Shown: positions 1-63,652, numbered from the whole stretch's first letter. The stretch is DNA of 63,652 bases, filler included, from Octopus bimaculoides (GCF_001194135.2; 5 parts of 4 records of this genome joined end to end with filler, not necessarily neighbours in it); one strand, 5' to 3'. The notes: a model not told the origin generated them from the sequence alone. Program-made: numbers and translations.

Positions 1-59
<59 letters not shown>

Positions 60-959
60 AATATATATACACATATAAATATCTATCTATCTATCTTGAA
101 TACTCCCTATATATATATATATATATGTATGTATATACACACACACACCAACGTCATTGATTTTTTTCCAATTTTATCGTAGCTGCCAGTCTACCAGTTT
201 TCAGATAGAATCAACGAACCGTGTCAATATGTCTACATTGTTTCCATTCACAAACCATTTTCCTTCTTTTTAACACTTCACATGATGCTTGGTCAATGGA
301 CCAAATAATAACAGTTCACAAAAATCTACGAAAACAGACAAATATATTGGCTATAAGTCTATTATGGTGATGTGTTGATGATGATGATGATGGTGATGAT
401 GATAATGGTGATGATGATGATTTTGAAAGTGATGATTATAACGGCAAGTACGAATGATAAGAAATTTTAGCAGAAGACAATATTTTCATTATTATCAAAT
501 AGCTTTCCCTTCTGCTGATCTATTGATCACTCCTCAGAGCCTCAGCATCATCTCTTGATTTGCTAGAAACAGTTAGTAAAAGCACCTTCAACTCACACAC
601 TAACGTCTGAAAAGAAAATAGATGGAAAAGGTGTATAATGAAGTTATAAAAAACTTTAGAAAAAGATGATTGTCACAAAGCGGACTCATTAATGGTAGAT
701 CTGGTCAAGCAGGCATGTCATAAATTTAAAATCATAACAACTTCAACTACTTTATTGTGTCGGAGTACGAATCGTTATACTTAATTCTATGAGCTGCAAT
801 GCTCGCTCATGCACACATATATAGATAAATACGTACTCACATGCATAAATGCATTCATACATCATGCAAGTATACTATGTGCAGTCGCTGAAGTCAGTTG
901 CCCACATGTTAACTTAATGTTAAGGATACGGAAAAGACAACATTTATACCGAACTGATG

Positions 960-1145
960 CGAAATTTGTACTATAACTTTAAATTGTTACCAAAGATTAT
1001 TGGAGCACTAGGCTATATGACTAATTCCCTCAAGGCCAATCTTGAGAAGCTGGGTTTTACAAAACAAGACTGTAATCTTAAGCAGAAGATTACAGTCACA
1101 AACTGTCAAAGGTCCTGTAAAACATTTCGTGAAGTTTAGCGTATA
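960..1145 (+). mobile_element. Non-LTR retrotransposon 3' remnant, RLE-endonuclease type
   Basis: IIGALGYMTNSLKANLEKLGF...CKTF resembles the RLE C-terminus. Paralogous to 22600-22770. Confidence 0.55.
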
Positions 1146-1324
1146 AAATCCATATGTTAATAAGATTTCGTGCTTGCAAAAAATACAGTTTCGATATTGT
1201 AAAAACCATTATGTGAGAAAAATATCGTTATCATAAATTTAAGGTCAGTTTTATTTCTGGGCTTTAAAGCAAAAAGCGAAAATGCGTTTATCAGAAGATT
1301 TCATTTCAAGTTTACATTCACATT

Positions 1325-2040
1325 GTGCAATCCCATTATACAGGGATGAGAATTAGCATTGCAAAGACTGAGTTATTGGTCCTCTCAAGAAAGCTTTCTT
1401 TGTGCATTTTGCATGTTCGTGGAATATCACTTAGACAAGTGTATATGGTTAAGTGTCTCGGAGCTGATGGGGTACAGGAGGCCGAATTGGATGCTAGAAT
1501 TGTAGGCACACTAACGCCCCGGCTCTAGTCTTCCATCTTCAGAAGTGATATTGGTAAGAAAGCTGAACTCTCTATCTTCAATTCGATTTTCGTGTCTTTC
1601 CTCATCCATGGTCATTGATGTAAGGTAATGAACGAAATAATACGATCGCGAATACAAGCAGCTGAAATGCTGTTCCTTTGAAGGATCTCTACAGTAATGT
1701 TACTCGACAGGGTGCATAGCTCGGAGATCAGAGAGTTGCTCCAGATCGAGTCACTACTTCTCGTATAGAGAAGTTACATCTCCGGTACTGTGGACGTGTG
1801 ATTAGAATGTCGCGGAAAAGAATCGGAAGACGAATCTTCAAGCCGAGCTAACCGATGGGAAAATTAAGGATATACCAAGAATGAAATGGTTGGATAATAT
1901 CCAGTCTCAATTTGTCACGCTTGGGAATCCATTCAAAAAATTTAATGACGTTTATTTTGTAATGGAACCTCATGGAGGAGGTGCCTGAGCAATCTACCCT
2001 CACGACACTCCCAAGAATTATGGGCAGAGATGGATGGATA
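1325..2040 (+). mobile_element. RTE-clade LINE 3' fragment (degraded)
   Basis: GMRISIAKTELLVLSRK...QVYMVKCLG, downstream IQAAEMLFL.RI remnants, and a (gatg)n-like tail. Multiple stops and frameshifts. Confidence 0.75.
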
Positions 2041-2291
2041 CGATATACATATTAATAATGTGTAGAGACAAATAAGTTATGAGAAAGCTAGCTTATATAA
2101 AGATATATTTGATATTTTAAAACGAACAAATGATATCAGATACGAAAGTTTAATATCATGAAAACCTTGATAAAGAAAATATAGACAAAATGTTAATGGC
2201 TACACACTTTTTAAAACTACAAGAAACGGAATATGTTTAAAATGGAATATATAAAGTATGTTAGGACATAGGGTTATCTCTTATACTTTAT

Positions 2292-2575
2292 CTTTTACTT
2301 GTTTCAGCCATTTGACTGCGACCATTCTGGGGCACCAATTTGAAGAATTTAGCCAAGTGAATCAACCCCAATACATATGTTTTTTTAAAGCCTCGTGCTT
2401 ATTTTATCGGTCTCTTTTGCCAAACCACTAATTTACAACACCGGTTTTCAAGCGAGGTGGGGGGAAAACAGCCACACACACACACACACACACGCACAGC
2501 CACATACACACAGCCACACACACACAGACACAGACNNNNNNNNNNCGGTTTTCAAGCGAGGTGGGGGGAAAACAG

Positions 2576-2609
<34 letters not shown>

Positions 2610-2888
2610 CCACACACACACACGCACAGCCACATACACACAGCCACACACACACAGACACAGACACACACACGCACAGACACATACACACAGCCACACA
2701 CACAGACACACACAGACACGCATACACACATGTCATGCTTCTTTCAGTTTCCGCCTACCAAGTCCACTTACAAGGCTGTGGTCGGCCCGAGGCTATAGTA
2801 GAAGACACTTGCCCAAGGTGCCAGGCAGTGGGACTGAACCCGGAAGCATCTGGTTGGGAAGCAGGCTTCTTACCACATAGCCTGCGGC
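2292..2888 (-). mobile_element. SINE family A (tRNA head, internal CA/TA microsatellite)
   Basis: Homologous to the copies at 28687, 34570, 47680 and 59885. tRNA-like head ends at about 2888; tail is ttttacttgtttcag. Confidence 0.85.
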
Positions 2889-4374
2889 TAATAATAACAA
2901 TAAAAAAGCTCTGTTGAAAAAAGAAAAGTGAAAACAGAAAGAAAAATTCTATTCCGGCCCAAAAGCTGATCAGGTATACTAAAACTGCTTTTTTGATCTT
3001 GAAAGTATATCACTTGTTTCAAATTTCCATATGAAGAAAAATGTCAGGATAAGATTACTGTAAATACATTAATGTTAACGTATACCCGAGAAGAAAAATA
3101 ACTTTACTCTATTTATTCTGAAAAGTCACAATTTGAATTCACTCATTTGGAAAATAAGAGATAAAATAAGAATAGAGTGAAGATTCGAGAATATGTAGTG
3201 TGTAACAGCACGAAACATAAAACACTATTATATTTACTAGGAAAACAAAGAGACAAGGGACGTTTTATAGAATAACGACGAAAAATGTTTAAAAGCTGCC
3301 TAATACGTATTAAGGGCAAATTAACCCAAATGTTTAAAAAAAAAACAACAAAGAAACAAGCTAAGAATCATATACACAGAGGCCAATTAGTACAAAAGAG
3401 AAGATATACTCTGTGAGGAAGAAAGAGAGGTATGAAAAATTTTACTCAAAGTACACACACACACACATCACGTATGAAAGTAATAAAAAACAAAATGCAA
3501 ACAAGGCTTTTCAAGAAAATAGCATGAAATGTTTACTCTATACATAACCAATAACCGTGAAAACAACGGAGAAGCTAGATCAACGCAAATCTCAAGATTG
3601 GCTTATACTTATTTATAACAGGTCTAAGCATGTCACCAGAAACCTTACAGCGTAACTGTATAATACAGTCGTATAATGTAAAGCCTATAATATGAGGAAC
3701 CTTTCAAAAAGGAAACCATTTCCCATCCCAGGATTGGTTTAGGAACTCTGGATTGGAGAAAAAATCATTTGAGTGTCGGAAAAAAAATTCTTGTTTATAT
3801 TCGTTTTGATTCTGTGTTCTGAGTTCAAATCTCACCAAGGTCAACTTAGACTTCCATCCCTATGGGGCCGATAAAAGTACCAGTCAAGTACTGTAGTTGA
3901 TGGTATCGATTAAATTCCGCCACAGAAAACTGCCAGTCTTCTGCCTCAATGAAAAACAATTATTTCTGGTTAACTGGTCTTTCCTAAGAAAGAAATAAAC
4001 GATGATATGACAGAGTGAGCTGTTTGGTTTGCATATTATATCAACTTTGTTGGTATTACTGTGTTATTTCCGAAAACATAGCAGATATAGCAATTGATAT
4101 ATCAATTGATGTAGCAATTCCCTGCAGATTAAGCTATGTAGACAGAGAAGAGAAATTACTAAAGAAATTAATTTGAATGATGGATACAGAACGGAAACTA
4201 TAGCGTATAATGAAAACTGTGTTGGAATGAAAACGAACTAACATCTTTTGTTGAATATTATCAACGTAACGATCAAAAATAAATAAATAAAAACAACACT
4301 CACTTTGGGAAAGAATTGCACACGCTCGGAATATTGACGAATTAAGCAATGAAAGGCTGCGGTAAAAATAATTC

Positions 4375-4376
<2 letters not shown>

Positions 4377-4455
<79 letters not shown>

Positions 4456-4509
4456 GATGATGATGATAATAATAATAATAATAATAACAATAATAATAAT
4501 AATAATAAT
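4377..4509. repeat. Compound (GAT)n-(AAT)n microsatellite, representative of dozens of TA/CA/GA/TATC/CATA/TAA/TAG arrays in the window
   Basis: Directly visible. Confidence 0.95.
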
Positions 4510-5073
4510 GCCCTGATGCAGTACCAGGCAGTGGCTCTCATGGCTTCTCATCTTAACTGATTGGACGTGTTATCATGTACATTGTTTTGTCTTGGTATAT
4601 TTGCTACAGCAAATATTCTGCTCATTACCATAGATTTGCCTGTCAGTTGTTTGACCATAAGTACTTGAGCATGTCCCTTAGTGGCTGACAATATGTGCAT
4701 CTTTGATCACGGGCAGAAGTTGTGGGGAATATCATAGTCATGTATTGAGGGGAAATCTTTGGGATTTGGATAATTCACCTCTGGAAACAAGGGTGCTTCG
4801 TTCAACATCCTTAAACAACCCTTATTCAGGGACATTTTAAGCGGGATGAGCAACTCGACCTGAAGAAAATTCTAACTGTGCCCCATCTGCAAGGCCATGC
4901 GCTGTTAATCTTGATATGAGATCCCCATATCACGCAATCTTGATATGAGATCCCCATGTTGTGACATATGTGTCTGGTGTAGCCTTATGAGACGAGTAGT
5001 CATGAGGGGTATATTGGGCTTCGTATGTTGGTGCCCCAGTGTCACTTTGATGGCATACACTTCTCGCTCATTC
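4510..5073 (+). mobile_element. Non-coding interspersed element E (about 560 bp) flanked by (AAT)n on both sides
   Basis: A second, inverted copy lies at 13566-14095. Both start exactly aataat|gccctgatgca. Confidence 0.75.
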
Positions 5074-5126
<53 letters not shown>

Positions 5127-5648
5127 TAATAATCCTTTTTATTAAAGGCGTAAGGCCAGTAATTTCGTGGGAGGGGCAAGTCGATTACATCGATCCCAAT
5201 GCAATCATTTCGTTCGTCAGCTGATATGATTGTCTGCACCGGTGGATGGCACTACCATATCACGTAATTTCACCGTCAGTTGCAAATCACCTGGGATAGT
5301 CAACCTCACACTGAATGCCAGAACGAAAATCAGTCATACCGATGTAACATAATAATGACCCAAACAATCACTGGTGTCGCAAAAAGCCGGCAGACGACGA
5401 ATAAATTTTATATTACCGACAGTAAAAGCTTTTGTAACGAATAATAATCAGCGCATCCAACCTCGATTGGATGTGCTGTCTTGATCACTTTAAACTGCTG
5501 TATACGCCCAGAGATACCATCTCATTTCGATAGCACGTGCCTAAACAACAGTTTAAGGCGATCTTAACATCACATCCAGTTTATGTTGGATGTATCAAAT
5601 ATTATTCTTTACAAACACACTGGTACTATCACTAATAGCTGATTAATG

Positions 5649-5690
<42 letters not shown>

Positions 5691-6298
5691 ATATAAAAAG
5701 TATATAAATATATGCATATCTAACAGTATCAATAAAATATACATTCTAGTTTAGAGAAAATGACGTAGGTTCAGTGACTATCTAGTAGTAGCATGTCCCC
5801 TCAGAAACTCCGGACTGGTGTCCGGCGTGCTGGAAGACTACTGAGAGTGGGGCAACCTTCAGGTTTTACTAATGCATATCTCTCAGAGTTATAAAACTGG
5901 ATATTGGACATTTTGGGAACTTTTGCTCGCGTTTGAGCTCAGGGAGCTTCTACATTCCTGAGCCTGTAATCCACATTGGCACTAGGAATCTTTTCCTGGC
6001 TAGTCTTTGAGACATTTGAGTAGGATGGGGAGGGCCTGTTAGGTTTTGTGCAAGCCTTATTGTACCTAAAAGTTTAGGTTACACGATCGCCGACGAAACA
6101 ATTTTCCGATACCCTATCGTGCAGGGGGCGCTGCGGCGACAAAGGAAGCTGCAGGTGCGAGCCCGGATGAAGCCGACTACAGTTGCAATAACCTTATGCA
6201 GTGTTACTGGTGATACTTTACATAGGTAATGGTCAGGGATAATCTTCCTCGGTTACGATTGTACAGCCGTCATATATATATAAGTGCATCTATATGAT

Positions 6299-6394
<96 letters not shown>

Positions 6395-7197
6395 ACATAT
6401 TTGCGGATTAAGGCTACCGTCGGTTTCATGTCAAGGAAGCCCTAAAGAATTATCAAGCTTAGTACACGAAACATCAATGTTCATCTCTATTTTGGATTAA
6501 TCGCTTTAATCCAAAATGGAGAACACCGATATTTCAGATGATTAAAAAAAAGCATAGCTTCTGTGACGTCAATACACATACAGACTAACAAAATACACAC
6601 ACATATAATGAATATCATGGCGTGTCAATCAACACAAACACACGCCCGCTATCTGTGACATATACACACACATAGTCTTCGACTCTCTTTAAAAAAAAAA
6701 AAAAAAAAAAAAANNNNNNNNNNNNNNNNNNNNNNNNNNNNNNNNNNNNNNNNNNNNNNNNNNNNNNNNNNNNNNNNNNNNNNNNNNNNNNNNNNNNNNN
6801 NNNNNNNNNNNNNNNNNNNNNNNNNNNNNNNNNNNNNNNNNNNNNNNNNNNNNNNNNNNNNNNNNNNNNNNNNNNNNNNNNNNNNNAGAGAAAAAGAGTG
6901 AGAGTGAGTGAAGGGGGTGTTGTCAGGTATACGTACATACATCAATACGTATGCGTACATCTTTTTTGTATGTACGTGTGTGCGTGTGTGTGTGTGTGAG
7001 AAAGAGAAAGAGAGAGAGAGAGTGAACTTTTCCAAGTGTAAGAACTTGTCCTGCAGTTTTCCAGGTTTATAATCTTAAGAATGTTATTTCCTTTGCTCGT
7101 ATTTTTCCATGTAATAGATATTATTAGTAACTATTGCAGAAAATCTTTCTCCTGCTGCTACTAAGGTATACTACAAGCTCATTTTAAAGTGACCCTA

Positions 7198-7385
7198 GAC
7201 ACGTGGCTTAGTGGTTAGGGTGTTGGACTGGTAATCGCAAGATTATGGTTTCGATTCCTGGACCGGCCATGCATTATGCTTTTGAGCAAAACACTTCATT
7301 TCACGTTTGCTCCAGTTCCTTCAGCTGGCAAAAAATGAGTAATTCTGCGATGGACCGGCGTCCCATCCAAGTGAGGAATGTGTAC
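7198..7385 (+). mobile_element. tRNA-derived SINE family C
   Basis: A box tggcttagtgg (7204-7214), B box ggtttcgattcc (7247-7258), then ttgagcaaaacacttcatttcac. Related copies at about 9540 and 61115. Confidence 0.8.
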
Positions 7386-7574
7386 TTCATGGAAAGAGTA
7401 TATGAGACTCGGGAAATATCTTTATGTTTATACACTGTTAAACAAATTCGAAGATGAAAGATATTTTATTCTTCTTAGCAAATTGTCATTGACTCAGGTG
7501 TTAACAATTCGACGAATCATTAAAGAATTAACTCATTGTGTGTAAAGTGCTTCTTTTTTCTTTTTCTATTTTCT

Positions 7575-8154
7575 TCTGCAGACACAAGGCCTGAAATTTT
7601 GGGGGAGGGTGCTAGTCGATTACATCAACCCCAGTATTTGACCGGTACTTGTTCTTATTTTATCGACCTCGAAAGGAGGAAAGGCCAAGTCAACCTTGGC
7701 GGAATTTGAACCCAGAAGGTAAAGCCGGAAGAAATACCGCCAATAATTTTGTCGGGTATGGTAACGATCCTGAACAGCTCGCTGCTTATTGAGCCAATAG
7801 ATAATGTTAGCGGATCCGGAAGGATGATAGCAAAACACAAATCAGAGTTTGAACTAGTGATATAAGGCGTTTAGTTCTATCGTTATCACATCGCTGCTGC
7901 GATGTATAACCGAAATTTATACTTGTAATGAATGCATGTGTATAGAAGAGAATATATAAACAAGTTTGTATGTCATGTAATAAATATACGTATAGGTAGC
8001 CCACAGACGGTTTAAAGCCTGTATTTAAGAATATATTAAATTTGATGATGTGAATGAGTGAAAACTATGGTAAAACAGGCACACACATACAGGCACAAAC
8101 GCACGCACATGCGCGCGCACACCCATGTATGTACATATATAGGCGTGCACAGGC

Positions 8155-8199
<45 letters not shown>

Positions 8200-10095
8200 G
8201 TGTGTATGTCTGTATAAATGTATGCATATATACACGTGTATAAGCATACTAGTTATAAATATATCCTATATTCATAAGACCTTATAATGAACATGCTACA
8301 TAACGCTGAATATATGATTGACCTATATGCATTTTTCTGCATATGTACACGTTATTAGGGAATTTCTATGGGAAAGTGTTATCAAGTTGGTTAATTAGCT
8401 AGATATAATTGCAGGAAATTTGGTAATAAACACCAAGAGTGTGTATAAGTGATAAAAGAGTGCGTTTCAGTCTTAAAAATCTCTTTCACACACCACGTTG
8501 TCGTGTGTGTTCTATATTTTGTAACTATTTACACAGCTGGCGTTTAAAACGAAAGCACTCCGTGCTTGACTTAAAGTTGGCAACGTCCCTCACATCATAA
8601 TGAAAGTCGAAAACTCCACCTTCACCATGTCATTGCACTAAATAGAAACCTTAACAGCCTCGGTGGTTTTATATTAAAGAAACAAAAATAAGACTAAAAA
8701 AATATAAATAAAAGATGATAGAAATAGTAAAATATTGGTTTCAAATATTGGCACATGGCCAACAATTTCAATTGGATGCGTTATTCAGTTACATCGACCT
8801 CAGTACTTGACTGGTACTTTGTTTTATCAACCCTGAAAGGATGAAAGGTAGAAATCATCAACAGTGGTATTTGAACTCAGAACGTAAAGTGCCAGAAGAA
8901 ATGTCTGAGAATTTAGGCCAAGATGCTAACGATTAAAGCAACTCGCTGCCTTGGAAATTGTAAAAATATTCTTTTCTATTCTAGGCACAAGGCCGAAATT
9001 CTGGGGGAGGTGGGGTAGTCGATTAGATCGACCCCAATACGCAACTGGAACTTAATTTATCGACTCCAAAAGGATGAAAGGCAAAGTGGACCTCGCCGAA
9101 TTTCAACTCAGAACGTAAAGACAGACGAAATAAGCATTTCGCCCGGCGTGCTAACGTTTCTTATTTCTTTATTGCCTACAAGGGGCTAAAGATAGAGGGG
9201 ACAAACAAGGACAGACAAAGGGATTAAGTCGATTACATTGACCCCAGTGCGTAGCTGATACTTAATTTATCGACCCCGAAAGGATGAAAGGCAAAGTCGA
9301 CCTCGGCGAAATTTGAACTCAGAACGTAACAGCAGACGAAATACCTATTTCGTTATTGCCCACAAGGAGCTAAACATAGAGGGAACAAANNNNNNNNNNA
9401 AAGGATGAAAGGCAAAGTGGACCTCGCCGAATTTCAACTCAGAACGTAAAGTGCCAGAAGAAATGTCTGAGAATTTAGGCCAAGATGCTAACGATTAAAG
9501 CAACTCGCTGCCTTGGAAATTGTAAAAATATTAATTGTATTCGTGGCCTAGTGTTTAAGATGTTCGATTGATGACCGTAAATTTGTGAGTTCAGTTTCTG
9601 AACAATGTGTTACGTTGTCGTCTTTGAGTAAGACACTTAATGTCACATTCTTCGAGACTACACAGCTGTAAAGAGTACTAACAGGGTACTGACGCAGACT
9701 TCCCACCCCTTCGGCTGTCACATGCTGGATGTTTTGTTGGATTAACGGTGAAAGAATCGAGAGGGTATCTATATCGGCAGGTACATAAAACAATTAACGA
9801 AAGCATGGTACATGCTACTAGGTCATACGGAGTTATTTCGGAAGGTGCTTACATCTAACATACGAAATCCGCTTAGCTATGTCATCGATAATCCTTTCTA
9901 CTATAAGCACAATGCCAGAAAGTTCGGGGTAGGGGGTTAGTCGATTACATTAACACCAGTACTCAACCTGTACTTATTTACTCCAAAAGCTGAAAGTCAA
10001 AGTCGACCGTGGCGGCATTTGAGCTCAGAACATAAAGATGAACGAAATGCCGCTAAGTATCTTGGCTGACGTGCTAATGATTCTGTCATCTCGCT
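7575..10095 (-). mobile_element. Cluster of about 6 minus-strand SINE family B copies (about 7575-7800, 8740-9515, 9895-10095)
   Basis: Repeated aaggatgaaaggcaaagtcgacctcggcggaatttgaactcagaacgtaa motif. Confidence 0.85.
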
Positions 10096-10424
10096 GTTTT
10101 TATATTATCAATAATCGTGATTTCTCACACTGCAGAAGGAAATCACATACCATAAATGGTAAGTTGTAGTAAAGTGCCTTCTCAGAACGGTACTACCTTC
10201 GTCAGTGAAAAATTTCCTGACAGAAAAATGAAGTAGCTTCATTTTTCTGTTAGGAAATTTTTATTCTTTATTCTTTTTATTCTTTATTGTACCCTCAACA
10301 CGGTATTTCCCCTTAGATTCCTCTCCATCAGTCTGTCTGTCTGTCTGTCGCCCCCTCTCTGTCTCTCAGACATTTTATTGAGTGGGATGTATACATTGAA
10401 TTTATTATCGAAATCAATTAAAAG

Positions 10425-11455
10425 CCGGTAGCTGGCAGAATTATTAGAACTCCGGAAAGGATGCTTTGCACTATATCTTCCGACTTATTATATTCTGAGT
10501 TCAGATTCCGCCGAGGTACACTTTACTTTTCATCCTTTCGGAGTCAATAAAATAAGTACCAGTTGAGACCTGGGGTCAACGTAACTGACTTACTCCCTTC
10601 ACCGAACTTGCTGGTCTTGTGGCAAAATTTGAAACTATTATTATCATTAAAAATCTGATGGTGGTGAACGGTTAGAATCATTAGTGCATCGAACAAAAGT
10701 TCTTTGAAGTATTTCTTTCTACTCTGAATTAAAATTCTACCAAGATTGACTTTACCGTTTATCGTTTTGGAGTCGATATAATATATAGCAGCTGAGTTTT
10801 AAGGTCGATATAATCAACTCCGTTCCTTCCCCAAAGCTGCTGACTTGGTGCTAAAATTTGAAACCAGAGCTGGCAGAATGGTCGCTTGTTTCTCTAGGAT
10901 TGGTCAAATTGATGTAGCCCCCTCTGCTGAGAATCCAATGAGATTCGAAAATCAATTAAGATCGTTCATCATTTAACAGATTGTATTGTTAAAATACCAT
11001 CACGTGTGGCAAGTGAGTTATCAGCCATACAGACAAATTAATAAGATATATACACATACAAATAGCACACCGGGTAAAATGCTTAGCGGTATTTTGTCCG
11101 TCTTTATGTACTTAGTTCAAATTCCACCGAGATCGACTTTGCCTTTTATCCTTTCGGGAGTCTATAAACTAAGTACCAGTTGCGTACTGGTGTCGATCTA
11201 ATTGACTGCTCCCACCCCGCAAAAAATTCGAGCCTTGTGCCTAGAATAGAAAAGAATCGTTAGCATGCCGGGTAAAATGCGTAGCGGTATTTCGTCCATC
11301 TTTATGTTTTGAGTTAAAATTCCGCCGAGGTCGACTTTGCTTTATCATCCTTTCGGAGTCGATAAAATAAGAACTAGTCAACTAATTACTATAGTCGATG
11401 TAATCGACTTGTTCCTTCCTCTTAAAACAGCTGGCCTTGTGTCAAAATTAGAAAG
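10425..11455 (+). mobile_element. Cluster of 4 or more plus-strand SINE family B copies
   Basis: Repeated gctggcagaatcgttagc...gagttcaaattccgccgaggtcgactttgcctttcatcctttcgg...ccttgtgcct units, some fused tail-to-head. Confidence 0.85.
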
Positions 11456-12166
11456 AGTTGCCTAAATCAATAAAGCGTCTTATTCTCGCCATTCTGCATT
11501 TGATGAAGATTTATTTATTTATTTATTTATTTATTATTTATATGAGTTTTTGCGAAATCAGGTCATGTTCGAAAGTGTCTCCATAGACCAATTACATATA
11601 GCAACGTTCATCATAGATACTGCAGTAGGCCACACATTAGAATGACGTTTACCACATACACTCGAGTAGACTACACATTTCAGTGACGTGCACCACAGAC
11701 ATCGCCGGAGACTGCACATTATTACCATGATGTACAGTGCAAATATTGTAGCAGACTATTTGCTACAATAACATCTCATTTTCTTATATCTTTTTTTTTT
11801 ATTTCTTTCGTAGTTGTTTTGTCTTCTTTTTATTTTTAACTTTGTCTTCATCTGGTGCCTTTTTAATGATGAGCAGTGACCTTAGCGTGTGTAAATAAAC
11901 TCTGTGAAAAATGATGTGTGAGGTAATGATGGGTGGGTGGGTGGTGGGTTTGTGTTTCACTAAACTGGATTTTGTGATTAGTGGAAACACTTGCAGATGT
12001 TGTTCTGGGAGTGGGGACGGAGTGGTGGTGGTGATGGTGTGGTGGCGGTGGTGTGGTGGCGGTGGTGTGGTGGCGGTGGTGATAGTGGTGGTGGTAGTGG
12101 TGGTTCTGTATTGAGGAGGAAAAAATTGCACATGCTGCTTTTTGAAGGACCTGCGAATAGAGAAAT

Positions 12167-12217
<51 letters not shown>

Positions 12218-13565
12218 AGGAGAGAGATTAGGTGGTGATGGAGAAAGAAAAAGCGAAAAAGCGAAACAAAACGACAATATCAGACAGAGAGAGAGGCAGA
12301 CATATATAAATAGATAAAGAAAAAGAGAGAGAAAGGTGGGGTAGAGAATGGGTAGGGAGGTAGAGGGAAGAAGGGGGAGCAAGAGGGAGAGAGAGACAGT
12401 AGGGGTTAGCAGGTAATTGTGACTGGTAATTGAGCAAATAGGTTTTGCGAGATGAGTGTGATTAAACCCTGGAATAAATACTTTCTAATTAAATAAATAA
12501 ATGAATAAATAAACAAATGTGTGTTGTCACTTATTTGTGACATCAAGTTACTCTTATCCAGCTACTTACAAGCATGCTAATGAAGGCAGTTTTAGCATAA
12601 AGTTCAGTTAATCTGGTTTTGATATTCGTTTCGCTATTGTGAATAAGCGCTTGTGTCGAAATAATTCTGCACACTGCTGTCCACTGAAAGGCTAGATCAG
12701 GCCAGCAGAGGAACAACCTCCGTTGACGCGATCAAACCTGCTAGAAATAGCAGCAAAAACCCTCTCTCAATGCACAAGGTGGCGAATTGGCTGAATCTTT
12801 ATTACATCGACCAGAATATTTCGCGGTTTTTGTTCCGACACTCTGTGCACTGAGTTCAAATTTCACCGTGGCCAACTTTGCATTTCGTCCTTTCGGGATG
12901 GACAAACTGAAGTACTAATCCAAGATGGTGGATTGATGGAACCGCAAGAATGTTGGATGAGATGCCTTGCTGTACTTGTTCCAGCTCTTTGCGTTCTGAG
13001 TTCAAATTCCACCATAGTCTTTTTTGGATAGGAGACTTAAATCGGCATCTTGAATACCTTAAACGGAGTTCACTCTGTTGCATCTTATTCCGGTTTGAGG
13101 GTGCCTTTCTCCTTTCATACGGAAGGGCACCCTTCACACATTCCTCCCTTTCTCCCACCAATCTTTGAGGACCTTTAATGGGTCATGGACACTGTCTTTC
13201 CTCTAAAAGGTAATAAAAATATGTAAGGACGTTGGGTGATGACAATGGCTGGGATACCTATAATTATAAGACTACTGGATCATGATGATACTACTACTGT
13301 TGTTTAACCCAAGGCCAATTCCAATCCAAATGACCAATAATAAAAGGCGTTCCAGTCATGATTATCACGTTATATTTTATTCGAGATGTACACTATCCAA
13401 TATATTATTTCTTTTTTTTTTTTAAAGAAGATAATGTGTGATTTGGTGAACAGGATTTGTTTGTTTTTCTAGCAGGATGAACAAACACTTAAAGGATGCT
13501 CCTTATCTCAAGTCCCTTCGTGCTGTTGATTAAATACTTTTGTCTATACCAGAACNNNNNNNNNN

Positions 13566-14094
13566 TTCCCGTCAAAGTGATACTGGGGTACAAATATACC
13601 AAGCCCAATATACCCTTCATAACTACCCGTCTGATAAAGATACACCAGGCACATGCATCACAACTATACGTGTGTGACATGGTGATTTCATGTCAAGATA
13701 AAAAGCGTATGACTTTGCAGGTGGGGCTCAGAATTTTCTTCAAGCCAAGTAGCCAATCTCGCTAAAAAGGTCTATGAATAAGGGTTGTTTAAGGATATTG
13801 GACGAAACACCCATGTTTCCAGAGGTGAATTATTCAAATCCCAAAGAATTCCTCTCATCTCATGACTATGATGCTCCTCCACTACTTCTGTACGTGATCA
13901 GAGATGCACATGTTATCAGATACCAAGGGATATGCTCCACTAATTAAGATCAAACTGTCAAGCAAATCTGTAGTATTAAGCAGAATATTTGCTGTAGCCA
14001 ATCTTTTATACCAAGACAAAACATATACATGATAACACTAACAATCAGTTAAGATGAGGAGCCATGAGAGTCAGTGCCTGGTATTGCATCAGGG

Positions 14095-14095
<1 letters not shown>
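13566..14095 (-). mobile_element. Element E, second copy
   Basis: Reverse complement of 4510-5073. Its 5' end abuts (TTA)n at 14096-14160. Confidence 0.75.
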
Positions 14096-14143
<48 letters not shown>

Positions 14144-14161
14144 GTTATTATTATTATTATT

Positions 14162-14580
14162 AGGGCGGCGAGCTGGCATAGCGGTATTTCGCCCGTCGCT
14201 ACGTTCTGTGTCCAAATTCCGCCGAGGTAGACTTTGCCTTTCATCCTTTCGGGGTCGATAAATTAAGTACCAGTGAAACACTGGGGTTGATGTAATCGAC
14301 TAGCCCCCTCCCACCAAATTTCAGGTCTTGTGCCTATAGTAGAAAAGATTATTATTCCTATTAAAGCGGCGAGCTGGCAGACTCGTTAGCGCGCTGGACG
14401 AAATGCTTAGCGGTGTTTCGTCCATCTTTACGCTCTGAGTTCAAATTCTGCCGAAGTCGACTTTGTCCTCCACCCTTTTGGGGTTGATAAATTAAGTACC
14501 TATGAAACACTGGGGTCGATGTAATCGACTAGTCTCCTCCTCCTGAATTTTAGGTCTTGTGTCTTTAGTAGAAAGGCTTA
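14162..14580 (+). mobile_element. Two tandem SINE family B copies
   Basis: ggcggcgagctggca heads at about 14163 and 14365; tails gtgcctatagtagaaaag(att)n. Confidence 0.85.
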
Positions 14581-15883
14581 TTATTATCATTATTACTATT
14601 ACCGTTTAGTGAATAAGAAAAAAGTGACGTCTATGAACCCCTTCGTGTTGCTTTTTTAGGGCCTTCTCAAACCGGAGACCTCTCTCGAATATTTATTACA
14701 GAGCGAACTCTGTTAAGGGTACCCGAGGATTAGGTAGAAGTGTTAAACCAGGTAACGGGGAGAATGCACTGCAGAAATGACCATACGGTGGTCTGTAATG
14801 AAATGAAAAACTGGTAAATGCTTTGAAGTTCTGGTCTTCTCATCGGTTGCAAAATACAAATTTTTGGAGTTTATCCTCGGGGACGTATCACATCTGATAC
14901 TATCTCCAGGTTTTGTTTTTCTTAGCCTCAAGCCTTTTCCTTCGCACTGTCGCTTTCAACACCTTAAATTTGAGGTGTTGAAAATAGAATTCCTAGAAAA
15001 TACCCGTTTGAACCTCTTAAGCGAATTTATGATGAACGTTCTCCTTCCGGTAAAAGCCGATCAGTAACATCTCTATATCTAAGAGAGTCTGATAAGCAGT
15101 TTTTGGTCGTAATCACAGTGATGCAACAAACCCACGGCAACATCGTCTTTTTGTTTCAATTGAAGTCATACACCAACATTTCGTTTTTTTTAATGATACA
15201 TTTCAGAATGTTCTGTCTTCAACCAGGGGAGGACGCAAGGATGGACCTGAGGAGCACGTGTCCGCTTCAAGAAAAGAAGTGCGCTTTTCTAACTAATTTT
15301 ATTATACCCTTTTCTCCTGGAATTCTATTCCCTTCTGACTTTGTGCCATCACCTTTCAAAAATTCCTGTCAACATTCTAACAATTAAACAGCTGCTAACT
15401 GACTGTCACCCAGTTCTGTTTTTTATTCATCCGTCACAAATTTTGCTGCAACACAATACATCAGTGTTATTTTCAAAACCATGTGGCCCGAACTGTTACA
15501 GATGCCTACATTATTTGGAAATTTCACGGATCACAGAACACATATTTGTAATGTGATCATCGACCTTTGTCTTGCAAAGTTGTCTGGTCGTAGAATTATC
15601 TTCAGTGGATGTTCCTCTAGACTAGAAATACTGGCAGTACTGTGGATATTACGTAGAGCTGAAAGAATCCTCCCCGTAGACTAGTTGTCATATTAGAATC
15701 TTTTCCGATTTGAAACAAATTCACACAAACATATTGCTCTTCGAAATCCTGTTGCTCATCTTGTAACGTTGATCTACTAGAAATGGATCATTTCTAATTT
15801 TTGTAATCAGTGAATGTGTTTCACTAGAAATATATATATTTACAAGAGCTTGACAGGCATCTTCAGCCAGCTAGTCATGCTAC

Positions 15884-15926
15884 TTCAGGCTGATGACGAG
15901 CAAAAACTCAGAAACATGTCCATGAA
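15884..15926 (+). ncRNA. Minimal type I hammerhead ribozyme-like motif
   Basis: ttcagg-CTGATGA-c-gag caaaaa ctc-a-GAAAC-at-GTC-catgaa. The core is intact, stem III is palindromic (ACATGT), and stem I pairs 5 of 6. Confidence 0.55.
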
Positions 15927-16324
15927 TGCAGGCTAGGCTGGGTGGAGGTGCTTCTCTCCCCCTTGTAAACATAAGGACACAGGAAATGTGTCAAGGCCGA
16001 CAGGAAGCGGTGCAGCTTCCTAGGGCTAAATAGCAGAAATAAATTCATATTTTAAAATTGTATTTTTTTGTTCTTCCATTTACAGGCTGTATTTGCGTAT
16101 ATACGTTTTGTATCTTAGGAGGGTCATTTTGCCAATAATAACCCCCACACTGACTATGTTTCATTTCTTTATATTCTTATTTGTCAACTAGTTAAATAAT
16201 TAATCGATTGACGAATTGATTGTTTTAGTAATCATTCGATTAATCAGATCAAACAGCTGGCTTCTCAAAGCCCTTTTGCTGCCGTCCGTGCACTCATCAT
16301 TGACGATCTCACGTTACTGGCACG

Positions 16325-16368
<44 letters not shown>

Positions 16369-16426
16369 CGTGCCAGTGTATGTGTGTGTGTGTGTATGTG
16401 TGTATTTCTGTGCATGCATGCATGTA

Positions 16427-16497
<71 letters not shown>

Positions 16498-16979
16498 TTC
16501 CCGACCTCTCTCTATATAGCTATATATGTGTGTGGTGCGTGCGTGTTTGTGTGAGCACAAGTAGGCGTATGTTTGTCCGCCTTTCAATACAAATTGAAAA
16601 AAAATAATACAGCAAAAACAGCTTGGCAGAATGACTTCTTTAAAATACAACAATACTAACACACTTTCTGTGTAGAGGTTTGTGTGTGTATTGTGAATGT
16701 GAGTGTGTGTGCACGTGACTGAATTTGTCTTCATGTCACTTTGTTTCCATTATAACTCTACTAAATCAAATATATGACAGTAAAGTCATCTGCATCATAC
16801 GTTTCAGGTGTTGTGATCTACGCCGTGTTCTTTCTAAGCGTTTATTGCTCTATTTACTATGCGACCAGTTAACTTATGAGCAAATGTTGTGGCATGATAT
16901 GCTATTGCTACATATATATTCTTTTATTGTTTTAGGCATTTGACTGTGGCCATACTGGAACACGACCGTAAAGATCTAA

Positions 16980-17051
<72 letters not shown>

Positions 17052-17679
17052 ATATCTATCGATATCTGTATATATACATATATATATACATACATGTNNN
17101 NNNNNNNNNNNNNNNNNNNNNNNNNNNNNNNNNNNNNNNNNNNNNNNNNNNNNNNNNNNNNNNNNNNNNNNNNNNNNNNNNNNNNNNNNNNNNNNNNNNN
17201 NNNNNNNNNNNNNNNNNNNNNNNAAAAAAAAAACAAGGACAGGTCATTCGGAGTTTTCTTTCCTCGGTCGAGTTCCAGATTATCTTTGCAATTTCGGCTG
17301 ATTATCCTCGAGATTGCTCCAATCTGCCCAGCCCCAAGGAAAAACTAAGCTAAGAGCATTAGATTCCTTGGAAGAAAGCAACGAATGTATACGAAAAGCA
17401 GGACGGAAAAAAACGGAGAATGTTACACAAATACAAATAACAGGACATAACAACAAGTGTCTTTCGACTAAGGACGAATTAAATTAAGCTGGCGTGTATG
17501 GAAGTAAAGCCTTACGGCAAGGGTACAACATTTCACGGGCACAAGGAGGAATATAGATGTTGCACGGACAGCGGCTGAACCAAGAAAGAAAGGTCAGGCT
17601 TGGTCAGTAAGGTCAGAATTAGGTCCCATTATGCAGCACCTTTGGCTAGCAAATATTATTATAACCCCTGGCCGACCAG

Positions 17680-17891
17680 TGCCTGGCGAGGGAATTTGGT
17701 AGACAGAAACTGTGTGGAAACCCGTCGTTTATATATATATGTGAGTGTGTGCGTATTCTATCGGCAAAATCGACCGATAGAATAAGTACTTGGCTTACAA
17801 AGAATAAGTACTGGAGTCGATTTGCTCAACTAAAGGCGGTGCTCCAGCATGGCCGCAGTCAAAAGACTGAAACAAGTAAAAGTGTAAAAGA
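17680..17891 (+). mobile_element. SINE family A, partial
   Basis: Clean 3' tail ggcggtgctccagcatggccgcagtc...gactgaaacaagtaaaag. Confidence 0.8.
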
Positions 17892-18319
17892 ATGTCTATG
17901 TATGTATGTGCATGTGCGTGTGTGCGCGTGCGTATGTGTCTGCTGTGTCTGTGTATGTATGTGCGTGAGTGTGTGAGTGTGTGTGCATGCGTGCGTGTCT
18001 GAGTGCGTTTGTGTTTATGCATGTATGTAAAACTTAGATACGGTCAGCCATTTTCAGCTCAGGCTATGTTGAACTTAATAGCCATATTTCCTCTTTTGGT
18101 AAGCAAACTACTCCTGCGCCTGAAGGTGATGTTTCTTAACTCATATTTTGGGACACCATTACCGACTGAAGTAGGGAGTTGCTTTATCTAGATACCATTT
18201 AAATGTTGTAGAATAATTTTCTTTATTGATTTCGTTTTGTTTAATAGTTGGATAAACATTACATCTCTACAGACAAATATTAGTTTTAAATTTTGACACA
18301 AGGCCAGCCTGTTCGGAGG

Positions 18320-18419
18320 NNNNNNNNNNNNNNNNNNNNNNNNNNNNNNNNNNNNNNNNNNNNTTAATTAATTAANNNNNNNNNNNNNNNNNNNNNNNNN
18401 NNNNNNNNNNNNNNNNNNN
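18320..18419. other. Artificial 100-bp scaffold gap: 44 N + TTAATTAATTAA + 44 N (also 49862-49961, 52991-53090, 61994-62093)
   Basis: Identical structure four times. The 12-mer is an all-frame stop linker. The true gap size is unknown. Confidence 0.95.
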
Positions 18420-18603
18420 TATATTTAAATTTTCATTGAACCTCTTATCTTCCCTCTGTCACCTTAAGAAAAGGAAGAAGAAAACGGAAGAGAAACAGTA
18501 ATGACCGCACCCCATCCTAGGAGAGATCACCATCCTTGAACTCATTTCAATAGAATGGTAAATGACTAATAAATAAATCCCTCCCTCTCTCTCTACCTAT
18601 CTT

Positions 18604-18697
<94 letters not shown>

Positions 18698-19246
18698 CTT
18701 ACCTATATATATTTATCTCCATTGTCCTGGAACCTCGCCACCAAAAATCAAACAAAAACTACAGAAACAATGTTCTCTTCTAAACAAAACAAAAACATCT
18801 GTTCTAAAGAAATAAACAACCTGTTTGTGCATTCACAAAAAACATTTTGTGAATGTACTTGTGAAAGCACTTATAATAATGACTAAATAAAAAAAAGTCA
18901 TTTTCCCAAAATTCTGATGACCTTCCCTTTTCTCAATATTCAATATCTGTACACCACTTCTAACACTCTATACATACATACATACATACATACATACATA
19001 CATACATACATACATGCATACATACATACACACACTCATACATATATATACACATACATATATCACAATATATGATTTATAATATATTCATGTATATACG
19101 ATTACAATATAGCTTATTTATACATATTTGGTATGTATACTTAAATAACTTAGATATGTTTCGACCAAATATTGGCCCAGGCCTTGTCTAATTTAATAGC
19201 AGCACCTGATAGGATTAGCTAAATCCTCTTTAAGTCAACTCCCTAC

Positions 19247-21127
19247 TCATTCGAGTAGGGAGTTCTCGTTAAGTGAGTTGTATCCAGGTATAGGAGGCTT
19301 ATCTGATATTACTTGAAGAAATTTGTCTAGATTCCGTTTAAAGGTGGCAGGATCCTTTTCCTCTTTGGTCTGTTTCGGGACGACGTTAAATAGAGCAAGG
19401 CCTGCTGAAGAAAATAAATTGTGTTGTAATGTATTTATGTGTTGTGATCCTGAATTGGGTTGAGGACCTATGGCCCGTGGTCCTAGACTTGGATGAATTC
19501 TGAAACTAATGTTGAGATCCCTTGGGCAATGCTGGTGGTATATTCTCCATATCGTGCAAATGATGTATCGCTCATGGCGGCGCTGGAGAAAATAATCGAG
19601 ACCAGTCATGCCCTTAATTCTTTTAGTGAATGACCACTGGAGTAAGTCAATTTTCGAAATGTTTTGTTTTGTATGGAGAGACTACAGGGGGCGGCAGTAT
19701 TCGAGGTGTGGCTGTACAAAGGAGGAATAAAGAGGAATAATGACACCTTGTTCTCTGAACCGGAAGGTTCCTAGGATCCTGATACTATATCGACCTTATT
19801 GTTGATGTGGGCACTCCAGCTGATAATGTTATCAACAATTACTCCTAGGTCTCTTATATTATTATATGCTGTTTTAGTGTAGACATTCTCCCAAAATGCA
19901 TCAACTCAATTTAGTTGCATTTTGTTTTTGTTTATCCATTGACTCACAGCATGTAGATTATGCTAGAGTTCAGTATGGTCTTCTTCGTTAATAATTTTCT
20001 GGAGATTAGAGTCATCAGCGAATATTTTCACTTTTCTGTGTTTTATGACGCTGGAAAAGTCGTTTATATAGATTATAAAGAGAAGCAGGCCCAAAACAGG
20101 CCCCCGAGGAACACCACTGGTGACATTTGTTGGGCTTGAGTGGATTCTACCGATCACAACATGTTGAGTTCTGTTCTCCAGGAAATACTCAATCTAGTGT
20201 AGCAGTTTTCCACGGATGCCAACATTTGACAATTTTGACAGTAGGATATTATGGTCGACTCTGTCGAACGCTTTACTGAAGTCAAGAGATATGGCATCAG
20301 ATTTCGAACCTGATCCCAAGGCTTTAAGGGTATCATGGTGTAAAAGCTCTGTTAGTCCCTGTCGCAGCGAAAGCCATTCTGGCTTGAATTGAGGAGATTG
20401 TGGCTCTCCAGGAATCAATGAAAGCTTGCTTTCATTGATTTCATCACTCCTTCAAACATTTTAATTATATGGGAGGTGAGTGAGATTGGGCGACAGTTGA
20501 CTGCAAGAGATCTGTTTCCCCGTTTGAAAACCAGGATGACACACTGGGATGAGAGCTGTTTCGGTATATAACTTTCACCTAAATAACTTCTCCAGAGGTT
20601 GGTTAGAGGGATTGCAAGCTGGTTTATACATTCCTTCAGGAGACTAGCGGGGAATCTATCAGGCCCTATAACAGAATAGTATTTGATCTCATTTATTGAT
20701 GCTATGATGTCTGAAACAGTAGAGGTTATATCCGAGATTATATGTTAGGAGTCGACTTCGTTCACATCCCTCACGTCAATATCAGTGGTATCACTAAAGA
20801 CAGAACAGTATTGTTTCTGCAGTACTTCTGCCATTTCATGTTGGAGAATGCCGTTATCATCGATCAATGGACCAACGGGTGAGACAGCGGTGCTATGCTT
20901 ATTTGCGCATGAATAGAACACCTTTGGGTTTTGTTTGATTTTTTTTTTTGATTACCCACTGTTCTCCTGCACTGTTCAGTGCAAATTTTCCTGTTAGTCT
21001 GCAGATGAAGTTTTGCCAATTCCAGCCTTTTCATTGTTGTTGAATGTGGATGTTGTATGTGGGAGTATTTTAATTGGTTGATTTTTTTATTAAGTTTTTT
21101 GATACTCCTGATGAGATTCAAAATCAC
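19247..21127 (-). mobile_element. CR1/L2-group LINE ORF2 remnant (reverse transcriptase to C-terminus)
   Basis: LDFSKAFDRVDH, SGVPRGPVLGLLLFIIYIND and KIFADDS motifs; many stops and frameshifts. Confidence 0.9.
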
Positions 21128-21214
21128 ATATCTCTATAATATGTCTGTATTTATATAGGTAAATGTATATATATATATTAGTGTGAAATTGCACAGACAC
21201 ACATAGGTACACAC

Positions 21215-21253
<39 letters not shown>

Positions 21254-22599
21254 ATACATATATATATATATGTGTATATATATGTATACATGTAAATTTT
21301 TATATATATATATATATACATATATATATAATTTTGCTTAAAAGAGTTCCAACACTGTCTGTTTTTTATGTTTTATTTATATTCCTGCAGAACTAATGTG
21401 GGGTATAGAATATGGAATATACAATATATAATATAATATACAATATATAATATAAAATAAAATAAAAATGGATGGCACCATGAAATAAAGTATTGAATGT
21501 AGATGAAATATTGAGTGTTCAATATAAAGGATCAAATATATAAATATATATATAAATATAAATATATATATATAAAGGCGACTCGAGTTTCAGGGCTATT
21601 TCCCTTCGTCATGGCCGGTATGACAGACTTTAACAGACTGTAATAAGCTGGCTGGTTTTCTGTCTTTTATACCAATTCCTTTGGACGGCAGCAGTAGGNN
21701 NNNNNNNNNNNNNNNNNNNNNNNNNNNNNNNNNNNNNNNNNNNNNNNNNNNNNNNNNNNNNNNNNNNNNNNNNNNNNNNNNNNNNNNNNNNNNNNNNNNN
21801 NNNNNNNNNNNNNNNNNNNNNNNNNNNNNNNNNNNNNNNNNNNNNNNNNNNNNNNNNNNNNNNNNNNNNNACAATTCAAATAGATATAGATTTTGTCTCT
21901 TAATGTGATTGATGCTAAAAGTAAACTATTACGCGTCTAGTGGCCAAACCAGCTTGACGTCATGTCATTTACTTAGCATATTATATTAATAACGATTAGG
22001 TTTTTTTTTTAATTTTGTATTTCTTTTTATTATAATCGTATACTTTTATATATGTTTTGATGATTATTCTTCCAGAGAAAGATTTTTTTTTGCAAGATAT
22101 AACTTTGTTTTTCTTGTTTTCATTTTCTTTTTTTGTGTTTCCTTTTTTTTTTTTTTTTAACTCAGATGCTTTGAGAATAGTCACCTAGCAGCAGCGTTGA
22201 TGAGCATTTCAACGATCTCTGAATGATCATCATGATATGTTTATATAACTGAATAGAAGAAAGAAAATACTCACACACACACACATACACACACATACAC
22301 ACATATACACACACATACACACACATACACACGCAAAAAAAAAATGACAATGTTTAGAGACAGAGAATGAGAAAGAAAGAAATTGAGCAAAGAGTGAAAC
22401 AGAAGAGAAGTGAGAAGAGGGTAAAAGGGGAGACATGAAAGTAGAAGAGGAAGAGAAAGTAAGACAGAGATTCACAAAGGTGTATAGAAAACTAATGGAC
22501 GCAACCAAAACTGGATGCATACCAAAATACATCCATCCATCCATCCATCCATCCATCCATCCATTGATCCATCCATCCATACTACATACAAACATATCA

Positions 22600-23010
22600 C
22601 ATGGGCCCTGCGATATTTAACACACTACCTAAATAACAGTCTTAAGAAATTAGGCTTCTCAAAACCAGATGGGAGAAAACTAATTCGAAGACTATAGCTC
22701 CAATCCATCACTGGAACTGTAAAAATCTGTAAAACTTTCCAGAAGTTTATCATTTAAGTATATATGAGCATGTCTAGATATGCAACTATATGAATGCGAA
22801 TATATAGATATATCAAAATATACACTTCTGTGCACATACATACATACATACATACATACGTACATACATACATACTTACATACATACAAAAATAACCTGT
22901 TGTTGATGTTGAACTTCAAATGAAGAAGCCTCGAATCTAGGTTAGAAACTTTCTCTATTGTCAAAAAATCTTAAAATCTTGAAATAAAAACTCAACAATG
23001 ACATACATAC
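22600..23010 (+). mobile_element. RLE-type non-LTR 3' end with UTR and (CATA)n tail
   Basis: LKKLGFSKPDGRKLIRRL*LQSITGTVKICKTFQKFII*. Similar to 960-1145. Confidence 0.6.
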
Positions 23011-23360
23011 ACACGTACATACATGAGGTACAAAAACAACGCAGTGCAAGGTAATTCAAAGATGTAACGAAATTCAAAGGTATGGTAATCCATTGTAGGA
23101 ATATCCAAGAATTAGGTATTCGAAATCAAGGTCCAAAGGATATAGAGAATCCGTGTGAGCGTGCGATAATAGGCAATGTAATCACACAGGTTCTTTTCTT
23201 GGAGTATTTTTTCTCCTCTATGGAACTTTCTTCTTTTCTCATTCTGACGAAGAGCCATGCCCGAAACGTTAAACCCTCATCTTTTTTCTATCTCAAACTG
23301 AGCATCAACTTAATACATTAACTGTTTACTGTTTGTTGTTTTGTTTTATTGTTATTCTCG

Positions 23361-23392
<32 letters not shown>

Positions 23393-23740
23393 GCATACAT
23401 GCATGCATACATACATACATACATGCAGACATACATACATACATACATACAAAAATACATATACGCATGCATATATACATACATAAATGTATATATGTAT
23501 ACATACATAAATATATACATGCGTACATGTATACATGTATACATGCATAGATGCATACGTACATACATAATTCTTTCTACTATTGGCACGAGGCCAGACA
23601 TTTTGACGAGAGTGCGTTAGTGGATTACAGCAACGGGTCAGTACACGACGGGTACCTATTTTATCGACCCCGAAAAAAATGAAAGGTAAAGTCGACCTCT
23701 GTTCAATTTGAACTAATTACTTTATAAATATACATTATTT

Positions 23741-26700
23741 CTCTTATTCTTTTGACGGTTACAGCGTAGGACTACGGCCATGCTAGAGCACTACCTTAAT
23801 TAATTTTCTTTCTTTAAGTTTTGTTTTCGTTTTGTGGCTGGAAGTAAGAATGATTGTGTTTGTAGTAAGTGTGCTTCCTTGAGTTTATCCTTGAATGATC
23901 GACTGGTTTCAGTAGAGGTCCCTTTTATATTTCTGATTTCTTTAGGTTGACAGTTGAACAACTTAGGACCTCTAAATATCAGACCGGTACAATAGAGTAA
24001 TTTTGCTTGTGATTTAGAATTTGGTATATTTAGAAGCTGACAGTATCAACCTGTTCATACATTAACATTTACTCTTATAATGAATTTCGGAACATACACC
24101 TCCAAGATTTTCCGCATATATGTGATAGTATATCTCTCTTCACCATTCAAGAGAGTAAAGACGCAAAGCTTTCAAACGTTTCTAGTTATTAAGGCTTTTA
24201 TGCGAAGTTATTCTACACGTGAGCGTTCTTTGTGATCCTTCAGCAACTATGAGTTTGGAGACAATAGTTGTGAGCAGTAATCTAATCTGCTCAGAACTAA
24301 AGTTCTCCATAGAGTCGGCGTAACTATCGGTTCTCTTGTGATCAAAGTTCGTAGGCTCCATCCTACGAGATGTCTGCATTTAGAGGCCTGTCTGGTGATG
24401 CAGCCAATGAAAGATGTACCATTTGACGTGATTAGTCCTAACTCTGGTATGTCATTAACAGCTTGAATTATTCTGTCATGTGATGCCAAATAATGTGATT
24501 TGTGTGTATGTCCTACGTAATGAAGCACCTTAAATGTAGATGCATTTAATTTCGTATAAATAAAGTTTTGCTCATTTTAGAGTGTGACGGTATTTTTCGG
24601 TTTTTTGATAGCTATCGATATTTTTGTAATCGTTAGAATGGTGGAGTGCTTATGTAGCGTATACCTGATTGGGTGATATTAAATAATGTTGTTGTTGTTG
24701 TTGTTGGCACTCCGTCGCTTACGACGTCGAGGGTTCCAGTTGATCCGATCAACGGAACAGCCTGCTCGTGAAATTAACGTGCAAGTAGCGGAGCACTCCA
24801 CAGACACGTGTACCCTTAACGTAGGTCTCGGGGATATTCAGCGTGGCACAGTGTGACAAGGCTGACCATTTTGAATTACAGGCACAACAGAAACAGGAAG
24901 TAAGAGTGAGAGAAAGTTGTGGTGAAAGAGTACAGCAGGTTTCACCACCATCCCCTGTCGGAGCCTCGTGGAGCTTTAGGTGTTTTCGCTCAATAATCAC
25001 TCACAACGCCCGGTCTGGGAATCGAAACCGCGATCCTATGACCGTGAGTCCGCTGCCCTAACCACTGGGCCATTGCGCCTCCACGATATTAAATAATAAT
25101 GATCTTAGAACCGTGCTCTGAGGTATTCCACTTATTACAGATGACTTTGCAGAGGGAAGAACGTCTGTCACGACAGGTTCTTTCCCACCCAGTAAGAAGT
25201 CAAAATGCCATTCTCTAAGTTTTCTGGTGATGCCAAGATTCATTCTATATAACAGATGATTTAGTGATCAATCTTGTCAGATGTCCATTTAGTGCCCATT
25301 CCTCTCAAGAAATTACTGAAGATTGCGTTGTGGCGTCAGGCAACTTCGTCCAATACGAAAACCTTGCTCTGTATCATCTAAGAGGTTGTTTTCCTCAATG
25401 CACGCAATTCTTCTTTTGTGGACAACGTGTTCTATAATTTTAGATGTGTGAGAAATGAGAGGAACATGTCCGTAATTTTCATCTTCAGCCATGCTGCCTC
25501 CTTTATGTATAGGTGTTACCACTGTGTCTTTCAGTAGTTCTTGGAATTTGCCGGTTTAAAGAAACTTTTGACATAGCAAGGCTGTTTTTGCATGTTTTTA
25601 ACAGTTTGGCCGGGGGACAATCTGAGCGGGATTCAAACTCCTAATGCTGAGTTTATATCAAATTCATTAACAGCTGCTGCAAGTATATCATCTTCCATAA
25701 TATCATTAATTTCTAAATATGTATCAGTAGTTGAGTTCTAGGGATCAAAGAATATGTTTGGATTATGTAATAGTTTGTTAATTATAGGTTGGAGAAATCC
25801 ACTATCATATCGTTGAGCCAAGAGTGCTAATATCCGTGATGACTCATCAGCGTATGACCCACTTTGATCCACTTGAGGGCCAAGCCGGTTATGTGTAAGG
25901 ATTTTTGTTTAGAAAACTGGAAAAAGAACTTAGGATTATCCTTTATAATCTCCACTGCTCAGTATTCCTTTAACGAATTTCTTTTACTTTATAAGATATC
26001 TTTAGGTTCAGTGCAATGTTTTTCTATTTTATTTTATTTTATTTATTTCATTTATTTATTATTTTTTTGGTAGTCTTGTCTGTTCAGAGAGTTTGATATT
26101 TTTATTTGTTTTGTTAGTTTGCTTCTGTTACGTATTAGTATCTGTCTAGCCCGTGGAATCAAGTTCTTGCAGGAATAAACTTATATATATATGGCGCACG
26201 CATTTTACTGATTATGATTAACTCCTCGAACAGAAAATTCATTTCCTCGTAAATATTTAGGTTGACAGTATGCTGGGTCCGGTTTGTTTTGAGGGTCTCA
26301 GTTTCAATTTCCTTTCATTTGGCCTTCTCGAAATTCCAAGTTCATGAGGGGTGTCATGTTTGATGTTATTTATGTGCGTTGCCGTCTTTGAACCATATAC
26401 AAATAATTGTATCATGTTGTTAGAAATAGCTGTTGGAATGACCATATTGAATGAAGTCTGTATTGGTAGTGTTATGTCTCAACGCTACTGTTATCTAGCA
26501 CCTTCGGATGATCTCTGCTCAACCGCTACACAACTGCTACTCGATTGCTACTCAACACTCCTAACATGGCCAGACTACCTATATTTATTTCTTCGGAGAT
26601 CCTACTTCTTCGCCTGGGGGTGTCGACACAACAGGTAGTAAAGACTAGGTCGAACATGCTATTTCCCATTGTTGGACGGGTAATTATTTGTTGTATACGA

Positions 26701-26800
26701 AAGGCTTTAGTGATGTCGAGGAGAGCGAGCATAACTCCTCTGCTTAATTGTTTAATTCCAGTATGGATATAGCCCATAGGCCAGCTGTGACTAGGAAGAT
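23741..26800 (-). mobile_element. Degraded CR1-group LINE (endonuclease end to 3' tail), interrupted by SINE D
   Basis: QQIITRPTMGNSMFDLVF; VTPIHKGGS...QGFRIGRSCLT; SGIPQSTVL; LWRTLVLSRLDYCSQL. Confidence 0.8.
24688..25084 (-). mobile_element. Full-length tRNA-derived SINE family D with 13-bp TSD
   Basis: A box tggcccagtgg, B box ggtttcgattccc, (caa)n tail. TSD gatattaaataat at 24675-24687 and 25085-25097. A degraded copy lies at about 45755-46050. Confidence 0.92.
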
Positions 26801-27138
26801 TTAAGTTTCCAAGGAAAAGTAAAGTAGCCTATGATCTGGCATCACGTAGGGTTTGACTTTCGAGTGAGAAAGCATCACTGAAGTGAAATCCGCGGTTAAC
26901 CGTATCAGGAGGATGGTAGGCAATGTGTTATGATCAAATTGAGGTTGAACAAAAATCAATAATATACAAATTACCATTTACTATAAATGCTATCCGTGGT
27001 TTATAAAACTCTGTGCTGATGAAAGATTCAAATCTTTTAAATTCGTTAATTACACTTTAATCTTGGGCAAAGCAAATTTCAGTTAGCTTCATTTCATTAT
27101 CCCACATTTTCATCAAGTCCACTTTACCTTTCCTTATG

Positions 27139-27175
<37 letters not shown>

Positions 27176-27305
27176 GTGTGTGTATGTGTGTGTGGAGTGT
27201 TTGGTACTTTGTTTAATCTAAAACAAACGTATACACGCACAAACGTGCATACACAAATGCACGCGCCTACACACGCTTCTCTCTGTCTCCTTTCCTCTCT
27301 CTCTT

Positions 27306-27385
<80 letters not shown>

Positions 27386-27864
27386 ACCCACTTCTCTGTT
27401 TATTTACATTTGTTCTGTAAATACAACATATTTAAATGGATATTGTGAAAATTTAGATAGCAAATAATTATTTGTTATTCACTTGAGATTTTTTAACAAT
27501 ATTTAACTTTAGTTATTCATAACCGTTATGCGAAAGCGCTCACGCAATAAGCTATAACAATCAGCGAGAAGCCTTACTCCAGGTCACATGCAATATGTAA
27601 GGTAATCTTTCTATCTGTTTATCTTTCTGCCTGTCTGCCTGTGGGTCAGTCTCTCTGTCTGTCTATTTAGCTACCTATCTGCTTTTATATCTACTTCTAT
27701 ATCCGCAAACCTTTTACATATCCTTAAATTTTTATATCCATAAAACCAATACAGAAAATTAAACCTCCTTATACTTCCTTTTCTCAACTAAGTTTTATTG
27801 CATTTTATCGTTTTACTTAATTCTTCCATCTTCATCATTTACATATCCTAAGCTATCCTACTGT

Positions 27865-27921
<57 letters not shown>

Positions 27922-28686
27922 NNNNNNNNNNNNNNNNNNNNNNNNNNNNNNNNNNNNNNNNNNNNNNNNNNNNNNNNNNNNNNNNNNNNNNNNNNNNNNN
28001 NNNNNNNNNNNNNNNNNNNNNNNNNNNNNNNNNNNNNNNNNNNNNNNNNNNNNNNNNNNNNNNNNNNNNNNNNNNNNNNNNNNNNNNNNNNNNNNNNNNN
28101 NNNNNNNNNNNNNNNNNNNNNNNNNNNNNNNNNNNNNNNNNNNNNNNNNNNNNNNNNNNNNNNNNNNNNNNNNNNNNNNNNNNNNNNNNNNNNNNNNNNN
28201 NNNNNNNNNNNNNNNNNNNNNNNNNNNNNNNNNNNNNNNNNNNNNNNNNNNNNNNNNNNNNNNNNNNNNNNNNNNNNNNNNNNNNNNNNNNNNNNNNNNN
28301 NNNNNNNNNNNNNNNNNNNNNNNNNNNNNNNNNNNNNNNNNNNNNNNNNNNNNNNNNNNNNNNNNNNNNNNNNNNNNNNNNNNNNNNNNNNNNNNNNNNN
28401 NNNNNNNNNNNNNNNNNNNNNNNNNNNNNNNNNNNNNNNNNNNNNNNNNNNNNNNNNNNNNNNNNNNNNNNNNNNNNNNNNNNNNNNNNNNNNNNNNNNN
28501 NNNNNNNNNNNNNNNNNNNNNNNNNNNNNNNNNNNNNNNNNNNNNNNNNNNNNNNNNNNNNNNNNNNNNNNNNNNNNNNNNNNNNNNNNNNNNNNNNNNN
28601 NNNNNNNNNNNNNNNNNNNNNNNNNNNNNNNNNNNNNNNNNNNNNNNNNNNNNNNNNNNNNNNNNNNNNNNNNNNNNNNNNNNNNN

Positions 28687-28884
28687 TTTACTTGTTTCAG
28701 TCATTTGACTGCAGCCATTTTGGAGCACCGCCTTTAGTCGAACAAATCGACCCCAGGACTTATTCTTTCTAAGCCTAGTACTTATTCTATCGGCCTCTTT
28801 TTGCCGAACCGCTAAGTTGCGGGGACGTAAACACACCAGCATTGGTTGTCAAGCAATGGTGGGGAGACAAACACAGACACACAA

Positions 28885-28918
<34 letters not shown>

Positions 28919-29075
28919 ATATATACGACGGGCTTCTTTCAGTTTCCGTCTACCAAATCCACTCACAAGGCTTTGGTCGGCCGGAGGCTATAGTAGAAGA
29001 TACTTGTCCAAGGTGCCACGCAGTGGGACTGAATCCGGAACCATGTGGTTGGGAAGCAAGCTACTTACCATACAG
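28687..29075 (-). mobile_element. SINE family A, near full length
   Basis: tRNA-like head (gggttcagtcccac-type B box on the minus strand), internal (TA)n, and the family tail. Confidence 0.9.
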
Positions 29076-29501
29076 CCCTCCAGCATATAGCCCCTGTTAT
29101 TGGAGATCCTTGAATTGAGATAAAGTTACAATGTACCATTGTAGATTAAACACTTTTAACACTACCAAATTTTATTTACGCCTCCCTGACCCCTCCATTG
29201 GTATCACTGCCTCCGATATTTTGACTCCTCATTGAAAAACCAGATCTGGGAGGTTAAGAACTCAAGCATTGATAAAAAAAATTTGGCTCAGATCCATCAA
29301 TTCCGAGAAAGTGGGTAGATCAATTGTATCAACCCCAATGCTCAACTGGTTTGGGTTTTTTCTCAGTGTAGTTGTCCAGGTGTTCTTTGAACCTCTCATT
29401 GATGCTCCTAGATGTCTCACGAATATAGGACTCCGGAATAACCTCGCAAGTCCCTTCCTGGCACTTAATCTGGTATACAGTGTTTGTCTTAAATGACCTA
29501 C

Positions 29502-30430
29502 TTAACTCATTGATAGGTGTAGCGTCAACAAACAGTACACTGTGAACTTCTTATCATGCCAAGTATTATTTCTATTTCTTTTGTTGGTGTCCCTCTCCAA
29601 CCTATTCCAGAACTCGTTGCGGTATAGGGGGCATATGCCATTTTCATCATCTCTTACAATGCGATCGAATCTCATTTTCGCTCCTTTGTACACTCTGATT
29701 CTATCGTACTGTGCGTAACCGGAACGTTGCATTCGGAATATGTAGTGCTGAATGTGTTGTTGTCTCTCTTGTGGTTGGTATAGTGGGGATACGCTCCTCA
29801 TTAATCTAAGTCTGCCAGGAGGATTTTGTTTTTCGTAGTACTTGACATCGCCAAGTCACTACGAATTACCAGTGGATTACCCATAGGTTTATAGTAGTGT
29901 GAGTGGAGTAAACAGGGGTTATCAGTTCTGTTAATCATAGTATTTTCTATCCACAGCTCAGTATCTAGGACACGTAATCTATTTCTGGAATGTTTAGAGG
30001 AGTAGTCTACAGTAACGTTTATACTGCTATGGATAGAGTCAGCTATGTGTTGTATAGTTGTCATCATCTGTTTTTTTTTATTTAGTAGAGGGCTCATATG
30101 GGTATTACTTTTCAGGACGAGGTTAATGCCGTCGATGTATCGAGAGTACATAGCTAAGTAGATGATACGGGTCGCTAGGTACTGCTTAAAATATCCGTCC
30201 TACCATACCATGAAGAGATTGGCAACATCACCAGCGATCCCTACACCAATAGCACCGGCCTTTATTTGTTTGTAAAATTTATCATTAAACTTTAAAATAT
30301 GGTTTTTAAGAGTGGTTCTAAAGCTGAAACAGATGGCGTGTGCGACAGTAGTTCTGATGTCGTGTACATCTGAAGGTGGGTGGTCTGATCTTTTCCAGCC
30401 GTGCAAGCGTTCACAGTAGGTCGTTTTGTA
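29502..30430 (-). mobile_element. Penelope-like element reverse transcriptase remnant
   Basis: FNDKFYKQIKAGAIGVGIAGDVANLFMVW, YSRYIDG, LDTELW, HSHYYKP, RSGY and PLYR motifs; frameshifted. Confidence 0.8.
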
Positions 30431-30534
30431 TGCTAAGGTAATGGTAAGTTTTATTTTAATCTTAATAGAAGTGTTTGTCCTACTCATTGTTTCAAATATA
30501 TACTGTATCGAGAACTTTCGCTTTATTTTTTTAC

Positions 30535-30571
<37 letters not shown>

Positions 30572-30579
30572 ATATATAA

Positions 30580-30626
<47 letters not shown>

Positions 30627-30630
30627 TGTA

Positions 30631-30670
<40 letters not shown>

Positions 30671-31088
30671 TGTGTGTGTGTGTGTATACATGCATATATA
30701 TGGGTACCTGACGTCACCAACAGTGCAATTAGCATGAAATACGTAGACAACGAGAAAAAAAATGGAAAACAGGACAGGTAAAGAGAGAGAAAGGACGCTT
30801 TATCAATTGTGAGCTGTCTATCTACTCATTTGGAACATGAGACAGTTGCTCTCATAAATTCTAAATTTTATTTTAGAATTTATGGAGAGTCAAAGTTGCG
30901 AACAAAAAAATGACAGTGGAGATATACAAGGAAACCGGACGGAAACATGCATGGCGCGTCGTTAGATCAGAACGGGATGAAAATAGTGAATGCTGGGAGA
31001 GACATTTTTTTTGAAGAGAGAAAAGATAGAAAAGAGAGAGAGAAAAAAAACACGTCCGTTCTTTTTAACGTCGCTGCAGGAAAAGAAA

Positions 31089-31161
31089 GATGGTCACGTG
31101 GGGAAAAGGAAAATGGACGATGGTCAAGTGGGGAAAAGAAAAATGGACGATGGTCACGTGT
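31089..31161. repeat. 30-bp minisatellite (about 2.4 units)
   Basis: Unit gatggtcacgtggggaaaaggaaaatggac at 31089, 31119 and 31149. Confidence 0.9.
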
Positions 31162-31738
31162 GAGAAACAAGAGAGGAAGAGAGAGAGAAAGAAGCGAGAG
31201 AGAGACAGATAGAAAGCGGTGAAGGAGGGAGGGGAGAAAACGGGTATGAGAGAAAGAGGGGAAGAAAACAGTATAGAGTAGATATATATTTAGGTGTTGG
31301 TTTGTTTACGTCCCTTAACTTAGCGATTCGGCAGAAAAAGAATAAGTACTTAAAGAACTTTTAGTTGAATGATTCGACCAAAATGTTTTTTTCCTATTTG
31401 ACGAACCACTAAGTTAAGAGACATAAACAAACCAATACCGGTTGTCAAGCGGTGGTGGGGGTCAAACACACACACACACACATATATATACATAAGCCTG
31501 TCGCATAATATATACGACGGGCTTCTTTCAGCTTCCGTCCACCAAATCCACTTACAAAGTTTTGGTCGGCCTGAGGCTATAATAGAAGACACTTGCCAAA
31601 GATGCCACGTAGTGGGACTGAATCCGGAAACATTAATTATTGTAACTGTATCAAGTAATTTTTTACAGAGGCTTTTAAATGAACACACACACGCACACAC
31701 GCACACACGCACACACACACCCACACATGCACACACAT

Positions 31739-31833
<95 letters not shown>

Positions 31834-31994
31834 TAATTTAAACAGCAGTTTGCAATGTTTCACCAAAAAGGAGAACTATAACTTGTCACTAAATGAGAGT
31901 AGGTTGGCGAAAACATTTTTAAACAGATAAACTAATGGGAATTTCTTATTTTCTTATTGTCTTGCTGTCTTATTTCTTATTTCTTATTTTCCAG

Positions 31995-32440
31995 ATGGCA
32001 GGTCGCTTGAGTGTTCAGCTAGGATAGCAGCTCGCTCCCGATCAGCGGAAAACGTGTCGACAGTGCAGGAAATGTTTAATCGCAGCCCGCAAAAATCAAC
32101 ACACACACATCAAGCAGCTCGTGAAAGTGGACTAACAAGACACACAATACGTATGGTGTTGCATAAAGAATTGAATTTTCGTCCGTGGAAAGCCCATTGC
32201 GTGCAGGAGCCAAAACCTAAAGAGTGTGACCGCAGAAATGCAGAAATCCAAGAAGTTCAGATCTCACTCCATGTGATTTTTACTGGGGTTACACAAAAGA
32301 GGTGTGCCAGACAAAAGTTCGTACACTGGAAGGCTTGGAGACACGGATTAAGGAGGTTCGCAGTGATATCTCAGGCTACATCCTTCAGAGTGTTTTTCAT
32401 TCCACTCATAGCCGTTTGATGGGGACAAATATCCGTCAAA
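31995..32440 (+). mobile_element. Tc1/mariner transposase N-terminal fragment
   Basis: MAGRLSVQ...STVQEMFNRSPQKST...AARESGLTRHTIRMVLHKELNFRPWK is an HTH-type region; internally deleted. Confidence 0.75.
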
Positions 32441-32889
32441 TGTAAATAATGTACATATATATGATTGACCATTGACTGAACACTATTCAATTTTTTTTCT
32501 CCATGTTTTTCTCCTTGTCTCCGTATTCTTTCTGTTGAAGAGCGTAGCTCGAAGCGTCAAAGACTTTCCGTATTCCCGAGTGTCATACTAATACATCCTT
32601 TTATTATTTACATCACCTGTCCTCGTCTGTTGTTGTTTTTTTGTACGTTCTCCCATATTTATTGTCATACATACATGCATATATATATATTTATATATAT
32701 GCATGGATGTATGGATGTATGTATGACAATATGTATGTATCTTTATAACAGTATTAATCAATGAAATTTCAACATTTTCACGTTTTATTATTTACAATTT
32801 CTATAATTTTATAGGATTATGATAATAGTATATTATATATTTATTGTGATAACATTTGTACTTTCATGCGTTGCGCGATCATCAGGTTT

Positions 32890-32972
<83 letters not shown>

Positions 32973-33894
32973 NNNNNNNNNNNNNNNNNNNNNNNNNNNN
33001 NNNNNNNNNNNNNNNNNNNNNNNNNNNNNNNNNNNNNNNNNNNNNNNNNNNNNNNNNNNNNNNNNNNNNNNNNNNNNNNNNNNNNNNNNNNNNNNNNNNN
33101 NNNNNNNNNNNNNNNNNNNNNNNNNNNNNNNNNNNNNNNNNNNNNNNNNNNNNNNNNNNNNNNNNNNNNNNNNNNNNNNNNNNNNNNNNNNNNNNNNNNN
33201 NNNNNNNNNNNNNNNNNNNNNNNNNNNNNNNNNNNNNNNNNNNNNNNNNNNNNNNNNNNNNNNNNNNNNNNNNNNNNNNNNNNNNNNNNNNNNNNNNNNN
33301 NNNNNNNNNNNNNNNNNNNNNNNNNNNNNNNNNNNNNNNNNNNNNNNNNNNNNNNNNNNNNNNNNNNNNNNNNNNNNNNNNNNNNNNNNNNNNNNNNNNN
33401 NNNNNNNNNNNNNNNNTTAGATTTGTATTTTAGATACTTTCTGATAGGCTCCAACAGGCTGAATCTTACAAACTGCAAATTCACCAATCAGTATGTGGCT
33501 CAGATGTCATGGTTTGGTGAACGCAGCAACTAAGTTCGAATTGTATTTCGAGCAGTCAGTAGGCGGCTTACATGTCACGGTTTAGTGAGTGTGCCAACTT
33601 GGTTAGCATTTATCCCGCTCTTTTTAACGAAGTATTTTGGTCAGTTGGTATGCAGCTTAGATATCTTGCAAACAACTTGCACATGCAAGTGCTACCAGTC
33701 AAGAACTCCGCATACCGGAAGCCAGCAAGTGTAGGAGGTCATCAGAAGAGAATGCTAGCCACTAAAGCATAAAAGTCTTTCACACCTTTCCGAGTGCTAA
33801 ACTAATACACCTGTTTGTTGTTTATACATATATTTGTGCGTGAGTGCAAGGATGTGTGTGTATCTATTTATTTAACAACACACACTCACAAACA

Positions 33895-33953
<59 letters not shown>

Positions 33954-33974
33954 TATATATATATATATATAGGG

Positions 33975-34021
<47 letters not shown>

Positions 34022-34569
34022 CATTTTATTAGAGTCTCTGCATCTTTGCATCTTCAGCTTTTGTGGAGAGCTAGCGTCAACCCTGTGAATATTTCATCTC
34101 TTGACTTCTGTACGTGTAAAGTTAGACAGAAACGGTTGATCTCAACACTGAATATCTTAAATATCGAAGCTGCTTATATATTTGTTTCGGTTCTTGAAGT
34201 TCTCATTTTGAAATCTTGCTCTATCAATCCACTTCAGAAATTTCTAGTTTCTGACAAAAAAAAAAAAAGAAGAGGAAGCTTAGTAACTCACAACAGCGAT
34301 AACACAACGATGAACAGAATTGTTATTCCTTAGCACCTAGAGCTGATACGATGATCAGTTTTTTATAATGCCATACGATTTAGACAAAGTTGCAGTCGAA
34401 TATATCCACTTGATACTTATATTTTGGGACCTCGGAATTATAAAGGTCAAAATCGGCGACACGTGAATTTGAACTGAGAACATAAAAGACCAAAATTAAA
34501 TTCCACAATGCATTTTAACCTCAATATTACCCTAGAGTGGGTGAGAGTTTATGATACCATAATCAGCTG

Positions 34570-34802
34570 CATCTTTTGTGGACTGCGGCCATGTTTGAGC
34601 ACCTCCTCGAACAGTTTAATCGACCAAATCACCCCTAGTCTTTATTTTAAAATTGTGGCACTTACTTCTATATATAACAGTTACCGAAGCGCTAAGTTAG
34701 GGAAACGTAAGCAATTTTCACACCGATTGTCAAGCGATTGTAAGAGGACAAATAGAAACAGAAATACACACAAAGGCCTATATATATATATATATATATA
34801 TA

Positions 34803-34834
<32 letters not shown>

Positions 34835-34835
34835 A

Positions 34836-34870
<35 letters not shown>

Positions 34871-34889
34871 CACACATAAGAGAGAAAGA

Positions 34890-34973
<84 letters not shown>

Positions 34974-35160
34974 AAGATAGATAGAGATAGAGATATACGA
35001 ACTGTTTTCATACTCTGTTCGGCTACCAAGTTTACTTCCAAAGCACTTGTCGGTCGGAAACTATAGTAGAAGGTCCTTGCTCGAAGTGCTACGCGGTGGG
35101 ATAGAACTAGAAACGACCTGGTTGCAAAACGAGTTTCTTAACTACACAGCCATTCCTGCA
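34570..35160 (-). mobile_element. SINE family A, old copy with expanded (TA)n/(GA)n
   Basis: Homologous head and tail to the copy at 28687. Confidence 0.75.
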
Positions 35161-36591
35161 CCGCGCCCTCTTCATTCTATCGTTTCACTATTCTCAGACC
35201 TACTGCTAATAAAATAAAATTGATGCGCTCCTCTGAACTTTAAGACTTTCGTCTTTCAAATAATCTATCCATCTTTCGGGCTGACGTTATTCATAGAGCA
35301 TTTCTCATCCAAGAGACCTCACATTAATAACTCACCCCGCCTTTTTTCATCACCTTAAACCATAACAACCCTGTAACTCTAAACCTGCAATGCATAAATT
35401 TATAGAAATTAAATGAGAACATTAACTATAACCACCACACCCGTCTGAGCGCGTTGATAAGGGCTCGTTAAGACAATATCACCTTCCTTCTCTATGTAAA
35501 ATATTAAAACAAAACTAGGCAACTTAATTTTAATTATATTCAGCGAGACGCAAGGGTTGCGGGTAGTGGTGGGTCTGTTGCCTATATATTATTTGACACA
35601 CCACCAAAATGAAATCACATCATCGAATATGTTTCGAAAATTTTTCTGTATATTTATGTATGATCGTGTTCCTGTAGGCGTGTTGTTGTGTACGAGTGCG
35701 TTCGTTATGCTTGTATGTTTGTATGTATGTATGTATGTATGTATGTATGTGTATGTATGTGTATGTAGGCATGTATGTATATATATATATATACGTGTGT
35801 GCGTGTGTGTAAGTGTGTAATGTATGTGAGTCGGCACATATTTATGTATATATGTGAACACACACGCACACACTTACACATACACATAGATGCATTATGT
35901 GCGTATGTCTACGGATATACTAAATATATGCATAGACATACATAGACAAATATATGCATAGACATATATACACGCACCGCACACACAAACACACACACAC
36001 ACACGCACGCACACACACATATATATATATATTAAGCATGCACATACATAGGCGTGTATGTTTAATTACTTGTTCTCAAACAACTATGCAAGTATACTTA
36101 GTGAAAACAAACCAAAAAATAATAAAAAAAGGTAAAAATCCTAAATCTACGCAGTAGACTTATTTATTACATTATGTTACTAAAAATTTCGAGTCGCAGA
36201 AGCTATGTAATTGATATGGTTATCACAGCTATCACTATTTAGATAATTCTTTCGCGGAAATTGCTTTCAAATAGCAATTGATCGCTGGCGATCGATAGAA
36301 AGAGTGATTTTCTGTTGGCACAATGATATTATTACCTGACTAAAACAGACTTACATAACAATTTGCTATGGTTCCGCTATCCGTTTGATGATGCGAACTG
36401 TTGTATTGGCCGACGAAGGGAGAGTATATGTGTATATATAAGTATGTACATATGTGTGTGTATGGATGTATATGTAGATATATACACATACCATTACTCA
36501 AACACGTACACACACACACTCAAACACACACACACACACACACGCACACACTCACACACATGTATGTATGTAAATATATACAGTGAGGTGC

Positions 36592-36637
<46 letters not shown>

Positions 36638-36960
36638 ATATAAGCATTACAGACATATATATATATGTATGGATGTGTGCATATATATGTGTATATATAT
36701 NNNNNNNNNNNNNNNNNNNNNNNNNNNNNNNNNNNNNNNNNNNNNNNNNNNNNNNNNNNNNNNNNNNNNNNNNNNNNNNNNNNNNNNNNNNNNNNNNNNN
36801 NNNNNNNNNNNNNNNNNNNNNNNNNNNNNNNNNNNNNNNNNNNNNNNNNNNNNNNNNNNNNNNNNNNNNNNNNNNNNNNNNNNNNNNNNNNNNNNNNNNN
36901 NNNNNNNNNNNNNNNNNNNNNNNNNNNNNNNNNNNNNTGTAAATATATACAGTGAGGTGC

Positions 36961-37010
<50 letters not shown>

Positions 37011-38019
37011 GTCTGTTTCTATTTTTCTGTATGCAAGTTTATGGTAAGGTACGATATTTATGAGTACATATGTCTATTTTGTACTTGACCGCGTCTGTAT
37101 ATGTAAGAAAATAAACCATGTAGCATAGATCACATGTGTAATATGCATACACATGTGCAATACACAAATATTTACAGATCGTTACCAGTATATATACACA
37201 CACATATACACATACATCTATCAACGTACGTACATGCTTACATTCATACAGGCATGAGTACATACATACATAGAAACATATGTATATTCATACATGCCTA
37301 AAAACAGACGCACTATAGTCGTAGTAAAATCGATCTCTTCTATTATCATTGACTAAAATATTTCATGTCCGCCAAAGTAGCTGTTTGATGTACATTCTAG
37401 TATATCGCACCACTTCCGTTCACTCTCATCTACAAACCTGATGACGTATTTTAAATATAGCATCTAAAATTTGTTTGATGCCGAAGAAAAAAATGCTCCC
37501 CAAAATTCTTATAACTTTCCTGAATACAAAGGTCGCAGGTTAGCGGGTAAAAGGCCTGACTTTCGAATGTTATTGAGAATCACCTATACCTCTGCAATGA
37601 AAAATGGTTATAATCACATGATTATTTCTTTAATAGTATGTACGCATGCACCATGCATATGTCCATGTTTATGTATAGATACGTACATACATACATATAC
37701 ATAGATATATATATATATATATANNNNNNNNNNNNNNNNNNNNNNNNNNNNNNNNNNNNNNNNNNNNNNNNNNNNNNNCATATATTTATTAAATAAAAGT
37801 ATTAGGGCTAAAATTCCAAAATTACAGGTAAAAACTTAATTAAAATCAATTTATTAAAAATTAAAATTAAATGTGACACACATACACACATACACACACA
37901 CAGACACACATATATATATATATTTATAAATACATACATATATATATATATATGTACATATATATATATATGTAAAAATATGTGACAGTGGATTTTCATC
38001 GATGAGGTCATGGACCTTG

Positions 38020-39156
38020 GTTCTTTTCCCTAAAACTAAATATATATAAATTTGGAAACTTAAATCCCAAGTGGCGTCCTCCAGGGAACTGTTCTGGGGC
38101 CATTATTGTTGATAACAGCCCTCTTAGACATAGCCACAGTCACACGGACAGCTACTGTTACTAGCTTTTCCGATAATACAAAATTATCGCAAGCAATAAA
38201 AAACCGTGATGACGTCGCAAGCTTACAACGGGACCTGAATTCGATATGCAAGTGGGCCGAAATAAACAATATGCTCTATCAACTCATGAACGGAATCCAC
38301 TACAGTCTGCATATACAGTTTGTATATACGCGAAGGCACTACAATGCCGGATTCATAAGTAATGAAAGACTTGGGGATCAGCGTGTGCAATGACGCATCA
38401 TTTTATATGCACATTAGCAAGATGGCAGCAAAGCACAGACAACTGGCAGGATGGATACTGAGGTCCTTCAAGACAGGAGACCAAGAAACTATGTTGACCC
38501 TGTGGAGAACCTTTGTTCTCAGCCGCGTGGACTACTGCTCCCATATAGCGCCAAACTAACAGCGGAGCTTGAAGCAGCCCAGCGCCACTTGACTAAAGTG
38601 ATTGAAACGATGCGGTGGATTAGCTACAGGGAAAGGTTGAGAAAACTGCAACACTTAACTCCCTGGAACGAAGGCGTGTGAGATATGCAATAATATACTT
38701 ATGTAAAATCATAGAAGAGCGAGTACCTAATTCCGGCATTGAGTGTTATACAAATGCCAGAACTGGCCACCATTGTATTGTACCAAAGGTGCCGTCCACT
38801 ACATCTAAATTCGGGACCATGTACTGCAATAGTATAGGGTATAAAGGCCCATAGCTCTTCAATGTTCTGGCACAAAAATTAAGAAATCTGCTTAAGGTGG
38901 AAATAGATGTCTTCAAAAAGGATGTAGACATGCTCCTCACCATAATACTGGATGAAGCAACTGCCTGACATGATAAGCAGACGAGGACAGCGTAGAAAAA
39001 AATCCCTCATGCACCAAATGGGTCAATATTAGGGATAAAGTTACATACAGGAGTAGTGATGTGAAACGCCCCAGACTGTGGGAATCAAAACGACCACGGT
39101 GGTGCTCCAGCATGACCGAAATTGCATGGCTGAAACGAGTAAAAGAATAAAAGAAT
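38020..39156 (+). mobile_element. CR1-group LINE 3' fragment with tail
   Basis: SGVLQGTVLGPLL...SFSDNTKL...LQRDLNSICKWA; LWRTFVLSRVDYCS; tail ggtgctccagcatg...gctgaaacgagtaaaagaat. Confidence 0.88.
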
Positions 39157-39839
39157 GGAAGAATATACAGAGAGAAATATATACGTATATAGATAGATAG
39201 ATAAATAGATAGATAGGTAAATAGATACACTGATACATATATAGATGTATATAAACATTCACACACACACATATATATACATATACAGACATATATATAT
39301 ATATCTACTGTACATATACAAATATATACACTTATATGTACAAATATGTATATTATATATATATATANNNNNNNNNNNNNNNNNNNNNNNNNNNNNNNNN
39401 NNNNNNNNNNNNNNNNNNNNNNNNNNNNNNNNNNNNNNNNNNNNNNNNNNNNNNNNNNNNNNNNNNNNNNNNNNNNNNNNNNNNNNNNNNNNNNNNNNNN
39501 NNNNNNNNNNNNNNNNNNNNNNNNNNNNNNNNNNNNNNNNNNNNATGTAAGCTCTTGTGGCTAATAAAAGATTTAATATATATATATTATTATATATATT
39601 GTACGTTTCTACTCTTTAAGTCTTGAACTAGTTTTAGTTCGAAATCTGCGGTCAAGCTGGGGCACACACACATGCGCACGCACGCACACAGATAGACAGA
39701 CGTTTCAAATGTACAGAATAAAAGCAGAGACCAGTGAGGCAATAACAAGCTGGTGTACTAGATCGACGCTCGGGAAAAATGGAATAGTGCCCGATATTTC
39801 GAGCCTACACTCTTCAACAGACAAGGATGGGGAGAACAA

Positions 39840-39886
<47 letters not shown>

Positions 39887-40710
39887 AAGTAAGACAGACA
39901 AAAAAAGTTGACAGTGAAAGATGTATGAGGATGAACTGTTCCACAGGTATAATATATATATATATACATAGATATGTGTGTATATATGTGTATATGTGTA
40001 CACGGATAAGTACATAGATTTTTTTGCAAACAACTTGCAGATGCAAGTGGTAACAGTTGAAAGATCCGCATACCGGATGCTAGCAAGCTTATGAACTCAT
40101 TAGGAGAGAATGCGCGCCGTTTCGGGGCCTACTTCTTGACAGCATCACTGCGCACCGCCAGCCTCCACCCCACCTCACTTTAGTATTCTTCTTGCCATTG
40201 AATTGAATTGAATTGAACTAGTTTCAACTCATGTACTGCGGCCATGCTGGGGCACCGTTTTTCTTGTGCAAATTGATTTGCCAGAAATGTCGAAATATAG
40301 TGAGCTGTGCGTTATGTAATTTTGCTATGAGGTTCCTTAAGAATCAAAGCGTAGAATCAACCCGTAGGACACCAGAAATAGCTAGATACAATAGCAAGCA
40401 TAGAGCTCGCAGTAAAACAAACAACTTTGAAGAGACTAAGTCTTGGTGGAATTACATGTATATGCAAGTACCAAATCCAATTTATGACCATAGATCCGAT
40501 TCAGAGGTGGGTTCTTGGTATGGCCTAGGCGTAAAAATTAAACAAAATTCACGTGTTGTTACGAGAGAATTTCAGTTAATGTAATGATAAAAGATTACAT
40601 CATAATATGCAATGCAGCATTATCAAGTAATATTTTAAAGAACTGATGTTTTAAAAATCGACCCTGACATAGCCAATATTGGCTAAGCTAGTGTACATAC
40701 ATACATATAT

Positions 40711-41930
40711 TCTTTTCTTTTATTCTTCTATATATTTCAGCCTTGAGGCCATGCTGAGGTACCGCCATTATTATCACCTTTTAATAGGTTAATTCTATGG
40801 GTTTGGCTTTTGGTGAAGGAGGGAGTTCGATATCGCTGGCCTCATATTTGTTCATCTGGGATCTTGGATAGTCAGAGGTCACGCTGTTTCTTGAAAACAT
40901 CTACTCCCACTCCATGGAGATCCCTCAGATGTTTTGGCAAGGAGTTCAATATCTGTGGGCCCTTGAATTCCAAGCTATTGCAGTACATGGACCACGCCCT
41001 AGATGAGATAGCTGGGTCTTTTAGAACAATGGAGTGACGTCCATTTTGAGGTCTTGTATAACTCTCAATTCCAAAGTTTGGTACCAGCCCCTCCAGTATC
41101 ATGCATACATATATCACTGCGTACCTTTCCCGTCTTCGATCCAGGGAGTAGAGTCGTAGCTCTTTCAGTCTCTCCCAGTAGCTCAGTTGTTCCATTGATG
41201 CAATCTTTCTCGTGTAGTGTTGCTGAACCGCCTCAAGTTCTGCTATTAATCCTACAGTGTAGGGTGTCCATAATTGAGAGCAGTAGTCAAGACGACTGGA
41301 GGACAATTGTCCTCCATAGGACCAACATAGTTTCCTGGTCCCTTGTTATGAAGGTTCTCAGAATCCATCCGGCCATTCGGCTTCACACTGCCATCGTCTT
41401 GTTGACATGCATGTGAAGTGAGGCATCGTTGCTCATATCAATCCCAAGAGCACGCACCGAATGTGATTCTAGGATTCCCCCTCCTTTTGGTCCAAAGTAT
41501 CGTTGTTGTGACTTCTGAGCACCAATTAGCTGGTAGTGGAGGGCTTGGAATTTGCCTGCATTAAATTTCATATTGTAGTCCCCAGCCCATTTATATATGT
41601 CATCTAGGTCTTTCTGTAAAAAATTAGCATCAGAAGGTTCCTTGACTGCTTGTCCTACTTTTCGGTCGTCGGCATAGCTGAAAGAGCCACCGTGAACACT
41701 AATGGCCCTAATACAGTTCCCTGAGGCACTCTACTTTCTATTAATGTCAATGTGGAGAGGTCTCCATTAACTGCTACAGCCTGGCTTCTGTCTTTCAAGA
41801 AGTCATGCAACCACTCTCCAATTTTTCCAGTTAGGCCGAGTCTCCGTAGTTTGTGACATATCATCTCATGATCAACCTTATCAAAGAACTTTGCAATATC
41901 AAGATATGTCACATCTATATCTGAGCGATT
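40711..41930 (-). mobile_element. CR1-group LINE 3' fragment with tail
   Basis: YLDIAKFFDKVDH, RVPQGTVLGP, YADDRK, RLDYCSQLW, FKGPQILNSLP. Confidence 0.9.
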
Positions 41931-41948
41931 TATTAATTGTTTCAACAC

Positions 41949-41995
<47 letters not shown>

Positions 41996-42208
41996 NNNNN
42001 NNNNNNNNNNNNNNNNNNNNNNNNNNNNNNNNNNNNNNNNNNNNNNNNNNNNNNNNNNNNNNNNNNNNNNNNNNNNNNNNNNNNNNNNNNNNNNNNNNNN
42101 NNNNNNNNNNNNNNNNNNNNNNNNNNNNNNNNNNNNNNNNNNNNNNNNNNNNNNNNNNNNNNNNNNNNNNNNNNNNNNNNNNNNNNNNNNNNNNNNNNNN
42201 NNNNNNNN

Positions 42209-42297
<89 letters not shown>

Positions 42298-43046
42298 TGT
42301 GTGCGTGTTTGTGTTTGTATCTATGTTTCTCCGTCAACACCGCTCGACAACCGGTGTTGGAGTGTTTACGTCACGATAATCTAGCAGTTCCACACAGGAA
42401 ACCGATACTACTAGGCTTAAAAAAAATAAAAAAGAACTGGGTTGATTTGTTCGACTAAAACTTCGATGCGATGCTACAACATAGCTGAAAGCAAATGACT
42501 GAAAGAAGTAAATGATAAAAGATGCTGTTCAAATTAACGAAAGAAAAACGAAAAAAAAAAAAAACACCATGTGGTCTCATGCCAAGGCTTGGCAGAATTT
42601 TCGCAATACGATTCTATAAACTTTATTTGTGACATCTTCAGTGACGGTAGAAACTGTATAAATCTCTTCTTGAGATTTATTGCAGGAAAAGAAAGAAAAA
42701 AAACAGATAGTTTAGTCTTCGCGAGGGGGACGGGAAAAAGTGGATGAGTTCGGTCGCTCTGTGTTTATGTGTTTGTATGTGTATGTGCGTGTGTGTGCAT
42801 ATGTGTACGTACGTGTACATGTGGCTATGTGCTTGTATGTGTGTATATACATACGCACATACAAACACACACATATGCATATGTAGTTATGAATGCATAT
42901 ATATCTAACGTCCTATATATACATATATGTATAAACATCTATCTATCTATCGACCTATCTATATATTATATATATATATATATATGCATATATATGCATA
43001 TATATGCATATATTTGTATATATGTATATATATACATATAGATACG

Positions 43047-43081
<35 letters not shown>

Positions 43082-43509
43082 NNNNNNNNNNNNNNNNNNN
43101 NNNNNNNNNNNNNNNNNNNNNNNNNNNNNNNNNNNNNNNNNNNNNNNNNNNNNNNNNNNNNNNNNNNNNNNNNNNNNNNNNNNNNNNNNNNNNNNNNNNN
43201 NNNNNNNNNNNNNNNNNNNNNNNNNNNNNNNNNNNNNNNNNNNNNNNNNNNNNNNNNNNNNNNNNNNNNNNNNNNNNNNNNNNNNNNNNNNNNNNNNNNN
43301 NNNNNNNNNNNNNNNNNNNNNNNNNNNNNNNNNNNNNNNNNNNNNNNNNNNNNNNNNNNNNNNNNNNNNNNNNNNNNNNNNNNNNNNNNNNNNNNNNNNN
43401 NNNNNNNNNNNNNNNNNNNNNNNNNNNNNNNNNNNNNNNNNNNNNNNNNNNNNNNNNNNNNNNNNNNNNNNNNNNNNNNNNNNNNNNNNNNNNNNTATAT
43501 ATATATATT

Positions 43510-44676
43510 TCAATGCAATAGTAAAGGAAACAAAATTGTGTTTCAAACCACATTTGTTCAATATAATCACCTCTGTTTCGTATCAGAACCGTAAGTCTAG
43601 GTGCAGACGGCGCGCAGCTGATCTTGTGGATTCGAAACCCATTCCTGCGTAGCGTTGTCTTTAGAACATTGAGCAAAGCAAGAGCAGTGCTCAGACCCTC
43701 ATCTTTAAAATGGACCAAAACAGACAAATTTAACAGGTTGAGATCGGAGCTTCTTGAGGGCCACATATCCTGGCCTATGAACGACGGAATGCTCTTCTGA
43801 ATCCAGTGTTGTGTCTGTTTGAAGCTCTGCTTTGGTACAGAGTCCTGTTAGAGGCTCCAAGGAGCGCCTTGAAAGCGCTCATTCACTCATGGAAATAGTT
43901 CAGCTTTCAGAATGCCATCAATTTATCGCTGGGTGTTAATTTAAACACCCGAGGGCACAAAACGAGTGTAAACCTTCCAGTGGCTGTCACAGCTGCCCAA
44001 ATCATAACTGACTGGATTTTGACGCCGACAAAACCAGATACACTCCAAAGTGGTAATTCTGGTGGTTTACTCTCTGTTGAAGGGCAAATTTCCTTTCATC
44101 AGGGAACACTAGGTTGGGCAGCGTGTCTTCAGCTAAGACGACTTTTCTCCAGTCTCATGGCCTTATAAACTTCCGTGACCTCATAACGGCGAATCATCTT
44201 GTAGCGGGGGTGGGGGATGAGCTCCTGAGATGTTTCTTCAGCACTCGATACATCAATGTTCGGTTTATTCTTGCTGTGGCAGCGAGATTTCAGATGGAAT
44301 GAATAGAACTTCACCGTATCTATTCTCTGGTACGTTTGATAAGCTGAGGGGTCCGCAAACTTCTTTTTCGGCCACGTGCAGGTCAATCAGCAGTCGAACC
44401 AGACTCTTGAAACTTCTTGACAATTTTCCAGACTGTTGTTCGGTTAAATTTAAGCTTTTTTGCTATAGCTGTATTACTTTCGCTTCCTTTATGGAAGGTT
44501 ATGATTGTATTTCAGTCTATAGCCATTATCTAATTTATAAATCAGTATTTATCTACTCTGAAACAAAAAGAAAACACACTAGACTTTTATAATGATGTAT
44601 AATTTTCATATTTTATCACATTTATTGATAGTTATTAAAGCTCGAAACTTCGATTGTTTAATGTCGGAACACTCTG
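43510..44676 (-). mobile_element. Tc1/mariner DNA transposon (DD37D/maT-like), degraded
   Basis: SVMIWAAVT, QDSVP and WPSRSSDLN motifs on the minus strand. The end cagagtgttccgacattaa abuts TA at 44677-44678. Confidence 0.85.
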
Positions 44677-44684
44677 TACACACT

Positions 44685-44748
<64 letters not shown>

Positions 44749-44813
44749 NNNNNNNNNNNNNNNNNNNNNNNNNNNNNNNNNNNNNNNNNNNNNNNNNNNN
44801 NNNNNNNNNNNNN

Positions 44814-44870
<57 letters not shown>

Positions 44871-44933
44871 TACACATACATACACATATATGTACAAACA
44901 TAAACACACACACATACACACACATGTATTCGT

Positions 44934-44983
<50 letters not shown>

Positions 44984-44993
44984 NNNNNNNNNN

Positions 44994-45039
<46 letters not shown>

Positions 45040-45074
45040 CGATGATAGATAGATCAATAGATAGATAGACAGAC

Positions 45075-45122
<48 letters not shown>

Positions 45123-45456
45123 TGATTGATTGATTGATTGATTATTGGCGTTAGCGCGATAGTTGCCGTACATTGTGTCTCACTTCGTTCTATACTCAAA
45201 ATCTCCCTCCGATCAGCTTTACCTTTCGGCATAAAGAAGTAATTCAGTACCGGTTGATTTCCTTTCTGTTCCTCACTCTCTACCCCCATGTAACTCTTTT
45301 GTATTTCAGAGCATCGCAGCTACTCCTCCACCAGGAGTTACAGACTTTTTGTGTAGACTCTATCCCCTCTGTTCAACAATTGCATTCAGACCATATTTGA
45401 ACTATGGTCCTGTCGGTTGTATGTTGGGCGTATTTTACTATCTATCTATCTATCTA

Positions 45457-45493
<37 letters not shown>

Positions 45494-45494
45494 A

Positions 45495-45536
<42 letters not shown>

Positions 45537-45599
45537 AATATCTATCTACCTGTCTGACTGTCTGTTTGTCTCCTCCTGTCTCTCTCTGTAGCTATCTGT

Positions 45600-45696
<97 letters not shown>

Positions 45697-47679
45697 CCTA
45701 TCTACCTACCTACCTATCTATCTAGCTAGCTATCTCTTATAGTGGCAATTCATCCGTTACGACGACAAGGTTTCCAGTTGATCTGATCAACGAAGCATAC
45801 TGCTTATGGAAGTGGCTGAGCACCCCACGGGTACGAGTACAATTAACATAGTTCTTAGGGAGATTAAGCGTGACACAGAATATGAAAAGGTTGGACCTTT
45901 GAATTACAGGTACTACCCATTTTTGCCAGCTGAGTGGATTGGAGTAAACGTGAAATAAAGTGTCTTGCTCATGGACACAACTCGCCGTCGGGTCTAGAAC
46001 TCACGGCCTTTACAATCACGAGCCGAACACCCTAACATTTAAGCCACCAGCCTTCACACACATTCACACATATACACACACATATGCACATACACACACA
46101 TACACACATACGAACATACAGACATATACACGCATACAAACACACGCACACACATACACACTTACAAAAACATTAACCATATAAGTATACATTTCCAACC
46201 GTTCTCCAGGACAATGTCTGGTCTCGAAGAACACCATTCTTCTATAATGCTATAACTGAACGATTGTCTGTACGGGTTAAGCTAGAGGCCATTCAACTTT
46301 CAGTCGTAATTGCGCTGCAGGCCTCCCCTATCTGATTATTTTTATTCTCGTATAGAATAATTATTTCATGAGCATTGTTTGTGAGAACTTTAATATAGTC
46401 TCGTAATCAATCAATTTTAAATGCACAACACAGACACACCATGCTGGTTTGATAATTAACTAGACATGTTTCAAGCCTTTGTTTGAACCCAACCGTGACA
46501 CTTCATACGTAACTGAGTTAATGAAAGAACAGAAACGTATTGCAAAGGTACTTACAATCTAATGTTTGTGTCTTGTATTACACGGATATCTCTTATTTCA
46601 CTGCGCCCATTGTACGTCATGTTTGTAACTCGTCACTGAAATCACAATACAGTTATACTTAGCTACATAGAAACTGATACGAACTAGCGTTTAAGTTGCT
46701 AACTGAGAGATGAGAGAGCGGTTATTAATCTCTTCAAAGGCTCTGGTACTAGTAGAAGGAAAAGAGACATATATCTCAGTTTCGAGACCTATCAACAAAA
46801 GGCTCTGCTAACGCATACAGTAGCCGTCTGGCCATTGTATGATCGTATGCGGTAACAGAGCAAGAATTCAAATCGAATCTGTGGTTTGTAGTTAAACTGA
46901 TGTCTTGATCTAACCGTTTCTATGCAAACATGAATTAATTTCAGAAATTTTTCGGGTGTTGCATAAAAAATTTACACCAATACTTCGGTAAATAATACAT
47001 TTCACATATTATTTCTACTCCAGCACCATACATTTAAAATGACCCTCTTAGGAATATATACAACGATCTAAGCTTGTTTTCTTTTTGAAGGCCGTCTAAA
47101 TGCCGTCTACGATCCAGCTTGAATTTCATATATCGCCTGAAAGCAACACCTACACGGTTTCAATTTCAATTTTGGAAATAGCGGAAAGATAAGGTAGTGC
47201 TTCAAGATGCGTAGGACAAACTTCGTAGGAATGTGATATGTAAGAATCTACTGGCTAGCTGCATTACAAAATTTTATAATATGAAAGATGTAATGTATTG
47301 CTCGACGAGGCCACCAGCTGGCAGAATCGTTAGCACGCCGGGCAAAATGGTTAGCGCCATTTCCTCCGTCTTTACGTTCAGTGTCCAAATTCTGTGAAGA
47401 TCGAGTTTTCCTTTCATTGAGGTCGATGTAATCGACTTAGCCCCACCCCCAAGATTGTTAGTCTTGTGCCAAAATGTAAAACCAATGTATTGCCACTGCA
47501 TGTGCGAGGTGTCGTTCGCCAGATCACATCACCACTACTACTACTAATATAACCGTTTCCATGGTGACGGGGCCGTAGCGAAGATATCAAGCTCAAACAT
47601 CCTCGTCATCACATCACTCGACCTGCTAGAAACAGCAGCTAAACATCACTTCAATATAAACAAACAGACAGGCATAGGG

Positions 47680-48080
47680 GCAGGCGTGGCCGTAATGTTG
47701 TGATTGAGAAGAAGCTTGTTTTCCCAACCACGTGGTTTTGGGTTCAGTCCCACACCGTGGAACCATGGGGCAAGTGTAGTAACCGGGCCGACGAAAACCT
47801 GTGAGTGGATTTGAAACACGGAAATTGAGAGAAGCCCTGTGTGTATGTGTGTATGCGCGCGCACGTGTGTTCCCACTACCGCTGGACAACCGGTGTTCGT
47901 TTGTTTACGTCTCCGCTATCTAGCGGTTCGGCAAAAAAAAAGAACCTGGACCCGATAGAATAAGTATCAGGCCCTTTAAAAAAAATAAGTCAAGTTACTG
48001 GGGTCGATTTTTCGACTAAACCCATTCAGGCGGTGCCGTAGCATGGCCGCAGTCCACTGAGAGAAACAAATAAAGGAGTA
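47680..48080 (+). mobile_element. SINE family A (a family B copy lies at about 47305-47485)
   Basis: Head gggttcagtcccac; tail ggcggtgccgtagcatggccgcag. Confidence 0.8.
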
Positions 48081-50451
48081 ACAAAAAATAAATAAATAAA
48101 TAAAAATGCTTTTCAGATGGACGTATTTCTTTCTAAGCAACATATGAATGAGAATCGCTGTTATGGCGTTAATGTTGTTTGGGGCACCGTTATTTGTGTT
48201 TTTAACCGAAGCGGTTTCCACACCTCTCAGTCTGAGGAATGCGTCCGTTATTAACTCCGTCTCCAACAGCGCCACTGCCGAGAGGGGGGGATTAGGAGTT
48301 AAGAATTAAGTATCGGCCTAACTTCCATATTCTCTCACCAAGATATGTGTATATAACACTATGCATACATACACACATATCATTAAATATATATCATTTA
48401 TACACACATATATATATATATATAAATTCTTGTACATCACCTCCAAACCTTGTAATCTATCTATCTATATATACACACACACGTGTATGTGGGTGTGTAT
48501 AGACTGAAGTGGTATACAGATTTGGATAAAAACAATTTAATGCTTTCATCCCTTTGCGGGACCCATCATACATGCTATTATATATAACATTATATAATAC
48601 ATACAACACACGCACACATGTGAATGGGTTCATGAACATTTTTCACATTTTCACATATTTAACTCTTGATTGACCACGCTGAATATCTTCCGTCTTAAAC
48701 AGACACTCGACTAAGAGAGAATCACGTATGCAGTTTCGGAACCTGTGTCTAGCTTGAAGCCTGGCAGAATATTGAAGTTCTCACCAATAGGTATACCAAA
48801 CTTGATGCAGATATAGGATTCAGATACCTCGCTCGAATATTTCAGCCATCATAGATATCAAAGAACTGTGTTTGATCTATTTTACTAAACTTTGCGTTTA
48901 GGAAATGATATAAGGGAATGAGGAATGATATAAGGGCCTATTTTATGACTGATGCAATAGACCTTGGTACCAATGATCAGCGCATATACGTATCAGTGTA
49001 ATCACATCACGTATATTCTGGAAACCAAGGCCTATGATTTCGTCTTTCCTTTCATTCTACAGTCTTGGAATTCTGTTTTTAAATATGCTCATTGCCCTTC
49101 CTCGTTATCACCAAGGCATAGAAAAACCTTCACTGATAAACAAAATCAAAAAATGCCATTGCGAAATGAGAAAAAATATCAGAACACATGTATTAATAAC
49201 GGAGCAATATTTTTCTCTTGTCAGCTTCTATATTGATATTTGATTTAGGCATAATTATCATTTTCAGTGAATGGATAAATTATGTGAGCCTCAAGTGCAA
49301 TAATGGTGTTAATGGGGAAAAGTATATCCAAACGTTACATTTCTATGACACTACATCTGTTTGCGTTGATTGACCTATAAACCACCGTAAAAATCAGAGT
49401 TAGGGCAGACAACCTTGCTATACCTCGCGTGATAACAGAGTACAATATAGCATTATGATTCTAAAAAAATCAAATTATACATATAAAGATATTCGCCCCA
49501 AAATACTACAGAATTATATAAAACAAATATGAATAATGGAATCATGAAACATCAACAAGTTTGAAATTTAATATTCATCTAATTGACAAAGATTAGAGAT
49601 TTTGTAAAATGCTAGCTATCAAATGAACTGGCTACATGACTGTGATGAGTGTGGTATAATGATATGTAAGGAAATAAAGAAAATATATAATTCATTTAGT
49701 GACTGCGTCTCTTTGATAATGGTACGTTAAAAAAAAAAATGAATCAAAATTTTGCAGCAGGAAACACATAAACATTAATTTAATTTTCTCTGGGTTCTTT
49801 TCTGTCTGTCAGTCTCTTTCCTCTTGTCTCTCCCACCTCACTTCTCTCTCCTCCATGATATNNNNNNNNNNNNNNNNNNNNNNNNNNNNNNNNNNNNNNN
49901 NNNNNTTAATTAATTAANNNNNNNNNNNNNNNNNNNNNNNNNNNNNNNNNNNNNNNNNNNNTATATCATTATTATGTTTATATAATAACCATTGTGTATG
50001 CGGCTGTTTATTATTTTTAATGTAACAATCCATTACATTTTCCTAAATTATATCCTATATGAACTGCAATTTACTAAACTATTATAGTTTCGATGTAACG
50101 GCCACCGTGGTGTAGATAAAACTGTAGTAATGGCTTTATATGGAAGAACTCGCACATTTTCAATAGAAAAGCCAATTTGAAAGAGACGAAGAGTTTGACA
50201 GAAACGGTTGTGAGAACCCTCTTCTCCTCACAAAAAGCTTCCTGTTGTTTTCTGTAGTTTTATACACAGCAGAATCGTTAGCACGCCGGAGAAAATGCTT
50301 AGCGCAATTTCGTCCGTCTTCACGTTCTGGGTTCGAGTTCCGCCGAGGTCGATTTTCCTTTTCGTCCTTTCAACGTTTCACCCTGAATTTTCTCATTTTC
50401 TTTCTTCAATTTTTTTGGTATCCACTCTGTCATGATAAAGTTTTACTAAAC

Positions 50452-51227
50452 CTATGATCTTACACTGACTGTTCGTCTTGCTTCGACTGTATGTTTAGTT
50501 TCTATGGTAGGGTCGTATAAAATTTTGTAATTCTTATTCATGTTCTTACCATTTTCGTGCAATTTTTCGAAGTCACACTCGGCTAACATGCCAATGCACA
50601 CTTTTACATATGCAGTCATTCCTGCGCTTATACTCTTTTTATGCTCATTTATTACATTCACTCATGATATGATTAATACTTTCAGTTGCTTTTCTGTAGA
50701 TTCTGCGTTTGCTGTCTGACTAATTTTTATCGATCTTCGCTTTATCAGATTCGTTCCTCGGCAGCGATTCTGACTCTCGTTTCAGGTTTCCGTTCTTCAG
50801 ACTCAACTAGCATCCTTTACGTCCAACATCTTCAGTTTGCTGCATGAATTGGCCATGTAATTTCATTTCTTTTGATCTGATTGCTCTGTGGTGCTTTCTT
50901 CTGTTCTTGAATTCTCCTACTGTTTCAGTAACTTTTAGGACGTCTCTATCTGCCGTATTCTTTCTACGCGGTACCAGCGGTGTCTTCTGCGTTTAGTAAT
51001 CCTTTGCTCCCTTCCTTTCTTGGTAGGTAGAGTCTATCGGTATTATTTTTAGGGTGGTATGCGTTGAGCATTCGGAACAGTTTCCTGATTCTCCTAACCA
51101 ATTTCTGGATCTTGATTTTTGTTCATTTTAGAAAGGAAACAGAGTATCTTAATATTGTCATAAGCCATGTAATTATTGCTTTAATGATATTCCCTCCATT
51201 TCGTCTTGTTGCGTGGAGATTTTCTCT

Positions 51228-51230
<3 letters not shown>
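50452..51230 (-). mobile_element. R4/Dong-like RLE retrotransposon fragment
   Basis: NIIKAIITW...ILRYS; RKLFRMLNAYHPKNNTDRLYLPRKEGSKGL; LHGQF; degenerate zinc knuckle (ESINHIMSEC); KILYDPTIETKHTVEARR. The 5' truncation point abuts (TAA)n. Confidence 0.85.
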
Positions 51231-51307
<77 letters not shown>

Positions 51308-52192
51308 GTATTTTTTTCAAGACATAAACGTAAAATTTTAACATGGAAATAAATACCGATTTAGAAATTAAATTCCTAAGCAAAATCAAATCAACACAGT
51401 ATCATTTTGCAATCTTTAATGAAATTAAAATTGCTTTTAACTCGTTTATTGTATTAAACTTAAGNNNNNNNNNNNNNNNNNNNNNNNNNNNNNNNNNNNN
51501 NNNNNNNNNNNNNNNNNNNNNNNNNNNNNNNNNNNNNNNNNNNNNNNNNNNNNNNNNNNNNNNNNNNNNNNNNNNNNNNNNNNNNNNNNNNNNNNNNNNN
51601 NNNNNNNNNNNNNNNNNNNNNNNNNNNNNNNNNNNNNNNNNNNNNNNNNNNNNNNNNNNNNNNNNNNNNNNNNNNNNNNNNNNNNNNNNNNNNNNNNNNN
51701 NNNNNNNNNNNNNNNNNNNNNNNNNNNNNNNNNNNNNNNNNNNNNNNNNNNNNNNNNNNNNNNNNNNNNNNNNNNNNNNNNNNNNNNNNNNNNNNNNNNN
51801 NNNNNNNNNNNNNNNNNNNNNNNNNNNNNNNNNNNNNNNNNNNNNNNNNNNNNNNNNNNNNNNNNNNNNNNNNNNNNNNNNNNNNNNNNNNNNNNNNNNN
51901 NNNNNNNNNNNNNNNNNNNNNNNNNNNNNNNNNNNNNNNNNNNNNNNNNNNNNNNNNNNNNNNNNNNNNNNNNNNNNNNNNNNNNNNNNCATATATATAT
52001 ATATATATGAGAAAGGATATAACCGATTGTAGAGAAGAGCAACATCAACATGTGTTCTCATCAATCGATTATATTCTTTCACTTTATAAACATCAGTAAT
52101 CACTTTGGTCTTTCTCGGTGAGAAATCTTTATATATTTTCATTCTCTCTTAAAAAAATAATCATTATGACGATTTGCGCTAGTAATGTTAAT

Positions 52193-52233
<41 letters not shown>

Positions 52234-52390
52234 ATAAATATATATATATAGCCAATTAAAAAAACAGAGGAAAAGAAAAAGAAAAACCAAAGAACAAACA
52301 AACGTATGGACGTGGCACAGTCAATGTATTAATAAGATGCTCAGAGAAGGAATATATGTGTATGTATGTATGTATGTATGTATGTATGTA

Positions 52391-52860
52391 CTGGCGTAAC
52401 TTCACATCCACGCAGCTCTTAAAGACATGAGAAAAGAAACCCTCATTGCATGCTGGAAGGTGTAGCCAGAGAGTGTCCAGGACTACGAAGGCTTCTCACC
52501 TGAAGATATTCAGCGCGTGACTGTCAACAATGCAGTTAAACTGGCAAAGGTACTTGAAGACGAAGGTTTTGACGACATCACGCAAGATGAGGTCAACAAT
52601 CTCATCGATGTCCACTCTGAAACGCTGACAGACGAAGATATGGTTCAGTCTCTCCAATTCAAAAATACCATCGATGCTGCCATGCAGACATATAAAACTC
52701 TCTCCTCACCACCATGAAGGAACAATGACAGCAACTTCCCATCACAATGTTCCTCAAACCCATCAAGAAAGCCTTGCAGGAAGATACGACATCCCCTAAA
52801 ACACTTGAAGAAGTACTTGAAGAAGTACTTAATTTTTTTTGCAGTCATTTTTCTTTTTTT
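52391..52860 (+). mobile_element. pogo/Tigger transposase C-terminal fragment
   Basis: TLIACWKV*PESVQDYEGFSPE...KLAKVLEDEGFDDITQDEVNNLIDVHSETLTDED. Confidence 0.75.
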
Positions 52861-53454
52861 TTTTTTTTGCAGTCATTACCTTCATTACTTTCATCATCAT
52901 CGTCTTAAATCAATATCATTCATTATTGGTGAGTAACCGTACATTTTATTTTATTTTATTTCCTATAACATTTTTTTAAACATTATATATNNNNNNNNNN
53001 NNNNNNNNNNNNNNNNNNNNNNNNNNNNNNNNNNTTAATTAATTAANNNNNNNNNNNNNNNNNNNNNNNNNNNNNNNNNNNNNNNNNNNNTATATATACA
53101 TATATATATATATATATATACACAAAGAGAGAGACAGAGACAGAGACAGAGACAGAGAAACAAACAGACAAAAGAGAGAGAGAGAGAGAGAAACAGACAG
53201 ACAAAGGAGAGAGAGAGATGTTTTTATATCAGAATGTCAGTTTACAATTAGGTGGTTGACATTAGAATATGGTTATAATAGAATAAAAACAGATGCACCA
53301 ACAATTCATGAAACTGTCTATTTGACATGTGATGTCAAGATGCACACATACACACACACATGCACTCACACATATACATACAATACACACACACACACAC
53401 ACACGTACACACACACACTTATGATGGAAAAATATAACACACAGACAAGGTCAA

Positions 53455-53720
53455 AAAACAAACACAGCAAATTGCCAGGAGTCTTGGTCCCTTGACATCT
53501 CCTTTGTGAGTCTCAACATCTGTAGATGCTTTCTCACCACTTCATCTCCACGTCTTCCCGGGTCTACTCCTTCCACGTGTTCCCTCTACAATTAGAGATC
53601 AGCACCACTTGATGCAAAAAATTGTACAGTACTGTTTTTCTGTACATTATCTGCATTGAGTACATAGTATAGAATTTCTACTTCCTCCTTTTCTGCATAT
53701 CCAGCATAACCACATCTTAG
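53455..53720 (-). mobile_element. RTE LINE 3' remnant
   Basis: VEGTRGRSRPGKTW motif on the minus strand. Confidence 0.65.
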
Positions 53721-53801
53721 TTGGTAATAATAGTTTTCTCTTTTGCTAATACTCTCATTTGTGCACAATTGAATTTTGGGCTTCTCCAATCCAAACATGT
53801 A

Positions 53802-54365
53802 CAAAGGTGGGCTGTAAAGTTCATAGGTTGACTATGAACAAGTAATGCTAGGGCTGTGAAATGTTGTACACATTGATTTCAACACTTCTTATTAGTAACA
53901 GCAGTGTTTCTTTCCAGCTAAACTGACATCTGACTGTTCAAATAAGACTTCAAAAGTAACTAATAGCTACTTCTCTTGAAAATAGACAAAATTTGGCATC
54001 ATGGTTATCAAGTACTTGCAGAAAAAGGGTTTAGCCCCCAAGAACATTCATGCTGACAAGGTTGCTACATTAGAGGATGATGCTCCAGTTTTATCAACAG
54101 TGCTAAAGTGGCAGCTGAATTTAGGAGAGAAGGGAATCTTGAAGATGACCTAAACTATCACCACTGAGGAAAACGCTGATTGTATTCACCCCATGGTGAT
54201 GGATGACAGGTGATAGACTATGAATCAAATAGCCAATGCTGTTAGCATATCCCTTTAGAGACTTGAGAATATTCTGCACTCCAAACCTGGCACGATGAAC
54301 ATTTCTACTTGGTGGGTGCCACATCATCTGACACTTGATCAAAAGCACACCAGGCTGCCCACATC
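53802..54365 (+). mobile_element. Mariner 5' fragment (TIR plus HTH region)
   Basis: TA|caaaggtgggctgtaaagttcatagg terminal repeat; VIKYLQKKGLAPKNIHAD...STVLKW; WVPHHLTLDQK. Confidence 0.8.
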
Positions 54366-54369
54366 ATAG

Positions 54370-54900
54370 GCTTTCGCTGTCTTCATATCCTTAATGGCCC
54401 TTTCAATAATATAGCAATTAACCTCAGCAGCTAGCCTTCTTGTTGGAGACACCAATTGTAACTCCTCTTTCCCCACATATTCTCTTTATTCAGCAGGTCA
54501 TGTGCACCATAATCTTTCATAAGCACTTTTGATCAATGTCATGGTTTACCCTGACAGATTACTTCTGGTCCTTACGGTTTAGAACACTGACAAACCTCTT
54601 ATTTACTGCTTCTCTCCTTTACTCGAGATATTTAAATCAAACTACTCTTCTACCAATCTGATAGTGTTCCTTCCTTCCCCACCTATTTCCTCCACCATTT
54701 CCAGTTCTGTCTCTTAGCTTTTATCCTTCTATCTGTTGTACTGTTCCACAACCATCTCAATCTCCACCTGTAAGGCACTAAGGAAGGAATCTTACTCCAT
54801 CAACAAATCTGGTAAGTGGCTCAGAGTAACTTGTCTTGCAATAATGCCCTATGATCCTGCATCTCCTCCTCTTTTTGTCAAAGGCATTGCTCTTTTATCT
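54370..54900 (-). mobile_element. RTE LINE fragment (endonuclease-RT linker)
   Basis: WLWN...IKAKRQNWK and LLNKEN.W...AIKDMKTAKA remnants; same family as 56851. Confidence 0.6.
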
Positions 54901-54910
54901 GTGATAGGAA

Positions 54911-54980
54911 CACACAAAAAACACTCCCCACACACAAAAAACACTCCCCACACACAAAAAACACTCCGCACACACAAACA
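54911..54980. repeat. 20-bp tandem repeat (about 3.5 units)
   Basis: Unit cacacaaaaaacactcccca. Confidence 0.85.
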
Positions 54981-55921
54981 CACACACGTATGCATAGTCT
55001 GGATCATATCCATAAAATAGAAACAGATGTTAACTTACACCATATAAAATGTGGATCATCATGCTTGTACCACTTGTCTACACCAATTAGAATGGTCTCT
55101 GATCTTAACTTACTAACCTAGATTCTTTTCTAAATACGTTCTGTCCAATGTTTTTTCTTTCCTCTTAAATGCCTTATTTTGGAATACTTTTATGCTCACT
55201 AAACAGCAATATTCATCTGGACATAGACTATTTACCTATACCTACTTATTCTTAACTGCATATTTATGACGGTCTGCAACAAAAAGTAGTTAATGAAACT
55301 GCTTTTCCCTTTAATTGATATGTGATTTATTTCTTATCTGTTATTATCTAAGAATTATCAAATGAATTTGTTGCTATAGTTGCACATTAAACATAGTTGG
55401 ACTACCTTGATGTTTGTTTAAAAAAGAGAGATTATGATTATGATAAAATAATGAAAGCAATATTTACTAAGCAAGTGAGCACTATTATACAAAGAAACAA
55501 TTAGATGTAAAATATCATAGAAAATCATTAGAATTAGGAATCAAATGTGAAAATATTATCAAGTGGCAAGCAGAAAACTGCCCGGAGGGTAGTCTTTCTG
55601 CTAGTCTTCTACTAGTCTGCTTAATAATTTCTTCTGCCAGTCTTCTTGATAATCCCTCTTATATTATTGTTGAGTTAGCACAAGAAAATGCAACAAACAA
55701 CAAAAACAATTCATTTGCAAATATCCAAATTTTCAGACCCATGCTACCACAGGAAAAAAATGTGAAGCAAAACTGTAAATTGGTTGAACACACACACACA
55801 CACACACACCACTATTTATAGGTTAAAAGTCAATAAAATATTTCATGTTTTTAAACACCCCTTATTTTTTTTTATTTTTAACTACATCAGAAAATATAGA
55901 ATATCTTGATAACAGACTTAC

Positions 55922-55993
55922 CCCAAGGCATGAATTCCTGTATCAACCACAAGGCGACATGCTCGGTGCATTTCAAAATTGTAACGGCCCAAC
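55922..55993 (-). CDS. DUF885-family gene, internal exon E (72 nt): LGRYNFEMHRACRLVVDTGIHAL(G)
   Basis: Acceptor aaaaacttttag|, donor ggg|gtaagt, phase 2/2. RAxRLVVDTGxH is a conserved DUF885 motif. Confidence 0.92.
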
Positions 55994-56184
55994 CTAAAAG
56001 TTTTTAAATTATACAAGTAAACAGCTTTTAAGATACAATACAGACATAAAAATACTATTTCCAAAAGTAAATGATGAATTAATAGTTTAACTTTCTCAAG
56101 TGTTTTCCTTTATAATATGTTCTTTTTAATGTTGAAACAGCATTAAAAAGAACGTCAAACTGTATTGTGTTCACATTTACTTAC

Positions 56185-56249
56185 AGTTTATAGTTATCTG
56201 TATACAATCCCATCTCTGTTCCAAGTGCTTCACAGTAAAGGCCCCAACC
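56185..56249 (-). CDS. DUF885-family gene, internal exon D (65 nt): GWGLYCEALGTEMGLYTDNYK(L)
   Basis: Acceptor ttttgcttttgacag|, donor act|gtaagt. Completes the EGWxLYxExLGxExGLY motif. Confidence 0.92.
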
Positions 56250-56275
56250 CTGTCAAAAGCAAAATAAAATATACA

Positions 56276-56303
56276 CTAGCAGAGATACCCAGCGTTGCCC
56301 GTG
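56276..56303 (-). mobile_element. Helitron-like 3' terminus (GC hairpin, then CTAG|T)
   Basis: Minus strand reads cgggcaacgctgggtatctctgCTAG|T. Similar ends at 62118-62146 (-) and 55578-55604 (+). Confidence 0.55.
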
Positions 56304-56850
56304 TTACATGCAATTAAAGAATTAGACTTTTCTGTTATATTTTCTCTAATGTACAGGAATATGTGTTATTCGAATTTCATCAAAATTGCAGATGAGGGTT
56401 CTTTCCCTCTTTACACACCCTAAAAAATTCTAATCATGACACATGTATCTCATACTACTGATCTTTATGTGCAGAATCCAAAATTCCAGTCTTATGGAAC
56501 CTATTAAAAGGATTTTGCTCCTGAAAAATGGACATCATGGAGCTCTAAAATGTAGGAATGAAGGCCCCTATTGGGGGTGGGGGTGTTAATGTCAACTAGA
56601 GAAGTTGAATTGTTGAGAATCTTTTTAATTTGGGTCTTATATGTATTGTTCGAATTTCTTTGAAATAGGAAATATATGTATGTTCACTGGGTTTGTAAAA
56701 GAGAGCAAAGCTACAGAAAACCAAAAGACGATGATCAAAATAAGCAGTCTCCATTTCAACGAAAGCCAGGTACAGAGGTTTATCTTTGGCTAGGTATTTC
56801 CCCTGCAGCTGTGTGATAAACTTGAGATATTTTGTGTCGCAAGACAGTGT

Positions 56851-58270
56851 GTGAGAGAGAATCATGATGTCGTAGGAGAGAAATGTGTCTGCATGGATGA
56901 TGGCTCACTTGCACTAAACGAGGCTGCAAAGAGAGAGGTTTGGAGATGCCACTATGAAAGGTACGTCAATAAAGAAAATGAATGGGAGAAAGAGAGTCTG
57001 CCGAATGTCGAGCCAACAGAGGGACCAGCTATCTGAGTTGACAGTACCTTGGCAGATAAAGCAATTAAGAGTATGAAGACAGGGAAAGCCGCCGGCCCAA
57101 CAGGAATCACTGCAGAGATGCTCNNNNNNNNNNGGGAAAGCCGCCGGCCCAACAGGAATCACTGCAGAGATGCTCAAAATATCTGGCAGTGTCGGTTATA
57201 GCATAGTCACCCGTATAGTTAACCAGGTGATATATGAAGGAGTCATATCCAATGACTGGTGTAGCAGCACCATAGTCAACTGCTATAAAGGTAAAGATGA
57301 TGCTTTAGATACAAATAATTACAGAGGTATCAAGTTGTTGGATCAGGTAATGAAGGTCATGGAGAGGGTCATAGCCCAACTAATTAGGGAAAGAGTCAGT
57401 CTAGATGAGATGCAGTTTGGGTTCGTACCAGGGAAAAGCACCACTGATGCTATATTTCTGGTAAGACAGCTGCAGGGGAAATACCTAGCCAAAGATAAAC
57501 CTCTGNNNNNNNNNNNNNNNNNNNNNNNNNNNNNNNNNNNNNNNNNNNNNNNNNNNNNNNNNNNNNNNNNNNNNNNNNNNNNNNNNNNNNNNNNNNNNNN
57601 NNNNNNNNNNNNNNNNNNNNNNNNNNNNNNNNNNNNNNNNNNNNNNNNNNNNNNNNNNNNNNNNNNNNNNNNNNNNNNNNNNNNNNNNNNNNNNNNNNNN
57701 NNNNNNNNNNNNNNNNNNNNNNNNNNNNNNNNNNNNNNNNNNNNNNNNNNCAATAACAGAGGAATTCAAGACAGGATACCTCTGGGAGCTCCTCTATGCT
57801 GATGACCTTGCACTAATTGCTGAGTAGCTATCAGAACTAGAGGAGAAGTTTCAGGTGTGGAAGCAAGGATTAGAATCGAAGGGCCTTAGAGTCAACCTAG
57901 CAAAAACCAAAGTCCTAATAAGTAGAAAGGTAGACAAACCACAAACCCCTTCAGGCAGATGGCCCTGCTCGATCTGTAGAAAAGGCATAGGTAGAAACTC
58001 TATAAGATGTACCCAGTGTAAGCTATGGACACATGAGAGGTGCAGCAATATCAAAGGAAGGCTAACTAGAAGATAGTTTTTGTATGTGGCAGATGTTCAG
58101 GAGCAATAAACTCTGAAAATGTGCAGAGAACAACTTCTGTCACATTCCAGGGAGAAAAACTAGAAGTAGTTGATAGCTTCTATTATCTAGGTGACCAAGT
58201 CAGTAGCGGGGAAGGGTGCACTGAAAGTGTAGCTGCTAGAAGAAGAATAGCCTGGGCAAAGTTCAGAGAG
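56851..58270 (+). mobile_element. RTE-clade LINE ORF2 fragment within DUF885 intron
   Basis: NYRGIKLL, QFGFVPGKSTTDAIF, YADDLALIA and GLRVNLAKTKVL motifs; Cys-rich insert CSICRKG...CTQCKLWTH.RCS...CGRC; stops present. Confidence 0.93.
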
Positions 58271-59020
58271 CCTTCCAGGATTTTCCAGATGTATATCACT
58301 GCATATCTTTCTCACCTTCATTCTAGGGCGAAGTGTTTTAATTCTTTTAGTTTTGCAGTGAATTTTATATTGTGTTGACCATAGTTGGGAGCAGCAGTTC
58401 GAATTAGAAAAGCTATAAATAATAGCATGTAAATATTAGGTTAAAAAACACTTTGGATAGAAAAATTTAACAATACATATGTAGGGTAGTGGGTAATGTA
58501 CATTATCTTTCTTCAATTCTAGAGCTCCTAAAGATTTTCATGGGGGTCTTCAGTTTTTTATATTAAATGTGTGTGTGTGTGTGTGTGTTTGTACATGTTT
58601 ATCAATATGCTAGGCAGTATTAAAACCTTATGAACAGCACTAATTTTGCTTAGTATTGCTTTTATTAAAATCTTATCCATTAATTTGAAATACACACACA
58701 CAAACACATAGAAGAATTATTTTGATAAATCTAGCCAAACCACATATACATAAGTGAGTTCTAAATGTCATTCACACTCTCACATACACATACATGCATG
58801 CACAACACACACACACATATGCAGAGCAGCCAATTAGACCTACCAAATCAACACATTACTCATATCAGATACACACAAAGGTGCAGTCACACTGTCAATC
58901 TAACACACAGGTGTAACAACATTAGGCAGCTTAATATTTTCCAAATAATGATGATCCGAGGAATGAAAGTAAATATCTTCAAATATATTAAAAAATAAAA
59001 ACTAACAAAAAATTACTTAC

Positions 59021-59131
59021 TTCCATATAAGCAGTATGAAGCAAAAAGCGAGAAGGTGCGAGATAATATTTCATATCCTGCATGAAGCATCGAAATGCTG
59101 GACAGTTTTCTATTTTCAAGGCTGCTGATGC
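59021..59131 (-). CDS. DUF885-family gene, internal exon C (111 nt): ASAALKIENCPAFRCFMQDMKYYLAPSRFLLHTAYME
   Basis: Acceptor tttttttcacttcag|, donor gaa|gtaagt, phase 0/0, 37 codons with no stop. Ends in TAYxE, leading into GWxLY. Confidence 0.9.
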
Positions 59132-59208
59132 CTGAAGTGAAAAAAATAAAATCGGAGAAAATCAGAATAGCATTAATAAAACTCATGTTACAAATAAGAG
59201 ATCTATGG

Positions 59209-59487
59209 CAGTGGTTTTCAAACTGTGGTCTGCAAGGACAAGACAGGGGGTCCGTGGACAGCAAATACTTTTTATGGGCAATTTGATTTTATATATGGTT
59301 TTTAATTGAAATCTTTTAATTGACAATAAACATATTTGTTAAATACTGTTAAATAAACAAATGTAAAAATATATGTTATTTTAAGCAAATATTTATGTAT
59401 AAATTTCATAAGCATTTATAAGAGGGTCCCTAAGGTAAAGCCTGAAATATAAAGGGGTCCGCAAGTCAAAAAGTTTGAAAACCCCTG
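59209..59487. mobile_element. hAT/Charlie-type MITE (279 bp)
   Basis: TIRs cagtggttttcaaact / agtttgaaaacccctg (15 of 16 match). 8-bp TSD atctatgg / atctatgc. Confidence 0.9.
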
Positions 59488-59884
59488 ATCTATGCAGTTG
59501 CTAGAGTTGCTAGAAATTAATAGTCAAGTCTCCCTCAATTTCAACACTGCCCTCTTAGAAATGGAAGGATATATTGTCTACTGTCATCCAGAGAATACCA
59601 AACCTGGAACAAAAGATAGAATGGTCATGGCTAGAATATCTTTGTGTATAGGGCTGTTTGATCAGAACTGACCAGAGGCTAAACAACAACTCTAGTTACC
59701 ATGATGGGAACTTCAGCACAAGTTACTCACTCTGAACAATATAGTAGCTAAATATGTTTTAACAGCCTCAGAGGTGAGAAAAAATCACTTGCGAGACAGA
59801 AATGCAGATCTCCATATTACTGACCTAACAAAAATCATACCTAGGGTAATGAGAAGATACTCAATCAATAAAGATAGTGGTTAC

Positions 59885-60215
59885 TCTTTTAATTGTTTCA
59901 GTCATTTGACTGCGGCCATACTGGAGCACTGACTTTAGTTGAGCAAATCGACCCCAGGACTTATTCTTTGGAAGCCTAGTACTTATTCTATCGGTCTCTT
60001 TTGCCAAACCGCTAAGTTACAGGGACATAAACACACCAGCATTGGTTGTCAAGCGATGTTGTGGAGGGGGGGGACAGACACACAAACACCCACACACATA
60101 CATATACATATATATACGACAGGTTTCTTTCAGTTTCCGTCTACCAAATCCACTCACAAGGCTTTGGTCAGCCTGAGGCTATAGTAGAAGACACTTGCCC
60201 AAGGTGCCACACAGG
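59885..60215 (-). mobile_element. SINE family A, CpG-decayed copy (another partial copy at 63335-63490)
   Basis: Colinear with the copy at 28687; many CpG to TpG/CpA changes. Confidence 0.9.
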
Positions 60216-60623
60216 TGGAAAAACTAAAGTACTGAATAGCATTTAATCATTTAATTTGATATCTACACATCATATGCCTGCTCAGTCAAGGATAACAGGG
60301 GCTGCACTACAAGGCCACTACCACCGACAACAACACAGCTAACTAGAGATACCCAGCAATAATACCACCACCACCATTAAGATCTTCACAACTACTTCTC
60401 ATGGTTCTGGGATGAATATCGAGATTTAAGTTCAAAAAGTGTATGGTTATTACAGGAACTGGTGTGATGCTTGTGCTGTGAAAATACCATTACTGAGATC
60501 TGACTCAGTTAAAAAATATCTAAGTTAATATTTAACTTTAACATACTAATTCTCCCAAATTAACAATGAATGTTGGATTTACTAGAACTTCTCTCCAATC
60601 TGAAAATTTTAGATAGAACTAAC

Positions 60624-60684
60624 CTGGGTATGATGACCAGGAATTCCTTCATGTAAACATAAGGCAGGTATTTCATATTTAGGG
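60624..60684 (-). CDS. DUF885-family gene, internal exon B (61 nt): (S)PKYEIPALCLHEGIPGHHTQ
   Basis: Acceptor tttttttctttgtag|, donor cag|gttagt. Encodes HExxPGHHxQ, the signature metal-binding motif of DUF885 proteins. Confidence 0.92.
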
Positions 60685-61114
60685 CTACAAAGAAAAAAAT
60701 TTGAAATATATTTAGAAGAAAATAATCAGACATTTTAAGAAGAATTACACTTTTCTTTTGTTTGACCAGGGAAATGGAAATGAATACACAACAGAATAAA
60801 AACAAAATTTTCAAATAATTTATAGGCAAACATTCATCAATAGATTTAACCAATAAATATATCTTTCTTTTTAAAAAAAAACATCCTTCTACAATCAATT
60901 AAAAAGTAATTGCTTATTCACCTAATGCATGAGTAAGATAAATAGAGTCAGTTACTTGATCAGTTGTAAACTAGGTTATCTGTTAACATGTGATTAGTCA
61001 TACTGACTCCTGTGAATGATAATTCAGGGACTTACACTCTTCTCAAATGTTTTAATGGAATAAGTGAAGCAGCAACAAACAAGGGTTAAACATGGCAACA
61101 GACTCAGATTTGCT

Positions 61115-61570
61115 GGTGCATGTCTCAGTGATTAGAGCGTCAGGCTCCCAATCATGAAAGAGTGAATTTGATTCCTGGACCAGGTTGTGTGTTGTGTTCT
61201 TGAGCAAGACGCTTTATTCTATTCTGACACCTCTCGGCGGACGCATAGCTTGCCGCTGTTCGGAAAGGATCGATGGGCCACGCTTTCGTGGTCCGTATTC
61301 GTACTGAAAATCGAGATCGAGCGAGCTTTTGCCCTTTTGCTCGACGTGTGGTTTCCGTTCACTCATCTGTAGAAATGAGTTGCGACGTCACTAGTGCTAA
61401 GCTGTATCGGCCTTTGTCTCCCTTGGATAACATCAGTGGCATGGAGAGGGGAGGCTGGTATGCATGGGTGCCTGCTGGTCTTCCATAAACATTACCCAGA
61501 CTTGTGCCTCAGAGGGGAACTTTCTAGGTGCAATCCCATGGTCATTCATGACCAAAGGGGTCTTTTACCA
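61115..61570 (+). mobile_element. tRNA-derived SINE (family C head), interrupted by the 28S fragment
   Basis: Degenerate A/B boxes (tctcagtgattag; gaatttgattcc) and gttcttgagcaagac as in the copy at 7198. The SINE resumes with gttcactcatctgtagaaatgagt after the rRNA insert. Confidence 0.7.
61222..61360 (-). rRNA. 28S rRNA fragment (domain V, pseudogenic), inserted in a SINE
   Basis: The reverse complement reads ...gagcaaaagggcaaaagctcgctcgatctcgattttcagtacgaatacggaccacgaaagcgtggcccatcgatcctt...gaggtgtcagaa. This matches conserved eukaryotic LSU sequence just 5' of the GTTACCACAGGGATAAC motif. It is only 139 bp, so it is not a functional rRNA gene. Confidence 0.9.
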
Positions 61571-61766
61571 CTTAAACACTAGTGCTTGCTATACAGTAGT
61601 TACTCCATATTAATTAACTATTTCACATAATTTATTCTCTGAGAGAGTTGTAGTAGCAATAACACACTTATATTAGAAAAATATCCAGTAAACTTTCATA
61701 TGTAGCTTTAAACAATGAGGAATAAATAGCTGGGTATCAAAAAGAAATTAAGAAACAAACTCTTAC

Positions 61767-61883
61767 CTGACATCAAATTTACTGGTGTTGATCATATAAG
61801 TGCCCATTCGGGAACCGTCTGGTGTTCCAGCTAAGTAGAAGGCGGCTGGAGAACTATCCATACCTTCAGGAGTAGGCTTGATT
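61767..61883 (-). CDS. DUF885-family gene, internal exon A (117 nt): (x)IKPTPEGMDSSPAAFYLAGTPDGSRMGTYMINTSKFDV
   Basis: Minus strand has a pyrimidine tract then ...caccttgaaag| acceptor and a cag|gtaaga donor. The frame is open and the phase 2/2 ends match the next exon. 'AFYxAxxxDGSRxGxYxxN' fits the recalled DUF885 segment that precedes the HE motif. Confidence 0.85.
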
Positions 61884-63652
61884 CTTTCAAGGTGAAGAGA
61901 ATGACAGAGGACAAGAAAATAAATTTATACGTGTTGGGTTGCTTTTTTTTTTTTTCTCATGTTTTTATATATGATTACTCTTTTATACGTTTCNNNNNNN
62001 NNNNNNNNNNNNNNNNNNNNNNNNNNNNNNNNNNNNNTTAATTAATTAANNNNNNNNNNNNNNNNNNNNNNNNNNNNNNNNNNNNNNNNNNNNATATATA
62101 TATATATAATATATATACTAGCAGAAATACCCGGCGTTACTATGGGATTAAATTTGTACGTAGTCTGTTTCTGAGAGCTATTCTATTGGACCTCTGTCTA
62201 ATCATTAAAACATTGATTTAATGATCCAGCATCAAGTGCTGCAGCATGCCTTTGCTGATCTTGAGAAAATCCCATCTTGCTTCTCACTTCATACTCTCGC
62301 CTTGGGTTTTCTACAATCCTCCTTGCTTTATACTTGTTTCTGGAGAGATTACGTCTTTTGTTTGATAGCATATTTTTCCCAATATTGTAAACAAAATATT
62401 AGGAACATAGAAAGAAATTATACATTAATCCCTATTTTCGTAAGCAGTTCTATCCATAAAAATTTTATTTGAAGAAAGCAGAAATTGAAAGAAGAGAAAG
62501 TGAAAAGAACAGAGCAAGAAATTGAAAGATGTATGTACGTCTATATGAAATGGACGTGTGCGCGTGCGTGTGTGAGAGAGAAAGAGAGTGAGAAAGAGAG
62601 AGTGAGTGAGTGAAGGTGTGTGTTGTGATGATTGATGTCTTTTAAGGTACACACACGTATAGAAAATGTGATGTCATCGTATAAAATTTTATGATAGTTG
62701 ATTTATGAAAAAGATTATAATGTTGAATTTTTGAAATGCAAATATGTGAATGGAAATTAAGTTTAATTTGTAGTCAAAATAGTACTGAATCTTTTGACAC
62801 CCCATACGTCAAAATCTGTAACTCAGTTTTGGAAAGCATAAGGAATATATAATATATAGGACAGTATGTCACATAACAATATAGACGTAAGACCTGGTGG
62901 AAATAGCAGCCAAATCTCCCTCAAAACACCCTACTGTCTTCATCCAACAATTCTGCCTATTATGTAGTTTGAATGAGAAACTGTAACTAAAGATTAAGAT
63001 TATTAACCCCACAGAGAGAGGAAAGAAGAGAGACAGCATAGCGACAGTTTTGGCTGACTGTCATCCTGTACTCCCCTTGTTGCTAGCGAAATGGTATGTG
63101 CAGGCTGTCTGAGCAACTGGTTATTTTAATGGTGGAACAAACAGGACATAAAGATTACAAAAATAGTGATTCTCACTTTGAAACTAACAATTTTGAAAAT
63201 CTTTTTAGATTACAGAACACCCTGCTCTCCCATGTATCCATGTTTAAAATTTCAGCACGATTGGATGAACAATACTTGAGTTATAAGCGCACAAACAGAC
63301 AGACAGAATGGATTTTTTATATCAAGATATACACAACGGGCTTCTTTCAGTTTCCATCTACCAAATCCTCTCACAAGGCTTTGGCCAGCCTGAGGTTATA
63401 GCAGAAGACATTTTCCCAAGGTGCCATGCAGTGGGACTGAACTAGGAATCATGTCTTTGAGAAGCAAGCTACTTAACACACAGCCAAGCCATAATTATGA
63501 ACATTACAATTACAACATAATTCCAGGCTTCCAGAAACAGTTGTTGAGTTAAAAATCTATGCATTCTCTCCTAAGTATTCTGTATTTTTTTATGCTCTAT
63601 GCAAATTCATTTGTGTCTGTGTACATATAAATATGAATATTCTTGTACATAA

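Follow-up and report, generated by a model that had tools for sequence, protein, structure and literature searches.

Five internal exons of an old, vertically inherited DUF885 gene in Octopus bimaculoides, with a putative zinc-peptidase role

Exons, introns and repeats at the locus

The window analyzed in this study, by which we mean the whole stretch of 63,652 nucleotides from Octopus bimaculoides, contains five minus-strand exons, E1 to E5, in one of its pieces (Table 1). A tblastn search of the window with the 142-residue peptide quoted in an earlier note, which had been made from the sequence alone, returned five minus-strand segments with 100% identity each. Every exon has a pyrimidine-rich tract and AG upstream and GT downstream, with the 5' donor sites of E1 to E5 reading GTAAGA, GTTAGT, GTAAGT, GTAAGT and GTAAGT, and the phases of the six introns, from the upstream intron to the one that follows E5, are 2, 2, 0, 0, 2 and 2. 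The phase-2 acceptor before E1 is common to the cuttlefish gene and to all seven orthologue genes compared. When joined, the exons give 426 nt that have no stop or frameshift and that encode the quoted peptide. The exact borders and the tblastn result thus agree with the earlier description of five GT-AG exons that splice in matching phase to a peptide without stops, and the remark that these exons are invisible to the ORF track also holds, as none of E1-E5 is listed there in its coding frame. Overall the window covers ~142 of the ~583 codons (~1/4) of the gene, with ~340 N-terminal and 98 C-terminal codons located outside the piece. A search of 53091-55921 gave no further exon, including when the cuttlefish protein was used as the query, and the next exon (GW...) lies outside the piece.

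Table 1. Coordinates of the gene segments and of the repeat remnant within the window.
Feature	Position	Strand	Length, phase	Peptide	Remarks
3' end of upstream intron, cut by piece edge	61884..61993	-			Pyrimidine tract, then AG at 61885-61884
E1	61767..61883	-	117 nt	(x)IKPTPEGMDSSPAAFYLAGTPDGSRMGTYMINTSKFDV(S)	Beta-strand region preceding active-site helices; Sepia pharaonis exon also 117 nt
Intron E1/E2	60685..61766	-	1082 nt, phase 2		G+C-richer SINE-like repeat at ~61090-61560
E2	60624..60684	-	61 nt	(S)PKYEIPALCLHEGIPGHHTQ	H-E-x-x-P-G-H-H at 60630-60653; Sepia exon 61 nt
Intron E2/E3	59132..60623	-	1492 nt, phase 0		Repeat-like sequence at ~59880-60230
E3	59021..59131	-	111 nt	ASAALKIENCPAFRCFMQDMKYYLAPSRFLLHTAYME	Carries 12-13 residue insertion of the animal/holozoan subfamily; Sepia exon 108 nt
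Intron 3 (E3/E4)	56250..59020	-	~2.77 kb, phase 0		Both gaps and retrotransposon remnant; gaps make length uncertain
Decayed non-LTR retrotransposon ORF remnant	57049..58076	+			Reverse-transcriptase motifs including YADD, then PHD-type zinc finger
E4	56185..56249	-	65 nt	GWGLYCEALGTEMGLYTDNYK(L)	With E96 of E3 makes E-G-W-x-x-Y-x-E; Sepia exon 65 nt
Intron E4/E5	55994..56184	-	191 nt, phase 2		
E5	55922..55993	-	72 nt	(L)LGRYNFEMHRACRLVVDTGIHAL(G)	R-A-x-R-L-V-V-D-T-G-x-H at 55930-55965; Sepia exon 72 nt
5' part of next intron, cut by piece edge	53091..55921	-	phase 2		Repeats and microsatellites only

There are two assembly gaps (57124-57133 and 57506-57750), both of which fall within intron 3 and within the reverse-transcriptase remnant that this intron contains. 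E3 ends with ...AYME and E4 starts with GWGLY..., so the invariant EGW motif crosses this junction. Since the E3/E4 junction is colinear with that of every orthologue, no exon has been lost at the gaps and the frame is intact. A 42-nt sequence stands in perfect duplicate on the two sides of the 10-N gap (repeat D3), and this gap most likely marks two overlapping contigs that were left unmerged. The retrotransposon remnant, which is interrupted by stop codons as well as by both gaps, matches the RVT_1 profile (E = 3e-5 and 2e-6) and the PHD profile (E = 1e-5), and its relatives combine RVT_1 and PHD with E values down to 3e-87.

Family membership and descent

The spliced peptide matches the Pfam DUF885 profile (PF05960, gathering cut-off 32.4 bits) at positions 317-446 of 532 with a score of 148.1 bits and E = 9.2e-43, a value far beyond chance that bears out the earlier assignment to this family. 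Residues H50, E51, P54, G55, H56, H57, G97, W98 and E103, which are invariant in 93 sequences, are all present in the window, which in the range covered keeps 9 of 9 invariant and 29 of 29 nearly invariant alignment columns. The motifs HExxPGHHxQ, EGWxLYxE and RAxRLVVDTGxH that had been highlighted previously are likewise all intact in the window peptide. The part of the DUF885 protein encoded in the window is its catalytic core, and the protein is a putative zinc peptidase. A 12-13 residue insertion (E-D-x-x-Y-x-x-x-P-x-R-F) separates the FR(R) segment of the window peptide from TAYxEGW, an insertion that occurs in all named animal sequences, in an ichthyosporean and in many unnamed sequences, and that is lacking in the named bacterial sequences and in 3o0y.

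The closest protein (P0311) is 72% identical to the window peptide over 142 residues, with nothing above this value among ~15 billion proteins. Its 90% cluster contains the Sepia (Acanthosepion) pharaonis protein CAE1226712.1 (UniRef A0A812BG13, “DUF885 domain-containing protein”) together with many ~2 kb contigs. These contigs have no introns and so represent transcripts, which means that the gene of this cluster is transcribed. A cephalopod orthologue is, in other words, already in the databases as an annotated and transcribed DUF885 protein. Sepia represents another cephalopod lineage than that of the window, and its gene matches that of the window in the position and phase of all six introns. 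The exons measure 117/61/108/65/72 nt in Sepia versus 117/61/111/65/72 nt in the window, where exon 3 is one codon longer, and intron lengths differ (for example, 98 nt in Sepia versus 1492 nt in the window, and 1915 versus 191 nt). The two sequences group with 92% bootstrap, and their dN/dS is 0.08 with synonymous sites being saturated; the gene is under strong purifying selection.

The intact motifs and the dN/dS of ~0.08, both taken from about one quarter of the gene, support the view that the gene is functional. The alternative, that the working copy lies elsewhere and that what is seen here is a pseudogene or a paralogue in decay, draws on the visibility of only 142 of ~583 residues, so that a disabling lesion could sit elsewhere in the gene, on a best protein match of no more than 72% and on the fact that no host-species transcript was recovered. 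We give this alternative a slim chance, given that all 426 nt are free of stops and frameshifts, that splice sites are canonical at all five exons, that every invariant residue is retained under a low dN/dS, and that exon lengths agree with those of the cuttlefish gene.

Full-length orthologues are present in Porifera, Cnidaria, Mollusca, Annelida, Arthropoda, Hemichordata and Cephalochordata, as well as in an ichthyosporean. The statement in the earlier note that the family is patchily present in eukaryotes understates its spread, as at least eight phyla of animals have orthologues. The window gene is orthologous to the gene for CAE1226712.1 and to these ~580-residue “uncharacterized protein” genes found throughout invertebrates. 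Specifically, the orthologues of Haliotis, Mizuhopecten, Capitella, Limulus, Branchiostoma, Saccoglossus, Nematostella and Sycon (each an “uncharacterized protein LOC...”) are single-domain proteins of ~580 residues that are 54-64% identical in the window region and that have the same insertion before EGW. Each of the six introns has the same position and phase in Sepia, Sycon, Nematostella, Haliotis, Mizuhopecten, Limulus and Branchiostoma, and two of the six positions have been lost from the Saccoglossus gene. A full-length neighbour-joining tree, with two named bacterial outgroups, recovered Mollusca at 99% bootstrap (578 columns, with Sepia inside), Arthropoda at 90%, Cnidaria at 100% and Metazoa at 73%, and on the 142 columns of the window peptide, the window together with Sepia fell inside the mollusc group at 58%. 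The sequence tree matches the species tree with the ichthyosporean as sister to animals, and the closest named proteins are all from animals (55-72% identity). The gene has been inherited vertically, and the last common ancestor of animals already had its exon-intron structure.

These results bear directly on the origin of the gene, which the earlier note had put down either to an ancient horizontal transfer or to retention combined with losses elsewhere. Retention is upheld within animals, and transfer into cephalopods is refuted because intron positions are shared and because the tree follows the species tree; the vertical-descent topology that the note itself had named as evidence against transfer was looked for and found. 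A bacterial gene transferred to cephalopods or molluscs that gained introns later would fit the numerical dominance of bacterial and metagenomic sequences in the family (4532 matches, mostly unnamed), the Pfam family name, which reads “Bacterial protein”, and the listing of a Dictyostelium DUF885 gene as a candidate transfer (PMC3188802). We rejected this as exceedingly improbable, as genes of sponge, cnidarian, arthropod and chordate have introns at all six positions and in the same phases, the tree is species-like, and the closest named proteins are those of animals, whereas named bacterial ones are without the insertion seen in the window. The call of a host gene rather than contamination is also sustained by introns at conserved animal positions and by the decayed retrotransposon in intron 3. 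A cuttlefish protein as the closest relative is consistent with a cephalopod host. Bacterial contamination of the assembly, for which the family name alone speaks, has a negligible probability when faced with five spliceosomal GT-AG introns, an animal-type retrotransposon within one of them, a G+C content of 29-42% with microsatellites, and a gene structure like that of the animal orthologues.

A much older bacterial transfer, to a holozoan, opisthokont or eukaryotic ancestor with vertical descent thereafter, is a different matter, and we consider it rather unlikely. The eukaryotes seen here comprise only animals, one ichthyosporean, a chytrid and fungal fusions, and bacterial relatives are ~36-38% identical over their full length, both of which favor such an event. 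Against it, many unnamed sequences carry the subfamily insertion as well, and the idea was assessed with only two named bacterial outgroups in a neighbour-joining tree. Note that such a transfer is compatible with the best explanation for all events within animals. That explanation, which we hold to be very probable, is that the window contains five internal exons of the host's own single-domain DUF885 gene, which is old and vertically inherited and to which we ascribe a putative zinc-peptidase role.

Predicted fold and proposed activity

An AlphaFold2 model of the Sepia orthologue (pLDDT 96, pTM 0.94) was compared by Foldseek with DUF885 crystal structures, giving TM values of 0.89 (3O0Y), 0.78 (3IUK) and 0.72 (3U24). 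The window fragment's own model has a pLDDT of 73, and its only credible Foldseek matches are 3o0y (E = 2e-3) and, more weakly, 3iuk. A profile search of the PDB returned nothing besides these three structures. With the Sepia model, Foldseek also matched human neurolysin (8VJU) with E = 6e-4 and probability 1.0 at a global TM of only 0.30, and ACE2 with E = 0.5. In addition, Pfam assigns DUF885 to the Peptidase_MA clan (PMC12572635), structures of IPR010281 are reported with zinc sites (PMC4539273), and M32-carboxypeptidase-like folds were detected for a spider DUF885 protein (PMC7682650).

The canonical zincin HExxH on one helix was not found in the window, where the motif is H-E-G-I-P-G-H-H. 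In the predicted structure the first His and the Glu end one helix, a Pro-Gly turn follows, and the His-His pair begins the next helix, with the invariant E103 and the nearly invariant E96 located on the following long helix. Metal binding and catalysis are proposed by analogy since HExxH is absent and the His groups are on two helices. The product would be a two-lobed, all-helical zinc metallopeptidase of clan MA in which His50 (of HE), one of His56/His57 (of PGHH) and an invariant Glu of EGWxxYxE may serve as metal ligands with Glu51 as the putative general base. A closed neurolysin-like architecture would limit substrates to short peptides, as expected of an oligopeptidase or carboxypeptidase. 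A crude hydrophobicity count gave no N-terminal hydrophobic segment in Sepia and most orthologues, and the cephalopod, abalone, amphioxus and sponge proteins were by this count without a signal peptide; this orthologue therefore probably works intracellularly in the turnover of peptides. The motif, the Pfam clan and the weak neurolysin fold match lead us to infer an intracellular zinc oligopeptidase or carboxypeptidase.

Our literature search found no biochemical study, substrate or activity for any DUF885 protein, a matter that concerns the whole family and is not specific to this locus. The protein could be real and yet not be a peptidase, for example a binding protein or a non-peptide enzyme that uses the HE...HH...E site differently. 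The departure from canonical HExxH, the lack of an assigned function by the structural-genomics depositors of DUF885 structures, the pull-down of a bacterial DUF885 as a vitronectin-binding outer-membrane protein (PMC10281475) and the fungal fusion of DUF885 with a nucleoside-phosphorylase-like domain (PMC8478523) all count in this direction. We nevertheless view a non-peptidase as distinctly unlikely, based on the Peptidase_MA clan assignment, the neurolysin match, the invariant His, Glu, His, His and Glu as expected of a catalytic metal site, and the occurrence of DUF885 proteins in spider venom, and of a transcript in a gastropod venom gland, beside other processing enzymes.

Comparison with known proteins

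Within animals, spider venom is rich in DUF885 proteins, and gastropod venom-gland tissue contains a DUF885 transcript. An N-terminal hydrophobic signal is present in some lineages and in a second mollusc paralogue group, unlike in the cephalopod-type protein, and the proteins with this signal, those of spider venom and of the gastropod venom gland among them, are therefore likely secreted. No vertebrate or insect DUF885 was observed among the named hits. Our tentative view, which we put at slightly less than even, is that the animal DUF885 clade consists of zinc oligopeptidases or carboxypeptidases that act within the cell through a non-canonical HE-x2-PG-HH metal site, that most invertebrate phyla have kept the gene since the holozoan ancestor, with secreted paralogues recruited into venoms, and that vertebrates and insects apparently lack it. 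If true, this clade would define a new peptidase family with the window gene as one accessible member.

Among proteins of known structure, the Colwellia lipoprotein 3O0Y and the Arthrobacter (3IUK) and Shewanella (3U24) proteins belong to the same family and have the same fold as the cephalopod orthologue, and their HExxPGHH, EGWxLYxE and RLVVDTGxH motifs align with the cephalopod-type motifs. They differ in being only 17-36% identical, lipoproteins or secreted, without the insertion and intronless. A more distant comparison is with the oligopeptidases of clan MA, from which DUF885 differs by its HE-x2-PG-HH distributed over two helices in place of HExxH and by a lack of sequence-level similarity. 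Neurolysin/thimet oligopeptidase (M3), ACE2 (M2) and the M32 carboxypeptidases have a closed, all-helical two-lobe architecture like that predicted for DUF885, and in DUF885, as in these enzymes, a putative metal-site helix with His and Glu would be followed by a Glu-bearing helix.

A spliced DUF885 gene

When the 142-residue peptide was compared with its piece of the window by tblastn, it was recovered as five collinear minus-strand segments, each 100% identical. We read the exon borders base by base and then rebuilt the spliced sequence. All five exons are preceded by a pyrimidine-rich tract and AG and followed by GT(A/T)AG, the intron phases are 2 (upstream), 2, 0, 0, 2, 2, and joining E1 to E5 gives exactly the 142 residues proposed in the earlier note with no stop codon. 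These results bear out its claim of five spliced exons with AG/GT borders and an open frame, and its outer coordinates, 55922 and 61883, are the exact ends of E5 and E1. As it had also stated, the exons are invisible to the ORF track, where none of the five is listed in its coding frame. Searches of positions 53091-55921 with the C-terminal parts of four homologues and the full cuttlefish protein revealed no further exons.

The window peptide matches the Pfam DUF885 profile (PF05960) at E = 9.2e-43 and 148 bits, relative to a cut-off of 32.4 bits, over profile positions 317-446 of 532, which confirms the proposed family. Further matches are the structural-genomics entries 3O0Y and 3IUK. Across 93 aligned sequences, H50, E51, P54, G55, H56, H57, G97, W98 and E103 occupy invariant columns, and the window has the majority residue in each of the 29 nearly invariant columns within its range, among them those of R128, A129, R131, L132, V133, V134, D135, T136, G137 and H139. 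By this alignment the three motifs named earlier (HExxPGHHxQ, EGWxLYxE and RAxRLVVDTGxH) are true DUF885 signatures that are intact in the window. No second family was detected by profile search of the PDB, by NCBIfam or by a permissive Pfam scan. The window gene is a member of DUF885 and of its animal orthologue group, in agreement with every testable feature.

Elsewhere in the family, fetched proteins with two or three tandem DUF885 domains (P0121, P0122 and P0123) are bacterial (Amycolatopsis, 1654 aa) and chytrid (Gorgonomyces, 1156 aa), and a Talaromyces protein has DUF885 fused to a nucleoside-phosphorylase-like domain (PMC8478523).

Table. Positions of exons, gaps and repeats along the window.
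Feature	Position	Strand	Length or remark
E1	61767-61883	minus	117 nt
E2	60624-60684	minus	61 nt
E3	59021-59131	minus	111 nt
E4	56185-56249	minus	65 nt
E5	55922-55993	minus	72 nt
Shorter gap	57124-57133		10 N
Longer gap	57506-57750		245 N
Direct duplicate (repeat D3)	57082-57123, 57134-57175		42 nt each
Complementary arms (repeat I1)	56773-56812, 57466-57505		40 nt each
Reverse-transcriptase reading	~56700-56812	minus	
Interspersed-repeat-like stretch, intron 1	61090-61560		49% G+C
Interspersed-repeat-like stretch, intron 2	59880-60230		
Microsatellites and short tandem array, downstream intron	53091-53218, 53343-53418, 54910-54978		
Broken ORF	53990-54350		

Gaps and repeats in the introns

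Both assembly gaps are inside the intron between E3 and E4 (intron 3). E3 ends in ...AYME and E4 starts with GWGLY..., so the invariant EGW motif straddles a junction that is colinear with every orthologue. Thus the gaps remove no exon and leave the frame intact, the coding sequence is unharmed, and the idea that a gap swallowed an exon is rejected. The 10-N gap has a perfect direct duplicate on both sides and most likely represents overlapping contig ends that the scaffolder left unmerged, in which case the duplicated stretch is probably present once in the true sequence, without a gap. At the 245-N gap, which the second of two perfectly complementary arms abuts, the arms are either an inverted partial copy of the retrotransposon described below or a local mis-assembly; the minus-strand reading at the first arm carries on reverse-transcriptase sequence (…GKYLAKDKPLYLAFVEMETAYFD) that is interrupted by the gap.

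Both gaps fall within a decayed non-LTR retrotransposon, with Pfam matches to RVT_1 on either side of the gap and to a PHD finger, whose frame has several stops and contains a YADD motif. The earlier note's host transposons in the introns are therefore real in the case of intron 3. Its view of a host gene rather than contamination also stands, as intron 3 carries this decayed element, and contamination of the assembly is rejected. Relatives of the retrotransposon are mostly ENA proteins, together with one Octopus vulgaris match at only 52% and one UniParc entry at 89%, and two ORFs of the window had no exact match on record. A further protein labelled 'MAG: Herbaspirillum sp.' (P0396), on a 1.5-kb contig, is 75% identical to this animal-type RVT_1 and PHD element and is probably eukaryotic sequence that binning assigned to a metagenome-assembled genome of a bacterium.

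The other introns also contain repeats. There are interspersed-repeat-like stretches in intron 1, which is the G+C-richer one, and in intron 2, the latter of which may resemble an abundant octopus interspersed repeat. ARAGORN found no tRNA in the intron repeats or the piece, and a full-text literature search with the intron repeat strings matched no paper. The downstream intron contains (TA)15 and (CA)38, an array rich in AG/ACAG, and 3.5 copies of a 20-nt unit. An Rfam scan returned only two matches (mir-297 and SCARNA7), both in CA-rich sequence and far under the gathering scores, which look like chance matches. The broken ORF, starting MVIKYLQKKGLAPKNIHADKV…, was considered as the N-terminus of a mariner-type transposase, an assignment dropped when it gave no Pfam hits even at E = 10.

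Relatives and descent of the gene

A search with the 142-residue query returned proteins of at most 249 residues and 55% identity at best, and full-length animal proteins were obtained via a representative search and a second search with a Haliotis protein. The exhaustive representative search gave 4532 relatives, the best of them 59% identical and animal (Branchiostoma floridae, Haliotis, Acropora, Strigamia and Cherax). The Haliotis search gave full-length orthologues of ~580 residues in many groups: molluscs (gastropods, bivalves and one chiton), annelids, arthropods (spiders, ticks, horseshoe crab, decapods and krill), hemichordates, amphioxus, anemones, one coral, the sponge Sycon and one ichthyosporean. 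The rarity in animals that had been supposed does not hold, given such orthologues from sponge to amphioxus.

When every fetched protein was scored again with the window peptide, a single clear best match emerged at 72% identity (P0311). Its 90% cluster holds CAE1226712.1, a "DUF885 domain-containing protein" of the pharaoh cuttlefish, Sepia pharaonis, along with many intronless ~2 kb contigs from sequencing runs, which are transcripts. A cephalopod orthologue therefore already has an annotation and is expressed. With 92% bootstrap the window sequence groups as sister to that of the cuttlefish, which supports a cephalopod lineage other than the cuttlefish's as its source, and the exons of the Sepia gene measure 117/61/108/65/72 nt relative to 117/61/111/65/72 nt in the window. 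The collections searched, which do include other cephalopod proteins, gave no protein more than 72% identical to the window peptide; the annotation of the host genome may therefore lack the gene or have it only in fragments.

Molluscs also have a second, well separated DUF885 paralogue group with 100% bootstrap (P0176, P0382, P0363, P0346, P0356, P0345, P0329 and P0343), in which the two members inspected, both from Haliotis, have a hydrophobic N-terminus and are probably secreted. The window gene is in the other mollusc group, whose inspected members mostly have no signal. In Nematostella vectensis, the 659-residue P0320 (locus L003, DS469546.1) has its C-terminal exons repeated at ~11.6-12.2 kb and 14.0-14.6 kb, either because the region is locally duplicated in tandem or because the gene model is fused; P0353, a newer isoform, has 534 residues.

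We next turn to the question of transfer. Eight orthologous proteins were each mapped to their own genomic locus by an exact spliced matcher and their introns compared over the stretch that corresponds to the window exons. Intron positions and phases (2, 2, 0, 0, 2, 2) are identical in Sepia, Haliotis, Mizuhopecten, Limulus, Branchiostoma, Nematostella and Sycon, all six window positions coinciding with those of these seven genes, and Saccoglossus is without two of the six. A Kimura-distance neighbour-joining tree recovered Mollusca (99% bootstrap), Arthropoda (90%), Cnidaria (100%) and Metazoa (73%), with the ichthyosporean outside the animals. Furthermore, a 12-13 residue insertion before EGW is shared by the window and all named animal sequences and is absent from the named bacterial sequences, and comparison with the cuttlefish mRNA gives a dN/dS of 0.08, although at saturated synonymous sites. 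Together, the introns, tree, insertion and dN/dS indicate vertical inheritance with the introns already present in the last common animal ancestor. The window introns date to that ancestor and the gene has been inherited vertically since.

The earlier note had left a choice between ancient horizontal transfer and retention with loss elsewhere, to be decided by phylogeny and intron positions. Shared introns and the tree uphold retention and vertical descent within animals, and the shared introns, tree and insertion refute a bacterial transfer into cephalopods or molluscs; a far older one, into an ancestor predating the animals, may have taken place. The locus is an ordinary host gene, orthologous to an already annotated cephalopod gene and to genes found across the invertebrates. 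The useful results are negative ones: no bacteria-to-cephalopod transfer, no contamination, and gaps that are harmless to the coding sequence.

Fold and possible mechanism

No activity of any DUF885 protein was reported in the literature searched. Pfam places DUF885 in the Peptidase_MA clan (PMC12572635), and zinc sites are present in structures annotated IPR010281 (PMC4539273). A 599-residue DUF885 protein, abundant in the venom of one spider, is found conserved throughout arachnid genomes, and its fold matches are M32-carboxypeptidase-like (PMC7682650); a gastropod venom-gland data set includes a 606-residue DUF885 transcript (PMC11359391). DUF885 is a large and conserved family, presumably of enzymes, for which three crystal structures exist. 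Its animal members, given their conserved introns, strong constraint and presence in venom, are reasonable targets for a first biochemical characterisation. The wider value lies in the biochemical function of DUF885, which work on any member, animal or bacterial, could reveal.

In the proteins of cuttlefish, abalone, amphioxus, acorn worm and sponge, the domain begins at the N-terminus with no hydrophobic segment ahead of it, so the window orthologue is probably intracellular. A hydrophobic N-terminus is present in crayfish, horseshoe crab, tick, the second mollusc paralogue group and bacteria.

An AlphaFold2 model of the cuttlefish orthologue has a pLDDT of 96.3 and a pTM of 0.94; the window fragment modelled alone reached medium confidence, with Foldseek matches to DUF885 entries only. 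In the models His-Glu closes one helix, Pro-Gly forms a turn and His-His opens the next helix, with EGWxxYxE on the following long helix. The predicted zinc site would combine the first His with either member of the His pair and an invariant Glu, and the Glu of the motif would be the general base. The enzyme would be closed, helical and two-lobed, giving access to short peptides only.

The cuttlefish model aligns with the DUF885 crystal structures at TM 0.89 (3O0Y), 0.78 (3IUK) and 0.72 (3U24). Human neurolysin is the next match, with E = 6e-4 and a probability of 1.0 but a global TM of only 0.30, followed by ACE2 at E = 0.5. Unlike the HExxH of zincins, the DUF885 motif is made of His-Glu, Pro-Gly and His-His. 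Given this difference and the equivocal fold match to neurolysin, we regard the protein as working like the zincins rather than as a member of them.
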